From Antedon mediterranea (lineage: Eukaryota; Animalia; Echinodermata), in the NCBI RefSeq assembly GCF_964355755.1, contig NC_092680.1, positions 5,828,001-5,892,000 of the forward strand: 64,000 nucleotides of DNA. Direction: 5' to 3'. The notes beneath the pieces are model-generated. The model was given only the letters and a program-made list of their open reading frames with translations, ran no database searches and was not told the origin of the DNA. Both the position numbers and the translations under genes were made by a program. Positions 1-64,000 of this stretch are shown piece by piece; the first letter of the stretch is position 1; each line of letters begins with the position of its first letter.

Positions 1-1
1 G

Positions 2-823
2 TAACTCACTATCCACAATAAGATCGTCTCTTGATATTAATAGCAACAGAGACTTGTAAGGAAGGAAATTGAAATCTTCACTTTTAGTTACAAATAAAAA
101 GTTAGTAGCGATGACTTTACAAGCCGCTTCTTCGATATCTGGCATATTTTCAAAGTTTGAAATTAACGACAGTGTTTTCAAACAAGTTTCACGACACAAG
201 TTGTCGTTCAGGTAATGACAACATATTTCAATCGCCAAGTTTATCTTTAGGTAATCTGCGGCTTTTAACAGTTCTTCGACATTGTTGAAGCTAACGTGGA
301 GTTTAGTCGTGTAAATGAATTCAAGGAGCACACTTAACGTCTCATACTCAATGCCATGTAGACTATACTCAAACAACTCATCTTCGGAATCTTTTGTAAA
401 CATTTGGCGGAAGAAATCACTGCAAGCAGACAATACCAACTTGTGCGCGCCAATTTTCTTTATATCTACAGCAAGTACTACGTCGTTGAGTTGCTTTTCT
501 TTCCATAACTCAGCCATCACGTGAAGAACTGCAGATGCTTGACTACACTCGCAGGAATGTTTGCTTTGTGCTGCAGTCGCTTTGTCTGGCCATTCGTCTT
601 TCCAGTGATGTATGCCATTGTGGTAAATTCGTGGTCTGTATTTACTGCTTTCCTCGTGAGAACAGGTGGCCACGCCATGTCGACTTACAGCTGTAAGTGT
701 ATTTCCCGGACCTGTACCGGTACCAGTTGTTAAGGCTAGCAGGCCTCTTTTTGTCGAATAACGAGGTGCTCTGTCACTGATGAAACTTTTTTGGCTTAAA
801 TGTTGATTGTTTGATAAATTCAT
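2..823 (-). CDS. BTB-BACK (kelch-like) protein, N-terminal part; continues beyond the window start
   Basis: Open frame from ATG at 823: MNLSNNQHLSQ...LNDVVLAVDIKKIGAHKLVLSACSDFFRQMF...LLEFIYTTKLHVSFNNVEELLKAADYLKI...CCHYL (BTB), then BACK-like FNFLPYKSLLLLISRDDLIVDSE. Absent from the ORF track because there is no stop in the window. Confidence 0.88.
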   Translation of the reverse strand, partial: MNLSNNQHLSQKSFISDRAPRYSTKRGLLALTTGTGTGPGNTLTAVSRHGVATCSHEESSKYRPRIYHNGIHHWKDEWPDKATAAQSKHSCECSQASAVLHVMAELWKEKQLNDVVLAVDIKKIGAHKLVLSACSDFFRQMFTKDSEDELFEYSLHGIEYETLSVLLEFIYTTKLHVSFNNVEELLKAADYLKINLAIEICCHYLNDNLCRETCLKTLSLISNFENMPDIEEAACKVIATNFLFVTKSEDFNFLPYKSLLLLISRDDLIVDSEL

Positions 824-1336
824 TTTACCATCATTGCGTTAGACATTTTATTAATACTGATAACTTAATCCAGGTTAAGTATCTTTAGTTCGCGCGCATT
901 TGTTTCAGGGATGTTGTCATGGGGCTCGAGCGTACTGCAACTAATGGCGCAATACGCGCATTATAAAAACAATTCCAAACCTGATAACGTTGACAGGCTT
1001 CTGTTTCTGTTTACAACATTTTTAATACATCTGCTGCAGAAGTGTACTGCTTTACGATTTATGTTATATTTTACAAAAATTCTAGACATGGTGAGTGGCC
1101 AGAATCCACCTCATCCTATCCAATCCCCTCCACCATCAAGAACCACCACCACCAACACCACACCACCAAGTTAAGTTAAGCACGCCCTAAAAAAAGTTTT
1201 AGCTAAAATGTATATAGAGGGCGCTATATAGATTCTGGATTGATTTTTGATGCCCTGGCTACCTGATGCTTTTTCTCTGACTTAACCTCCTTGGCCTGGC
1301 CTTTTAGTAGAAAAATAGGCTAGCTTATATGTAATA
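824..1336. promoter_or_regulatory. Bidirectional promoter, kelch-like/TPGS2
   Basis: Divergent start codons about 0.5 kb apart; local CpGs; tagagggcgc motif at ~1215. Confidence 0.55.
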
Positions 1337-4300
1337 ATGAGTGACTCTTCCGGTTTACCTCCTGATCTCTTTGATCGACTAACCCTGAGTGTAGTTAAAT
1401 CATTAGGTAGGCTAAATATAAATATCTACTACTAGTCTAGTAGTACTAGCTAGGCTAGAGGGCCTACTAATCCGTCCCATACTACCTAGGCCTAGCTAGC
1501 CTAGGCCTACTACTAGGCTAGGGCTCCTCTATATATATAAGCTAGGACTAGGAGGGCCTATTTAGCTAAGCCTAGGCCTATATGCTAGGCCTAGCTACTG
1601 GGCCCACACAACAGACAATACATACTGTTTTATCCCACCTAGCTAGGCCTACCAAAAACACCTAGCTAGGCCTAGGCCTAGCTACTTCTAGCTAGGTAGA
1701 GGTTTAGATAGCGTAGATAGAGGTGCCTGTTTTAGAGAAGGCAAAAGAAGAGGAGAAGTAGTACATTATTAGTCATTATGACAGTACTGTATTTATTTAT
1801 CATACATATTTTCACAATGAAAAGAACATACCAATTTTAAACTTTTTAAACTTGTTATTTTTAAAATTGAAATGCATTGAATAAGAAATGAAATTATATT
1901 ATATAAAATAATAATAAATTATTTAATTATAATAATATTTAATAATCATGACTTTTAAATTTAGAAATGGCGAAAATGTGTCTAGGCTTAGCGCATCCCA
2001 TTAAAAAAAAATGCGAAAAACGTGACCAAATAGGCCTACATAAAAATGAACATTTGATGTTTTAAATATGAAATGTTTCCATTTTTTATAAGATGATTTT
2101 TTGTTTACTACTGATAGAAAAAAGACTAGGAGTATCAGACATATGTTTGAAAGAGATACCAGCTGCAGAGCGCCACCTTGTGTTATCGTGGGAACAGCGC
2201 AACTCATGCATTCTACCAGACGATCTTAAAAGATTCTATTTAACATCAAATGGATTTCATCTGCAGTGGTGTGTTAAATTTGAAGGTATTGAGACTTTTT
2301 AAAATAATGGTAATAAAAAGTATTGAACCAAAACATATATTTGTAATTAATAATTAGTAAATTATAAATACTTGGGAATAGCTCAAATATTTTAATTTCA
2401 ATCACATGTTTGCTGACAATCATGTGACAACTCACTTCCTGTGCTCTGATTAAAGTTGTTGTGAAATTCTTTGCTTTGCAAGAAGTAGAATCTAATTCAC
2501 TGAATGAAAAAACACACGTAGAATGCGAATATGCATGCGTGATGACGCTTTTGATTCTGCTGTTTGAAATCAGGTGATTAGAACATGTAATACATTATAC
2601 TGTATTAACTATATACCTGTGCACATATGCAAATTATTAGCATCTCTTCTGCATCCAGGTGCCACTGTGTTTATGTAAATTCTGTTTCTTTAGATCAACC
2701 ATTTCATTTGGGACTTATGGAAATAAATCCAATTGAGAAAGTTGCGAAACTCGCAGGTGGAAGGAACACATCAAATCTGCCCTCACTAGCAGACGTTGAT
2801 TACAACACTGATGATGATGACGAGACAGAGTATCTGAGTCATGGAAGAAAACAGCCGCATTTTGATCTACGTAGTCGTGTGTTTGAACTAGACCCTTGTA
2901 ATGGCTATGGAAAAACATGTTTAGTTTACAACAATACAACACAAGGTTTGAGTATATGAAAATGTCAACAACACATTTTTCATAGTTTTAATTTCCACTA
3001 GTTTGTGGTTTATTAATAGAAAGATTCTAGAAAGAAAGTGGGTAGGGTATTTAGGCAGTACTTAAAATATGAAATGTACTATTGTATAACCAGGTTTTGG
3101 CAACATCCACCACTGCTGATCTACAGTATTACTAACAAAAACAATTCTCAGGACTCGCCCCAGTACGTTTGCTAAGTTTAATGCCCAGTGGCATAACGCA
3201 GAGGCATGAGGCCCCTGGTTTATGGACCCTATGTGGCCTTCCAACACTGGAGGTTTCTGACGCCCTGCTCAGGGGCCTCATAAGCTCCGGTCCCCCCATA
3301 AGCTCAGGTACCCCCCATAAACTCAGGTCCCCCCCTCCCCCATAAGCGCCGGGCCCTTGGGTTTAGCTCATAGATACTCTATCTATTTAGAATAAAATAA
3401 CCATGAACTTTTTACTTTATTTCGTTCATTCTTTTTTTGTTAGGTGTACCAGCCACTGATTCCGACATCTGGTTTCTGGACCGTTCTCTTCATTGGCACT
3501 TTATAGCAGATACATTCAGCCAATACTTCCGATTAATGATCATGAACCTGGGCCTGCCTTTATGGCATTTTACTCTCACTGATATTGGCTTACCAAATCA
3601 TGCGCAGGTTGGTATTAAAGATGTTTTAGATGAATAATAATCATGCAGTGCAGAGAAATAAAGTGGTCACAAGAAAAGGGAACAATCTATGTTCAAGCCA
3701 CTGGGTTGTCAAAGGCCTTTGTGAAAAAGTTGTCAGGTTGAAACCTATACCAACCGTACTGTTGTATGTTTGTTGTCATTCCATACATTTATTTCAATGG
3801 TCATGCTCCAGAACTGCGCTCTCTGTGAGAATAGTCTTGTACCGAAGGGAGGTCACCCAGTACAGTATATAAAAAAATACTTTAATTAATAATTTTTAGC
3901 AATGGTTTTACATGTATGCACCTCTGCAATTAAACGTAGAAGTTCATCAAGAGTCAAAGAAAAGTTCTACAAACAAGAACTTGGAAGAAGTGAGCAATAA
4001 AATAGACGTCAATAAAGTGTTCAAAGGGAAGAGTGACAAAAAGTAATGTTTATATTTTCAAAATTTTCCTAAAAAATCCTCCTTAACTTTTAATTGTAAG
4101 TTTACCATTTGAATATAAAACTTCCAATAATGAACTTGTACAGTAATAATAGTTTTCCTTCATTGTGATCCTATCAACATCTTAAAATAATATATGTTGT
4201 CAAAAATTTATCATGTGTGCAGTGTTTAGTGACATCTTGGTTGTTATACCCTATACCGTATGCTAGCTGTTTTCAAACCAGAATATCTATATTTCACGGA

Positions 4301-4599
4301 AAGAGGTTCTTGGACTTCACATTTTTTTTAAAACTATTTGTTTTTATGCATTTACTTATTTACTCAATTTATTTAGATCAAAGTCATTAGCATCTGTTAC
4401 ATCTAAGAAGAAGACATCTTCGTCAAAGTAAGGAATGATTTAAATAACATAACAATAAAGAAGTATTATTTAATATTTTGTTGATATTAACCAACTTTTT
4501 TCATGGCTGAAGATGTTGATGATTTTTAATAAAGTGCCATCTATTTATTGTTTTAGGTTAGCAAGTGTGAGAGCGACATTATCATCAAAAGTAAGGTAG
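1337..4599 (+). CDS. TPGS2: Tubulin polyglutamylase complex subunit 2
   Basis: 7 GT-AG exons with consistent phases: 1337-1406, 2118-2285, 2694-2945, 3444-3607, 3900-4042, 4377-4427, 4557-4599. Motifs DRLTLSVVKSLE, SWEQRNSCILPDDLKRFYLTSNGF, PHFDLRSRVFELDPCNGYGKTCLVY, IWFLDRSLHWHF...YFRLMIMNLGLP. Confidence 0.9.
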
Positions 4600-5252
4600 T
4601 ACTTGAGAAGTCTATAAGCAGTGTTACACGGCAAGACATGATTTGATGTGCAATTCAAAGGGCTCCCTATACTAGGAATGTAAAAATATAGGCTATAGGA
4701 GTACAAATGTGTATTCAATATATATATAATTTGATCTCTTTACCGCGCCAATTTCTGGTTCAAACCTTGGTCGGGGCGGCTTTTTCACAGATATCTTCAT
4801 CTTTACTGTCTATAAATTATTTCAATTTCTAGTATATCATTGGGTGGTTTAAAGTTTATCTATGCCTGTCAAATTAATGTATATTGTTTAAATTAATTAA
4901 TACATTTTCAGTGTATCACCTGGCGGTTTAGAATTTGTTCTGTGCCCCATATCTCTATTTATTGTCTTTTTTATATATATCAAGTAGTATACGTATGAAA
5001 CGCCATATGTGCCAAAATATTTATCTTTTTACTAATATTAAGTCAAAACTCTGTCTGGAACCCAGACTAGTGTTGTTTATATATTTACACACACATGTAA
5101 ACAGAGAAAAATAAAGAACAACATAAACTGTACATTTTTATTTGTTTATTTTTCATATTTTGAAATTTGTACAACTAGAGAATACTGTATGTCTACAGTA
5201 TATTAAAAAAGGTTAAATAAATGACTGTATTTTACAATTGATACCTTTTTCT

Positions 5253-8200
5253 TCATTTCTTCCTCCTAAAATAAATAAAAAAACATTTATTTAGTCAAAT
5301 TCCAGGCATAAACAAACATTTTAAAATTCCAACAAAATAGGTAAAATTTACATATTTATATTGTGGTAAATATCTTTCATCTCAAGACACGGTTTCATAA
5401 TACAGTACATTATGTTAATTCCAATTAAAATCCAACAAGTTTTAAATACTGCACAATACTACAATCAACTTACTTTTTTCTTGGATTACCAACACTAACT
5501 GGAGAAAGAGCATCTAAATTAGATGACCCAGAAGGTGAAGGGCCAAGGGTCAAACTATCACTATCATTCTATGAATAGAAAGTAAAACAATCTTTACATT
5601 GAAGAATAATAATAATATTATTTTAGGGAACTTTTGATTTCTGACAAACTAGCCTAGGATGGACCTAATCTGCCAAAACTGCATCAAGGAATCAAGTGAC
5701 CTAGGAAACGCATCCCATGCCCTTGCACCTAGGTCATGGGTCATAGCAAATCAAATCAAGGGTTACCTGTGAATTTCTGTCTGTACTATCGTTAGCACTT
5801 GAGTCTTTGTCTGCATTTTCAAGTTTTATCTGCCCTTCCAGCCACTGAGCAGCGTCATTGTCTTCACTGGTGCTAGCAGCCGTCCTTGTGTTTTCCTCCA
5901 TCTCTAGTGCTGTCAGATTCTGGAAGGTTATCCCAGGGGTACTGGCATCTGGTAACTGATCAAGGAGATCGGGAAAGTTGTCCGAAAACTGGATATCGGA
6001 ACATGGTTCCTGGTTTACTCTGGGTAGTAAAAATAATACGGTATTTACATAACCATCATAAATTTACTTTCAAATGAATTTCTTGTTCAAAAATGATAAA
6101 AAAGGGTTCTACTTAGCAAATTTATTTTAAAAAATCAACTGAAACTTACCGGGATGATGGTTCTACTGGATGTCTGATAGGGTTCTATGTAGTAAAGTAA
6201 CATCATAATATTAGCATACAAAATATGAGTAAAAATAATTCTTTTACACAAAACAATATTTAATCTAATATAGAATACAGTTAATTCTGAAAAATTTTGA
6301 ATAGGTTTTTGGCAGATCACATGGCTAAAATTGTAAAATAAAGTGCTGAACTTAATGATCTATCTTAAGCTCAAACTAGTTTGACAAAAAAGTGTAAGTG
6401 TGATGTACCCAAATATGGTAGTTATATGCCCATATATGGGCACATCACATTCTTTTGTCACATAAAGTTTGATAGTGTAGCTTTAGGAATTTCATCTGTG
6501 ATATACGTAACCATTGAAGCATCTTTGCAATTTCCGCGGGACTCCCTTTGGATCTGCCTATGTAAAAATAACTTCACATATTTATTTAATTAAAAACTTA
6601 CAATTAAACTTTGATATTGGTCTTGCAATTTGTTATTCTTTCTTTCAATGAAATCATGATAATCTTTAATTCTTGTTTTCCAAAACTGATACAGCACTTC
6701 TGTATTTTCAATGTTGCTATCTTTGAAGACGTCGGTTAAAACATCCTGAAAACTTGTCGTGCCGTACATTGCTTCCCGATCCACGGCTAATCGCAATCGT
6801 TTGCAGAATTTTAAGTAGTATTCATGAAGTAGATCTGTTAGACATTCCAATGCTGATTCCTGACACACTGAAAATAACAATTGTGTTTGTCAACCATATT
6901 GCATTTTAAAAAGTATGAAAGAATATGGACATAAATATAATTGTCAGTGGCGGATCCATGATTTTAAAACAAGGGGAGGTTGGCACAGGGTCTAGAAATT
7001 TTGATATAAGCACTGAATTTAACCATTTTATTCGTCAAATGGGGTTATATACTGGAGTGTATTACAATAATGCGGTGGACATAAATTATTGTGACAAATA
7101 GTAATACAAATATTTTAATATTGTGTTATGTGCTACATTTGTTTTCGCCAATATATTACTATTGAGAAAATCATTATAAAAAGAAATTTACTTTCAAAAC
7201 CTGAATGAGCACTTATAGTGGCAACTGCTCTCCTCAACAGTTGCCTAGTAACACTGTCATCAATTCTAATCGTGCCTTCATCATGCAATAATGGTAGTGA
7301 CCTATAATAACAAATAAGGAATACTAATTTAACTATTATATCTTTATATTAAATATTTATCATTAACTGTAAAAATAAAAAGGGTTAGAGTTAATATAAT
7401 GAAAATAATATTTTAATAAAATATATTATATTATTACAATTAATTAGGGTTGATTAGTAAAACTTTATTGATCATAATTGATAATGTTTCTAATATTATA
7501 TAATTATTATTGTACTTTAATTATTAATATTATATATATTACAGTATATTATATATGTTATTATATTACAATATTATTATTTTGTAGTACACTATACACT
7601 ATTTTCCTCTATTGTATTAGTATAGGAATTGCAATACAGACATAATAGGGAGGTTTCGCAACCTTACGAATACGATAACGAAAACGGATACATCATGCAT
7701 TTGTGAAACTTTTGAGCTGATCCCCATTTCATATTCGTAAAGCGTATTTGTGTTGACGAATATCACCAGTCATATTCGTAACTACAAAACGAGTATAGTT
7801 TTTTATCTATTTTGCACATTTTGCATTTGAATCAGGAATGATTCATAATTATAATATAATACTAGATTTATTGAAAGTAATTTACTAAAGTAATTTACTA
7901 AAATGCCAAGTCAATTTTGATAAATAGCAGTTTTTAAAGTCCTCACTCGCTTTGATGTTATGCTAGGCCTAGACAGCCAAGCACCAAGCAACACGTACCT
8001 GCGCTTCGCTCAAATTTACCGCAGTCATATTTTGAACGCGCCTCAATATTTCGTTGCCGTGCGAAACAGATTTTTTTATGGCTTACGAAAACGAATACGT
8101 GTGCGTGACGTATCCGTTTTCGTTATCGTATTCGTAAGATTGCGAAACCTCTCTATTGTTAGTACAGTAGTTACAAATTCAAGATTATTAATTTATATAT

Positions 8201-9537
8201 AGCATTTGTACAGAAGAATTAATTTAAAAGTAGATAAAAATCTGTGATAATACCATATGTGGCTCTGTGGTCTAGTGGTATGATACTCGCCCAGTAAGCA
8301 AGAGGTTGCAGGTTCGAATCCCACCAGAGACATTTTTTCATACAACTAAAAAATACGGAACTTTCGCCAATGAGCTATGCTCGACGCGATTATGAGATCA
8401 TGTTCCGAATTTTAGCACTGTTTCTATAATTTACAGTATGATTTATATAAAAATGAACTAACCTATTTTCAGATGTTTCCATTTTATTAGCAACCTTTAT
8501 TGATCCTAACACAGGGCTTGGAGGAATGTTTGGTGTTCTTCGTTCTATATCGATTTTCTGAAAGAAAAAAATTAAAAATAAAGAAAAACACTTTACTAAC
8601 ATCTGATCAAAAGAATAAAATATGGGCAACTCATCGCTACTAATGATACAAAAATTGTTGTGGAGCTGTAGCTTGGTGGTTAACATGCTCGCCTTCCAAT
8701 CCCAATGGTCCAGGCTTCCTAAATCTCTGTCTACACTTGACACACTACTTGACAAAAACAGTGTGAGGTGCCCAAATATGATAGTGATAAGCCCAAATAT
8801 GGTAGTGATATGAAATTATCATGTCTATATATGGAAACATCACATTTTGTTATCACATACAGTTTGATAGTGTAGATAGAGCTTTATTCCCAAAATGAAA
8901 CTTAGTTGATATGCATGATATAAAGTAGTTTATCTATCATGTTGGTTGATGAGTTACTTGCTGTTTGTGAACAAACATAATTGTTTTAAATGATACCAAT
9001 GTATACCTCTGCATGTGACAGTTGTCCATTGGCATTTTTCAGTTGTTGATTATGTTTTAAAAGTTGGATTGTGTGAAGGCTAATATAGTCTGGTCTACAC
9101 AAGTCGGGATGCAGTCTATAGTAAAATAAAACAATACACAAAGAAAATAGCGAGAATGGTTTTTCTTTACACACATCATTATGTGATTATATGATCTCTC
9201 TCTACGTAAACATTAGAAATTTAGAAATCCTCTTAAATATTAGTAGAAAAAATAATGTTAAATATCTTTATTTCAAAATATGGTGGGCAAAAAAGCAATT
9301 TTCACTCATAATGGTTTATTTTTTGTACATTTTGAGAGACCCTATAGAGAGACCAAAAAAATAACAATGGGGTTTGAGGTAAATAATTCCTTACAATGTT
9401 GGTTGTTTACGTGTAGATGGTTGTTGAAGATGAGAAACATCCAAGTGTAGAGGCTGAAGTTTAGTGAACGACAACTTCACATCCATGAATTTACTTCCAG
9501 ATTTTGCCGGAGGCAGCTCTCCCCAAAGACTGTTCAT
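5253..9537 (-). CDS. SUPT7L: STAGA complex 65 subunit gamma (SPT7-like)
   Basis: 9 coding exons with consistent phases: 9537-9395, 9115-9007, 8557-8463, 7301-7192, 6867-6602, 6184-6150, ~6019-5767, ~5568-5474, ~5265-5253. Motifs MNSLWGELP, SLHTIQLLKHNQQL, RQLLRRAVATISAHSGFE, ESALECLTDLLHEYYLKFCKRLRLAVDREA, FWKTRIKDYH. Confidence 0.88.
6368..6483. mobile_element. MITE family A copy
   Basis: Same internal sequence, termini shortened. Confidence 0.7.
7648..8153. mobile_element. Non-autonomous DNA transposon (MITE) in a SUPT7L intron
   Basis: ~45-bp TIRs gggaggtttcgcaaccttacgaatacgataacgaaaacggatac ... gtatccgttttcgttatcgtattcgtaagattgcgaaacctctc, flanked by TA. Confidence 0.8.
8261..8332 (+). 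pseudogene. Degenerate tRNA-like sequence (tRNA pseudogene or SINE head)
   Basis: A box TGGTCTAGTGG, B box GGTTCGAATCC and a following T6 run. The cloverleaf has mismatches in the acceptor, anticodon and T stems; the loop CCAGTAA has C at position 33. Confidence 0.6.
8722..8884. mobile_element. MITE family A copy
   Basis: ctctgtctacac...gtgtagatagagct. Confidence 0.8.
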
Positions 9538-9829
9538 AATCTGAAATAAAATACAATTTAGCAACCATGATCACTTCCTCTATTTTAGTATTTAATGTAC
9601 CGACACTGTGAGACTTGCATACCGTAAACATAAATAAACATTCTGCTGGTCTCAGCGTGGCCTAGGAATTTCCAACTGGGATTTTCAGAGGATTTTAGCC
9701 CTAAATTATATTCTAAAATTGAGCTTTATACTATTTAATATTTGATGATCATTTTTTAATACTGAATAATTTGCTACAAAGCACAAAATGTAAGCTTAGG
9801 CCTACCTGGGCTAGGCCTAGCGTCGTGTG

Positions 9830-10010
9830 TGTTTACTTTTTTTCTGTTCAACTCTTCTTTTACAAATTCAGCATGGCGCCCTCTATCCTCTCAACCATGG
9901 ATAGGGGGAATTCCCATTTAATGTCAGTCGCGGTAAAAACATGTTTTGTTGATCTTGTTTGAAACTTTCCACTGCGGCGAAGCCTATGATTGATTATTTG
10001 TGGTAATTGA
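9830..10010. promoter_or_regulatory. Bidirectional promoter, SUPT7L/POLI
   Basis: Both first coding exons are preceded by splice acceptors, which places short UTR exons here; gcgccctcta motif at ~9876. Confidence 0.55.
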
Positions 10011-10269
10011 TTATTGTGGTATGTTAAAGGAAAAAATCATTAATAATATAGGAATTTAAACAAACATTATTATGTAAATAAATTGTTGATGGTGGTGGGC
10101 CACAGACCATGGTCCATGCATGTGGAGGTAACTCCATGCCATGATGGACCATCCATCATGCACAGGCGGCTTATAGACAGATCACAGAAATGCTGTTTTA
10201 TTATAGTATCACACAATGCTTACATTAACATTCAGTTAACTCTCTGTAGGTCGACAGTGCTGTGGAAAG

Positions 10270-13200
10270 ATGGAATCAAAGCGGTTGAAAAGACCTTTTG
10301 ATGATGTTGATCGAGATGATGAGACTGAAGATGATGCAGGTGAAACGGATGAGTGGTGCCAAAAGTGGTTACCGGCCACATCATCTATGACATTACCAGT
10401 ACAACAAGAATTAGTGATATCTTCCAACAATCATCAGTCGTCTTCGGGTAATAATAGTAATATTGTTCTGCCTGACCTTTCATCATCATGGAGGGACTAA
10501 TTAGTCCTAAACCGAATTTCCTCAGTTTCCAGTTAAGCTTGAGGACAAATACAAATACCTTATTTATACAGTACCTTGTTTTCAACCAAAAAAGACATGT
10601 GCAGAACTTACTTTATTTCATCTCTTGCTGGTCCATGATGACTAATTAAGGCTCTTTTTAACATTTTATTTTCCTTCTCAGCATCATCTGAACATGAGCG
10701 TACTATAATCCACATTGATATGGATTGCTTTTATGCGCAAGTTGAGATGATCCTAAACCCAACACTCGGAGATAAGCCATTAGGTGAGAATTTATTTTCT
10801 ATATGGCGCATTTTACAAATAAAATACCAGTCAAATAAATTGTTTAAGAATTTAAAGATGTATTGTCCCCCAAAAACAGGAAAACGGATTAATAGAATTA
10901 GACTTTATTATTTCACATATAAAAAGACAAAAGAAACAGTTAATTTTAGCCAAAAACCATTGTCTTTAAATTACTTTCAGGTATATAATGGTTTTTTTTT
11001 AACCAGTTTTTGGTCAAAATGAATAACTATTAGGTGACATTAAAATGGCATATGCAACAAAACAGTTGAAAAAAAATTTTAGGGGGACAATTTATCTTTA
11101 AAATAACTTTTTTTTTAAACAGGAATTCAACAGAAAAATATTGTTGTGACTTGTAACTATGTTGCTAGGGAACAAGGAGTTGGTAAGTTAAGTTATGTGA
11201 AAGATGCTTTGAAGATTTGTCCCAAGTTGGTTCTTGTAAGTGGAGAAGATTTAACCAAATATAGAGAGATGTCTTATAAAGTTACAGGTAAGCAAATGAT
11301 TTATTTATTCAAATGTCTGCCAAAATGCAAGGAAAATCTAAACATCCGTGCTAGTTGGTTAACCCAAATTTAATTCAATTCAATCACTTTCTGAACATGT
11401 TGTAAACAAATATTTTTTTATTCCGAAAATAAAATAGATAAATATGGTAATATAAATTTGTATATAGAACTGTCTATCCAGGTAGATTTTCATCTTTGAA
11501 ATAAATGAGGCAATATTACTATAATAATATTATACAACCTCTATTCACGTCACAAAGGGGTATCCATAATAGAGTTTTCTATATGTATTTATAATGCACT
11601 TTATACAGTAACACCAAACCATAATCCATTTTAGTGTTAATTTTTATTTGAAAACATGTAATTATTTACATTATTGTGGTTTTATATTTTCAGATTATTT
11701 ACTCCAATTTTGCCCTCTTGTTGAACGGCTTGGTTTTGATGAAAACTTCATTGATGTTACAAATCTTGTCAAAGACCGACAAGCTTCAAATAAAACATAT
11801 GATGTCAAAGGTCATTCATATTTTGAAGATAAAGGTATGTTTGTTATTGTTACTTGTAGGGGCAGATGCAGGATTTTTTTAAACAGAGGAATGTATAAAC
11901 ATATGATATTTAATAGTCTGTTAAAATACCAAAAAGTTCCAGTTTATTTTAGCACCCCCTAGCACTACCTCCTCCTGGTTCTGATAGTTTTTTTACTATA
12001 AGTAAACAAGTAATATTATCTTCCTTTAGTTCCCAGAATGCATTGTTCTTGTGGTTGTTATGAAAGACTGGCCATTGGATCTCACATTGCATCTGAGATG
12101 AGAGCTGGGTTAAAAGAAAGTCTAGGTTTGACAAGCTGTGCTGGAATATCTCACAACAAACTTCTGTCAAAGTTAGTGGCTGGAACGCATAAACCTAATC
12201 AGCAGACAGTGCTCTTTCCACATCAAGTAGACACATTATTGCTTTCGTTGAAAAGTGTACAACAAATACCTGGTATGTTTTTGCTTAATGCTGATTCAAC
12301 AGAAAATATGATTGTAATTTTGTTGCTAGAGAATAAATTTGTTGAATTTGTTTAGGAATTGGAAGCAGTATGTCTAAGAGGTTAGCTGCAATGGGGATTG
12401 TCTCTATCCAACAGCTACGGACAGAAAACCTAAACTCCCTACAACTAGAGTTTGGAATTCAAGTGGCTACAACCATCCACAACTTAAGCCATGGGCGTGA
12501 TCCTTCTCCTGTCACCCAAACTGGACCTCCACAGGTACCGTTTGTCATTGTAATTTGTAAAAAAAACAATATTTATAAGTGTAATGGTAAGCTTAAAACA
12601 CTGATAATGGATAATGATAATAGAAAGAACCGAGTCAAACAAACTGACATGGCCAACTGATCGCTGATTTACAAAAAAATCTTATTATTATATAAAACAG
12701 TTTTTTTGGTAGCCATGTCTTGTATTAAAGAGTTTTAACATATGTATTAGTACTGTAATATTATTACTAGAAAAATTGTAGGATTTGATATTAACAAGTG
12801 CACAGTAATTATGTCAATTTTTAATTTGTTTTATCGTCAGTCATTAAGTGACGAGGATTCTTTCATAAAGTGCAACTCTGTCGAAGATGCTCGAAACCGA
12901 ACAAGAGAAATCCTCAGAAATCTTCTTCAAAGGTAAAATAAAAATATCTTATCAATCATTCCATAAATTAACACCTTGTGATTGTAAGTTCCCAATACTG
13001 GAAATTCCAATTGTTACAGGTTGAGAGAGGATGGTAGAGTCCCTCATACGCTACGTATTGCTGTCCGAAAATTCTCTAAACCAAAACAGTGGACAAGAGA
13101 AAGCCGGCAGTGTCCATTTCCAGATGGTGTTCTTCAAGATTCTGATTCAGGTAAATATTTTTATTCACAGCCACAATAGAACCCCTCATTTAAGACACCC

Positions 13201-14609
13201 CTATTTAGGGAAATTTTCCACTGAGTCAAATGAACAAGGGGAAATATTGTTTTAACACTACAGCCAACCCAATTCAGAACACATACCTATTTAAATAGGA
13301 AACTTTTTGAGTTCAAAAGGTGTCATCTCTCTTTTGTTGCTACTTGTTTTCTGGATGAATGTAGCTGCTGTTGTAATTCAGTACTAAGGGCAAGAGTCTT
13401 GTGATTTGCCATCCACTTTTTTAATAATAATAATAATGCGCTGCTCTCACAGCATTTATTAGGTCCAATAAAAACATATCATCGGAAATTCGTTTTTTGT
13501 ACACTATTTAAAAGAACAATAAATATATAGGAACATTATACACACTATACAAAATTGCACAAAAACGAGATACACAGCAAAACAGAACCAAATTATCTAG
13601 TAACGGTGTTGTTGAAAACTGTAATTGACTTAGGGATAAATGATTTGGAATAACGGGTTGTTCGCACACGGTGGGATTGAAGTCGGATTAATGATGTCAT
13701 TTATATAAAAATGTTTAACCAGATTTTATTTTGAGACTGAATTGACGGATTCTTATCCTTTTATTTTAAGATAAAGTCATCGAAAAGATTCTAGATGTTG
13801 CAATGAATTTATTTAGTAAGTTAGTGGAAATCTCAAAACCGTTTCATCTGACACTCATAAGTGTTTGCTTCACCAAATTAGAAGATCGTTCGAAGAAACC
13901 GTCAATAACTACATATTTTAAGAAATCTACAGACGGACCGGCTGCCAACCAGAAAATTGATATCTTAAAGACGCGATCAAAGAAACCTTCAATTGATACA
14001 TATTTCAAGAAGCCCATGCAGCAACATGATCCTGGCAAACATAGCAGAACATTTGAAATAAAAGACATTCAGAAGGTTAACAGTTTCTTTCAAAAAACTG
14101 AAGAAAACACAATGAAAAAGCAAAAGGTAAACCATAGCTCATCTGACAATTCTTCAAAAATCTCGGAGAACAGAAAACTGATTTCTGAACTCTTCTCTGG
14201 GCAGTCAATATCAAGTAAAGAACAAATTGTAGATAATTCTATACTTGACCTAGAATATAATTCCAAGAAAGCAATATTGGATGACAAAGAAATTAAATAT
14301 GTCGACACTAGCAAAACTTCAGAATGTCCATCATCTTCGAAATTTGAAAATAAAGATCAAGTCCAACATACTGCACGGCCAACAAAGATGGAAGATGAAA
14401 CAAACAATTCTCTTGACCTCGAATCAACACCTTCTGATTTCAATAATGATTTACCACCAAATGTTGATGTATCAGTTTTCAGCCAGTTACCCACTTCTGT
14501 ACAGAAAGAACTAATTGAGAACTGGAAACGAGAAAAGACAAAATTGCAAGTGAAACCAAGATCAAAGGAAGTAAAGAAAAGCATAAAGGAGTTCTTTACT
14601 ACAAAATAG
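10270..14609 (+). CDS. POLI: DNA polymerase iota (Y-family translesion polymerase)
   Basis: 9 exons: 10270-10447, 10682-10783, 11123-11287, 11694-11834, 12030-12272, 12356-12534, 12841-12932, 13020-13150, 13771-14609. Motifs IIHIDMDCFYAQVEM, KPLGIQQKNIVVTCNY, GEDLTKYREMSYKV, VERLGFDENFID, NKLLSKLVAGTHKPNQQT, and C-terminal UBM LPPNVDVSVFSQLPTSVQKEL. Confidence 0.95.
10856..11097. mobile_element. Kolobok-like MITE (TTAA target), copy 1
   Basis: ttaa|agatgtattgtccccc ... gggggacaatttatct|ttaa; a related copy lies at 58823-59182. Confidence 0.7.
13480..13740 (-). mobile_element. LINE (L2/Crack-like) 3' fragment in a POLI intron
   Basis: Minus frame reads LIRLQSHRVRTTRYSKSFIPKSITVFNN, typical of a LINE ORF2 C-terminus. 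Confidence 0.5.
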
Positions 14610-14771
14610 ACACATTATTTACATTTACTCACAAACAAATGTATCTTTTGTTTCATTTTAATGGAAATAGATGAATGTATAAACTTTTAAATAATAATTT
14701 GAATTATACGTAAATTATAATTGAATGTAATTATTCTTTATGAAACATCACCATAAATGGTTCTACTGATT

Positions 14772-14930
14772 GGTTCCACTATTGCAGCGTAGTTTCCTCT
14801 ACTGCAGCGTGGTTTCCTCTACTGCAGCATAGTTTCCTCTACTGCAGCATAGTTTCCTCTACTGCAGCATAGTTTCCTCTACTGCAGCATAGTTTCCTCT
14901 ACTGCAGCATGGTTTCCACTACTCCAGCAT
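14772..14930. repeat. 20-bp minisatellite, about 7-8 copies
   Basis: (actgcagcatagtttcctct)n between the converging 3' ends of POLI and ANAPC11. Confidence 0.9.
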
Positions 14931-15456
14931 ACAGTAGTTGCTAGTGATGCATCTGGTTCTGTAGCTTTGAAAGTGTCCATTTCATCATGAGTATGTTGTC
15001 CAGAGTCCCAACAAGTTTAGCAGTATCCAGGCACCCATTGACTCACATAGAATGTATCAGTGTATACTAATACTGTACACGTACTAACCCACCATGATTA
15101 GGAGCAGTTTGTAGTATCCAACAATTTTGTTTTGTTCCCGTTACCACAATCTCCCCCTTGTAAAATTACATTCTTCAACGTACCTACTAGGATTTCTTAC
15201 TACAGTACTCTACCTGACCTAACCTCGTGTTCCAACACCTGCCCTCAACGCCCACTCTTGTTCCCGTTACCACACAGTTCCCGCTCAAATTATCAATGCA
15301 ATGTTTTTCTACTGTTTTCAGTCAATATGAAACAATTCCAGGATTTCACATTAGAATGTATCAGTGTTCATTACATTATGTACAGCTTTTCCTATTCATT
15401 TACTGTAATTATGGCAGCAGTTCTATTTTAACAGTTCAAAGTTCAAGTTTCACTGT

Positions 15457-18400
15457 TCATTCTTTAAACTTCCATTCCTGGCGACACATTGGACATTGTT
15501 GATGTACTTGCTGGGATTGTAGCCACTTTAAAATACAGTGCATATGAAATACATGCGAACACTGTCCCCAAACTGAAATAAACAAAAATTGTTATAACAA
15601 AATTATTAATATACAGTGTGTATAAATACAGTAGATATCCAACTTTTGGAAACTTTTTTGGCAAAATATATTTTACAGTTCACTTTTGCTAACTCCCATC
15701 AATGGGACATTCCTATTAAGGTGACAATTTGTTCAGTCCCTTGTTATATAAGTTCCCTGTATTACCATCATTTTAATGCATTGTTGGTATGCATGCTTTG
15801 TTTTTTTCTCTATATTATAGAGGACCAACTTTGGTAAGAGAGTTTGGAATATCATGACAGTAGAACTCCTCCTGGGGAAACACAACTACACAAACAAATA
15901 TATAACTAACTGCACCTTTATTGGCCAAACTAAAAATAACATGTAATGCAGACACAAGTATACATAACAATTATTATATAATTGTGTGAATAAATAACAC
16001 AGTGATATGTATTAGATGGTTCTAATTTAAAGAAGAGAAGTTGGTTCAACATTTGTCAGTACATTCAAACACATTATATATTTGTACATAGTTTAAATAA
16101 CGGTAAATAAATAAAAAGTGTTTAGAAAAATAAGTGCTGATCTTTCTTTTTGATATACAGTAATAAGTAACCATTATTTGGATCATAATTCTATAAAAAA
16201 AGATGGAAGAAATTTACTTTTACAAAACCAGGAGTTATCACTTACAAGTAAAGTATTAATATTATATTTGATATCGCAGAAATATGATAACTCTTAATCG
16301 CAAAGTTTGCCTTATGCAATATAAAAAGCACCATTTGAAGTTTTGAAGATTTTCCACTCACACGAAAATTTAAAAAACTAAAAACTATTTGTAATGTATA
16401 AATATATGTATAAACAAATTAAGAAATTTACCAATAAATATTACTTTCATTCAATGACACGACACAGAAGACTCATTAGTTAGCAATACAGTACAGATTA
16501 TTGTAAATACTCATTAAAAACAGTATAAAAATGTGTGATATCATAATAAAAGCACCTATATTCACAACGATTGCAAAACTGTAAAATAATAGCATGTGAT
16601 TCTAAATTTGTGCATTTTACAATTAATATATATTTTTTTTAATTAAATAGTAACAATTTAAAGTACAGTAACTGATTTAAGATTTAAGCCATGATTGAAT
16701 CATGGCTAATTGCCTCTGGTTATTTGGAATCAGTTTTATACTATGTTTAAACATGATGAGTGCATTCACTGTGTGAACTTGCCATTGTTTCTGGCTTTCA
16801 CACCAGTTCCCACCCTTTCCACTTATATTCCAAGTTTCCTGGACTTTCTGCATTCTCACTCCTGAGGACTATCAAAGCATATTGAACGAAACGTTGAGAA
16901 ACTCAACAGTTCTTTTTAGAACTAATACACGTGGTGTACCGCAAACTTTATATGTTTCATACTGTAGAGGGCTATAATATAACCTTTGAAACATAGTGAA
17001 CTAAATTATGCTGAATAAACGCATTTTGATTTTAGAACTTTGGTGAGCACATTTAATAGGTATTCTTTTTCAACATTCACTATATATTCAAACTAGAAAA
17101 ACTGTAAAAACATGAATAGCACACATTCAGTAAAAAGCCAATTCTTGAATCAGCATACAATTTCACACAATGATTTAGCGGCGGCAATGAGCGCATACTG
17201 GCTAAACCTAGGGGGCCCAGAACTCGAGAGCATAAGCAGCCCTAAAGCGTGGTTCTCACCAGCGACGCAACACAAGGACGTAATACAACGCAAGTGAATT
17301 GACCAATCACAAGCGATGGCTTATTCGCTTGTAATTGCTGTCTATAACTTCGCTTGTCATTGGTTGAAACGCTTGCGTTGCGTTTACGTCCTTGCGCTAC
17401 GTTCTAGTGGGAACCAAGCTTTAAGCTCCTTAGAAATAATAAACCCTTTGCCCTGTATGTTATGCCACTGAAATTGAGTTACATAATACCAACTTATACA
17501 AATTTGGGAATGTATTCAACGCAAAACTGAGTATCATAGCAACACAGGCATGCCAGACGGTGTACTGACAACATACCGAACCATTTACAGATTAAGAAGA
17601 ATACATCACTGATCACAAAATTACTATATAAAAACTGAATTAGTAAACAATCTATATATTGGTGTTGAAAATTCAACGCAAGTCTTTAGAGCAGTGAGAA
17701 ATAACGGCAGATTCAACTTTAAGAAAGGAGTCATATTGTTCATTTCCAATATGATCCAAATAACGCCTGACAGTTGCAAGAGCAATCAAAGCTTCTGTTG
17801 AAGTTGGAACGTCTGAGGGTTCGATTCTTCTTTGCTTTCTCCTCTGTGGAGGCCTTTGTGCCCTTGGCTCAACAAAGTCATTGTTTACATTTTGTGCTGG
17901 GGTGCTTGAAACACAAACATAGTCACCCTGGCCAGTTGATGTACCTGGTTGAAACTCTGAAGAAGACCCTTTCAACTGATAAGCAGACTTTTTGGAAACT
18001 TGTTTTCTCTTTGATAAATTACTGTTACCATAGTAGTCATTGAGTCCATCAGAGGCATCACTTTCTAAAATATCTTCACCAGAAGCAGGTTCAAAATGGA
18101 CACCATCATAATCTGTAAATTGGCGAGGTATGATTTGCCTTTTGCTCCTTCTAAATTGTTGGATTTCTCTGCTAGACTCTCCGTCTGAGTTGGCAACAAG
18201 ATCAACAAACTCATCATCTTCATCATGCAAGGGACCATCTACCGGTATTGAAGGATCATTATTTGTATTGTTCATTTCATCTTCACCAATCACAACTGGA
18301 GCAATGTTGTCATCTATGGAAACATAGCTAGAAAACTCATCAATTGTCATTCCTTCTGGAGGTGGATCATCTTCATTGGTTGTCCACATATTGTCTTCTG

Positions 18401-21279
18401 CACTATTCTTTAAGCCAGCTTTGGCAAAAGCTTCCTGAATAATCTGTTGATTTACATTCTTCCAGGCATTATGAATCATATGTGCAGAATCTAGAAGATC
18501 AACATCATATGCAATAGCTTGACTAATAGCTTTTGAAAATATATCCCCTTCACTCTTAGCAGACAGTAAGATCCTTTCTACAATTTGCCTCCTATAGCAT
18601 TTCTTAAACAGAGATGTGATTCCATGATCAAGCGGCTGTACAACATTCTTTGATTGTGGAAGTATTACCAAATTAATATTCGTCAGTGAAACATTGACAG
18701 AAGATGCAGCAGTGAGCTGAACAATCAACGCAACTTTTCTATTCTCTTTTGATAATGCTTCATCAAATCTCTGCACCCATTCGGTAAAGATACCAGGAGA
18801 CATACATGTGTCTTCGCTACTAACATAAGTAACTGGTATATTATTAATACCTTTAAAACAATCACGTGACCCTTCATCCTGTCCAATAACCCACACTTCT
18901 GATTTGTCAGATCCAGTCATATTAGTTGCCATAACAACTGATATAATATCCCATGGGTTCTTTTCAGTCATTGTGGCTTCATACTTGAAGCCAGAAAGTT
19001 TCTGTGGTAAGGCACGATAGTACAGTGCTACTGTGCCAATGTTATAAATATCATTCGTGTCATATTTTAATAACAATGATCGCATTGTGGCTGTATGTTT
19101 AGCAGTGGAAGTGTCTTTTGTTGTGGAATTGGAATACATTCCTTGTGCTAGATCTTGATAATGTGTTATTGGAGAGATGTTGGTATTTGTATCATTCATT
19201 AATGACTGATTGGATTGGTGACTTGAAGCATCAGCATTGTTATACTCTAGTGTGTCGTCCAATGGCATTTTCATTAGGTTAACTTTATTAACTGTTGCCC
19301 AATTCTGTAACCAAAACCGAGAAGGTTTAAAATCAAGCCTGCCAATGTTTTTCGCGATTACACAAGCTTGTTTCATCAACGTATCTCTAGAAGGAGGCTT
19401 TTTCTCACATGATGTGTCGTTTATCCAAGCAAGAAGAGCTTCTTCGACATCCTGGTACCTCCTGCGTCGGATTTTCTTCTGGTCAGGATTTTTGTTATTT
19501 TTCCATGCTGCTAATAATGTCTTTTTCTGTTTTGCAATGCGAAAAATTTGTAACTTAGAAATTCCAAATAGATCTGCGATTTCTTTGGCTGAACGATTGT
19601 GCTCCAATGCTTCAATAATCTCAAGCTTCTGCTTAACTGTCAAAATCTTTCTTCTTTTAACAACCACCAATCCTTGGAAATGGCTCTTTTTTCTAGTTGC
19701 CATCACTATATAACTTCTTTATTGGTTCTTTCTCGTCATTCTACAGAACTGTAAAGACAAAATGTGAATTAACTTGTACTTGCACAGCAAATAACTTCCA
19801 TAAGATTAAGATCAATCTTCCATAAAGTTTTTTTCATTTCAAATCAGCTTGATGGTTCTTTAGTTTTACGTCTATACATGCGAGATCTATGAAGTTACTG
19901 TGTACCTGTATCAATGTATTGTATTTCTTTGAGACACCTTTTAGTTAGTGAATGAATGAATTGACAAGAACTGAGATTGAAATTCTGTATGTAATAATTT
20001 AAATAAAAAATCCAACCAAACAACATAATTCATCTAATTACTTTCACAAATTGTAGAACTTTTTACCTAATAATCAAGTCAAGTCAATTTCCTTTGGATT
20101 TCTGTTGTAAAATTTACTAATTTCACAGTTAGTAGTACAGACTCAATCGAGAGAATGACATTGATGTTGCACAATCAAAGTTCTACCAATGATCTGGGCT
20201 TAAACATTTATAGCACAATGAAGGTTTCAAGTTCATGGTTAGTCCATGGTGTTTTTGATTACCTACTATAGTTAGGATAAAGACATGCTTAGTGTATTCT
20301 AAAAAAATGTCCTCATTGCCGTGCACTATTTTAATGGTAGTCATCACCCCACTCTTACAATGGTAGAGTCCATTATTGGTTATTGTCCCAGGTGGTTAAT
20401 GTCCTTGAAGTTTACTTTTTCCCTTCCTACTCCTGCGTTCCATAACGCTTCCTATAATTCAGAATATACCTACCTAGGGGACAATCATCTCCTGGCATCT
20501 TACAGTCCGGACAGCATCCATCAAATGGCATTCGACAGATACCACAGTTGTCATCGTTTGCCACCCATCGCCATGTTGCAACTCCTGTCCAACTGACATA
20601 AAAAAATAAATTTTGATAACATAAATTTATATACAAATATTTTTTTAATGCAATCATAGAGATATTATAGATTTCTATGGTGCAAATACATATGCCTACC
20701 AGATAAATCAATACAAAACTGACTTTTCTGATTGACAGTTCAAAAACTCATTTGTATCTATTCAACTCTCTGAATCATGAATGAATGCCATTCTCATCCT
20801 CAAATTACTGCTATAATTTTATCAAATCAACATATTTATTTCTAATATTTTTAAATTGAAAATTATAAATAAAATGTTATTTTAAATTTATAAAATAATT
20901 ATTTAAAATAGACTTACCCTTTAATTAGAGTAAACATCAGAAAACAAAACACAAGTTCAAAGTTGGGAGACATATGAAAGAGAAAAAACAACTCATTAAC
21001 CTCAAATAGGCCTAGTCATAATAAATACTACAGTATACGGCTAGGCCTCTATTAGCATAGAACACTGGACTCACAAGTGCCCCTCCGCTCCGCTCCGCCA
21101 GTGAAAAGTGGTGAAGCAAAAACAATAAAATCACATTCATGAAAGTCTCTAGGCCTAGCTCAACTTTTTATGACTGCTTGTTGCATATCATTTCGATTGT
21201 TATACTAAGATTTATTGGATTCTATTGAACAAAGAATTTCTTAGCTAAGCATACACTAACTTTTTACAGTAACTTTCAT
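15457..21279 (-). CDS. ANAPC11: Anaphase-promoting complex subunit 11 (RING-H2), 84 aa
   Basis: Exons 21279-21261 (19 nt), 20918 (1 nt), 20592-20474 (119 nt) and 15572-15457 (116 nt) total 255 nt. Protein: [84 protein letters not shown]. Confidence 0.95.
17246..17420. mobile_element. MITE family B (agcgtggttcccactag...ctagtgggaaccaagct), TAA-flanked, Harbinger-like
   Basis: TIRs visible; near-identical copies at 62039-62217 and 62360-62540, and a variant at 24355-24492. Confidence 0.75.
17673..19703 (-). CDS. Tigger/pogo transposase-derived protein (CENP-B/TIGD-like), intronless, nested in the last ANAPC11 intron
   Basis: 676-aa intact ORF. It has an HTH_psq/CENP-B N-terminus ([13 protein letters not shown]...[15 protein letters not shown]), a second HTH ([12 protein letters not shown]...[11 protein letters not shown]), a DDE_1-like domain ([25 protein letters not shown]...FAKAG) and C-terminal [17 protein letters not shown]. 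No TIRs seen. Confidence 0.9.
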   Translation of the reverse strand: MATRKKSHFQGLVVVKRRKILTVKQKLEIIEALEHNRSAKEIADLFGISKLQIFRIAKQKKTLLAAWKNNKNPDQKKIRRRRYQDVEEALLAWINDTSCEKKPPSRDTLMKQACVIAKNIGRLDFKPSRFWLQNWATVNKVNLMKMPLDDTLEYNNADASSHQSNQSLMNDTNTNISPITHYQDLAQGMYSNSTTKDTSTAKHTATMRSLLLKYDTNDIYNIGTVALYYRALPQKLSGFKYEATMTEKNPWDIISVVMATNMTGSDKSEVWVIGQDEGSRDCFKGINNIPVTYVSSEDTCMSPGIFTEWVQRFDEALSKENRKVALIVQLTAASSVNVSLTNINLVILPQSKNVVQPLDHGITSLFKKCYRRQIVERILLSAKSEGDIFSKAISQAIAYDVDLLDSAHMIHNAWKNVNQQIIQEAFAKAGLKNSAEDNMWTTNEDDPPPEGMTIDEFSSYVSIDDNIAPVVIGEDEMNNTNNDPSIPVDGPLHDEDDEFVDLVANSDGESSREIQQFRRSKRQIIPRQFTDYDGVHFEPASGEDILESDASDGLNDYYGNSNLSKRKQVSKKSAYQLKGSSSEFQPGTSTGQGDYVCVSSTPAQNVNNDFVEPRAQRPPQRRKQRRIEPSDVPTSTEALIALATVRRYLDHIGNEQYDSFLKVESAVISHCSKDLR
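20918..20918 (-). CDS. ANAPC11: Predicted single-nucleotide microexon (G) of ANAPC11
   Basis: Minus-strand context ttgtgttttgttttctgatgtttactctaattaaAG|G|GTAAGT. It supplies the one base needed to join phase-1 exon 1 to the phase-2 next exon (A+G+T = Ser7). Confidence 0.8.
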
Positions 21280-21499
21280 TCCCAAGAAGTGTACAAAATA
21301 ACACAATTTCTACAAGAAAATCTTGAAAATGAACACTTCACGCACAGGAGGAGAGTGCCTAAAACCAAAGAACTTATAACACAAGAATCTCCTGTTCTTC
21401 AATTTGCATTCAAAACACAGTATCGGAAGTACAGGGTTAAAAGGTCAAACTGGGCGACGCCATTTCACAGCATGGAGCAGCGCCCCCTCCAAACTAGGA

Positions 21500-21669
21500 A
21501 GTCAATTACTCTACCCCCTAGAGAGTATTAGCAGAACCCCTCTATGATTTTGACTTTCTAATTTGATGCGGGCGCCCTACTCCTCAGTCAATTACTCTAT
21601 CCCCCCTAGAGCATTAGCAGATCCCCTCTATGATTTTGACTTTCTAATTTGATGCGGGCGCCCTACTCC
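21500..21669. repeat. ~85-bp tandem duplication in the ANAPC11/TAF1C intergenic promoter
   Basis: Two copies of agtcaattactcta...gatgcgggcgccctactcc (21500-21585, 21586-21669). Confidence 0.9.
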
Positions 21670-22454
21670 ATGGCTCACAATGGCTCCACCCATAGCTTTA
21701 TTCTATCCCACAATGCCTTTCGAAATTGTTACGCGCTTCGGACGAACAGGAGATTCTTGTGTTATAAGTTCTTTGCTAAAACAGTGGAAATGCCTAAAAA
21801 GGAAAATGTACCGGTTCAGTAAAATATTTTTTTTAATGGTGTACAAACGAGCGATCAATTAAATATCATTCCACATATTATTGAATGCTCAATTTTGATC
21901 ATTGTATTTGCCTTTTCTCACCAAAATTATATATAATAATTTTTTTGTTAACAAAACAAATTAGGAAAACAATGTAATTACTTTTAAAATTAATTGTATG
22001 TATTTTAATTATTATATTAACAATTTGAATATATTTCTATTTTAAATAAATTTGAATTTGTGGAAAAGCCTACAAGAAAATGTCAGCCTCCTGCTGCTCG
22101 CGGTGTTCGTGATGGCGCGTGTATGTAAACAACAACTTTTGTAAACATTTCTCAAGAGACTGGTATAAAACAAGTTCATTTATTGTGAATAATGATAATT
22201 TCTAGTAGGAAATGCTAATGCTATCGAATATATATTATTATTACTCTATTTAAAATTCCTAGCCTAGGCCTAGGCCTAGGCTAGCCTAGTAGGCCTAAAA
22301 CTAGCCTAGCCTAGCCCTAGCTAGCTAGGCTCTCTAGCCTACCTAGTAGGCCCAACATTAACAATCAAATAAATAGAATAGCATGCATGATCCGATTGCG
22401 AGGCATAATTTAATTGGGCCAGCAGGGTGATCAGGGCCAGGGTAGGCTAGCCGG

Positions 22455-24187
22455 TTTACGATGAAATCGGTCGCGTCTGAAATCGGTCGCGCTTGAAATC
22501 GGTCGCGATAAAATCAACTTCCGGTATTTTGTATGGCGCGCCGCTAGAGCTATACTTTTGATGAAATCGGTCGCGCTATTTTGTATGGATCGAGCGGGAT
22601 GCATGCTAGAGCGGGATAAACATTTTTCGTTTATATAAATTTAATTGATATTTTTTAGGAACTAGATTATTTATGTGGATATTTTTTACTTGGCTAATAA
22701 ATATTTATTATCAATCATTAGGCCTAAATTAATTTTTTTTTTTGTATTTCACAGGTCTCGGAGAAGGACTGTGTCTGTTCTAAATGGCCATTTCTAAACA
22801 CTTTTAAATATTATATTAGGCATAATGTTATATTAGGCATATAATAATTTACCTCTATTTATATGTACTGTAATTAATATATTATTATATAGAGAATATA
22901 CGTCTGCCGTGTCTTTTATTATGCAAACAATTACGTAAAAGAGAACAATTTATTTAAAAACAATAATTTTTACAATATAGCCCGTAAAGCCAGCGTATCC
23001 ATTTTTATACTTATGCATACTGTGGCAGATTATATCATATCCATGTCGTTAACAACATACTATTTTTATTTCTATCCGTTATGTAAGATAATATTAAGTG
23101 TATAATGATTATTGTTGAGGCAAATCACGTGTATATTTTTATTTCTAATGTTTAAAATAGTTTTTAGTAAAATGATCATTATATGCGGATGGTTAAAAGG
23201 CGAGTAACTGAAATAACCCTCCACATAAGCCATATCGGAGATGCGCTTTCTATGATCGTGCAGCTGTTTCCTCTAACAATACGTTATTTTGCTGACGGGG
23301 TTTCCCCTTTTTAAAAAACACGCACTTTGTTAGTGTGTCAACTCATGGACAAAACACGTACGATCGTTGTCCATGGCGAGGTAAAGATGACAGTTGACTG
23401 TATGATTTATATATAATGTACGTATATACGTCGGCGATACTATAGATTTTAATTTGAATATCGTTTATATCATTTATAATACAGTAATCATTTAATGTAA
23501 ATTTAAGTAAGTGCAACTCAGTGTCTCACATTCATACGCCGTTCGTAAATAAATGTTTAAATATCAGTGCAGATTACCTCTTTGAGAATCGTGTCCACCT
23601 TTATTATCCATACATTATTATTCTCACATCAATCATTGTACATCATAGTCCTACTGTAGGCCGGTAGATTGATTTATAACGGCATATTATTATATTTTAT
23701 TAATATCCTAAAACCATACGTAATTGTTTGCATAATAAAAGACACGACAGACATATATTCTCTATATAATATATTAATTACAGTACATATAAATAGAGGT
23801 AAATTATTATATGCCTTATATAATATTATGCCTAATATAATATTTAAACGTGTTTAGAAATGGCCATTTTGAACAGACACAGTCCTTCTCCGAGACCTGT
23901 GAAATTAAAAAAAAAATTAATTTAATGATTGACAATAAATATTTATTAACCAAATAAAAAATATCCACATAAATAATCTAGTTCCTAAAAAATATCAATT
24001 AAATATATATAAACGAAAAATGTATATCCGCTCTAGCATGCATCCCGCTCGATCCATACAAAATAGCGCGACCGATATAATCAAAAGTATAGCTCTAGCG
24101 GCGCGCCATACAAAATACCGGAAGTTGATTTTATCGCGACCGATTTCAAACGCGACCGATTTCAAGCGCGACCGATTTCATCTGACA
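22455..24187. mobile_element. Non-autonomous foldback DNA transposon with ~480-bp TIRs, Ginger1-like
   Basis: 22455-22937 is the near-perfect reverse complement of 23717-24187. The right end is ...ctgACA, CCGG flanks both sides, and gaaatcggtcgcg is repeated subterminally. Confidence 0.8.
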
Positions 24188-24354
24188 CCGGCTAGCCCCT
24201 AGGTCTACCTTATTTAGGGCTTTAATTAGGTGCGCTGGTCTTGTAAGTTGTAGTAGTGGATGAATTGGGCAAGCGTGCAATAAAAGCTAGGCCTAGCTGC
24301 TGTAACTATAAATCTAGAAAATTCACAACAACAACTGAACACAGTGAACAGCAC

Positions 24355-24492
24355 AAGCTTGGTTGGTTCCCACTCTCGGACGACGTAAAGCGCAACGCAA
24401 GCGAGTTGACATATGGCATGATTTATGATCTATCGTGTCGTTATTGGTCCAATTAGTTGCGTTGCGCAGTCTCTTTGGTGGGAACCAACCTT
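24355..24492. mobile_element. MITE family B variant
   Basis: ggttggttcccac ... gtgggaaccaacc TIRs, with internal cgcaacgcaag / gttgcgttgcg. Confidence 0.6.
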
Positions 24493-24664
24493 TAGCGAAT
24501 AAAAGGTACTTGTGACTTTTTAAGCAGTTTTCAAAAAGATCCTTAATTTTCATGCTAAGTGAATAACTATGCAACCACTTAGCTACAGTAGCTTGCGTAA
24601 CCAATCTTTTAATTTTAATCAAACCTATTTTATTATTCTTTTTCTTTTAATCAGATAGTTTGAG

Positions 24665-27600
24665 ATGGAATTTCCGAAGTACAATTATCCATTGTCTTGG
24701 AGAAGAACTTCTGAGGACATCCCAAAACTTAGTGATGATTACGGTTGCTATGGAGCTGTTGCTTTTACAGAATCTGCATCTTCAAATGTAAATGACAATG
24801 ATAACTCGCAAACATCCAATTTTGCATTCAACTTTAAACGCAACCCTGGAAAACAAGAAAGGTGTCACTACACTGCCACGTCCACCAGTTTACCATTACT
24901 TCATCCAGAAGAAGGTACAGCATTTACAACCCAAGAGTCAGTAGTTGAATTAATATAGAAATTAATGACTACGTCAAGCATAAGTAAAGTACCGACAAGT
25001 CTGTTACTAACCTGTCTGCTAACCAGTATATAAATGTAATGAGTTGATTGGCCCAAGGGTTTTAAATGATGTGGAAGAACGTGACTTTTGACAACAAATG
25101 AGTTTTCTTGGCTTCTTGTATTTCTTATCGAAGTAATTATATTCATCTGTGATTCTGTTTTTTCTGAGATTTTCATGTAAATAAAACATTTCTTTACAAT
25201 AATAAAAGCCAAGAAACTCATTTGTTGTCATGAGTTCTCCCACAATAATGTAAGTCATTAAAAAAGTTACAAGATTTACACAGACATTTTTTACCCGGAA
25301 CTACCCTTTAAAAAAAAAGACTTCCATTGGCTGACACAACAGCCTTTATACCATTTTTATAGAATTTGATATCATTTCCTATGTTTCCGTATAATTTCAG
25401 ATCCGGGAATACCAGATGTAACAATAGAAGATCTATTTCAATATACATTAAGCTTTCGAAATAAAAACCAACCAGTAAGGAACAACCGAGCTGCTCAGCA
25501 GGTAACTAATATCATTCAAGTTATGTACTTATATATATTTTACTACACATAATCAAATATCGTATACTCTATCTAGTCTAACAATATATCAATCTTCTAT
25601 CGACTAAAGCCGAAGTATAGTCGTTATCTCGGGACCGTTCTATGGTCACCACCAGGTAGGCTTACTGTATCAAGGCTTTTATGAATGGATGACGAGTTGG
25701 GAGCAGGAACGCTAGTAGACCAAACCCAGTACCGTTTTGATTACGATCATGCGGGAAATTACCTCACAACATTTGTATAACCATAAGCAAATTGAAAGGT
25801 TGCAATCCATATAAGACGAGGGGAGTTGTTTTCTGTCATTTGTGGCCGAATCTGCTTTCAATTCAATAAATGTTTTTATATTCCTCATATTATTACTGTA
25901 CATTGTTATTTAAATGCAGAATATTGTGTATTTTAATGATATCACTTGTATTGATATTCTGTTATTTAATTTTAGGCTGCATATTTTTATAAAAATTACC
26001 CTGATATTGCATTTGACACAAGCGAAACCATTTTATCAGGGTGCTTTAGAACAGTTGGTGAAGGGCGTATTTATCAGGTAAATACTGTACTTCTTGTGTC
26101 TATACAAATGATATAAAGGCATATAAAATGTTAGTATGAATCGGTGTGAATTACAATTTTGTAAATTGTAAGTGTTTGTAGAACATGCATATTTACCATG
26201 CTAACAAGAGGTCTAATTAGCCTAGCTTATGACGTTGTTTGCCCCTTGGAAAAAGAGCAGAAAAGAGCCCTATTGTGGGCTTGCCCTCAATAAACATAAA
26301 ACTAATCTTTTTGTGCTTCACAGAAATATAAAAAGAAATACAGAAATTCAGTTGTACCTGTGAAGGTTGGTAATTTAGAGAAAGAAAATATGTACAGATT
26401 ATTAGGCGATGTACTGTCAGACATACCCATTGATTTAACACAGACATTACTACATGAAGAGATTGAATCATTATCAAAAAAAATCGTAAGTTTTATATTT
26501 ACAAATTCTGCTGTTATTGAGTTCTAAATAAAATAGATTATCCAAGTGAATAAAATATTTTTATATACAGCCACACTGTGTTGAAACACCGATTAAAACT
26601 ACATTGGGCCCGGTTGCGTTGTTCTGGATTAGAGTCGTCTGGGAATTGCGGCGGGTGCTGTATATACCAGAGAGTGATGATGTTATGATAATATTGGACT
26701 ACCATGTGATAGGCATGGGTTTGAGCCTATCTGTACCATACTGATTGCATCCTTAGGCAAGATGCTTTTCTCTCATTGCCTTGTCCTTTGGATGGGATTT
26801 AAAGCCGTTTGTCCCACTTACATGTAAATGTGCATGTTAAAGAACTTGGTACACTATTCGAAAAGAGTAAGGGATCGTCTGCCAGTTTGCTGATCTGGTA
26901 AGCTACCATGGGTCCATGGAGGACTTAATCCAAATTTCTTCAGTTTTCAGTTTAGCTTGAGGACCAAGAATAATACATTTAACATTTATGAATGAAAAAT
27001 ATTGTTTACAATATTTTATTTATCAAAGGTAAACAACCCATTATATTGTGGTGGGTGCATTGCATACCAACAAGTTCGCAAGAATGCTGGTGTAGTACTT
27101 GGTGTTTGTGGACCATCACTGGACATACTCAGTATCCTTTTTAATTTTTCATTTCCTCCAGCTACCAATTCAAGTAAACAATTATTACAGTATAGTCACT
27201 GTAGATATCTAAACACCATTCATTAAAAAAAATGAATTTGACTGGTTTTTGAGTAGATGTCCAAAGCTCTGTCTACACTATTAAACTAGTTTGACAAAAA
27301 AGCCCAAATATGGTGGTGATATGCCCAAATATGGTAGTGATATGGCATCATCATGTCCATATATGGGCACATCACAATTTGTTGTCACATAAAGTTTGAT
27401 AATGTAGACAGAGCTTTACATGCTTCTCCAAATAATTCCACTATCTTAATGAATACTAATAATAGGAAAATCCTAATTTTTTTTAATTAATTGAATGCTT
27501 AAAGGGAGATATATCAAGAGCGATTGGTGAATACTACCAGAGGGTGTTAGCTGGATTCCTACACATCTATCAACCCAAAACCTGCAACACTTTGTTCTTT

Positions 27601-30600
27601 GGGGTCATCCTCTACACAGTATTTACCAAGACTAAAGTGTTAATGATTAAAATAATATTATTCCTTAAATGATGGATTTTAGAAATTCAACCAATATCAG
27701 TTAAAAGGGTGTCTTCAAAGAGGAAGCATGCTGATTTTGATCATGTGCCAACATCACATTCCTCTTTTCCGTCACACACACCATCCCAAGATGTCACATC
27801 TTTGAAGTCACCCACACCATCCCGAAGTGTCGCATCTTTCACGTCGCCTAAACCATTCCACACATCTTCAACTCTACCACTAGTATCTTCAACACCACTA
27901 TGGAAGACCTCTTTATCGCCATCTGTCAATTCTCAAAATACCTCACAGTCATCTTCTGATGATATTGCAAGACCTGCACCATCTAAACGCGGAGGTGCTG
28001 ATTATAGACTCTTAACAGAAAAAGAACCGCACTTAATAGCATTCCAGGGTGTCATCAGGCAAATCACATCTACTAAAGCATCGTTTCAAGGTAAACCTGC
28101 TTTTCAATTCCTATAGTTTCTGTTGACAATTTATTTAAAATAAGTTGTTTTGCTGAAGAAAATAATAAAATCACTTTATATATATTTTGATGGAGTCTAA
28201 ATTTGTACAAATACAATTTTTGGAAACTAGTTAATAAATAAATATGTACATTTGTTGTTATATGTACTGTACAGAGTTTTGTGGACACTATTGTAATAAC
28301 ATTGGTTTACCAGGTAAATTAAACAACACTATTTTCAGTGGTATTGTTCTAGAGAAGTATAACAAGCCTTATCTCCTTGTCTCTCCATATTTTTATTGAA
28401 GTATATCAAGTACTTTTCTTGATACTTAGTGGCGCAACAGCTATTTATTTTATTTAATTTATTTTATTCATTTCGGCAATAAACATAAAATAATAATTAC
28501 AAAAAAAAAACCATAGAAATATGTATATATATATATGAAATACAAGACACGAAGCCGAGGAAAGACAAAAGCATTAAACAAAACGCTGACACCGGTAAGG
28601 TGTGTCTCTCCAACACAAACATTACAAATAACAAGAATATATACTAAAATAGTAGACATATCATTTCATTTAAAAAGTTAAAAAGTTTCTCTCCGACATT
28701 TAAAATATAGCTTTAGAGATAATTTAAAATTAATAAATGAACCATTAACAAAAATAAATTGCGAATCTCATTGGGTATGGAATTCCAAGTTCTAGTGAAT
28801 CTGGTCGGGATGCAAAATTTTGACATATCATTACTGGAGCGAAGATGCTTGAAAGTGAGAGTATCATGACGATTATTAACTATGAGTAAATTATAAATAA
28901 TAGATCTTTGATGATAAAGTAAAACATTGCAAACAAATAGAACAGTATAACAATCTCTAATAGCGATTGTGGATGGGATATCAAGAGTGTCTATATAAAG
29001 TGTGATATGGCCAAATATGGTAGATATAGCAGTGTGTCAATGCTATGAGTGCTCATTGGCTAAACCCAGTTTAAGCAGTGCCCTGAATCATCAAAATATG
29101 TCAAAAAAGGCTAAAAACTCCCGACCTCCAGCGTTCCAGGGTTCTATAACAAGGGGCCTAAGGCATCTGCGTTACGCCACAGATTTCTCATCTTTTAGAG
29201 CTTCTCGAATCTATTAAATAAGAATTAATATTACTTCTGAAAGGATATATATTATGTGTTACAAGTATTATTTTTCACCGTTTCTTCTTATTTTCAGAGC
29301 TTGTTTACGTGGGTATAAGAACGGATTATCACTGCTACATTTTAACAATTGAAAGCAATAGCGATGACCTGAAGTTTCAGATATTGCACACTGTGAAATT
29401 TCAACATCAACTCACATTTATTGCATTAAGGTATGCTACCATTTCTTAAGCCCTGTCTATCAAACTTTATGTGACAAAAAATGTGATGGGCCCATATATG
29501 GACATGATGATGTCATATCAACTATTTGGGCATATAACTACCATATTTGGCCATATCACACTTTTTTTTTTCAAACTAGTTTGATAGTGTAGACAGAGCT
29601 TTAGAGATTTAAATGTATTGAATCATAAAGTGGTGTAAACTGAATTGTCCAGAGAAAAAGTGTTTTCACTTGGCACATCACTCTGAGTACAATATGATAA
29701 AATTGATGCCAAATATAGCATTTATAATTGTTATTCATTGTATTATATTGTTAATGGCACTCACACCGGCGCCTTATGTTGTATTTCTTATAGCACCACA
29801 GTATCCCATCTCTTCAACACGCAACTCAAAATAATACTGTTAAATTACCCTGCTTCTGATAATAATAATAGTTCATTCTTATATAGCGCATTATAAGGAA
29901 ACTCTCAATGCACTGTACATAAATTAAAATAGACGAGAAGTGGGAATAATTTAAAGATATATTAGTACATATGAACCAAAATGCATAATTGTTTATGCTT
30001 TCTTACAGTCCCTTTATTCATGGTGAGTGTGTTATAACATTAGAAAATGGTGGAGTTGATTTAATCACTGAGTCAGGGTAAGATTAACTATTTTTGACAA
30101 TTTCATCAGCTACTGTATAGTTTTAGATGCATTTACTCAATCATAGCATATTTATGTTTTTCATCAAAATTGACATTGTGACAATAACATTATTTAACAA
30201 ACCACTAACTTAAAGCTCAGGTACAGGCATGAATTTTAAATATAATATTTGGTTAATTGTACATAAATCAAATATTTGTAACAGAAATCAAGACAAAAAA
30301 ACATGAATTCCCCTTAATATGGTCAAATACAAAATTTGGCAAAATTATTCCATAAAAACCAGGAAGACATTTTTTCAGTAGTTAGGTAGTTAACCTAATG
30401 TAATAACATGTCTGGTGACTCCCTAGACGGTAAAAAAAGATGGTGGATATACGGTTGATAATTTTTGCTATAGCATGAAAATAAAAATCTGAAGTTGAAT
30501 AAAAATATCAGAAATGTAATATTCAAGTTATATTACCTATATTTAGTCATCTGATAAAATTTTTTACCACACCGTTTATTTTTCATAGCTTTTTAAAATG

Positions 30601-33600
30601 CCTCTCTATTTACAAAATTTGTGTACAAAAGAATAGAGATTTTACTGTGTAATTTGAACTATCCCCCCACTGATAAGAAAGTGCTTATTTTCAACAAGCT
30701 CGTGTAACACAAATAAAATCCCAAAAATTATGAAACATAGGGGAAACTATAGATCGATAATTATTGGAATGTATGATCAATAGAAATTTTTTGCCCGCAC
30801 CTGGCCTTTAAGCCACACTAAAATTATAAATACGATATCATTAACCCCAAATGGTAGTAATAATTGTTTATTTTATAGTATTTTTCTTCCTTGTTTTTTA
30901 GTGTAGAGACTCAGATTTCACCTGTATTTGAGGGATTTACTGGTTCTGTGTGGAGGCAATGTCACTTTGGTAGTCATGCCAGGCTGATAGTATCAACAGA
31001 ACATAAAAAAATTGATCTAATAGATACAAAGGTGTGTAAAACAATACCATAAATCAAAGGTTTTATAATAATAAAGAGTGGCATTAGTAGGTGACATTAT
31101 TCAGCAAGGTGTATATATCACAGCGTTATTATAATAATAATAATATCTTGGATTTATAAAGCGCTTAGTGTTGTGAAACCTCTAAAGCGCTGTCACACAT
31201 ATTATCTTGGTAATTTTTGGATCAAACATGTATGGAAACGTACCCCCATAATGCAGCTAGTAATCAGCACAAAGTTGTGCCTTGAGCTTTACCAGATACC
31301 CATTTGTACACCTGGGTGGAGAGAGGCTTTTATTACATGCAACATTTCTACTCTTTTTACAGAACTATTTCTTGCGTTTAGCTTGGTAGCTTAGTAGCTT
31401 GTTTTTGTATTTCTAGGATACTGGACACCTGAAAGAAACAAATTTGTTCCAATTGCCAAGCAAGCATTTGACAACGTTGGAAGACATCTTGGTTTCTAGG
31501 CAGCATCCTAACAACTACTTCTTTCATTTTGTCGCTACTCATCACCAACTCTTGATGTTTGATGAGAGGTTGCCACAAGTACCAGTAAGGCTTCCAAAAA
31601 ATAATATTCTATAGTTATTCTATAAGTAGTTTTTGATTTGCAATCAATCCCTTGAAAATAGTTCATTTACCACGATGTGGCGAATTAATTCCTCCGTAAC
31701 TTACCATAGCACCACCTCAATTTAATGAAGTGGCGTAAGAGACTGATGGTTCGTATCAGAATCTTCCCTCCCTCTTCTTCTTTAAATGTTTCTTGAATTC
31801 AATAGTACTTTCAGCTTCTACAATGTTGGCAGGAAGTGTGTTCCAAACATTTATTATCCTTTGTGAAAAAAAATGCCGCCTACAGTTCAAACGGGCCAAT
31901 GTTTTATTTAGTTTCCAGCTGTGGCCTCTAGTAACTGAACCAATAGACAAATCAAAAAGTAAATCTCTATTAATATCCTCTTTTCCTCTTCAAATTGTGT
32001 ATGTTTCAATTAGGTCCCATCTGGTTCTTCTCTCCTCCAATGTTGTCAGATCAAATGCCATGTCAGGGACATTAGAGCGTGCTTCGTCACTACATTCCTT
32101 AAAACAAGTATTCTAGGTCCATGGGAGAACAAATGATACAAAATGCGCAGGTCCCGGCTGGTCAAAAATCCAACACTCTGTCCTATACAGTGAAAAATAT
32201 ATTAAAGATGCCAGGTGAACAACTGAAAGTTATTTAAATAAAATTGGACACAATTAAACTTCTTTTTTTTTAGATATTAGAGTGGAACCATTTATTGACA
32301 ACACCTCCAAACTACATCGATGTCTTTGCACCAGTAAACAAGGATCATGTGGTAATGGTAGCTTCTTATGCTTCCAATGAAGCTCACTGCTTCCAGTTTA
32401 AAGGTACCATTCGTCTTCTTTGTTTCTTTGTAATTTCCTTGTTGATTTATGTTATGTCATTTTGGTTTTAGTGTATTTTTTTATTCTTTAAGTGAAGAAA
32501 GCCAAACCTCCAAGTGTTGTTGGTCCTGGTTGGAAAATAGCGACTATCAGGTAAGTTAATTAAACTGCGACACAGTGCTAGCAATTTTTTATCGATCTGA
32601 TGATAATGATTTATTGATTGATCAATGATTCTTGTTAGCGTACCACAAACATGCTTGATTTCAACTTTAACGTGTCAGTCGGTTTGTTTGTTCTCCCTAG
32701 GGGTTGGTTCTCTCTTCTACCATCCCTACCATCAGCAAGCCATGTGTATGAAGCAGCAAGGCAGAGACTTGAGAAACCATTTATTGGTGTTTGTATTATT
32801 GGACATCAGTCAAGTAAACACTCGGGATTCACAACTCTTATGGTAATTCAAATAAAAATACACGACAAATGATTGTTCCCCGGAAAAATTAATTAAAACC
32901 TTTAATGTCATATAATAGTTATTCAATTTCACCAAAAATGTAATATTTATACCAATGTTAAGATTCCAGTTTAGTATAGATTTAATAGTAACAGTTTCAT
33001 TAATATCTATATTATTATTTTTAGCTTCCACCAATATCTATATCAGTGTCTGAATTAATTAAATTACTTTTTTCATCTAGTCCAATTCCCTTGGTGATGT
33101 CTTTTACCAAACGTACATATCAACCCATCACAGACCAGCATTGGATAAAACACTGAATGTGGGACCTGGTTGTCCAGAATTTAAACTCAACAAAGCTGAA
33201 TTAAAGAGGTGTTATGATTGGCTAAATGCTCTTACCCTTGACTATGAGAAAAACCCAATAGATGATGGATGCCTTGTTGATGCAAAGAAAATAGATGCAT
33301 CAGATTTATGTGAAGGTAAAATAATGCAATAATAATGATAACATTTGTGAGGTAAAATCAAAAACCATAAATAATTATTATTATAAACAATTTTTTATTA
33401 ATATTATAATCATAACAATAATTAAATAAGTATAAAATAATTGATTAACCAATTTATGACAGTCTAATCAATATACAAGATCATTACATCCAACTGCCAG
33501 CATCATTTGAATATACACTAATATAATCAAACATCGTATACCCTATCTCAAACAAATAATATCTACTATCAACTAAAGCCAAAGTATAGTCACCACCAGG

Positions 33601-34853
33601 TAGGCTTGCTTGATCAACACTTCTATGAATGGATGACTAGTTGGGAGCAAAAACACTAGTAGACCAACCCCAGTATCGTTTTGATTGATTACTTTTATTT
33701 TACATGTATTTTGTATTAGAGGTGTGCATGGAGTTGGAGCCTGACCCTGGATGTCCCTTCTGCTGCAAAGAACCAACAACAAGCAGGTATGGTCACATGT
33801 CACCATTGAATTGTCCAGCATGTGGCCTCAATCCAGACGTCTCATTTAATCTCTTAGAGAAGTATAATACAGAATCTTGTATCCTAACCAAAAAAAGTCT
33901 GGGAATGTCTGATGCTGAGGAAGAAGAGGAAATAATTGGAGATGACCTGGATGTTGAACTAAAAGGCTTGGATACAGATGAAGTTGGACAGGCGCTGTTA
34001 AGGGCATGGAAAGCATCAGCAACAGATATTGAGGTAGGTAACAGCTATACAATTAGGCGGATCAGAGAGTGTTTAGTGAATTTTGAAAATTACAATAAAA
34101 AAGATAGGAAATTAGATTAAGTTTAGTACAGAACTTGATTTTAAAATATTTAGGACCATGTCATCCCTATACTAATGACTGCATATCGATCAATTTATTT
34201 GGAATTACACATTTACACCAGTGGCACACACAACATGTTTACCGCCACAATACATAAAAATGTGATTAATATGGTGAAATACTACAGCTAATTAATATTA
34301 ATATGAATAGTAATAAACAACAACATGATAACTCTATTAAATTGTACAGATGCTAGAGACATAAGGCCCCCCTCCCCCTCAGGCGTTTTAATGCATGTTT
34401 TTTTCCTCTGGGAAACCTCTAGGGCCCCTGGGTTTAGCCTGTAAGCACTCATAGCCGTTATGCCACTGGATGCTAGGTGAATATACACAACACACTAATT
34501 AAAAATGTCTTTAAAATTGTGCTTATTCTAAAGTTTTTTCAAACAGTATATTTCAGTTGTTTGTGTAACTGATTTTGATCTCAAATTCACAGCCAAACGA
34601 TATAGGTACAAATACACCGAAAAGACAACATACAGACTCACAAGGCAAGTCAGGGAGACCACCAAACACACCGAACCAAGATGTTACAGATAGTAGGAAT
34701 GTTAACCAGGAAGAAATTCCATTATCACAAGATCCCGCGTCACAGGAAAGCATCGACATGTTCAGTCAGTCTAACTCTCAATCCCAGACTATTAGACAAT
34801 CGGGAAGAAAACGAAAACGACCGGCAAAATTACGCGGAGTAATGGGATTTTAA
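24665..34853 (+). CDS. TAF1C: TATA-box binding protein-associated factor, RNA polymerase I subunit C
   Basis: 16 phase-consistent exons: 24665-24914, 25401-25501, 25976-26077, 26324-26485, 27029-27131, 27683-28090, 29298-29430, 30009-30077, 30902-31031, 31417-31584, 32274-32403, 32493-32550, 32701-32842, 33080-33315, 33720-34033, 34593-34853. Motifs LLHEEI, IRTDYHC, LSPFIHGE, WRQCHFGSHAR, DERLPQVPILEWNHLL, GDVFYQ and the C-terminal basic ...VMGF*. Confidence 0.85.
25595..25745. repeat. Dispersed repeat; second copy at 33565-33690
   Basis: Shared gtcaccaccaggtaggctt...atgaatggatgac...tagtagacca...cgttttgatt. Confidence 0.65.
26660..26990 (+). mobile_element. Degenerate tRNA-derived SINE with a Deu/Nin/Meta-like central domain
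   Basis: tccttaggcaagatgc...ggatgggatttaaagccg...gttaaagaac...gtacactattcgaaaagagtaaggg; related to 57527-57860. Confidence 0.55.
27132..27682 (+). other. U12-type (minor spliceosome) GT-AG intron of TAF1C
   Basis: Donor GTATCCTTT at 27132, branch site TTCCTTAAA at 27661-27669 and AG at 27681-27682 with no pyrimidine tract; the frame is preserved across the junction. Confidence 0.88.
27265..27416. mobile_element. MITE family A (~150-170 bp palindromic, Harbinger-like TWA target), representative copy
   Basis: agctctgtctacacta...tgtagacagagct with internal atcactaccatatttggg repeats; 13 copies or fragments in the window. Confidence 0.85.
28440..28990 (-). mobile_element. LINE (L2-like) 3' fragment
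   Basis: Minus frame reads ...FTRTWNSIPNEIR...FKLSLKLYF, followed by UTR-like sequence and a (taaa)-rich tail near 28445-28467. Confidence 0.5.
29448..29601. mobile_element. MITE family A copy
   Basis: agccctgtcta...gtgtagacagagct. Confidence 0.8.
30214..30807. mobile_element. Kolobok-like non-autonomous element (TTAA target)
   Basis: ttaa|agctcaggtacaggca ... tgcccgcacctggcct|ttaa, imperfect TIRs. Confidence 0.6.
31128..31330 (-). mobile_element. SINE 3' fragment
   Basis: Minus-strand core gcctctctccacccaggtgtacaaatgggta, L2-like end agcgcttt...aagcgctttataaat, and a (tta)n tail. Confidence 0.5.
31750..32110 (-). mobile_element. CR1-like LINE 3' fragment
   Basis: TLEERRTRWDLIETYTI and TRGHSWKL...RRHFFSQRIINVWNTLP...FKKHL, the CR1 ORF2 C-terminus, disrupted. 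Confidence 0.8.
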
Positions 34854-36746
34854 TATTTTATATCTGTAAAGTACTTGCGTTGATTTCTATTGTATACTAT
34901 ATATATATGTACAGTAATTATGTAAAAGATATTGTAATGTTATTATTAATTATTATATATTCTAGGTTATTTTTATTTTTTTAGTAATGTGTTTTGTTGT
35001 GGGTCCCTACGAGACAAGTTTTTAACTTCTAGAAGGGATCCATGATAATAATGACTACCAATTACTGCTTTATCTATGTTCACTTTAATATCTTTTTTCT
35101 ATTTTATATATATTCATTCATTATTATCTAAATAAATATTATCTGAATCTGAATCTGAATCAGTATAATTTGGTGGGCGGGGAGGGTGGAAGCTTGGTTT
35201 ATCCAAATGTACTTGTAAGGTTTTAAACTGCATTTAAAACCTGCTTCAGGGTGGGTATATTCGCTAGTAATATTCTAAAGATACTGTACCAGTATTTTAA
35301 AAGTTTTGTTATTTTTTATGTTCTGACCCAATTGACAAGATGTTAGTTTTTATATATACCATAAATATAGTGTCTTATACAATTCAAATCAAGTATATAC
35401 AACTTCCATAATCATCTTAATTTAACATTTGATTCAGAATTAGTGATGAGACTTTTAATAATACACATTCTAATTCTGTGAAGGACAGCTCCTACACAAT
35501 CATTATCAGCGTATGTGTTTTGGTATATTGCAATGATATCGAATAAACTGGTGTTCTGTTTCATCTCTGGCCTTTAACAATATATGCTAAAGATGAAGTA
35601 AAGTCAGCACCTCCACAACTTTGTGTCTACAAGAGAATAGGGATGATGCAATTAAATGCAGGCCGGAATATTTTAATAGCTGATAACAATTTATATTTTA
35701 TCAGTTGAATGATTCACCCTCGCATGTCAATGACCTGAGTTGTCACATGACTGTTAAGATATTGAAGGTTTAAAAACTTTTGACATACACATTACAAACA
35801 ACACATTTCTTGAAAAACATTTATTACAATATATGGTTTCAAATTTATCATAAAATTTATCTTTTCTTATAGAATAATTATGAATATTTGAATTCAAAAA
35901 ATATTTTAAAAATTTGTTATTTTATTTTTTTTAAATTTAAAATGGAATGTTATATGAAATTGTCATATTTGTCAATTACACACAGCACATATAAATTCAT
36001 TATCCTTATTCAATGGTGCCACACTCATTTAAAATGTATGTACAGAGTTAATGGCAGTTACATACATGGTCCTAATACTACTCTATCTAAAGTTAATTCA
36101 TAGTACAGAGGTACTTTTTAAATCATACCCATACTAGTTTTAATCAATTGCAGAAAATTTAAATATTTTATTAACTAAATTAATTAGTTATTACAAAATA
36201 CAATTACATGTAAATCTTATTTTAAAATGCCACCACCAAACAAAATGTTGTCCAAATAATACTATGATGAAATTGTTGTGGCATGTACAAGGTTTTAATT
36301 ACTAAAATTAAGTAGGAGTTGCAGCAGCGTGCTATATTTCATTTATTTCTAGCCTCAAAATGCGTTCCACAGTCACCAAATGGCCGATTAGATATCATGG
36401 TTGTAACCATTTTATGAATCGGCTTGATTTCACCAGATCAAATTACAGTTAACTAATTGTTGGTGGCTGAACTGACCTAAATGTAAATTCATTTTATACA
36501 ATTTTAATAAAGCAGTTAAAATAATATTTGGGTAAGATTGCACAAATGTGATGACCATGTCGAGGTACTTCATAATCATTTGCCTGTGGTTCTCAACAAA
36601 TTCTTAGTGTAGATAACCTGATTGTAATTTATGAATAATCTTCAAGTTCATATTAGCATAGCGTTACGGTCAGATTTGGCCCACAGACGGCTAATTGAGA
36701 CCTTCATTGCATCATTTAGTATGGGCCTACCATATTACAGGTGTTA

Positions 36747-37157
36747 CTAAAACAGGGCCAAAATTTTCCTCTCAAGAAATTCATTATCTTCTATAGCTGT
36801 GATGCACTGTAATATTGCAGGCACTTCAATACCTCTAATTAACAACACAGGTATGACGTTTTCCAGACAGTTTTTCAATGAATTCGCCAACGCTGCGTTC
36901 ATTTTATAACTAAATGTTCCACAATCCCTTGTTGAATTTGAAATTAAAAGGAATATGTAACGTGATTTACACATAGCTGCTATCATCTGGTTGCATTTGT
37001 ATTCTCCAACTGTCTCGTCTCTACGATCAAAATAAACAGTTTTTTCATGGTCCTCAAGAAATTTTCTTATGTTATTTGCATCTTCATAATCATTGTCATG
37101 AAACCACAAGAGTACATCATATTGATAGTATGGTGGTGGGAGATCCACAGCTGCCAT
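36747..37157 (-). CDS. TIR-domain-only protein (136 aa, single coding exon), TICAM/adaptor-like
   Basis: Box1 YDVLLWFHDND, BB-loop DRRDETVG, IAAMCKSRYIFLLIS, ALANSL...NVIPVLL. A splice acceptor ttttcattccag lies just upstream of the ATG, implying 5' UTR exon(s) at ~37820-38560. Confidence 0.85.
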   Translation of the reverse strand: MAAVDLPPPYYQYDVLLWFHDNDYEDANNIRKFLEDHEKTVYFDRRDETVGEYKCNQMIAAMCKSRYIFLLISNSTRDCGTFSYKMNAALANSLKNCLENVIPVLLIRGIEVPAILQCITAIEDNEFLERKILALF

Positions 37158-39274
37158 ATTGACAGTAAGTACTGTATCTGGAATGAAAACAGCAGATTCA
37201 ACTCATTAAACTAAATTAAAACACAAACGATATCATTATCAATGCATTGTACTGTATTTGTAACCCATTATTTATGGCCCATTTTATTATTTATGGAGTA
37301 TTACCAATTATTTATGGATAGAGTAGTAGTAGTAGGCCTACCACTATACAAAACAGGCTGCACCACAACAACAATCGTACAACAAGCTTAACGGTTAATA
37401 ATTAACCTATTTTAAAAACATTAAATGATTCTCCCGTTGCGTAAAAAAATTCCTACTACTAAAGTACTAGCCTAGACACTCTAGCTAGGAGGGGATAGCC
37501 TAATAATAGGCCTAGTTTAGGCTAGGCCAATAGATAGGCTAGCTATCTAGTCTAGGCCTACTTTTTTAAAGTTTATTACTATTAGGCTAGGCCTAGCTAA
37601 AGTGTAAGGCCTACTACTTACTAGCTAGGCTAGGCCTGGCCTCTACTAGTAGGGCCTAGTTAGGCCTATAATAGTATAAGGCCAGGCTAGGCCTAGGCTA
37701 GCCCTAGACTACTATAATTTAATACTAGGCTAGGGCCTTTATCTTTATCTATTATACCATAATTTACTTTCAAAAAGTCTGTAGAATATAAATAAGGATC
37801 AGGTAGCTAGCTAGACCTACCGGTAGCTCTCTTCTTGCTCTTTTTTCTTTAATTTTCTTCCCGCATGTCATAGTTCACTGCACACAAGTCCTTTTCTCTT
37901 CCCATAATACCATCTACTTCCTCTTTCAAAGCGTATCGCCTGAAAACGTAAGTGTTTTCCTTCAATGAGTTGAAAAATCCATTTAAATCAAGTGCACTCA
38001 ATTACATTTTAAAGTTTTAACTATATCTATATTTATAAATATAATTTTATGATCTTGATTCAGTGTTTAATAATCGAAAACAGTTTCTGTAACATTAAAA
38101 ATTACGTGTAAACACCAAGCACTTTCTAGGCCTATTATCATGAATAAATAATTTCAGTGTGAAAGTGCAGTAGCGCCCGACAGAACTAACCGGCCCTATC
38201 TAGCTAGGGCCTAGACTAACTTAACCAACTACATTCATTAAGAATTGAGTTTGTAATTACGCCAACTATTTGTGTAGCCTATCTAGCCTAGCCTAGCCTG
38301 GATGATAGGCCCTCTACTCTAGCCTAGAGAGTAGTAAGTAGGCCTAGGGGCGCTACTGCTGCAGTTTCGCACCACACAGTCAGTTGTATCTTCGATTTCT
38401 CACCTAAACTTCCCTTTTTCACACTTACAACATAATATTATGTAACATGTTTATACGTTTCGACCACTTACGAAGTAATTTTTTAAAAATAACAATACTT
38501 TTCAAAACATCAAAACAATACTGAACTCGCTGTCAACACACTGCGAAATGTTCGCCATCTTATATTTATCACTTAATTGCCAGAATGTATGCTTCATTTT
38601 CACCCCAAAAATGTAGAAACTATAGAGGGCAGTGTTATAAAATCCGATTACACATTATAACCTATGCCTATTTAATTTTGAAAGGCAAGAAATGTTTTCA
38701 GCTGGCGAAATAGAGGTTAAATTAATATCTCATTATTAGTATTATTATTCATATTATTAATAGTTCCTATCAATGTTTTATGTACGGACTTGTATCGTCG
38801 CCGTTTTGATATGTTCAGCTGGTTCTTTATAAAAAACCACCACTCTTTGCAGTTTTAAAATAAAAACAGAAAATAAAACATGCATTGATTTCTGGCAATT
38901 TTCTGATTCTAAAATGGCCACAGTTCGATCCAAGTATTCGCGGAAAAAGAACTGTTTTGAAAGGCATTTTTTATTGTGATAAAGGTAATATAACGGTGGC
39001 TAAATCATGGGAACATGTTACATAATGGCCCAAAATTGTATGATGTGGGCGTGAGAACAAAATTAAGCAAGAAATCGAAGAAACAACAGTGTGGTGCGAA
39101 ACTGCAGTAGCGCCGGCCTAGGCCCCTAGGCTAGGGCCTAGCTAGGCCTAGCCTAGAAGTAGTAGTAGTAGTAGGCTAGTAGGCCTAGTACTATAACTAG
39201 TAGAGGCTTGATGGCAGATGCTAGATTATAATAGGGGGTCTGATTATAAAATAATTTTTCTTAATAGCAGTATG

Positions 39275-40447
39275 CAGGGTTGTAGCTAAGAATTTTTGAG
39301 GGTGGAAAAAAAAAAATTTGAGGGTGGTTTTTTACTAAGCTTGCGAGCGAAGCGAGGAACTTAGGCTGGGGGCCAGGGGGCCGCCAAGGGCCCCCGGTCG
39401 GGGTTCAGGGGCGGAAGGCCCCTGAAAAAATTTGCTATATTGACCTTTATAAGACTCATTTTAATGATGGTTTATATGTGTAATTTTTTACATTTTTTTT
39501 TATTAATAATATTATCATTGTTCAGGTGAATGATTTTAATAAAGCAAAACATTACTTTTACCATGGACGTAATTATACGTACCTCCCGGTTTATACCTCC
39601 ATGCTTTGACAGTGTAAGTGTAGGCCTACCATTTGGACCTAAACATAACTGCCTTTGTGGTTACCTTGCCCCTGAAGAACGCCTAGGCCTAGCTAGCTTG
39701 CATGAATTAAATAAATTTGTTCGATTTAGCCGAGAATATTTTTTCAAGATAAAAACCTCTTATTGATATTCATGCCGCACAACAACCACGTAGAAAAACA
39801 TCACGATGTACTTACATGAACGAACGTACATTTCGCCAGGTCTGCGGCCTGGGCGATGAATGATCTAGGCTATCATCCGAGCCATACTACAGTATACTCG
39901 CGCTAATGATGTAATTCACAAAATAAAAAATAATAACAGTACAAGATATATAGTATGTTTCAATTCAATGTTTTTTTAATAAATACACGTAGTCGGGAAG
40001 TTACTCCACAAAGCAGTCGGCGTGGAACGGTTGATTAGCCTACAGTTTAATTCGCCGGTTTTTTTAAATATTCTCCATGATTCATTCATACAGAGGAGAT
40101 AAGAAAATCGTGCACAGCATGCAAAGCTAGCAAGCTGCATGCTAGGTTGTGATGTTCACTCAAGTGGAACTTGAGCGTACCGTCCAATCAGCATTAAGTA
40201 CATGACAGTTCTGCTTGGTTGATTTTCAACAAAGCTGTGTGTTTTGTGCTAGGCTTCTGCATTGTGCGATGTGAGCTTGTGTTAGCTAGAATATGCCCGA
40301 TATTTCGCGGAAAAAAAAGGAATTTAGGGTGGGCGGACAGGTACGTCTGACGCTGGGCGGAAGGCCTTAAAATTAGCTTTAGACTGGGCGGGAGGCTTTT
40401 AGGCAGGGCGGCCCCGCCCGGCTCCGCCCTGCACAATTACATCCCTG
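39275..40447. mobile_element. Non-autonomous hAT-like element with 6-bp target duplication
   Basis: agtatg|cagggttgtagct ... aattacatccctg|agtatg; GC-rich subterminal regions. Confidence 0.75.
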
Positions 40448-40657
40448 AGTATGAAATAAGCCTAGGCCTACAATCATCATGCACTCCGCTAGATTTAATC
40501 ACCGAATGAGAAAAGATTGTAAAGTTGAATTGAATTCCTTCTTTGTCCTGGAATTGGATGATGTATCCGATTTAATAATCATCATGATATTGTTTCACCG
40601 CTTATTGCAAACAATAGATAACATTTTTATTTATTTTTTAAATAGAAGCCTTTCAGG

Positions 40658-42462
<1,805 letters not shown>

Positions 42463-43574
42463 ATCTAACATCTAAATCAAACTGTAGCATAAATAAATTT
42501 AAAAGGATTCCTCACTGCGAATTTTGTGTTTATTATTGTGTGAATTTGTATTCTCGTGTTTTATACATTCCATGCAGCTTCAACAACTTGGATTAAATTG
42601 ACTATGGCTTCCAAAGGATTTTTAAAAGTCAAATACTGTATATCTACCTAATCTTTTACATAATATACTGAAACTAACCCTTTAAATTAAAAATAGTAAT
42701 CCCAGATGTTTTGCTTCAAAAGGGTCAATATAATAATGCAAATTTAACATAAAGTACAGTAATAATTTGAATCATACGTTTATATACTATACAAAAAATT
42801 GTTCTATTGTCATTTTAAACTTAAATACTGTATTATGGAAAAGACACCAATCGAAAGAAGTTTTAGGATAGGTGGCACTGGTTTCAGACTAAAATTGTTC
42901 TTGTACTGCAGTTGCAAATTGATGAAGCAAGATTTTGAAGCTAAACAAAAACAACAAATTTAGGTGCTTGTAATGTAAGTGTAACAAGAGTGCTTGTTTA
43001 TTTATTATTGATAAATAACTCAAATTACTGGTGAACAAATCTTGGAATATAAACCCTATGGTGATGTTTATTATACTTTTGGAGAATTTGCATTTCAGTA
43101 TTTTTATATTTATATAGTACGCCCTCTATATTTGTACAAAAGTTCGTTATTGTCGTTAAATTTAAACAAAAGCGTGGTGTGTGCATCGGTGCATATCGAA
43201 TGTGTTGTAAATAGGAGGATTTAATAATTAGGGTTCTGAGCAGATTTTCTGCACAGTTTGGTGATCAGATTGATTAAATCCGATTACATTTAGTATCACT
43301 TATATATATAGGCCTATTGAAATAGAAGAATGATATAACATCATTCTTTTGCTGGTGTTATCTGAGCTTTTATCTTTGAGAGGCCTACACGACACTGATA
43401 CACAGACAGCTGACCACATGTACATAGCCACAACAGTGTGACTGTGTAGAAGATCGTCGACGATTTACAAAGGCCTACGTTGTTTTATGATGTTATGACT
43501 TTCTGACTTTATTGGTAGTAGGAGAAAGTGTTTATCATAATATAATTCGTGATTTGAAATTAGGAAACTTTAGA

Positions 43575-46500
43575 ATGATGGAGTCTGCAGTAAATGGTAG
43601 AATTCCTCCGGTAAGAACCTTATTATTTATTTAGTTACAAGTAAATTACTAAGTATGCTACTTACTAGGCCTACTTACTCTAGATACTGATAGGGCCTAG
43701 CCTATATAGGCCTCTGCTACCATTAGGTAAATGACGTAAGCATGTTGTATAGTATAATTATAAATAAAAGAGGTTATTATTACCAAGGTATTGAATGTAA
43801 CATGTACATAATTGTGTGATTTTTTTTTTTGCAGCCAGTATTAATCCCAGTAGCAAGCTATGGAAATGGGAGGTACATCCCAAAACATTATCATGAAACT
43901 AGAGAGACTTTTATTACGTCTTACAAACGACAGAGGCCGGACAGTGATGATGAAGACTCGGACACAGAATTAAACGTCGACCAACCAACAGATTTAAGTT
44001 TAACAAAAGAAGAAGTTCATCCTAGAAATGGTCAAATCACACCACCATTATCACATGGTGAAAGGTCTCCTGCAATAGAAGACAGTGACAGCCTCCAACA
44101 ATCTGATGTCCGTAGTCCATATCAACCAAGTCTTCCATCCCATAATAAAAGTCCAGATATGGGGAACAGTGAGATACCATCCATTCCCAGTCGAAGTCCG
44201 CGTAGTCCTAGCTGCAGGAGTCCATATCAACATTGCAGTGACAGCCCATACAGACGTGGTAGTGTCAGTCCACGATCAGAAAGAAAACCTAACATAAAAC
44301 AAGAAACAGATCTAGACTTTGATAGACCATCAATGATGGATGAACCAACAGATCTTTCTTTGAGAGATGTTGAGACGGAGGACAAACTGGTAGTAGATGG
44401 TGAAGAGAATAGCTCCCTGTCTGATTATTGGAGCTTTGAGGAACAATTCAAACAGGTAGTTATTTTAAATTGTATTTGTTTTTTGTGCTTTTGTATTTGT
44501 TTAATTTGAAAAGAATTTAGTAAGAAAAAGTACAAGAATTGTAAAATAGAAATGTGATGAAATTCATATAAATTAGCATAGAAATAATTATTTAGAACTT
44601 TTACCAAATTTATGCCCGTATCATTTTTACTGCCGTATAGGTTTCTAAACTTTTTGGTATAGTAATTAAATATAAGTACTAATAATGTTTAAATGTTTTA
44701 AATTTCATCGTTTTAATTGCTAGGTTTTTTTAATTCAGTATGATGCAAAAAGCATTGACATTGAAAAAACTATAATTTGATCATTCACATAAATCCTATT
44801 GTTTTACCATGGACCTATGTCCATGGTTCTACATGATGATGTCATATCACTACCATATTTGGGTATATCGGTACCATATTTGGGCACATCACACTATTTT
44901 TTTAAAAGCATTCCTATCATAGACAACATTGATAACACTATGTTATGTCATTATTAATTAGGTTTACAGTAGTATTAGTAATTCCAATTTTGCCAGACTA
45001 ATATGCCTTTTAGTTGGGAATGTCCTTGCTGATCTACTTAGTTTTTAATTACTCTTTAAATTAAAATATAATTGATTTCTTAATAGTATGCTACAATTCA
45101 CTATTTCCACTATCAATATCATCTCTTTTAGTTACTGATATTAGTAATAATTATTATTTTTATACAGGCAATTATGATTATTACCGTAAATCTTCTGATT
45201 GTAACCCTGGGTTATTATTCTTTGATTGTTATTTAGAATGGGTTACTATTAGGGTAGTGGGTTACTAATCTTAAATTAAGCACCTGAAAATAGTAACCCA
45301 CCCCAAATTTTCCAGTCAGCAAATTATAGCAAAATGATAAAACTGTACGAATAAATAATTTAACTCTAACTTTATTTTACAAACTCAAAAACAATCAATC
45401 CTCCCCACTCCCGAGATCAATCAACTTTTATTATCTCCTTGTTTTAAAAATACGGCTGCATCATAAACGACCAGTCTTCATAATTGTCATTTTGTCAACA
45501 GTTTTTGTGACTATAATATTAACCCCCATGGGTTACTATTAGAGTAGTGGGTTATTATTATAGATTGACTTATAAGGTGGGTTACTATTAGAAGGGGGGT
45601 TACTATTAGTGTGTGGGTTATTATTATAGATTGACTTAAGGTGGGTTACTATTAGAAGGGGGGTTACTATTAGAGTGTGGGTTACTATTAGAAGATTTAT
45701 GGTACTGATGCAGTAGAAAGAACCTCAGTCTAATAAGAGGTCACTTTCAGGACCCAACAATGTGTTCCCTTAAAAGAGTGTTGCAAAAGAGTTTCTATAC
45801 TCTACTTTCCTTTTCTGCATTAAAATCCATCATAGTAAAACAATTGAGGTAGCTTGTTAAATCTTAAGTCATCATTAGGCCTAACAATTTGGATTTTAAC
45901 TACATGTAGCCATCAAACGTGAGTTTACCCAATTTAGGTTTGATATAACTTTATTAAAAACACTTAATTAGTTGAACATATTGTATTAATTATTCATTAT
46001 ACCTTTGGTGTCTCATACAATGCACTTCTTGTTGAATGCAAATGTCAAACCAGTTGATGCAATTAAATTCACCAAAGATATCTCAATCAATATTCACTGG
46101 TTGTAAAATCAGATATCTGAGACATTGTTCGATGATCACAGACAAGGCCAATTAAAACTGTTGCTATTGTCTGAGGTCTAATCATTTAATTAAAAGTTTA
46201 TTTTTGGATCACAATTAGTTACTAGGTGCATTGGAAATGGAAAAACTCTACTGAAAGTGATATTTACTGTTTCTATAGAGTTCTCTTCTTTTTCTGCTTC
46301 CCTTCTAGCATATGGTATGACCTACTATAGTTTCTTTGATATACCTTAGTTAACATTGTGAAACAAAAGAATGTTTAGGATAACATAGCATAGCATAATA
46401 TTTTAATATAAATGTTATTGCTTGATTGGTACTTCTTTTCTTTTTTTGTTTTTTTTTTGATAAAATTTATTTTCAAAATGTTTAACCAAACATTATAGTT

Positions 46501-49500
46501 TGTTGTTCTACATAGTAGCAAGACGGTAGACCATCATTTCACTTAAGTTAATAACTCTTTCAGATTTCCTCTTAAGTGGTGTTCACTTTTTTTTTAAAGG
46601 GTTTTTGATTTGCATAGCGTCTAAATGGTGACAACCGTTGACTGTATCTTTTTATGACATTGTATTTACATGATGGAATGATGTAAAAGAAATTAACTTT
46701 AATAATGAGATAATTGAGAACGAAACCCTTCTCTTGGGGATTATAAGACCTTCGGTTTAAATAGTTTTAGATTTTACAGAATATAAAAGTAAGTATTGGA
46801 GAGAGAAAAAAAATGATAAAAAGTATTTAAAAACACTGCAAACACATCAAATTTTAATAAGACAATTAAACATATTATCTTCCGTGGGGATTTCAAAGGC
46901 CTTCAATTTAATGGGGTTTTCTGTGTTTAGCATTTTCCGGATTAAGAAAGGAAATAATACACATGCTTAAAGACTTCCTTTGGCACCAAAAGCCGATAAT
47001 CAAATATTCAACGATTAGTAAAGTCCAAGTTTAAACTAATCTAATAATTTCTTTCCTGTCGTCTGATCTTTACTTTGATATTAAATTGTTTTTTGAAATG
47101 TTACTAAATATTAATATTTACTGTGCAATAGAATGTAACTAAATATTGTTAATGATGTATCCTTTCATAATATTCGCAACACACCACTCAACTAAGGCTT
47201 AAGGCTAAGTCCAAAACTAATCTAATATTTGATATTAAATTGTTTTATACAAAATTGCATCTTCAGCTCTGTCCACACTATCAAACTTTAAGTGACACAA
47301 AAATGTGATGTGCCCATAGACATGATGATGTCACATCACTACCACATTTGAGTATATCACTACCATATTTGGGCACATCACACTTGTCAAACTAGTTTGA
47401 TAGTGTAGACTGAGCTTTATGTTTAGTAGAGGAAGAGTTAAGTTTGGTGACTAGATTTTATCATTGTTTTATTTTTATATTTTTCAGTTGTATGAACTCA
47501 CTGATGACCCAGCTCGAAAAGTATTCCTAGATAAATTGTTTCTGTACATGCAAAAAAGAGGTAAGATCTTGGAATTTATTATTTCAGAAATTCTAAAGAG
47601 ACACTTCAAATTGTTCAAAATCAAAAGACGGGAGGGGGGGGGGGGGTAAGGCAACAATACAATGGCTCGGGAGGGGTGGGGCGGGGGGAGTAAGGCAACA
47701 ATACAATGGCTCGGGAGGGGTGGGGCGGGGGGAGTAAGGCAACAATACAATGGCTCGAGAACAATTAGGTTTAGTTTAGCACTTAATTTTACAATTGTTA
47801 AGCTCTATCTACACCATCACACTTTCTGTGACAGCAAAATGTGATGTGCCCATATATGGTAGTGATATGTTTAAATATGGTAGTGATATGACATCATTAT
47901 ATCCATCTATGGGCACATCACATTTTTTTGTACATAAGTTTGATGATACTGATAGTATTGCTTTAAGATATTGAATATGCTCAGCTGTGTCTCATTATTT
48001 TAAATCCTGGATCTGCCACAACTTTCTCTTACAAATCCAGTCACATGATGTAAATTATTTCTTAGATCTTATTATAACAATGCATTTGGCATCAATTTTT
48101 TTGTGTTTTATCAACAATTACCAGATCATTTACCATGATTTTAAATTAAATACTAATTGATGATTAATTAATCCATTTCGTCTCCTTGTAGTAAACTGAT
48201 TTATTACAGGTTCCAATATAATTAATTACTGATAATGAAATTGTTACATCCAACTAAATTAATCTATGCGTATGATGTCATTAATTAAGATTTGTACGGT
48301 TTAATTACAAACTCCAATTTCATGAAATTTGTGTATAATGAGTTACATTAATTGATTTGGGACACTCTATATTTATTAAACACTTTCTTATTAAATGGGG
48401 GGAAATATGTTAACACTACAGCCAATCCCTATTCAAATCCCTCTTATAGTATTGGGTAGGGATACCCTGTTGCGTCCTCGTGGTGTTTGTTCCCTTAATA
48501 ATAGGTCTACTTTAAAAAGGCTCTCACTGATTTTTATCAACATTATATGATCAACTAGTAATACATTCTACTTTGCCCGTATCAATTACACTACAGTTAA
48601 ATGAGTATGATTTAATATACTGTACATATTGTGTGTTGCCAGAATTTCAAAAATGTCTTAATTATTATAACTGCTTGTTCACTTTTATTGACAATAATTT
48701 CAAAAACTTTCAGTATTCAATGAAGGAGATGTTTTAGGATTTTGTTTTCAACTACTTGTATGCGTTTTAATGACCTGTTTTTACTAATTACCCCGATTGT
48801 GATGAATCAGAATGTTCAAGAATTGCGAAGATTGCAACATTCATTATCGCAAGGAATATACTGTACTGCCCTTCAGATAAATTTAAAAAAAAAAACCTTT
48901 TATAATTCCACACATAATAATATTGTGTGTATAGAAAACACACAATAACAACATTTTTCCTTTGAAACTATTTCTAGTTGTTCAAATGCTAAACCACAAA
49001 GCTCCCATAAATCGTATAGCCTAATATTTAATAAATACTTTAAAATCATTTTATTAAAAGATAAAGTTTCCCACCAAAGTATCTTCAAATTAATTGTCAA
49101 TAATCTTTACATTAAATCTGATAAAAGCGGATCAGATAAAAGATTTTTGATCGTGCAAGCATTGAACCGTGTCAATTTTGGTTTTTTAAGGCTGAGCATA
49201 TTTGTATTGTATATTTTATTCAAAGTTTTGCCTGTGGTTTTAATGTCTTTCTGTGTTTTTAAATCCTTTCTGTACTTTATAAAGTGTTTTGTGATGTTAT
49301 TTATTATAAACTCAATCATCTGAATCTGATCCATGTATAATAAAGTTATTATTGTTACATTTTTATGGTTCATTTTAACCTTGAAAAAAGAAACAGGTTG
49401 ATCTAAATATTTACACATTCACAGTTGGCCTGAGTACAAAATATATCAAAAATTAGGGAGTGGGGGTTATAGTCAGATTACAACCATGGATTTACCAAAA

Positions 49501-52500
49501 TCTTACAATGTCCGACTGTTATATTGTAAATTAGTGGTTGGGATTAACCCTTCAGCATATAAGACATACTCAAGCATGGGGTTATACGTCTTGACTGGTA
49601 AACCGGGGCCCCAGAGCTTAAGGGGCTCCAGAGCATGAGCAACCCAATGCAATTACCTAGCATTGGAGGGCCCTTAAACTGCTAAATTAGGGGTCTTGTC
49701 CCCTTGCGTTACACCACTGACTTAATGGTTATATGGAACTGTATCAACCCAATGCAATTACCTAGCATTGGAGGGCCCTTAAACTGCTAAATTAGGGGTC
49801 TTGTCCCCCTGCGTTACACCACTGACTTAATGGTTATATGGAACTGTATCAATTGACATAGTCCCCGTACAAATTTGTCAACATTTTCTTTTTCACCTCT
49901 CATAGAGATATTTTCAATGTTTTATTTATTGGTTTTTGATTTTTTAGATAATTACTCGGTTATCAAACTGTGATTGCAGAAAAAGTTATAAATCAATATA
50001 ATACCATTTTATTAATCTTTAAATGAAAATCTCCAAGGGGACTTAATGTGTACAAATAATGGAAGACAAGGTTAGTCCAGTTAGGTGAAAATTGTTAAAT
50101 CCACTTCTTCTAGACATAGTTCCATGTGAACCCCGCTATTAAAAAAAAGATTTAGTAAAGAACTTTAGTAGGTGGTAAACACAGGATATCAAGTGTTTCT
50201 GTTTACATGTTGTACAGGTGATAATTGTTACATTTGTTTGAGTATTAAGAAACTAGATTGATACAAATTGCATTTCTTAAAGAACAAAAGAGTTTTGCTT
50301 TTTACTAAATGGAGAAAACAACAATAGACTTTATATGCCTATCTTTCTTTGATTCTAAGTGAGGTTTAGACCAGTAATGACCCTACAGGCATGCTCACAT
50401 ATATTAAGCTCTGTCCACACTATCAAACTTTATGTGAAAACAAAATGTGATTTGCCCATAAAATAGACATGGTTATGTCATATCACTACCATATTTGGGT
50501 GTAGGCCTATCACTACCATATTTGGGCACATCACACTTTTTAGTCAAACTAGTTTGATAGTTTAGACAGAGCTTTATGCCAATACGTACAGTATGACACT
50601 TTTAATAATATAATTTAAGCTCAAAATGCTTCCCACATTTTGTTTAATCATATTATATAGATTTAGTATAACTAAATAGACATTATTTGGTAAATCAATC
50701 AAGAATCTTTCGCTCATCTCATCAACCGTTGTCTCTTGTTCCTTTAATTATTACTTGGCACTGCAATTAACACCAATTACAATTATCATAACACCTTTGG
50801 TTTTCTTCCATTAAAAATAGTCAAAAGAGTTTTTGTATAGTGTATATATAAAGAGATAGAAATCAATGAAATATCCAGTTGTAATTGGTGGTTAATGCAA
50901 TTGATTATGCTTATTGATGAGTCTAATATTTCTTGCCCAGCTTACCTGGATAAACCGAAAATAGCCCTTTCTCTTTGAAGAAATTAATCTGGTTTTATTT
51001 AGGCCCGTACTATTTTGTCATGGGAACAATAATATCTTTAACCAGTTATTTCTTGATAATTTTAATAACAAACTTTCAAAGTAGTAATTACTTCTTTGTA
51101 AAGGGAAAATGCTTGCAGTTCTATCCGTAATTAACCTTAATATTTTTCTTAGCCAGTTTTATTGAGAAATACTTTTCTAGTTCAAATAAACACATCCTCA
51201 TCAGTATTTTAATTAATATTTGTTTAACGACACCAGATGGATAAGGATTAAGTGCATAAAAATGCTCTTTCTTTTGTTTTTATTGAAATGTACAGGTAAG
51301 CTTTTAGTAGTGGTAATCTGGCATTAATAAAATCACCCGCACCAATGTAGGCTACCATTGTTAATTAAGTGTATCTTTCAACTTAGTTGTGGCTTTGTTT
51401 TGGATTTTGGTATTCTTTTAGACCTGTAGAATTGATTGGAGGCTTTGAAGGAGGAGTGTTTAATCAAATAGTTATAAGGATTAATCTTTTTCTACTAATG
51501 TTAAATGTAAAAAGGTGTTTTTTCATTATTATGTAATACTCTACAGTAAGTATCTTTATGTAGAGATTGATGGCTGATAAGACTAGGTCAATAAGGCCAG
51601 TGGCCATATTCACCAATCACACTTAAAGTAAGATATTTCACTCAAATACAAAATGTTTAATTTATTTCAGTCAATAAGGATTTTATTAAAGCGATCTTCA
51701 CAACTTTTTAAAAAATAAAATGAAACCAGGGAGTAGTTTTTTATTACATATTTCCTGTTCTTGAGTTAATCTTTTCAGCTCTTCTCGCACAAGTTGGCTT
51801 TTTGGATGTTTTCTTTCTTTCTTTTCTTTTTCTTATCCATTCTTCTCTCATTTAGCGGAATCTACAAAATTTTTTCATATTATTCTGATAATTCTTTTGC
51901 TATTTTTAATTTTGCCGTAGTGACTTTTCATTTTTATTGTTATATTTATGAGTAGGAAGAAAATAAGTGTTTTGATGGCTAGTTTATTGATCCTAGCGTC
52001 AGTCAACATGGAAGTTGTCATACAGCAATTTAGATCTGTTTTATTTCATGGTATTACTATTAGGTCATACATGACATGATATTTAGGATTAGTGTCTATA
52101 AATGGCAATTTAATTTAATTTTTGTTTCTTATACAGTAGAACAAATACGTAATAAGCAACATTGCAAGTTCAACAATTTCAATATTATGGCTGCTCTGAC
52201 TTTACATTTTATTTAATTTCATGATATAGTTATAATTTGTATAGAATTATAGTTTTGTGGGTGCAGAAGCTGGTTATTATTTATTCATTGGTGACCAAAA
52301 TGAATATTTTATAGTAAAATTTTACAAATTATAATAAAAGAAAAAATTCGTGGAACTGTGACTTGGTGATTTAAATCATTGCTTACCAATCCCAGGCTCT
52401 TTGGTTCAAATCTTGTCAAAATCATTGATGGCCAGTGTAGAAAGTATGGATTACTGATCCTCTATATTCGTGTCATGTACAGTGTTTCATGTCCTATGTT

Positions 52501-55500
52501 GTGAAAAGATTATATTTTTTTAGCTACTGAAATACTTTATTTATAATATAATAAAAACACTATATAAAATCTACATACAATGCATTTTTAACACAAACAT
52601 TTCTGTTTAAAACTATTATTTCTGAGAATAATAAAAATATATAGTCCGGATCATTAAAGATGACCTGGAAATCTCAGGTGGACGTATTATTACCAGGTCA
52701 GTCACGTCAAAGGAAATATAACATTTCACAACTCCATTTATGTACTAGGAAATTTAACTGATAGTAGTTAACATTATGGGAACCAATTGATAACGAAAAC
52801 AAACTTTTCCGCCTCTTATGCCATATAATTTTTCAATTGGATCTTATCTTTACATAGTTCAGTTATTACTTCCCACAATTAGTTTCTGTATTTTTTTTCT
52901 AAAGCAATATTATGCCAATTGTTATGATATATCTATTATTATTAAATTTATCCTCATGATTTTTCAGGGACATTGGGGTTAAAAGTGTATTTTATGATTC
53001 TAAAAATATTTACAATATCAGATAATGTATAATATCATTGCATTTTTGGATTTATGCAGCCATTAATCTGTTTTTTATTTAAATTTTGATTTGTTGTGTT
53101 CATGTCATTCACGATTGTAAAAAAAAGCATGTGGGCGTGCACTGCTATTACTGTACGTTGCAAAATATTTGCGACAGAAGTTTCTTTTGACTAGGTAGGA
53201 CATTTTGATCGCACCATAAGAAAACTTTTTTTAGGGAGTATAGTCTATTATGATTTTGATTATTAATTAGTAACTGGTAATAAATTGATTGATTCAAATT
53301 TTTTTTAACGCATAAAAAAAAAAGCATTGTTGATTCCCGAAAGATCGAGTCCCATTAATAGGGGTTCGTCTATAAAACATGTAAACTAAGAACACCTGTC
53401 CATTCGACAAAAAATAAACTTTCATTTTGTTAATTATAAACAATTTAATATTCACAGGTACTTGACAAAACATACTAAAAACAATTTCAGAATTGTCAAC
53501 GTTAATTGTCAAATGTTAAGCAAACACAGGCATACCACCGTTTCCTTTCATTCTTCCTGTTTTAACAAAACTATTTAGATACCCCTGCTCAATTGTTTTC
53601 AAAAATATTTATAATTTTGATTTCCCACAATATTCTTTACAGAGAAGTGGTTTAATAATTGGGCGTATTGTTTATGTTGGCCAAGATGAAACAATGAATC
53701 TGTTCCAATTGATTTTTTTTCTACCTTTAGGCAATCAATCAGCTTTCTGTCAATCTAGACTTTGAAGCATAATACACTTTATCATGCTGTGCTTACACAA
53801 TCTTTTAAAGTTCCAATTTGTCACTTACTAAACTAAGGCGCTTATGCAACTAGGTAGCGCTTGCACAATTTGTTTATTTATTTATTATTATTTGTTTATT
53901 TTATATTATTATTTTTATTTGAAGTTTCAATTTGTCATTTAATTGACTATGGTGCTTACCTAAATATGAGGTGCTTGAAAATGTTTTTAAAAGTTTTAAT
54001 TTGTAACTTACTAGACTATGTCTATACAATTTGTTTATGTTTAGTGCTTATAACTTGGCTAGGACATAAAGAACAAAACAATTTTACCAATCACAAGCAA
54101 TGAATATAATCCAAACTGTTGCTCGTGATTGGTCAAATTGTTGCTCGTGATTGGTCAAACTGTTGCTCGTGATTGGTCAAATTGTTGCTCGTGATTGGTC
54201 AAATTGTTGTGCATACTTGGCATTACTAAATAACGAAAACTAAAGTTTATAGCAAAAAGTTTCTGAAAAAATGTGTTCCTTCTTGATCATTTACATTACA
54301 GCATTTCAGAAAAGCCACACTTTAGGCCATTGAACTTATAATTGTAAAACAATATATGGATGTCTTTTATTGCCAAGTGGGATTGACTGGCCACTTGTAT
54401 CATACGGAAAATCCATTAACTGGTTACTGGAAAAAAAAGTTATTGAACCATAATAAATATACAATTTTTCATGGGCCCTATTTTTTTTCAGATAGATTAA
54501 TTTAGATATTTTGTCATACCCTTTCTTTATATTATTACTGTATGTTTTTGTTATTATTTTATTTTAATCAGTCAGGTTTTAGGTTATGTGTACCATGAAT
54601 TCATCTTTTAAAGCTCTGTCTATACTATCATCTAACTTTTTGTGACAAAAAATGTGCCCATATGGACATGATGATGTTATATCACTACCATATTTAGAAA
54701 TATTACTACCATATTTGGGCACATCGCACTTTTTTTGTCAAACTAGTTTGAGTGTAGACAGACCTTAAGATACCAATTTTTGTTTTTACCCGATTCAAAT
54801 GTTTAAACATTTATTAGTAATACAACTTTTAAATTGTGTTAGTCACATGTGCTGGTTTTTTTTGTTTTTTTTTCATTTTTGTAAATTGTGTATTGATTAA
54901 AGTTAAATCATAAATTCTGGACCAATAAACAATGAAACTAAATTAAGAATGATTGTTTCCTTTTTTTTAGGAACTCCTGTCAATCGCATTCCAATCATGG
55001 CAAAGCAAGTATTAGACTTGTACGAACTGTTCCAACTAGTGACGTCCAAGGGTGGTTTGGTAGAAGTCATCAATAAAAAGATGTGGAGAGAGATAACAAA
55101 AGGACTGAATCTACCATCGTCAATAACAAGTGCTGCATTTACACTCAGAACACAGTAAGTATACCTACCCTTTTGCAGGGTGGTACTTTTTTCTGCAAAT
55201 AATAAAATAATGGGGTAAGCTGTGCAAGCTTAAACAACTGAAGAAAAGATATTTAGGCCTAGCCTAGAAGATGATAATAATTTACCTGCTGGCTAGATAG
55301 GATTGGCCAAAAAATTGTAGTGAGTTAACCATACTGGCTCCCTCTCTCTCTCATTTGAAAATAATTCAGGAAAAGGTGGGAGGGTTGGGGGGGGGGGTTG
55401 TTTCTCAGCTACAAGCCCCCTGGCTACTGACATAAAGTAATGTTCTGCAAATTGAGTTATAATAATTATTAATATTAGAAATTGGTCTAAAATTTATAGC

Positions 55501-58081
55501 CCACTGTATTACATAACATTTAAATTACTAAATTATTTCATGTTTTTTATATTCTCGGATCCCCAAAAGCAGAAAAGAAAAGAGAAAGTTAGATGGAATT
55601 TTAGTTGTACTTAATACTTTGATTGCAAATAGATTTTATGTAGTTTCAATTGTGTTGTTGAATTACCCAATAGAATACATTTAGAAAGAGTGGAGTGGAG
55701 CTGTGGCTTGGTGGTTATGATGCTTGGCTACCAATCTAAGGGTCCTGGGTTCAAGTCCTGTCATATGTCAGGGTTTTTTTCTCATGACAATTTACAACTC
55801 CACTCCCAAAGACTTAATAATAAGTCTTTGTCTATGTAGAGCATCTTGTGTATATGTTTGTCTTATATGTTCTAGTGCAGTATATGGAGAGCCATCTCGA
55901 TAGTGCTTTGCACTCATGGCAATCCTCAGGGTGCTGCACCGCTGTGTTGTCATGTATGTTTGCCTGAAAATTAAATAAAATAAAAAAAATAAAAATAAAA
56001 TAAAGTTAAAAGTGAAATAATGTTTGTTGGTATTAAGTTCCTATTAAGTGTGTTTTTATTATGTTAATATAAGTAGGCTTGATGATTGTAGTGTCGCAAC
56101 ATTTGTTTTCACATTGTTAATACTGTAACTCAAAATCAAAAAGGGATAGTGTTGAAATGTTCCCATAGTAAAAAGAGGACGTATAATTGCTTAATACGGC
56201 TTTAGGGTCCCGTTAGGCATTTGAAATCATGCACTGCTGACTCTTATGGCAGCCCCTGCATCTAGTATCTGCCTCAGATGTATTGGCCCATGCCTTTCCT
56301 CTCGTCAAGGTGGACACTGGACGAGAGAAGCCCTTGATCAATGTTAGGACCAATCAAGGTGCTTTAAACAGTCCTGGTTTTGTTTGTATCAAACCTGTTA
56401 GTGGCGGTAATTATCGCTGTTGGTTTTGATTGAATAAAATTTTAAAATAATTAAAAAATAAAATAAACAATACTGTTTTGTATTATTACAGATATATGAA
56501 ATATTTATATCCTTACGAGTGTGAAACCAAAGGTCTGAGCACGCCGTCTGAACTTCAAGTCGCCATTGATAATAATCGTAGAGAGGGTCGTCGTAGCTAT
56601 CAACCTTCTGCATATGTAACTCACCAGCCACACTCACCACCGCCATCAATGATTCCAATGGCAAAATCTATTCCACTCACTCATCCAGGCTTTTATAGAC
56701 CTCAAAGACTTCCAGGTTTCATTCCGTCAAATTTATCCTCATCGGGTAAGTACATTATTTTGTTACGCTGCCATTTGATTGGTTGATTTTGTATCACACG
56801 CCATGCATTATTTTTTCCATTCCACGAATGAAAGTACTGTTGCATGCTCAGTAAAATGTAAAATAATTATTGTGATACAATTTGTACGCGACTGGAAACC
56901 TAGCTATGCCATCTAAATTAATTAAATGATATTTTTGTTTAGGTGATGAAGAAAGTCAGCCTCCAACACCTAGTCCACAGTCTGTGTCAAAGCTACATCA
57001 TTCCCCGTTATTCGACCATGGCGGACCTCTACCGCCCAAGCGTTCTCTCCTGTCTGATGAAGCTTACCACAGATTCGTAACGCAACAACATCATCTCTTA
57101 TATCCCTCAACGCATCTCAAAATCACAAGTAGCAAAAGTAAGTATAAAATAATTTCATACTCGCATTTTTATTTACAGCACAACATTGGTTGGCTAAGCT
57201 TCTTAAGCTCTGTCTACACTGGTTTGACAAAAAAAGTGGTATGTGCCCAAATAAAGTAGTGATATTCCCAAATATGGTTGTGATATGACGTCATCCATAT
57301 ATGGGCACATCACATTTTTTTTGCACAAAGTTTGATAGTGTAGTCAGAGTTTTAGCAACATAATTACAATATAAGCCGTTGTGAGAAAGTAACTTATCAG
57401 ACCATGATGGTAGAGACAAGACATAACACGTTCCACTCCATCTCCTTCGTCTACCATCCCGAAAAACACAAAGCTTACTAATATTACATTTGTTAAACAC
57501 GAAATATCAATTTGAAATGGAAAATTATTGAATTGAATTGAATTGAAATTTATATTTTTTATATTTATACTGGGTAACCTCTTCAGTCAAAGACTGGTCT
57601 CCCAGAGGGCCCAGTTGGTGATTAGTGGCTGTGATGTACTAATACACCGGGGTAACCCCCTACTCGTCTCGAAAGATGTACTAGGTTCTTTAAACTGCAC
57701 ACGAGCTAGATGTGTACACTGGACCTACGGTTTATAGTCCTTATCCGAGAAGACTCGTTCTACCACCAGAACCATGGAGTGAGTGAGCCTCGAACCCCTG
57801 CCGATGTTATGGCTACGTAATTACGGTTCCACTGTCTTAACCGCTCGGCCACTCACTCACTGTTATGTTAATATTGCATACATTTTCATTTAATTGTAAC
57901 GTTAATTGATTTATATTTTTTAGGTGAACAAGGCAGTGGGTTACCAATGCTGGAATCCAGATCTGACAATTCAATGGTAATTAGTATGGAAATCAATGGA
58001 ATTCTGTATCAAGGCGTTCTGTATCCTCATGCTGTAACAAGCATGCCTCACCATAGAACATCATTACACAACATCAAATAA
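43575..58081 (+). CDS. dri: Dead ringer / ARID3 transcription factor
   Basis: Exons 43575-43610, 43835-44455, 47488-47560, 54971-55154, 56492-56745, 56943-57137, 57924-58081. Extended ARID WSFEEQFKQLYEL...GTPVNRIPIMAKQVLDLYEL...LPSSITSAAFTLRTQYMKYLYPYECE, plus REKLES-beta SMVISMEINGILYQGVL. Confidence 0.95.
44810..44900. mobile_element. MITE family A, partial
   Basis: catgatgatgtcatatcactaccatat...gggcacatcacac. Confidence 0.6.
45184..45702. mobile_element. Tc1/mariner-type MITE (TA target) with reiterated gggttactattag
   Basis: ta|ccgtaaatcttctgattgtaaccc ... gggttactattagaagatttatgg|ta. Confidence 0.75.
47266..47417. mobile_element. MITE family A copy
   Basis: agctctgtccacactatcaaac...gtttgatagtgtagactgagct. 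Confidence 0.8.
47628..47757. repeat. G-rich ~45-bp tandem repeat, 3 copies
   Basis: gggaggggtggggcggggggagtaaggcaacaatacaatggctc repeated. Confidence 0.85.
47800..47965. mobile_element. MITE family A copy
   Basis: agctctatctacac... plus family internal sequence. Confidence 0.7.
49641..49850. repeat. 105-bp tandem duplication including a hAT-like MITE end
   Basis: Two near-identical copies (49641-49745, 49746-49850) containing gcgttacaccactg. Related cagtggcataac / gttatgccactg ends occur at ~3186, ~17465 and ~34465. Confidence 0.85.
50407..50575. mobile_element. MITE family A copy
   Basis: agctctgtccacac...tagacagagct. Confidence 0.8.
54117..54208. repeat. 22-bp tandem repeat x4 containing ATTGG (CCAAT)
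   Basis: (tgttgctcgtgattggtcaaa[t/c])4, with an inverted copy just upstream at ~54078-54100. Confidence 0.85.
54612..54766. mobile_element. MITE family A copy
   Basis: agctctgtctatac...gtgtagacagacct. Confidence 0.8.
55697..56003 (+). mobile_element. tRNA-derived SINE
   Basis: Head ggagctgtggcttggtggtta...gggttcaagtcc (A/B boxes) and (taaaa)n tail; a head fragment also occurs at 8662-8715. Confidence 0.7.
57206..57352. mobile_element. MITE family A copy
   Basis: agctctgtctacac...gtgtagtcagagtt. Confidence 0.8.
57527..57860 (-). mobile_element. tRNA-derived SINE with Deu/Nin-like core
   Basis: Minus strand: A box TGGCCGAGCGG, B box GGTTCGAGGC, core tcggataaggactataaaccgtaggtcc...ttaaagaacc...gagtagggggttaccccgg, and (caatt)n tail. 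Confidence 0.75.
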
Positions 58082-58584
58082 TCAGGGAATCTGTTACAAT
58101 GTAATAATAAGGAATTTTATGGACAGTCACTGCTAAATTGTTTTTTATTTATATACATGAACAATGTATGTTTAATCAAGGACTTACAAAAGTTGAAAAA
58201 GCAGAGGCTGATATAAATTACTTTAAAAATTGTAAAACATTAAGCGTATTTTCAAAATGTATAATAATGTATGTGTTTTAAAACTTGTAAATAATAAAAG
58301 GGGATATTGTAAAACATTCGGCGTATTTCCAAAATATATAAAAATGTATGTGTTTTAAAACTTGTAAATATTAAAATAGGATGTGACCCAGTACTATAAC
58401 AATCAAAGATTTGTATTCTGTCATTCATGGGCTGCCTCACACAAGCTTTGTTTTTTTGGAATTTTGCCCCTCTTACTTAGTTTAATAACATTATTGTTAA
58501 TTTATTATTATGAATTAAATGTTACTTGATTGATTGATTCCAAAAAAAAGATATTGGCCATTGCATCCTGATATGAGTTTATAA

Positions 58585-58770
58585 TTAATTTTAAATGACT
58601 CAAAGTAGGTGAACGTTTGACAGAAGTTGAGAGTTCGTTCGAAAGAGGGACTGCAACAAAGAAGCTGAGCATCTACTGCTTAGTACGGAAATTTGGGACA
58701 GATAGCAATAATTTGTCAGAGGAGCAAAGGTGACGAGATAGGACATCGAGGAAGAAGTCATGATGGACGG
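58585..58770 (-). mobile_element. L2-like LINE fragment
   Basis: Minus frame SRHLCSSDKLLLSVPNFRTK..., decayed. Confidence 0.45.
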
Positions 58771-58822
58771 GAAATAATAAAGCTTTAAATTTTAAAATAA
58801 GTATCTTGAATGTGTTGCTTAA

Positions 58823-59182
58823 AGATGTATTGTCCCCCAAAAACATAAAAAATGAAGATTAATAAAATCAGACTTTGAATAGGCCATTTTGTAGAGGATT
58901 AACAAAGTTAATCCCTTCTGTAGGAAAAAAAAACCCGAAAAAATCATGTGTTCACTTATAAAATGACAAAATAAACGATTAAATTCAACCAAAAACCTAT
59001 TGGCTGGCAGCCAATTTGACTATTTTTTGCTATATAAATTACAGTTTTTTTCAGGTAAATAAATTTTTTCTAATCCAATTTAAGTAAATAACTATTGTGC
59101 GATATAAAAATGGCATATTCAAGAAAAAATGGGGGTTTTTTTGGGGGGGGGGGGGGGGGGGCGGGGAGGGAACAATACATCT
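58823..59182. mobile_element. Kolobok-like MITE (TTAA target), copy 2
   Basis: ttaa|agatgtattgtccccc ... gggaacaatacatct|ttaa. Confidence 0.7.
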
Positions 59183-59522
59183 TTAATGGGGAGCCATTGA
59201 TCATTCAGTAAATGCATCAATACATTTGAAAGCAATAAGTCAATAAGACATGTATTATATGTATAAAACATTCCTAATAGCTGAGACAAAGATGATAGTA
59301 CGCAATTAATTGAATAATTTCTATATTAGACTATTTCATGTATATTTTTTTAATCATTGTGACTTTTTGTGAGTATTTCTAAAAACGAAATGAGTATTAT
59401 GTTGTATAAAACATTCCTAATTAATTAAATTTCAAATAATCAATCCATTAATACATTTTTGTAGTACAAAAAGTAAAATTCAGTCCTGTATTCATTCTGA
59501 ACGTGGAAGAAACAGCTGTTTA

Positions 59523-59680
59523 AGCTCTGTCTACACTATCAAACTTTATGTGACAAAAAAGTGTGATGTGCACATGGTAGTGATATACCCAAGTATGGTA
59601 GTATTATGACATCAGCATGTCCATATATGGGGACATCACATGTTTTTGTTACATAAAGTTTGATAGTTTAGAAAGGAGTT
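59523..59680. mobile_element. MITE family A copy
   Basis: agctctgtctacactatcaaac...gtttgatagt. Confidence 0.8.
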
Positions 59681-60799
59681 TAGGGTAAGCCTTTGCCTCA
59701 TGTGGTAAGGTGGCCAATTCTTTCCATGTTGCCTTATCTGCCCTAGTATTACATACTCATTTACAGCTGAGTGGACAAGGAGTTGTTTTTATATCTGGAA
59801 TTGAACCCAGGTTTTTCTGTATAGTTTCATAACCACTCAGTTACCACAACTCCAGTTTGTAGTAGTAGGCCTACTAGTTAAGCACAAACAAATCTACTTT
59901 AAGAGTTTTAAGATTGTTTAAATATGTAAATATTAGTTTGAGAAAACTTAATAAAGTACGCTTAATTCTTTTACATGTATATAAACAACCTTCAGATATT
60001 AAAATCGTACTGTTAAAATGTGGTCATTATTCTATTTTGTGTGATGATTTTTTATTCTAGTTAAAACATTGGAACCCGGATTTAAGGGTGACACCCATGT
60101 CGGATGTCGACAAACCCTCAACAGTTTGAAACATTAGTTTAAGTTGCTTCAATCGCCCCCCCCCCCTCCCCCTATTTAAAAATCCTGTATCCGCCACTGA
60201 TAATAATACGAATGAAAACATATTTACTGTACACTCGTAATTGAATTTATATTTTTAAATATATATATTTTTAACTATTTAAAAATAGTTCAGAATCCAT
60301 TATGATTTGTAGGTTTACAATTCTTAACTATTCAATTATTCACTTCAAATTCACTTTGATAATAATATCGTTTGATTTGTACATCAATGGTGTATGACAT
60401 TCATTGTGTTAATGTCTGCACTTTTAAATCTGTTTTCAACACAATTATGCTTGATATAAATATTTTGAAAACGTGACTACAATAGTATAATATCTATTAT
60501 TCCACTTAATAATCCGTTCTTTCGTGTGAAATTCTGCAATAGTCTCGCTTTAGAGAATGTCGGATAAAGAGAGTCAAATCATAATCATTTCGACTTGAAT
60601 TCACTATTATTTACCCATGACAATGCAAATTGTAAATGCTATAAACCTAAGTAATAATAATCTCATTGGCGCGTAGTGAACTATATTATACCTTTAGGGA
60701 ATATATTAACGAGAAAATGTATGTAGGACTATCATTGTTACCATGTTATCTCTTCGGTCTCCTATAAATTCATTTATTTATTCATTTAATACACCTTTG

Positions 60800-61360
60800 A
60801 CTAGGATTGAATCAAACACTCTCTGGATTGAATCATATAGACTTAGATTGTAGGCCTACGTCTAGTATGTAACTGTAGTCATTCTCACACCTGTCTCAGG
60901 ATTGAATCCTATAGACTTAGATTACGTTGTAGTCTATAACTGTAGGCATTCTCACACCTGTTTCAGGATTGAATCAATCTCTCCGGATTGAATCCTTAAA
61001 CATGGATTACATTTAGTCTTTATGTTAACTGTTGTGATTCTCACACCTGTCTCAGGATTGAATCAATCTATCTCTCTGGATTGAATTCTATTGACATTAA
61101 TTACTCTGTAGTCTCTAACTGCAGTTGTTCTTACACCGTTCTCCCGATTAAATCAATCTCTCCTGGTTGAATTCTTATAAACTGAAATTCATTTGCAGTC
61201 TGTAACTGCATTTATTTTCACTCCTGTCTCATGATTGAATCAATCTCCGGATTGAATCCCCGACTTTTTTACTTTATAGATTTAAATCAGTGATTCTGCA
61301 CACCTGTCTTGGGATTGAATTAATTGGATTGAATAATCATAGGATATAGACTTAGATTAC
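60800..61360. repeat. Degenerate tandem array, ~67-90-bp unit, 6-7 copies
   Basis: ttctcacacctgtctcaggattgaatc recurs at ~60882, 60949, 61037, 61127, 61215 and 61293, with homologous intervening sequence. Confidence 0.8.
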
Positions 61361-62035
61361 CTGATTATAATTTGTAACCGGTTGCTATATTTTAGTCTCT
61401 TTCCTTTAATATTAACCTATAAAGAATTCCATTTCTCTCCGTGGTGAATAGGGATAGGACCTACCTTGTCCATTATCTATAATAGCGATGTTATCTAAAG
61501 AAATTTCTTCGTGTTTTGAGATAAAATATAATGCCATTAAACGGATTATTGGCATAATAGTTCTATAAAAGTTGAATAAATTTAACTCGGTTAAGTAATA
61601 TAGAAGATTGGCAGTCAATGGATGAAATCAAGCGAATAGACAACAATAAATGCTCTTTAGATTTTCGTTTACATCTCATATCACTATATTTATTGTTACA
61701 TTTTATAATTGAATGTGAATAAAAGCGAATATTTAATTTAATTTCGATTTAACTCAGACGAGACACATTGTTGTAAAGTTTAAGGATACTTGGCACCATA
61801 CTATAATAAGCAATAAAAGTGCATTAGTCGATTGTTGATTGTATATATAATAATTTTAAGTTCAATTAACAATCTGTCAGAGAATGTATGCGATACTTTC
61901 CGATTGGATGAGATGAATATAATACGTGCATTTGTTATGATGTATTCAAATAAAAAATAATAAAAATATCAATGTTTGTGTGCGTGTGTGAGTGTGAGAA
62001 CAATCGACCGAGGTGTAAAAGTAGCTTGGTCTCCA

Positions 62036-62702
62036 TAAAGCTTGGTTCCCAATAGAACGTAACGCAAGGACGTAAACGCAACGCAAGCGTTTTAACCAAT
62101 GAGAAGCAAAGTTATAGACAGTTAGCAATCACAAGCGAATAAGCCATCGCTTGTGATTGGTCAATTCACTTGCGTTGCGTTACGTCCTTGTGTTGCGTCG
62201 CTAGTGGGAACCACGCTTTAGGACTCAACGCAAAGACGTAAGTGCAACGTAAATCGTGGTTCCCACTAGAGACGTAGGACGTACGCGCATTACAAGCGAA
62301 TTCATCGATGACAAGCCACTGTTCGAATAATCCATCGCTTGTTATTGGTCTAATCACTAAAGCGTGGTTCCCACTAGCGACGCAACACAAGGACATAACG
62401 CAACGCAGGTGAATTGACCAATCACAAGCGATGGCTTGTTCGCTTGTGATTGCTAACTGTCTATAACTTCGCTTGTCATTGGTTAAAACGCTTGCGTTGC
62501 GTTTACGTCCTTGCGTTACGTTCTAGTGTGAACCAAGCTTTACGTTGTGTTACGTCCTTGCGTTGCGTCGCTAGTGGGAACCAAGCTAAATTAATTTGAC
62601 CAATCACAAGCAATGGATTACCTGAACTGTCTCTTTGTGATTGGTCAACTCGCTTGCGTTGAATGCGCTTACGTCCTTCAGTTCTAGTGGAAACCAAGCT
62701 GA
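62036..62702. mobile_element. Cluster of MITE family B copies in inverted/nested arrangement
   Basis: 62039-62217 and 62360-62540 are reverse complements; related partial units lie between and after them. Confidence 0.8.
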
Positions 62703-63108
62703 TAAGTTGTGTCTGATACATTTTCCCGTAGCTGGTACCCCCATTGTGTTAAATATTCGTGTTCGTCGCCTTGTTTCATCAGATTTAAATAGAATACACA
62801 TTGCCGGTAATATAACAGATGGAACATTTCAAATGATTCGTTTGGTGATTCTAGAATACAAATGAACAAGTTGCCGGATCAACGCTAAGTTCATTATTGC
62901 AATAAAGGAAATCTGTATGTGGTCATGCGATCAGAACGCGTAGACGATGGGCTTACATACAGGGACACGAGACGGTAGTGTTTAGCACACGATGTATTAT
63001 CAGGGGAACATACAGACCTAGAAATTACACCCTTTCAGCCTTTCTATCAAAAGGTCGAATTCAAATTATGTTGTTACGTGGAGACACAAACGTTTTTCAC
63101 GTTTCTTA

Positions 63109-63250
63109 AGCTCTGTCTACACTATCAAATTTTATGTGACAACAAAAATGTGATGTGCTCAAATATGGACATGATGATGTCATATCACTACCATATTTGG
63201 GCACATCATATTTTTTTTGTCAAACTAGTTTGATAGTGTAAATAGAGCTT
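63109..63250. mobile_element. MITE family A copy
   Basis: agctctgtctacactatcaaa...tttgatagtgtaaatagagct. Confidence 0.8.
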
Positions 63251-64000
63251 TAGACATAATGTTGCACTGCTTATCGTACCTGTATATAATTATGTTACCG
63301 TACTAATCATCTAATGGTTAGCATTTAGTTAAAACCTGGTTATGATACTGTAAAATGAATGATGATATACGGATAATTCTCTATAATCTCATGGAGACAA
63401 CGCCCTACACAACATGACGCACTGGCAAGTGCACACGAACCAGTGTTCAATGGTCCGGACCTCCGTTTTTAAAGATTAACGGATGACTTAGTGTAACAAT
63501 TGTATAGGCTGTACCCGAGTTCTCTGTTTAACCCGTCGGACACATCATATTTAAACAAAAATGTTTTCGATGGCAACTTTATTTTAATAAACCATAAGGC
63601 GATAACGCAATGCTCGCGGTACGCGTATTATTAATATTAATGCACACTTTAATTCTGAATAGTTATTATTAGGTTGGCCAAAATTGTCGGTCCCGTTATA
63701 TTAATTATTTTCTGACCATTTAATGTCATGATCAAAACGTCACTTTGATTGCTTCATATGATTTTAATACGTTAATTTTCCAATTAAAACTGAACAAACG
63801 ATTTAAAATTACTATGACCAAAACATTAACATAATAGAAAACATATGGTTTTCTTGAATTAATAATAGCTATATAGACACCCACCAAGGACAATGGGTTA
63901 GATTGTATTAATTCCCAGACCTGCGGCCTCTTCAATAGATTATTAATATCGTATTATTGGATCGTTCATCTTCCTCAATCAAGAATTTCAAGTTTCATGT

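Follow-up and report, generated by a model that had tools for sequence, protein, structure and literature searches.

The gene for ANAPC11, a subunit of the APC/C, in the feather star Antedon mediterranea contains, in all probability, a coding exon of a single nucleotide. We place this exon, a G, at position 20918 of the window (the whole 64-kb stretch of DNA analyzed), and put the probability that it is real and is the source of the extra G in crinoid ANAPC11 RNA at about 0.92. It is likely orthologous to the one-base exon of plant APC11.

A sequence-only reading of the window had proposed the gene model, and all its exon and intron coordinates held on the minus strand. Computed from the window, exons of 19, 1, 119, and 116 nt, with introns of 342 and 325 nt around the one-base exon, give a coding sequence of 255 nt and a product of 84 aa (Table 1), in which a single codon, Ser7 (A+G+T), comes from three exons. 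Exon 1 ends in phase 1 and exon 3 starts in phase 2, so that direct splicing over the 668-nt gap between them would frameshift the gene. As marks of ANAPC11 we took a zf-ANAPC11 RING-H2 domain, a length of about 84 aa, and a Trp at residue 8, all of which the predicted protein has. The Pfam profile zf-ANAPC11 scored above its cut-off for both halves of the domain (E values of 7.7e-13 for exon 3 and 8.2e-17 for the last exon), the translation of exon 3, which starts one base 5' of Trp8, aligns to residues 8 to 46 of the solved 84-aa APC11, and the predicted crinoid protein is identical to that of Priapulus at 77 of 84 positions.

Table 1. Features of the ANAPC11 gene in the window (positions are those of the window)
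Feature	Position	Strand	Length, basis, and remarks
Exon 1, coding part (codons 1 to 6 and first base of codon 7)	21261..21279	-	19 nt, ends in phase 1; RNA contigs
Intron 1, GT..AG	20919..21260	-	342 nt; removal deduced from the net 667-nt skip
Candidate branch region: T-rich tract, then CTGAT (20940-20936), ca. 20 nt upstream of the microexon acceptor	20936..20954	-	Sequence; putative
Single-nucleotide exon, G, middle base of Ser7	20918..20918	-	AG-G-GTAAGT, RNA joints, comparative support
Intron 2, donor GTAAGT, acceptor CAG	20593..20917	-	325 nt; sequence
Exon 3, from codon 7 (third base) to codon 47 (first base); first half of RING-H2	20474..20592	-	119 nt, starts in phase 2; Pfam and spliced joints
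Intron 3, GT..AG, with a Tigger-like ORF inside	15573..20473	-	4,901 nt; joint 15572-20474 in X5 and X9
Last exon, coding part including stop	15457..15572	-	116 nt; Pfam

Exon 1 reaches upstream to at least 21333, judging from contigs that cover 21258-21300 (run X5) and 21258-21333 (run X9). Intron 1 has the donor GTTAGT (U2-like, weaker than that of the microexon) and an A-rich acceptor, AAG. The earlier reading had pointed to AAG acceptors elsewhere in the window, in RPL17 (41782), POLI (13770), and TAF1C (27028); the sequence is present at each, as a putative acceptor. POLI (13770-14609, plus strand) and ANAPC11 (15300-15457, minus strand) are convergent, with 3' ends less than 900 nt apart, and a POLI exon here is identical over 79/79 aa to A. 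mediterranea and 80% identical to Anneissia. Inside intron 3, on the same strand as ANAPC11, lies a 676-aa Tigger/CENP-B-like ORF (17673-19703; Pfam CENP-B_N, HTH_Tnp_Tc5, and DDE_1), preceded at 19749 by a sequence that resembles an acceptor. The ORF is covered by RNA contigs from both species, and the one from X9 stops at 19748, so the ORF may share the promoter and first exons of ANAPC11. Short high-copy repeats occur at about 16770-16950, at 17286-17423, and above 21365, the second being a MITE-like element with inverted ends (opposite-strand joints).

Four of the nine sequencing runs that cover the region were examined as contigs (X2, X5, X6, and X9), none of them recorded as RNA. X5 (organism A, second study) and X9 (organism B, third study) join 15572 to 20474 over a GT-AG intron, a joint missing from X2 and X6, and were judged to be RNA for this reason. 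Contigs of both also contain a joint 20590-21258 that skips 667 nt rather than 668, with no other letters, which is absent in the DNA runs X2 and X6. The mRNA of two species, from two studies, has exactly one extra G between exon 1 and exon 3. The sequence-only reading had predicted this base and had named three outcomes that would speak against the exon, none of which occurred. The base is G in both X5 and X9. A homopolymer error in the assembly was ruled out by a DNA contig of X2 (possibly the source sample) that matches 21149-21340 without gaps and has five T, not six, in the run at 21261-21265, together with the 667-nt skip in the RNA. Use of the GA acceptor further downstream was likewise ruled out, because the RNA joint skips 667 nt. 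Four letters fit on either side of the joint in X5 and X9, so its position is ambiguous and the joint does not by itself place the G uniquely. No splicing intermediates of the crinoid gene were seen in the contigs, a kind of data that is not evidence of their absence.

Within the 668-nt gap there are four AG-N-GT sites, and only that at 20918 has a consensus donor; as in plants, one base stands between AG and GT within the apparent first coding intron. AG.GTAAGT was present in 1.3% of 5,000 dinucleotide shuffles of the gap and occurs five times over both strands of the window (other spacers gave similar numbers, one to five each), and at these chance rates the motif by itself is modest evidence. 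Longer microexons of 3n+1 nt were considered and rejected: the gap holds 29 candidates (four of them of 1 nt), and among the 1-nt ones only 20918 matches the single G that the RNA keeps. Two branch-like motifs had been noted upstream of the site. One of them, ctgat, has no listed change in the DNA of organism B and remains a candidate, while ctaat (20928-20924) is disrupted there and was dropped. The stretch 20887-20922 is also free of listed changes in organism B (five indel entries fall outside the listing), but the two species are so close, with only a few percent of difference over the whole intron, that this conservation is weak evidence.

As the G is ambiguous in the crinoid alone, we scanned metagenome contigs with an alignment of exon 3, obtaining 265 matches, of which 197 were confirmed and the best 80 analyzed. 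Among these best 80 of 197 loci, 19 had exon 1 and a phase-2 acceptor, 14 a phase-2 acceptor with exon 1 not found, 18 exon 1 and a phase-1 acceptor, and 3 a phase-1 acceptor without exon 1; 19 were without an intron in codon 7 (mRNAs or intronless), 2 were of other kinds, and 5 remained unscored. In 18 of the 19 loci with the phase clash (exon 1 of 19 nt followed by an acceptor in phase 2), an AG-N-GT with a strong donor lies between the exons, and the nineteenth, L044, has AG-G-GTAC between introns of 37 and 35 nt. Counted by independent groups, the window included, the site was found at spacer 1 in 9 of 10, against a shuffle expectation of 0.98, and at spacers 0 and 2 to 6 in 0 to 2 of 10. 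For this count the donor pattern had been extended to include GTATG once the plant group L071 was known; GTRAG alone gives 8 of 10 groups. By their nearest named proteins, L001 and L004 are mollusc-like, L021, L024, and L026 coral-like, L025 animal-like, and L055, L064, L071, and L075 land-plant-like; the mollusc-like, coral-like, and plant-like genes all have the site in the codon where the window has it. In the animal loci a pyrimidine run lies 25 to 45 nt upstream of the microexon acceptor, followed mostly by a TGA-containing motif and often by an A-rich linker. One gap, in L025 (399-770), holds several strong-donor AG-N-GT sites (two with A, one with G). L044 (1311-1685) is a complete APC11 of a eukaryote with introns of 35 to 41 nt and a 37/1/35 layout at codon 7, and is arranged head-to-head with an intronless glycosyltransferase-like ORF.

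Contigs that are themselves spliced bear more directly on the base. In the moss-like spliced contig L048, 95 to 99% identical to the genomic L055 and L061, exon 1 and exon 3 are separated by an A. The genomic match L061 gives intron ends GT..AG, from which an A is not obtainable, so the base must be supplied by an internal microexon, AG-A-GTAAG, which was read in the relatives. In the plant-like gene, this mRNA/genome pair makes the middle base of codon 7 the 1-nt exon, as in the window; codon and phase are the same in L055, L061, L064, L071, L075, and the spliced L048, so that the position, which the sequence-only reading had put forward as perhaps homologous, does agree with that in plants. 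Two coral-like contigs, L032 (compared with L021; many of its introns are spliced) and L020 (compared with L024), keep intron 1 and have lost intron 2, the cut in both falling precisely at the donor that follows the single A of the 1-nt exon. The Orbicella model P0121 begins in the same intron-1/A/exon-3 frame. The fully spliced coral mRNA or protein, with a predicted Gln7, was not found among the 291 proteins fetched. L032 (933-2084) also runs past the APC11 stop into several spliced exons and may be a transcript of two genes; a listing gives Drosophila lemming as dicistronic (PMC3372440, in part).

The extra G could in principle be the first base of a donor or the last base of an acceptor, if the crinoid removed one noncanonical intron of 667 nt (TT..AG or GT..CA) and the internal AG-G-GTAAGT were incidental. 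Such cuts give the same mRNA, the joint fitting four letters either way, and no intermediate was seen in the crinoid contigs. They would, however, call for a very rare type of intron, neither end of which resembles a U12 donor, and would leave unexplained the internal site in 18 of 19 phase-clash loci; nor could they account for the A of the moss-like L048 or for the use of the internal donor in the coral-like contigs. We regard both the single intron and this origin of the G as extremely improbable in the crinoid, and on the sequences of the other species a single noncanonical intron is excluded.

The one-base exon and both its flanking introns were likely inherited from the common ancestor of animals and plants. 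Intron 3 also lies at the same place in the animal, plant, and L044 genes (after a 119-nt exon), and three intron positions common to the animal-like, plant-like, and L044 genes favor common ancestry over convergence. The type of intron 1 appears to differ between the two kingdoms. U12-type introns have the donor RTATCCT and a branch motif CCTTRAY. In each of the four plant-like groups that have exon 1 (L055, L064, L071, and L075), intron 1 starts with GTATCC and has CCTTGAY or TCTTGAC 23 to 45 nt before the acceptor, and it looks, from these motifs, to be U12-type, while that of animals (donors GTAAGT, GTGAGT, or GTTAGT) looks U2-type. The crinoid intron, with GTTAGT, has no CCTTRAY-like branch motif. 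In Arabidopsis APC11 a putative branch point lies 44 nt upstream (PMC4674806, in part). The available parts of the plant papers PMC4674806 and PMC8831610 carry no remark on a U12-like intron 1 in APC11, and "U12" is not mentioned in the main text of PMC8831610.

Shared ancestry requires that intron 1 was converted, its donor type differing between plants and animals. This difference, and a patchy distribution (up to 19 of the best 80 loci are without a codon-7 intron, though some of these are mRNAs), would suit an independent origin of the one-base exons in animals and plants, through introns gained separately at neighboring bases of codon 7. We consider this improbable, given the three positions shared exactly by animals, plants, and the eukaryote L044. 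Moreover, conversion of U12 to U2 introns and loss of introns are common events. Seventeen of the best 80 of 197 loci, mostly with arthropod nearest matches, have the phase-1 intron only; in these arthropod-like loci, which lack intron 2, the base has merged with exon 3. As a tentative scenario, to which we give somewhat less than even weight, the exon is still present in crinoids, molluscs, corals, and land plants, as well as in one or more protists with tiny introns; the upstream intron became U2-type in animals, the downstream one disappeared in arthropods, and the output of the APC/C catalytic subunit continues to be gated by how slowly the upstream intron is removed.

The introns on either side of a one-base exon presumably cannot both be bound at once and would be removed in turn. 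The microexon donor is strong, the donor (GTTAGT) and acceptor (AAG) of intron 1 are weaker, and the intermediates keep intron 1, so intron 2 is likely to go first, the microexon donor pairing with the acceptor of exon 3. Its removal would leave the base at the head of an ordinary exon of 120 nt, after which intron 1 could be removed; the late removal of intron 1 would be a possible control point. This order draws on the two coral-like contigs L020 and L032. Detention of the upstream intron is also the common order for plant microexons (PMC8831610, in part). The opposite order, in which the upstream intron goes first, much as at a recursive splice site offset by one nucleotide, and exon 1 plus G rebuilds a donor AAG/GTAAGT for the splice to exon 3, seems unlikely to us. 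The rebuilt donor would match the full consensus, intron 3 is gone but intron 2 still present in contig L022 (its intron 1 is outside the view), and both orders are found in 49 of 69 plant microexons (PMC8831610, in part); against this, the two informative intermediates from animals have lost intron 2 with intron 1 still in place, and the crinoid donor and acceptor of intron 1 are the weaker pair.

In our reading the exon would be constitutive, its only role being the frame of an essential APC/C subunit. The earlier proposal that it acts as a regulated on/off switch, with skipping leading to a frameshift and nonsense-mediated decay, found no support and seems very improbable. Skipping in the crinoid would give a 45-aa frameshifted product with the RING domain destroyed, and in 5 of 9 other loci tested the stop would come early in exon 3, as a switch would have it. 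Yet only the included joint is listed in X5 and X9, and the 668-nt joint of the skipped form in neither (contigs can drop rare forms). The stop of that form ends at nt 138 and the last junction follows nt 138, so that it lies at the junction rather than, as would be expected of a poison exon, more than 55 nt upstream of it, and decay is not predicted by the 55-nt rule quoted in PMC13247117 (in part). The plant exon is constitutive (PMC4674806, in part).

The closest known case is exon A333 of Arabidopsis APC11 with its land-plant orthologues (PMC4674806 and PMC8831610, both in part): like the crinoid exon, it is a frame-essential one-base coding exon between GT-AG introns, in a gene with an 84-aa product, and was missed by annotation. 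Its position in Arabidopsis was suggested only by a 19-nt forward primer (PMC4674806, in part). The crinoid exon differs in its host, an animal (echinoderm), in its base (G and not A), and in its U2-like upstream donor, as opposed to GTATCC with CCTTGAY; the plant exon was proven by mutation (PMC4674806, in part), whereas ours is deduced from sequence and RNA contigs. A phase-1/phase-2 clash solved by AG-N-GT is also found with the one-nucleotide exons of Fusarium CYP621A (PMC12940212, in part), where the base is again G with the same ambiguity, and of plant VPS55 (PMC8831610, in part), but these genes are unrelated to APC11 and each is described there within one kingdom. PMC12940212 (2026; in part) calls the Fusarium case the second example. 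Among animals, placozoan mitochondrial cox1 has a one-base exon that was found via splicing intermediates, although it lies between group I introns (PMC5436844, in part) and the crinoid exon is spliceosomal. Neural microexons of animals are also tiny internal exons that depend on intronic signals, but their inclusion is alternative and their length in most cases a multiple of 3 nt (PMC8831610 and PMC4674806, in part), while the crinoid exon is frame-essential and apparently constitutive. In the literature searched, in which subscription papers are thinly covered, we found no animal APC11 microexon, no nuclear one-base exon in animals, and nothing relevant on APC11 with U12 introns.

The claim that annotation misses the exon was confirmed: 14 of the 15 named cnidarian APC11 models fetched have a noncanonical N-terminus, and hemichordate and Acropora models have one extra residue at the N-terminal site. 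Left unrecognized, a one-base exon leads to wrong N-termini in many invertebrate ANAPC11 gene models. What is new here are the coral-like intermediates, which suggest that the downstream intron is the first to leave, the U12-like plant and U2-like animal intron 1, and the arthropod-like loci without intron 2. The data suggest that this exon, as small as an exon can be, is of great age and that gene prediction programs regularly overlook it. With the feather-star exon, animals would have a one-base exon that is both nuclear and spliceosomal, and what was supposed to be a plant oddity would extend, with RNA support, to a deuterostome. Two introns one base apart, kept for more than 1 billion years in an essential gene, would form a natural system for testing how introns are defined, in what order they are spliced, and how U12 introns turn into U2 introns.
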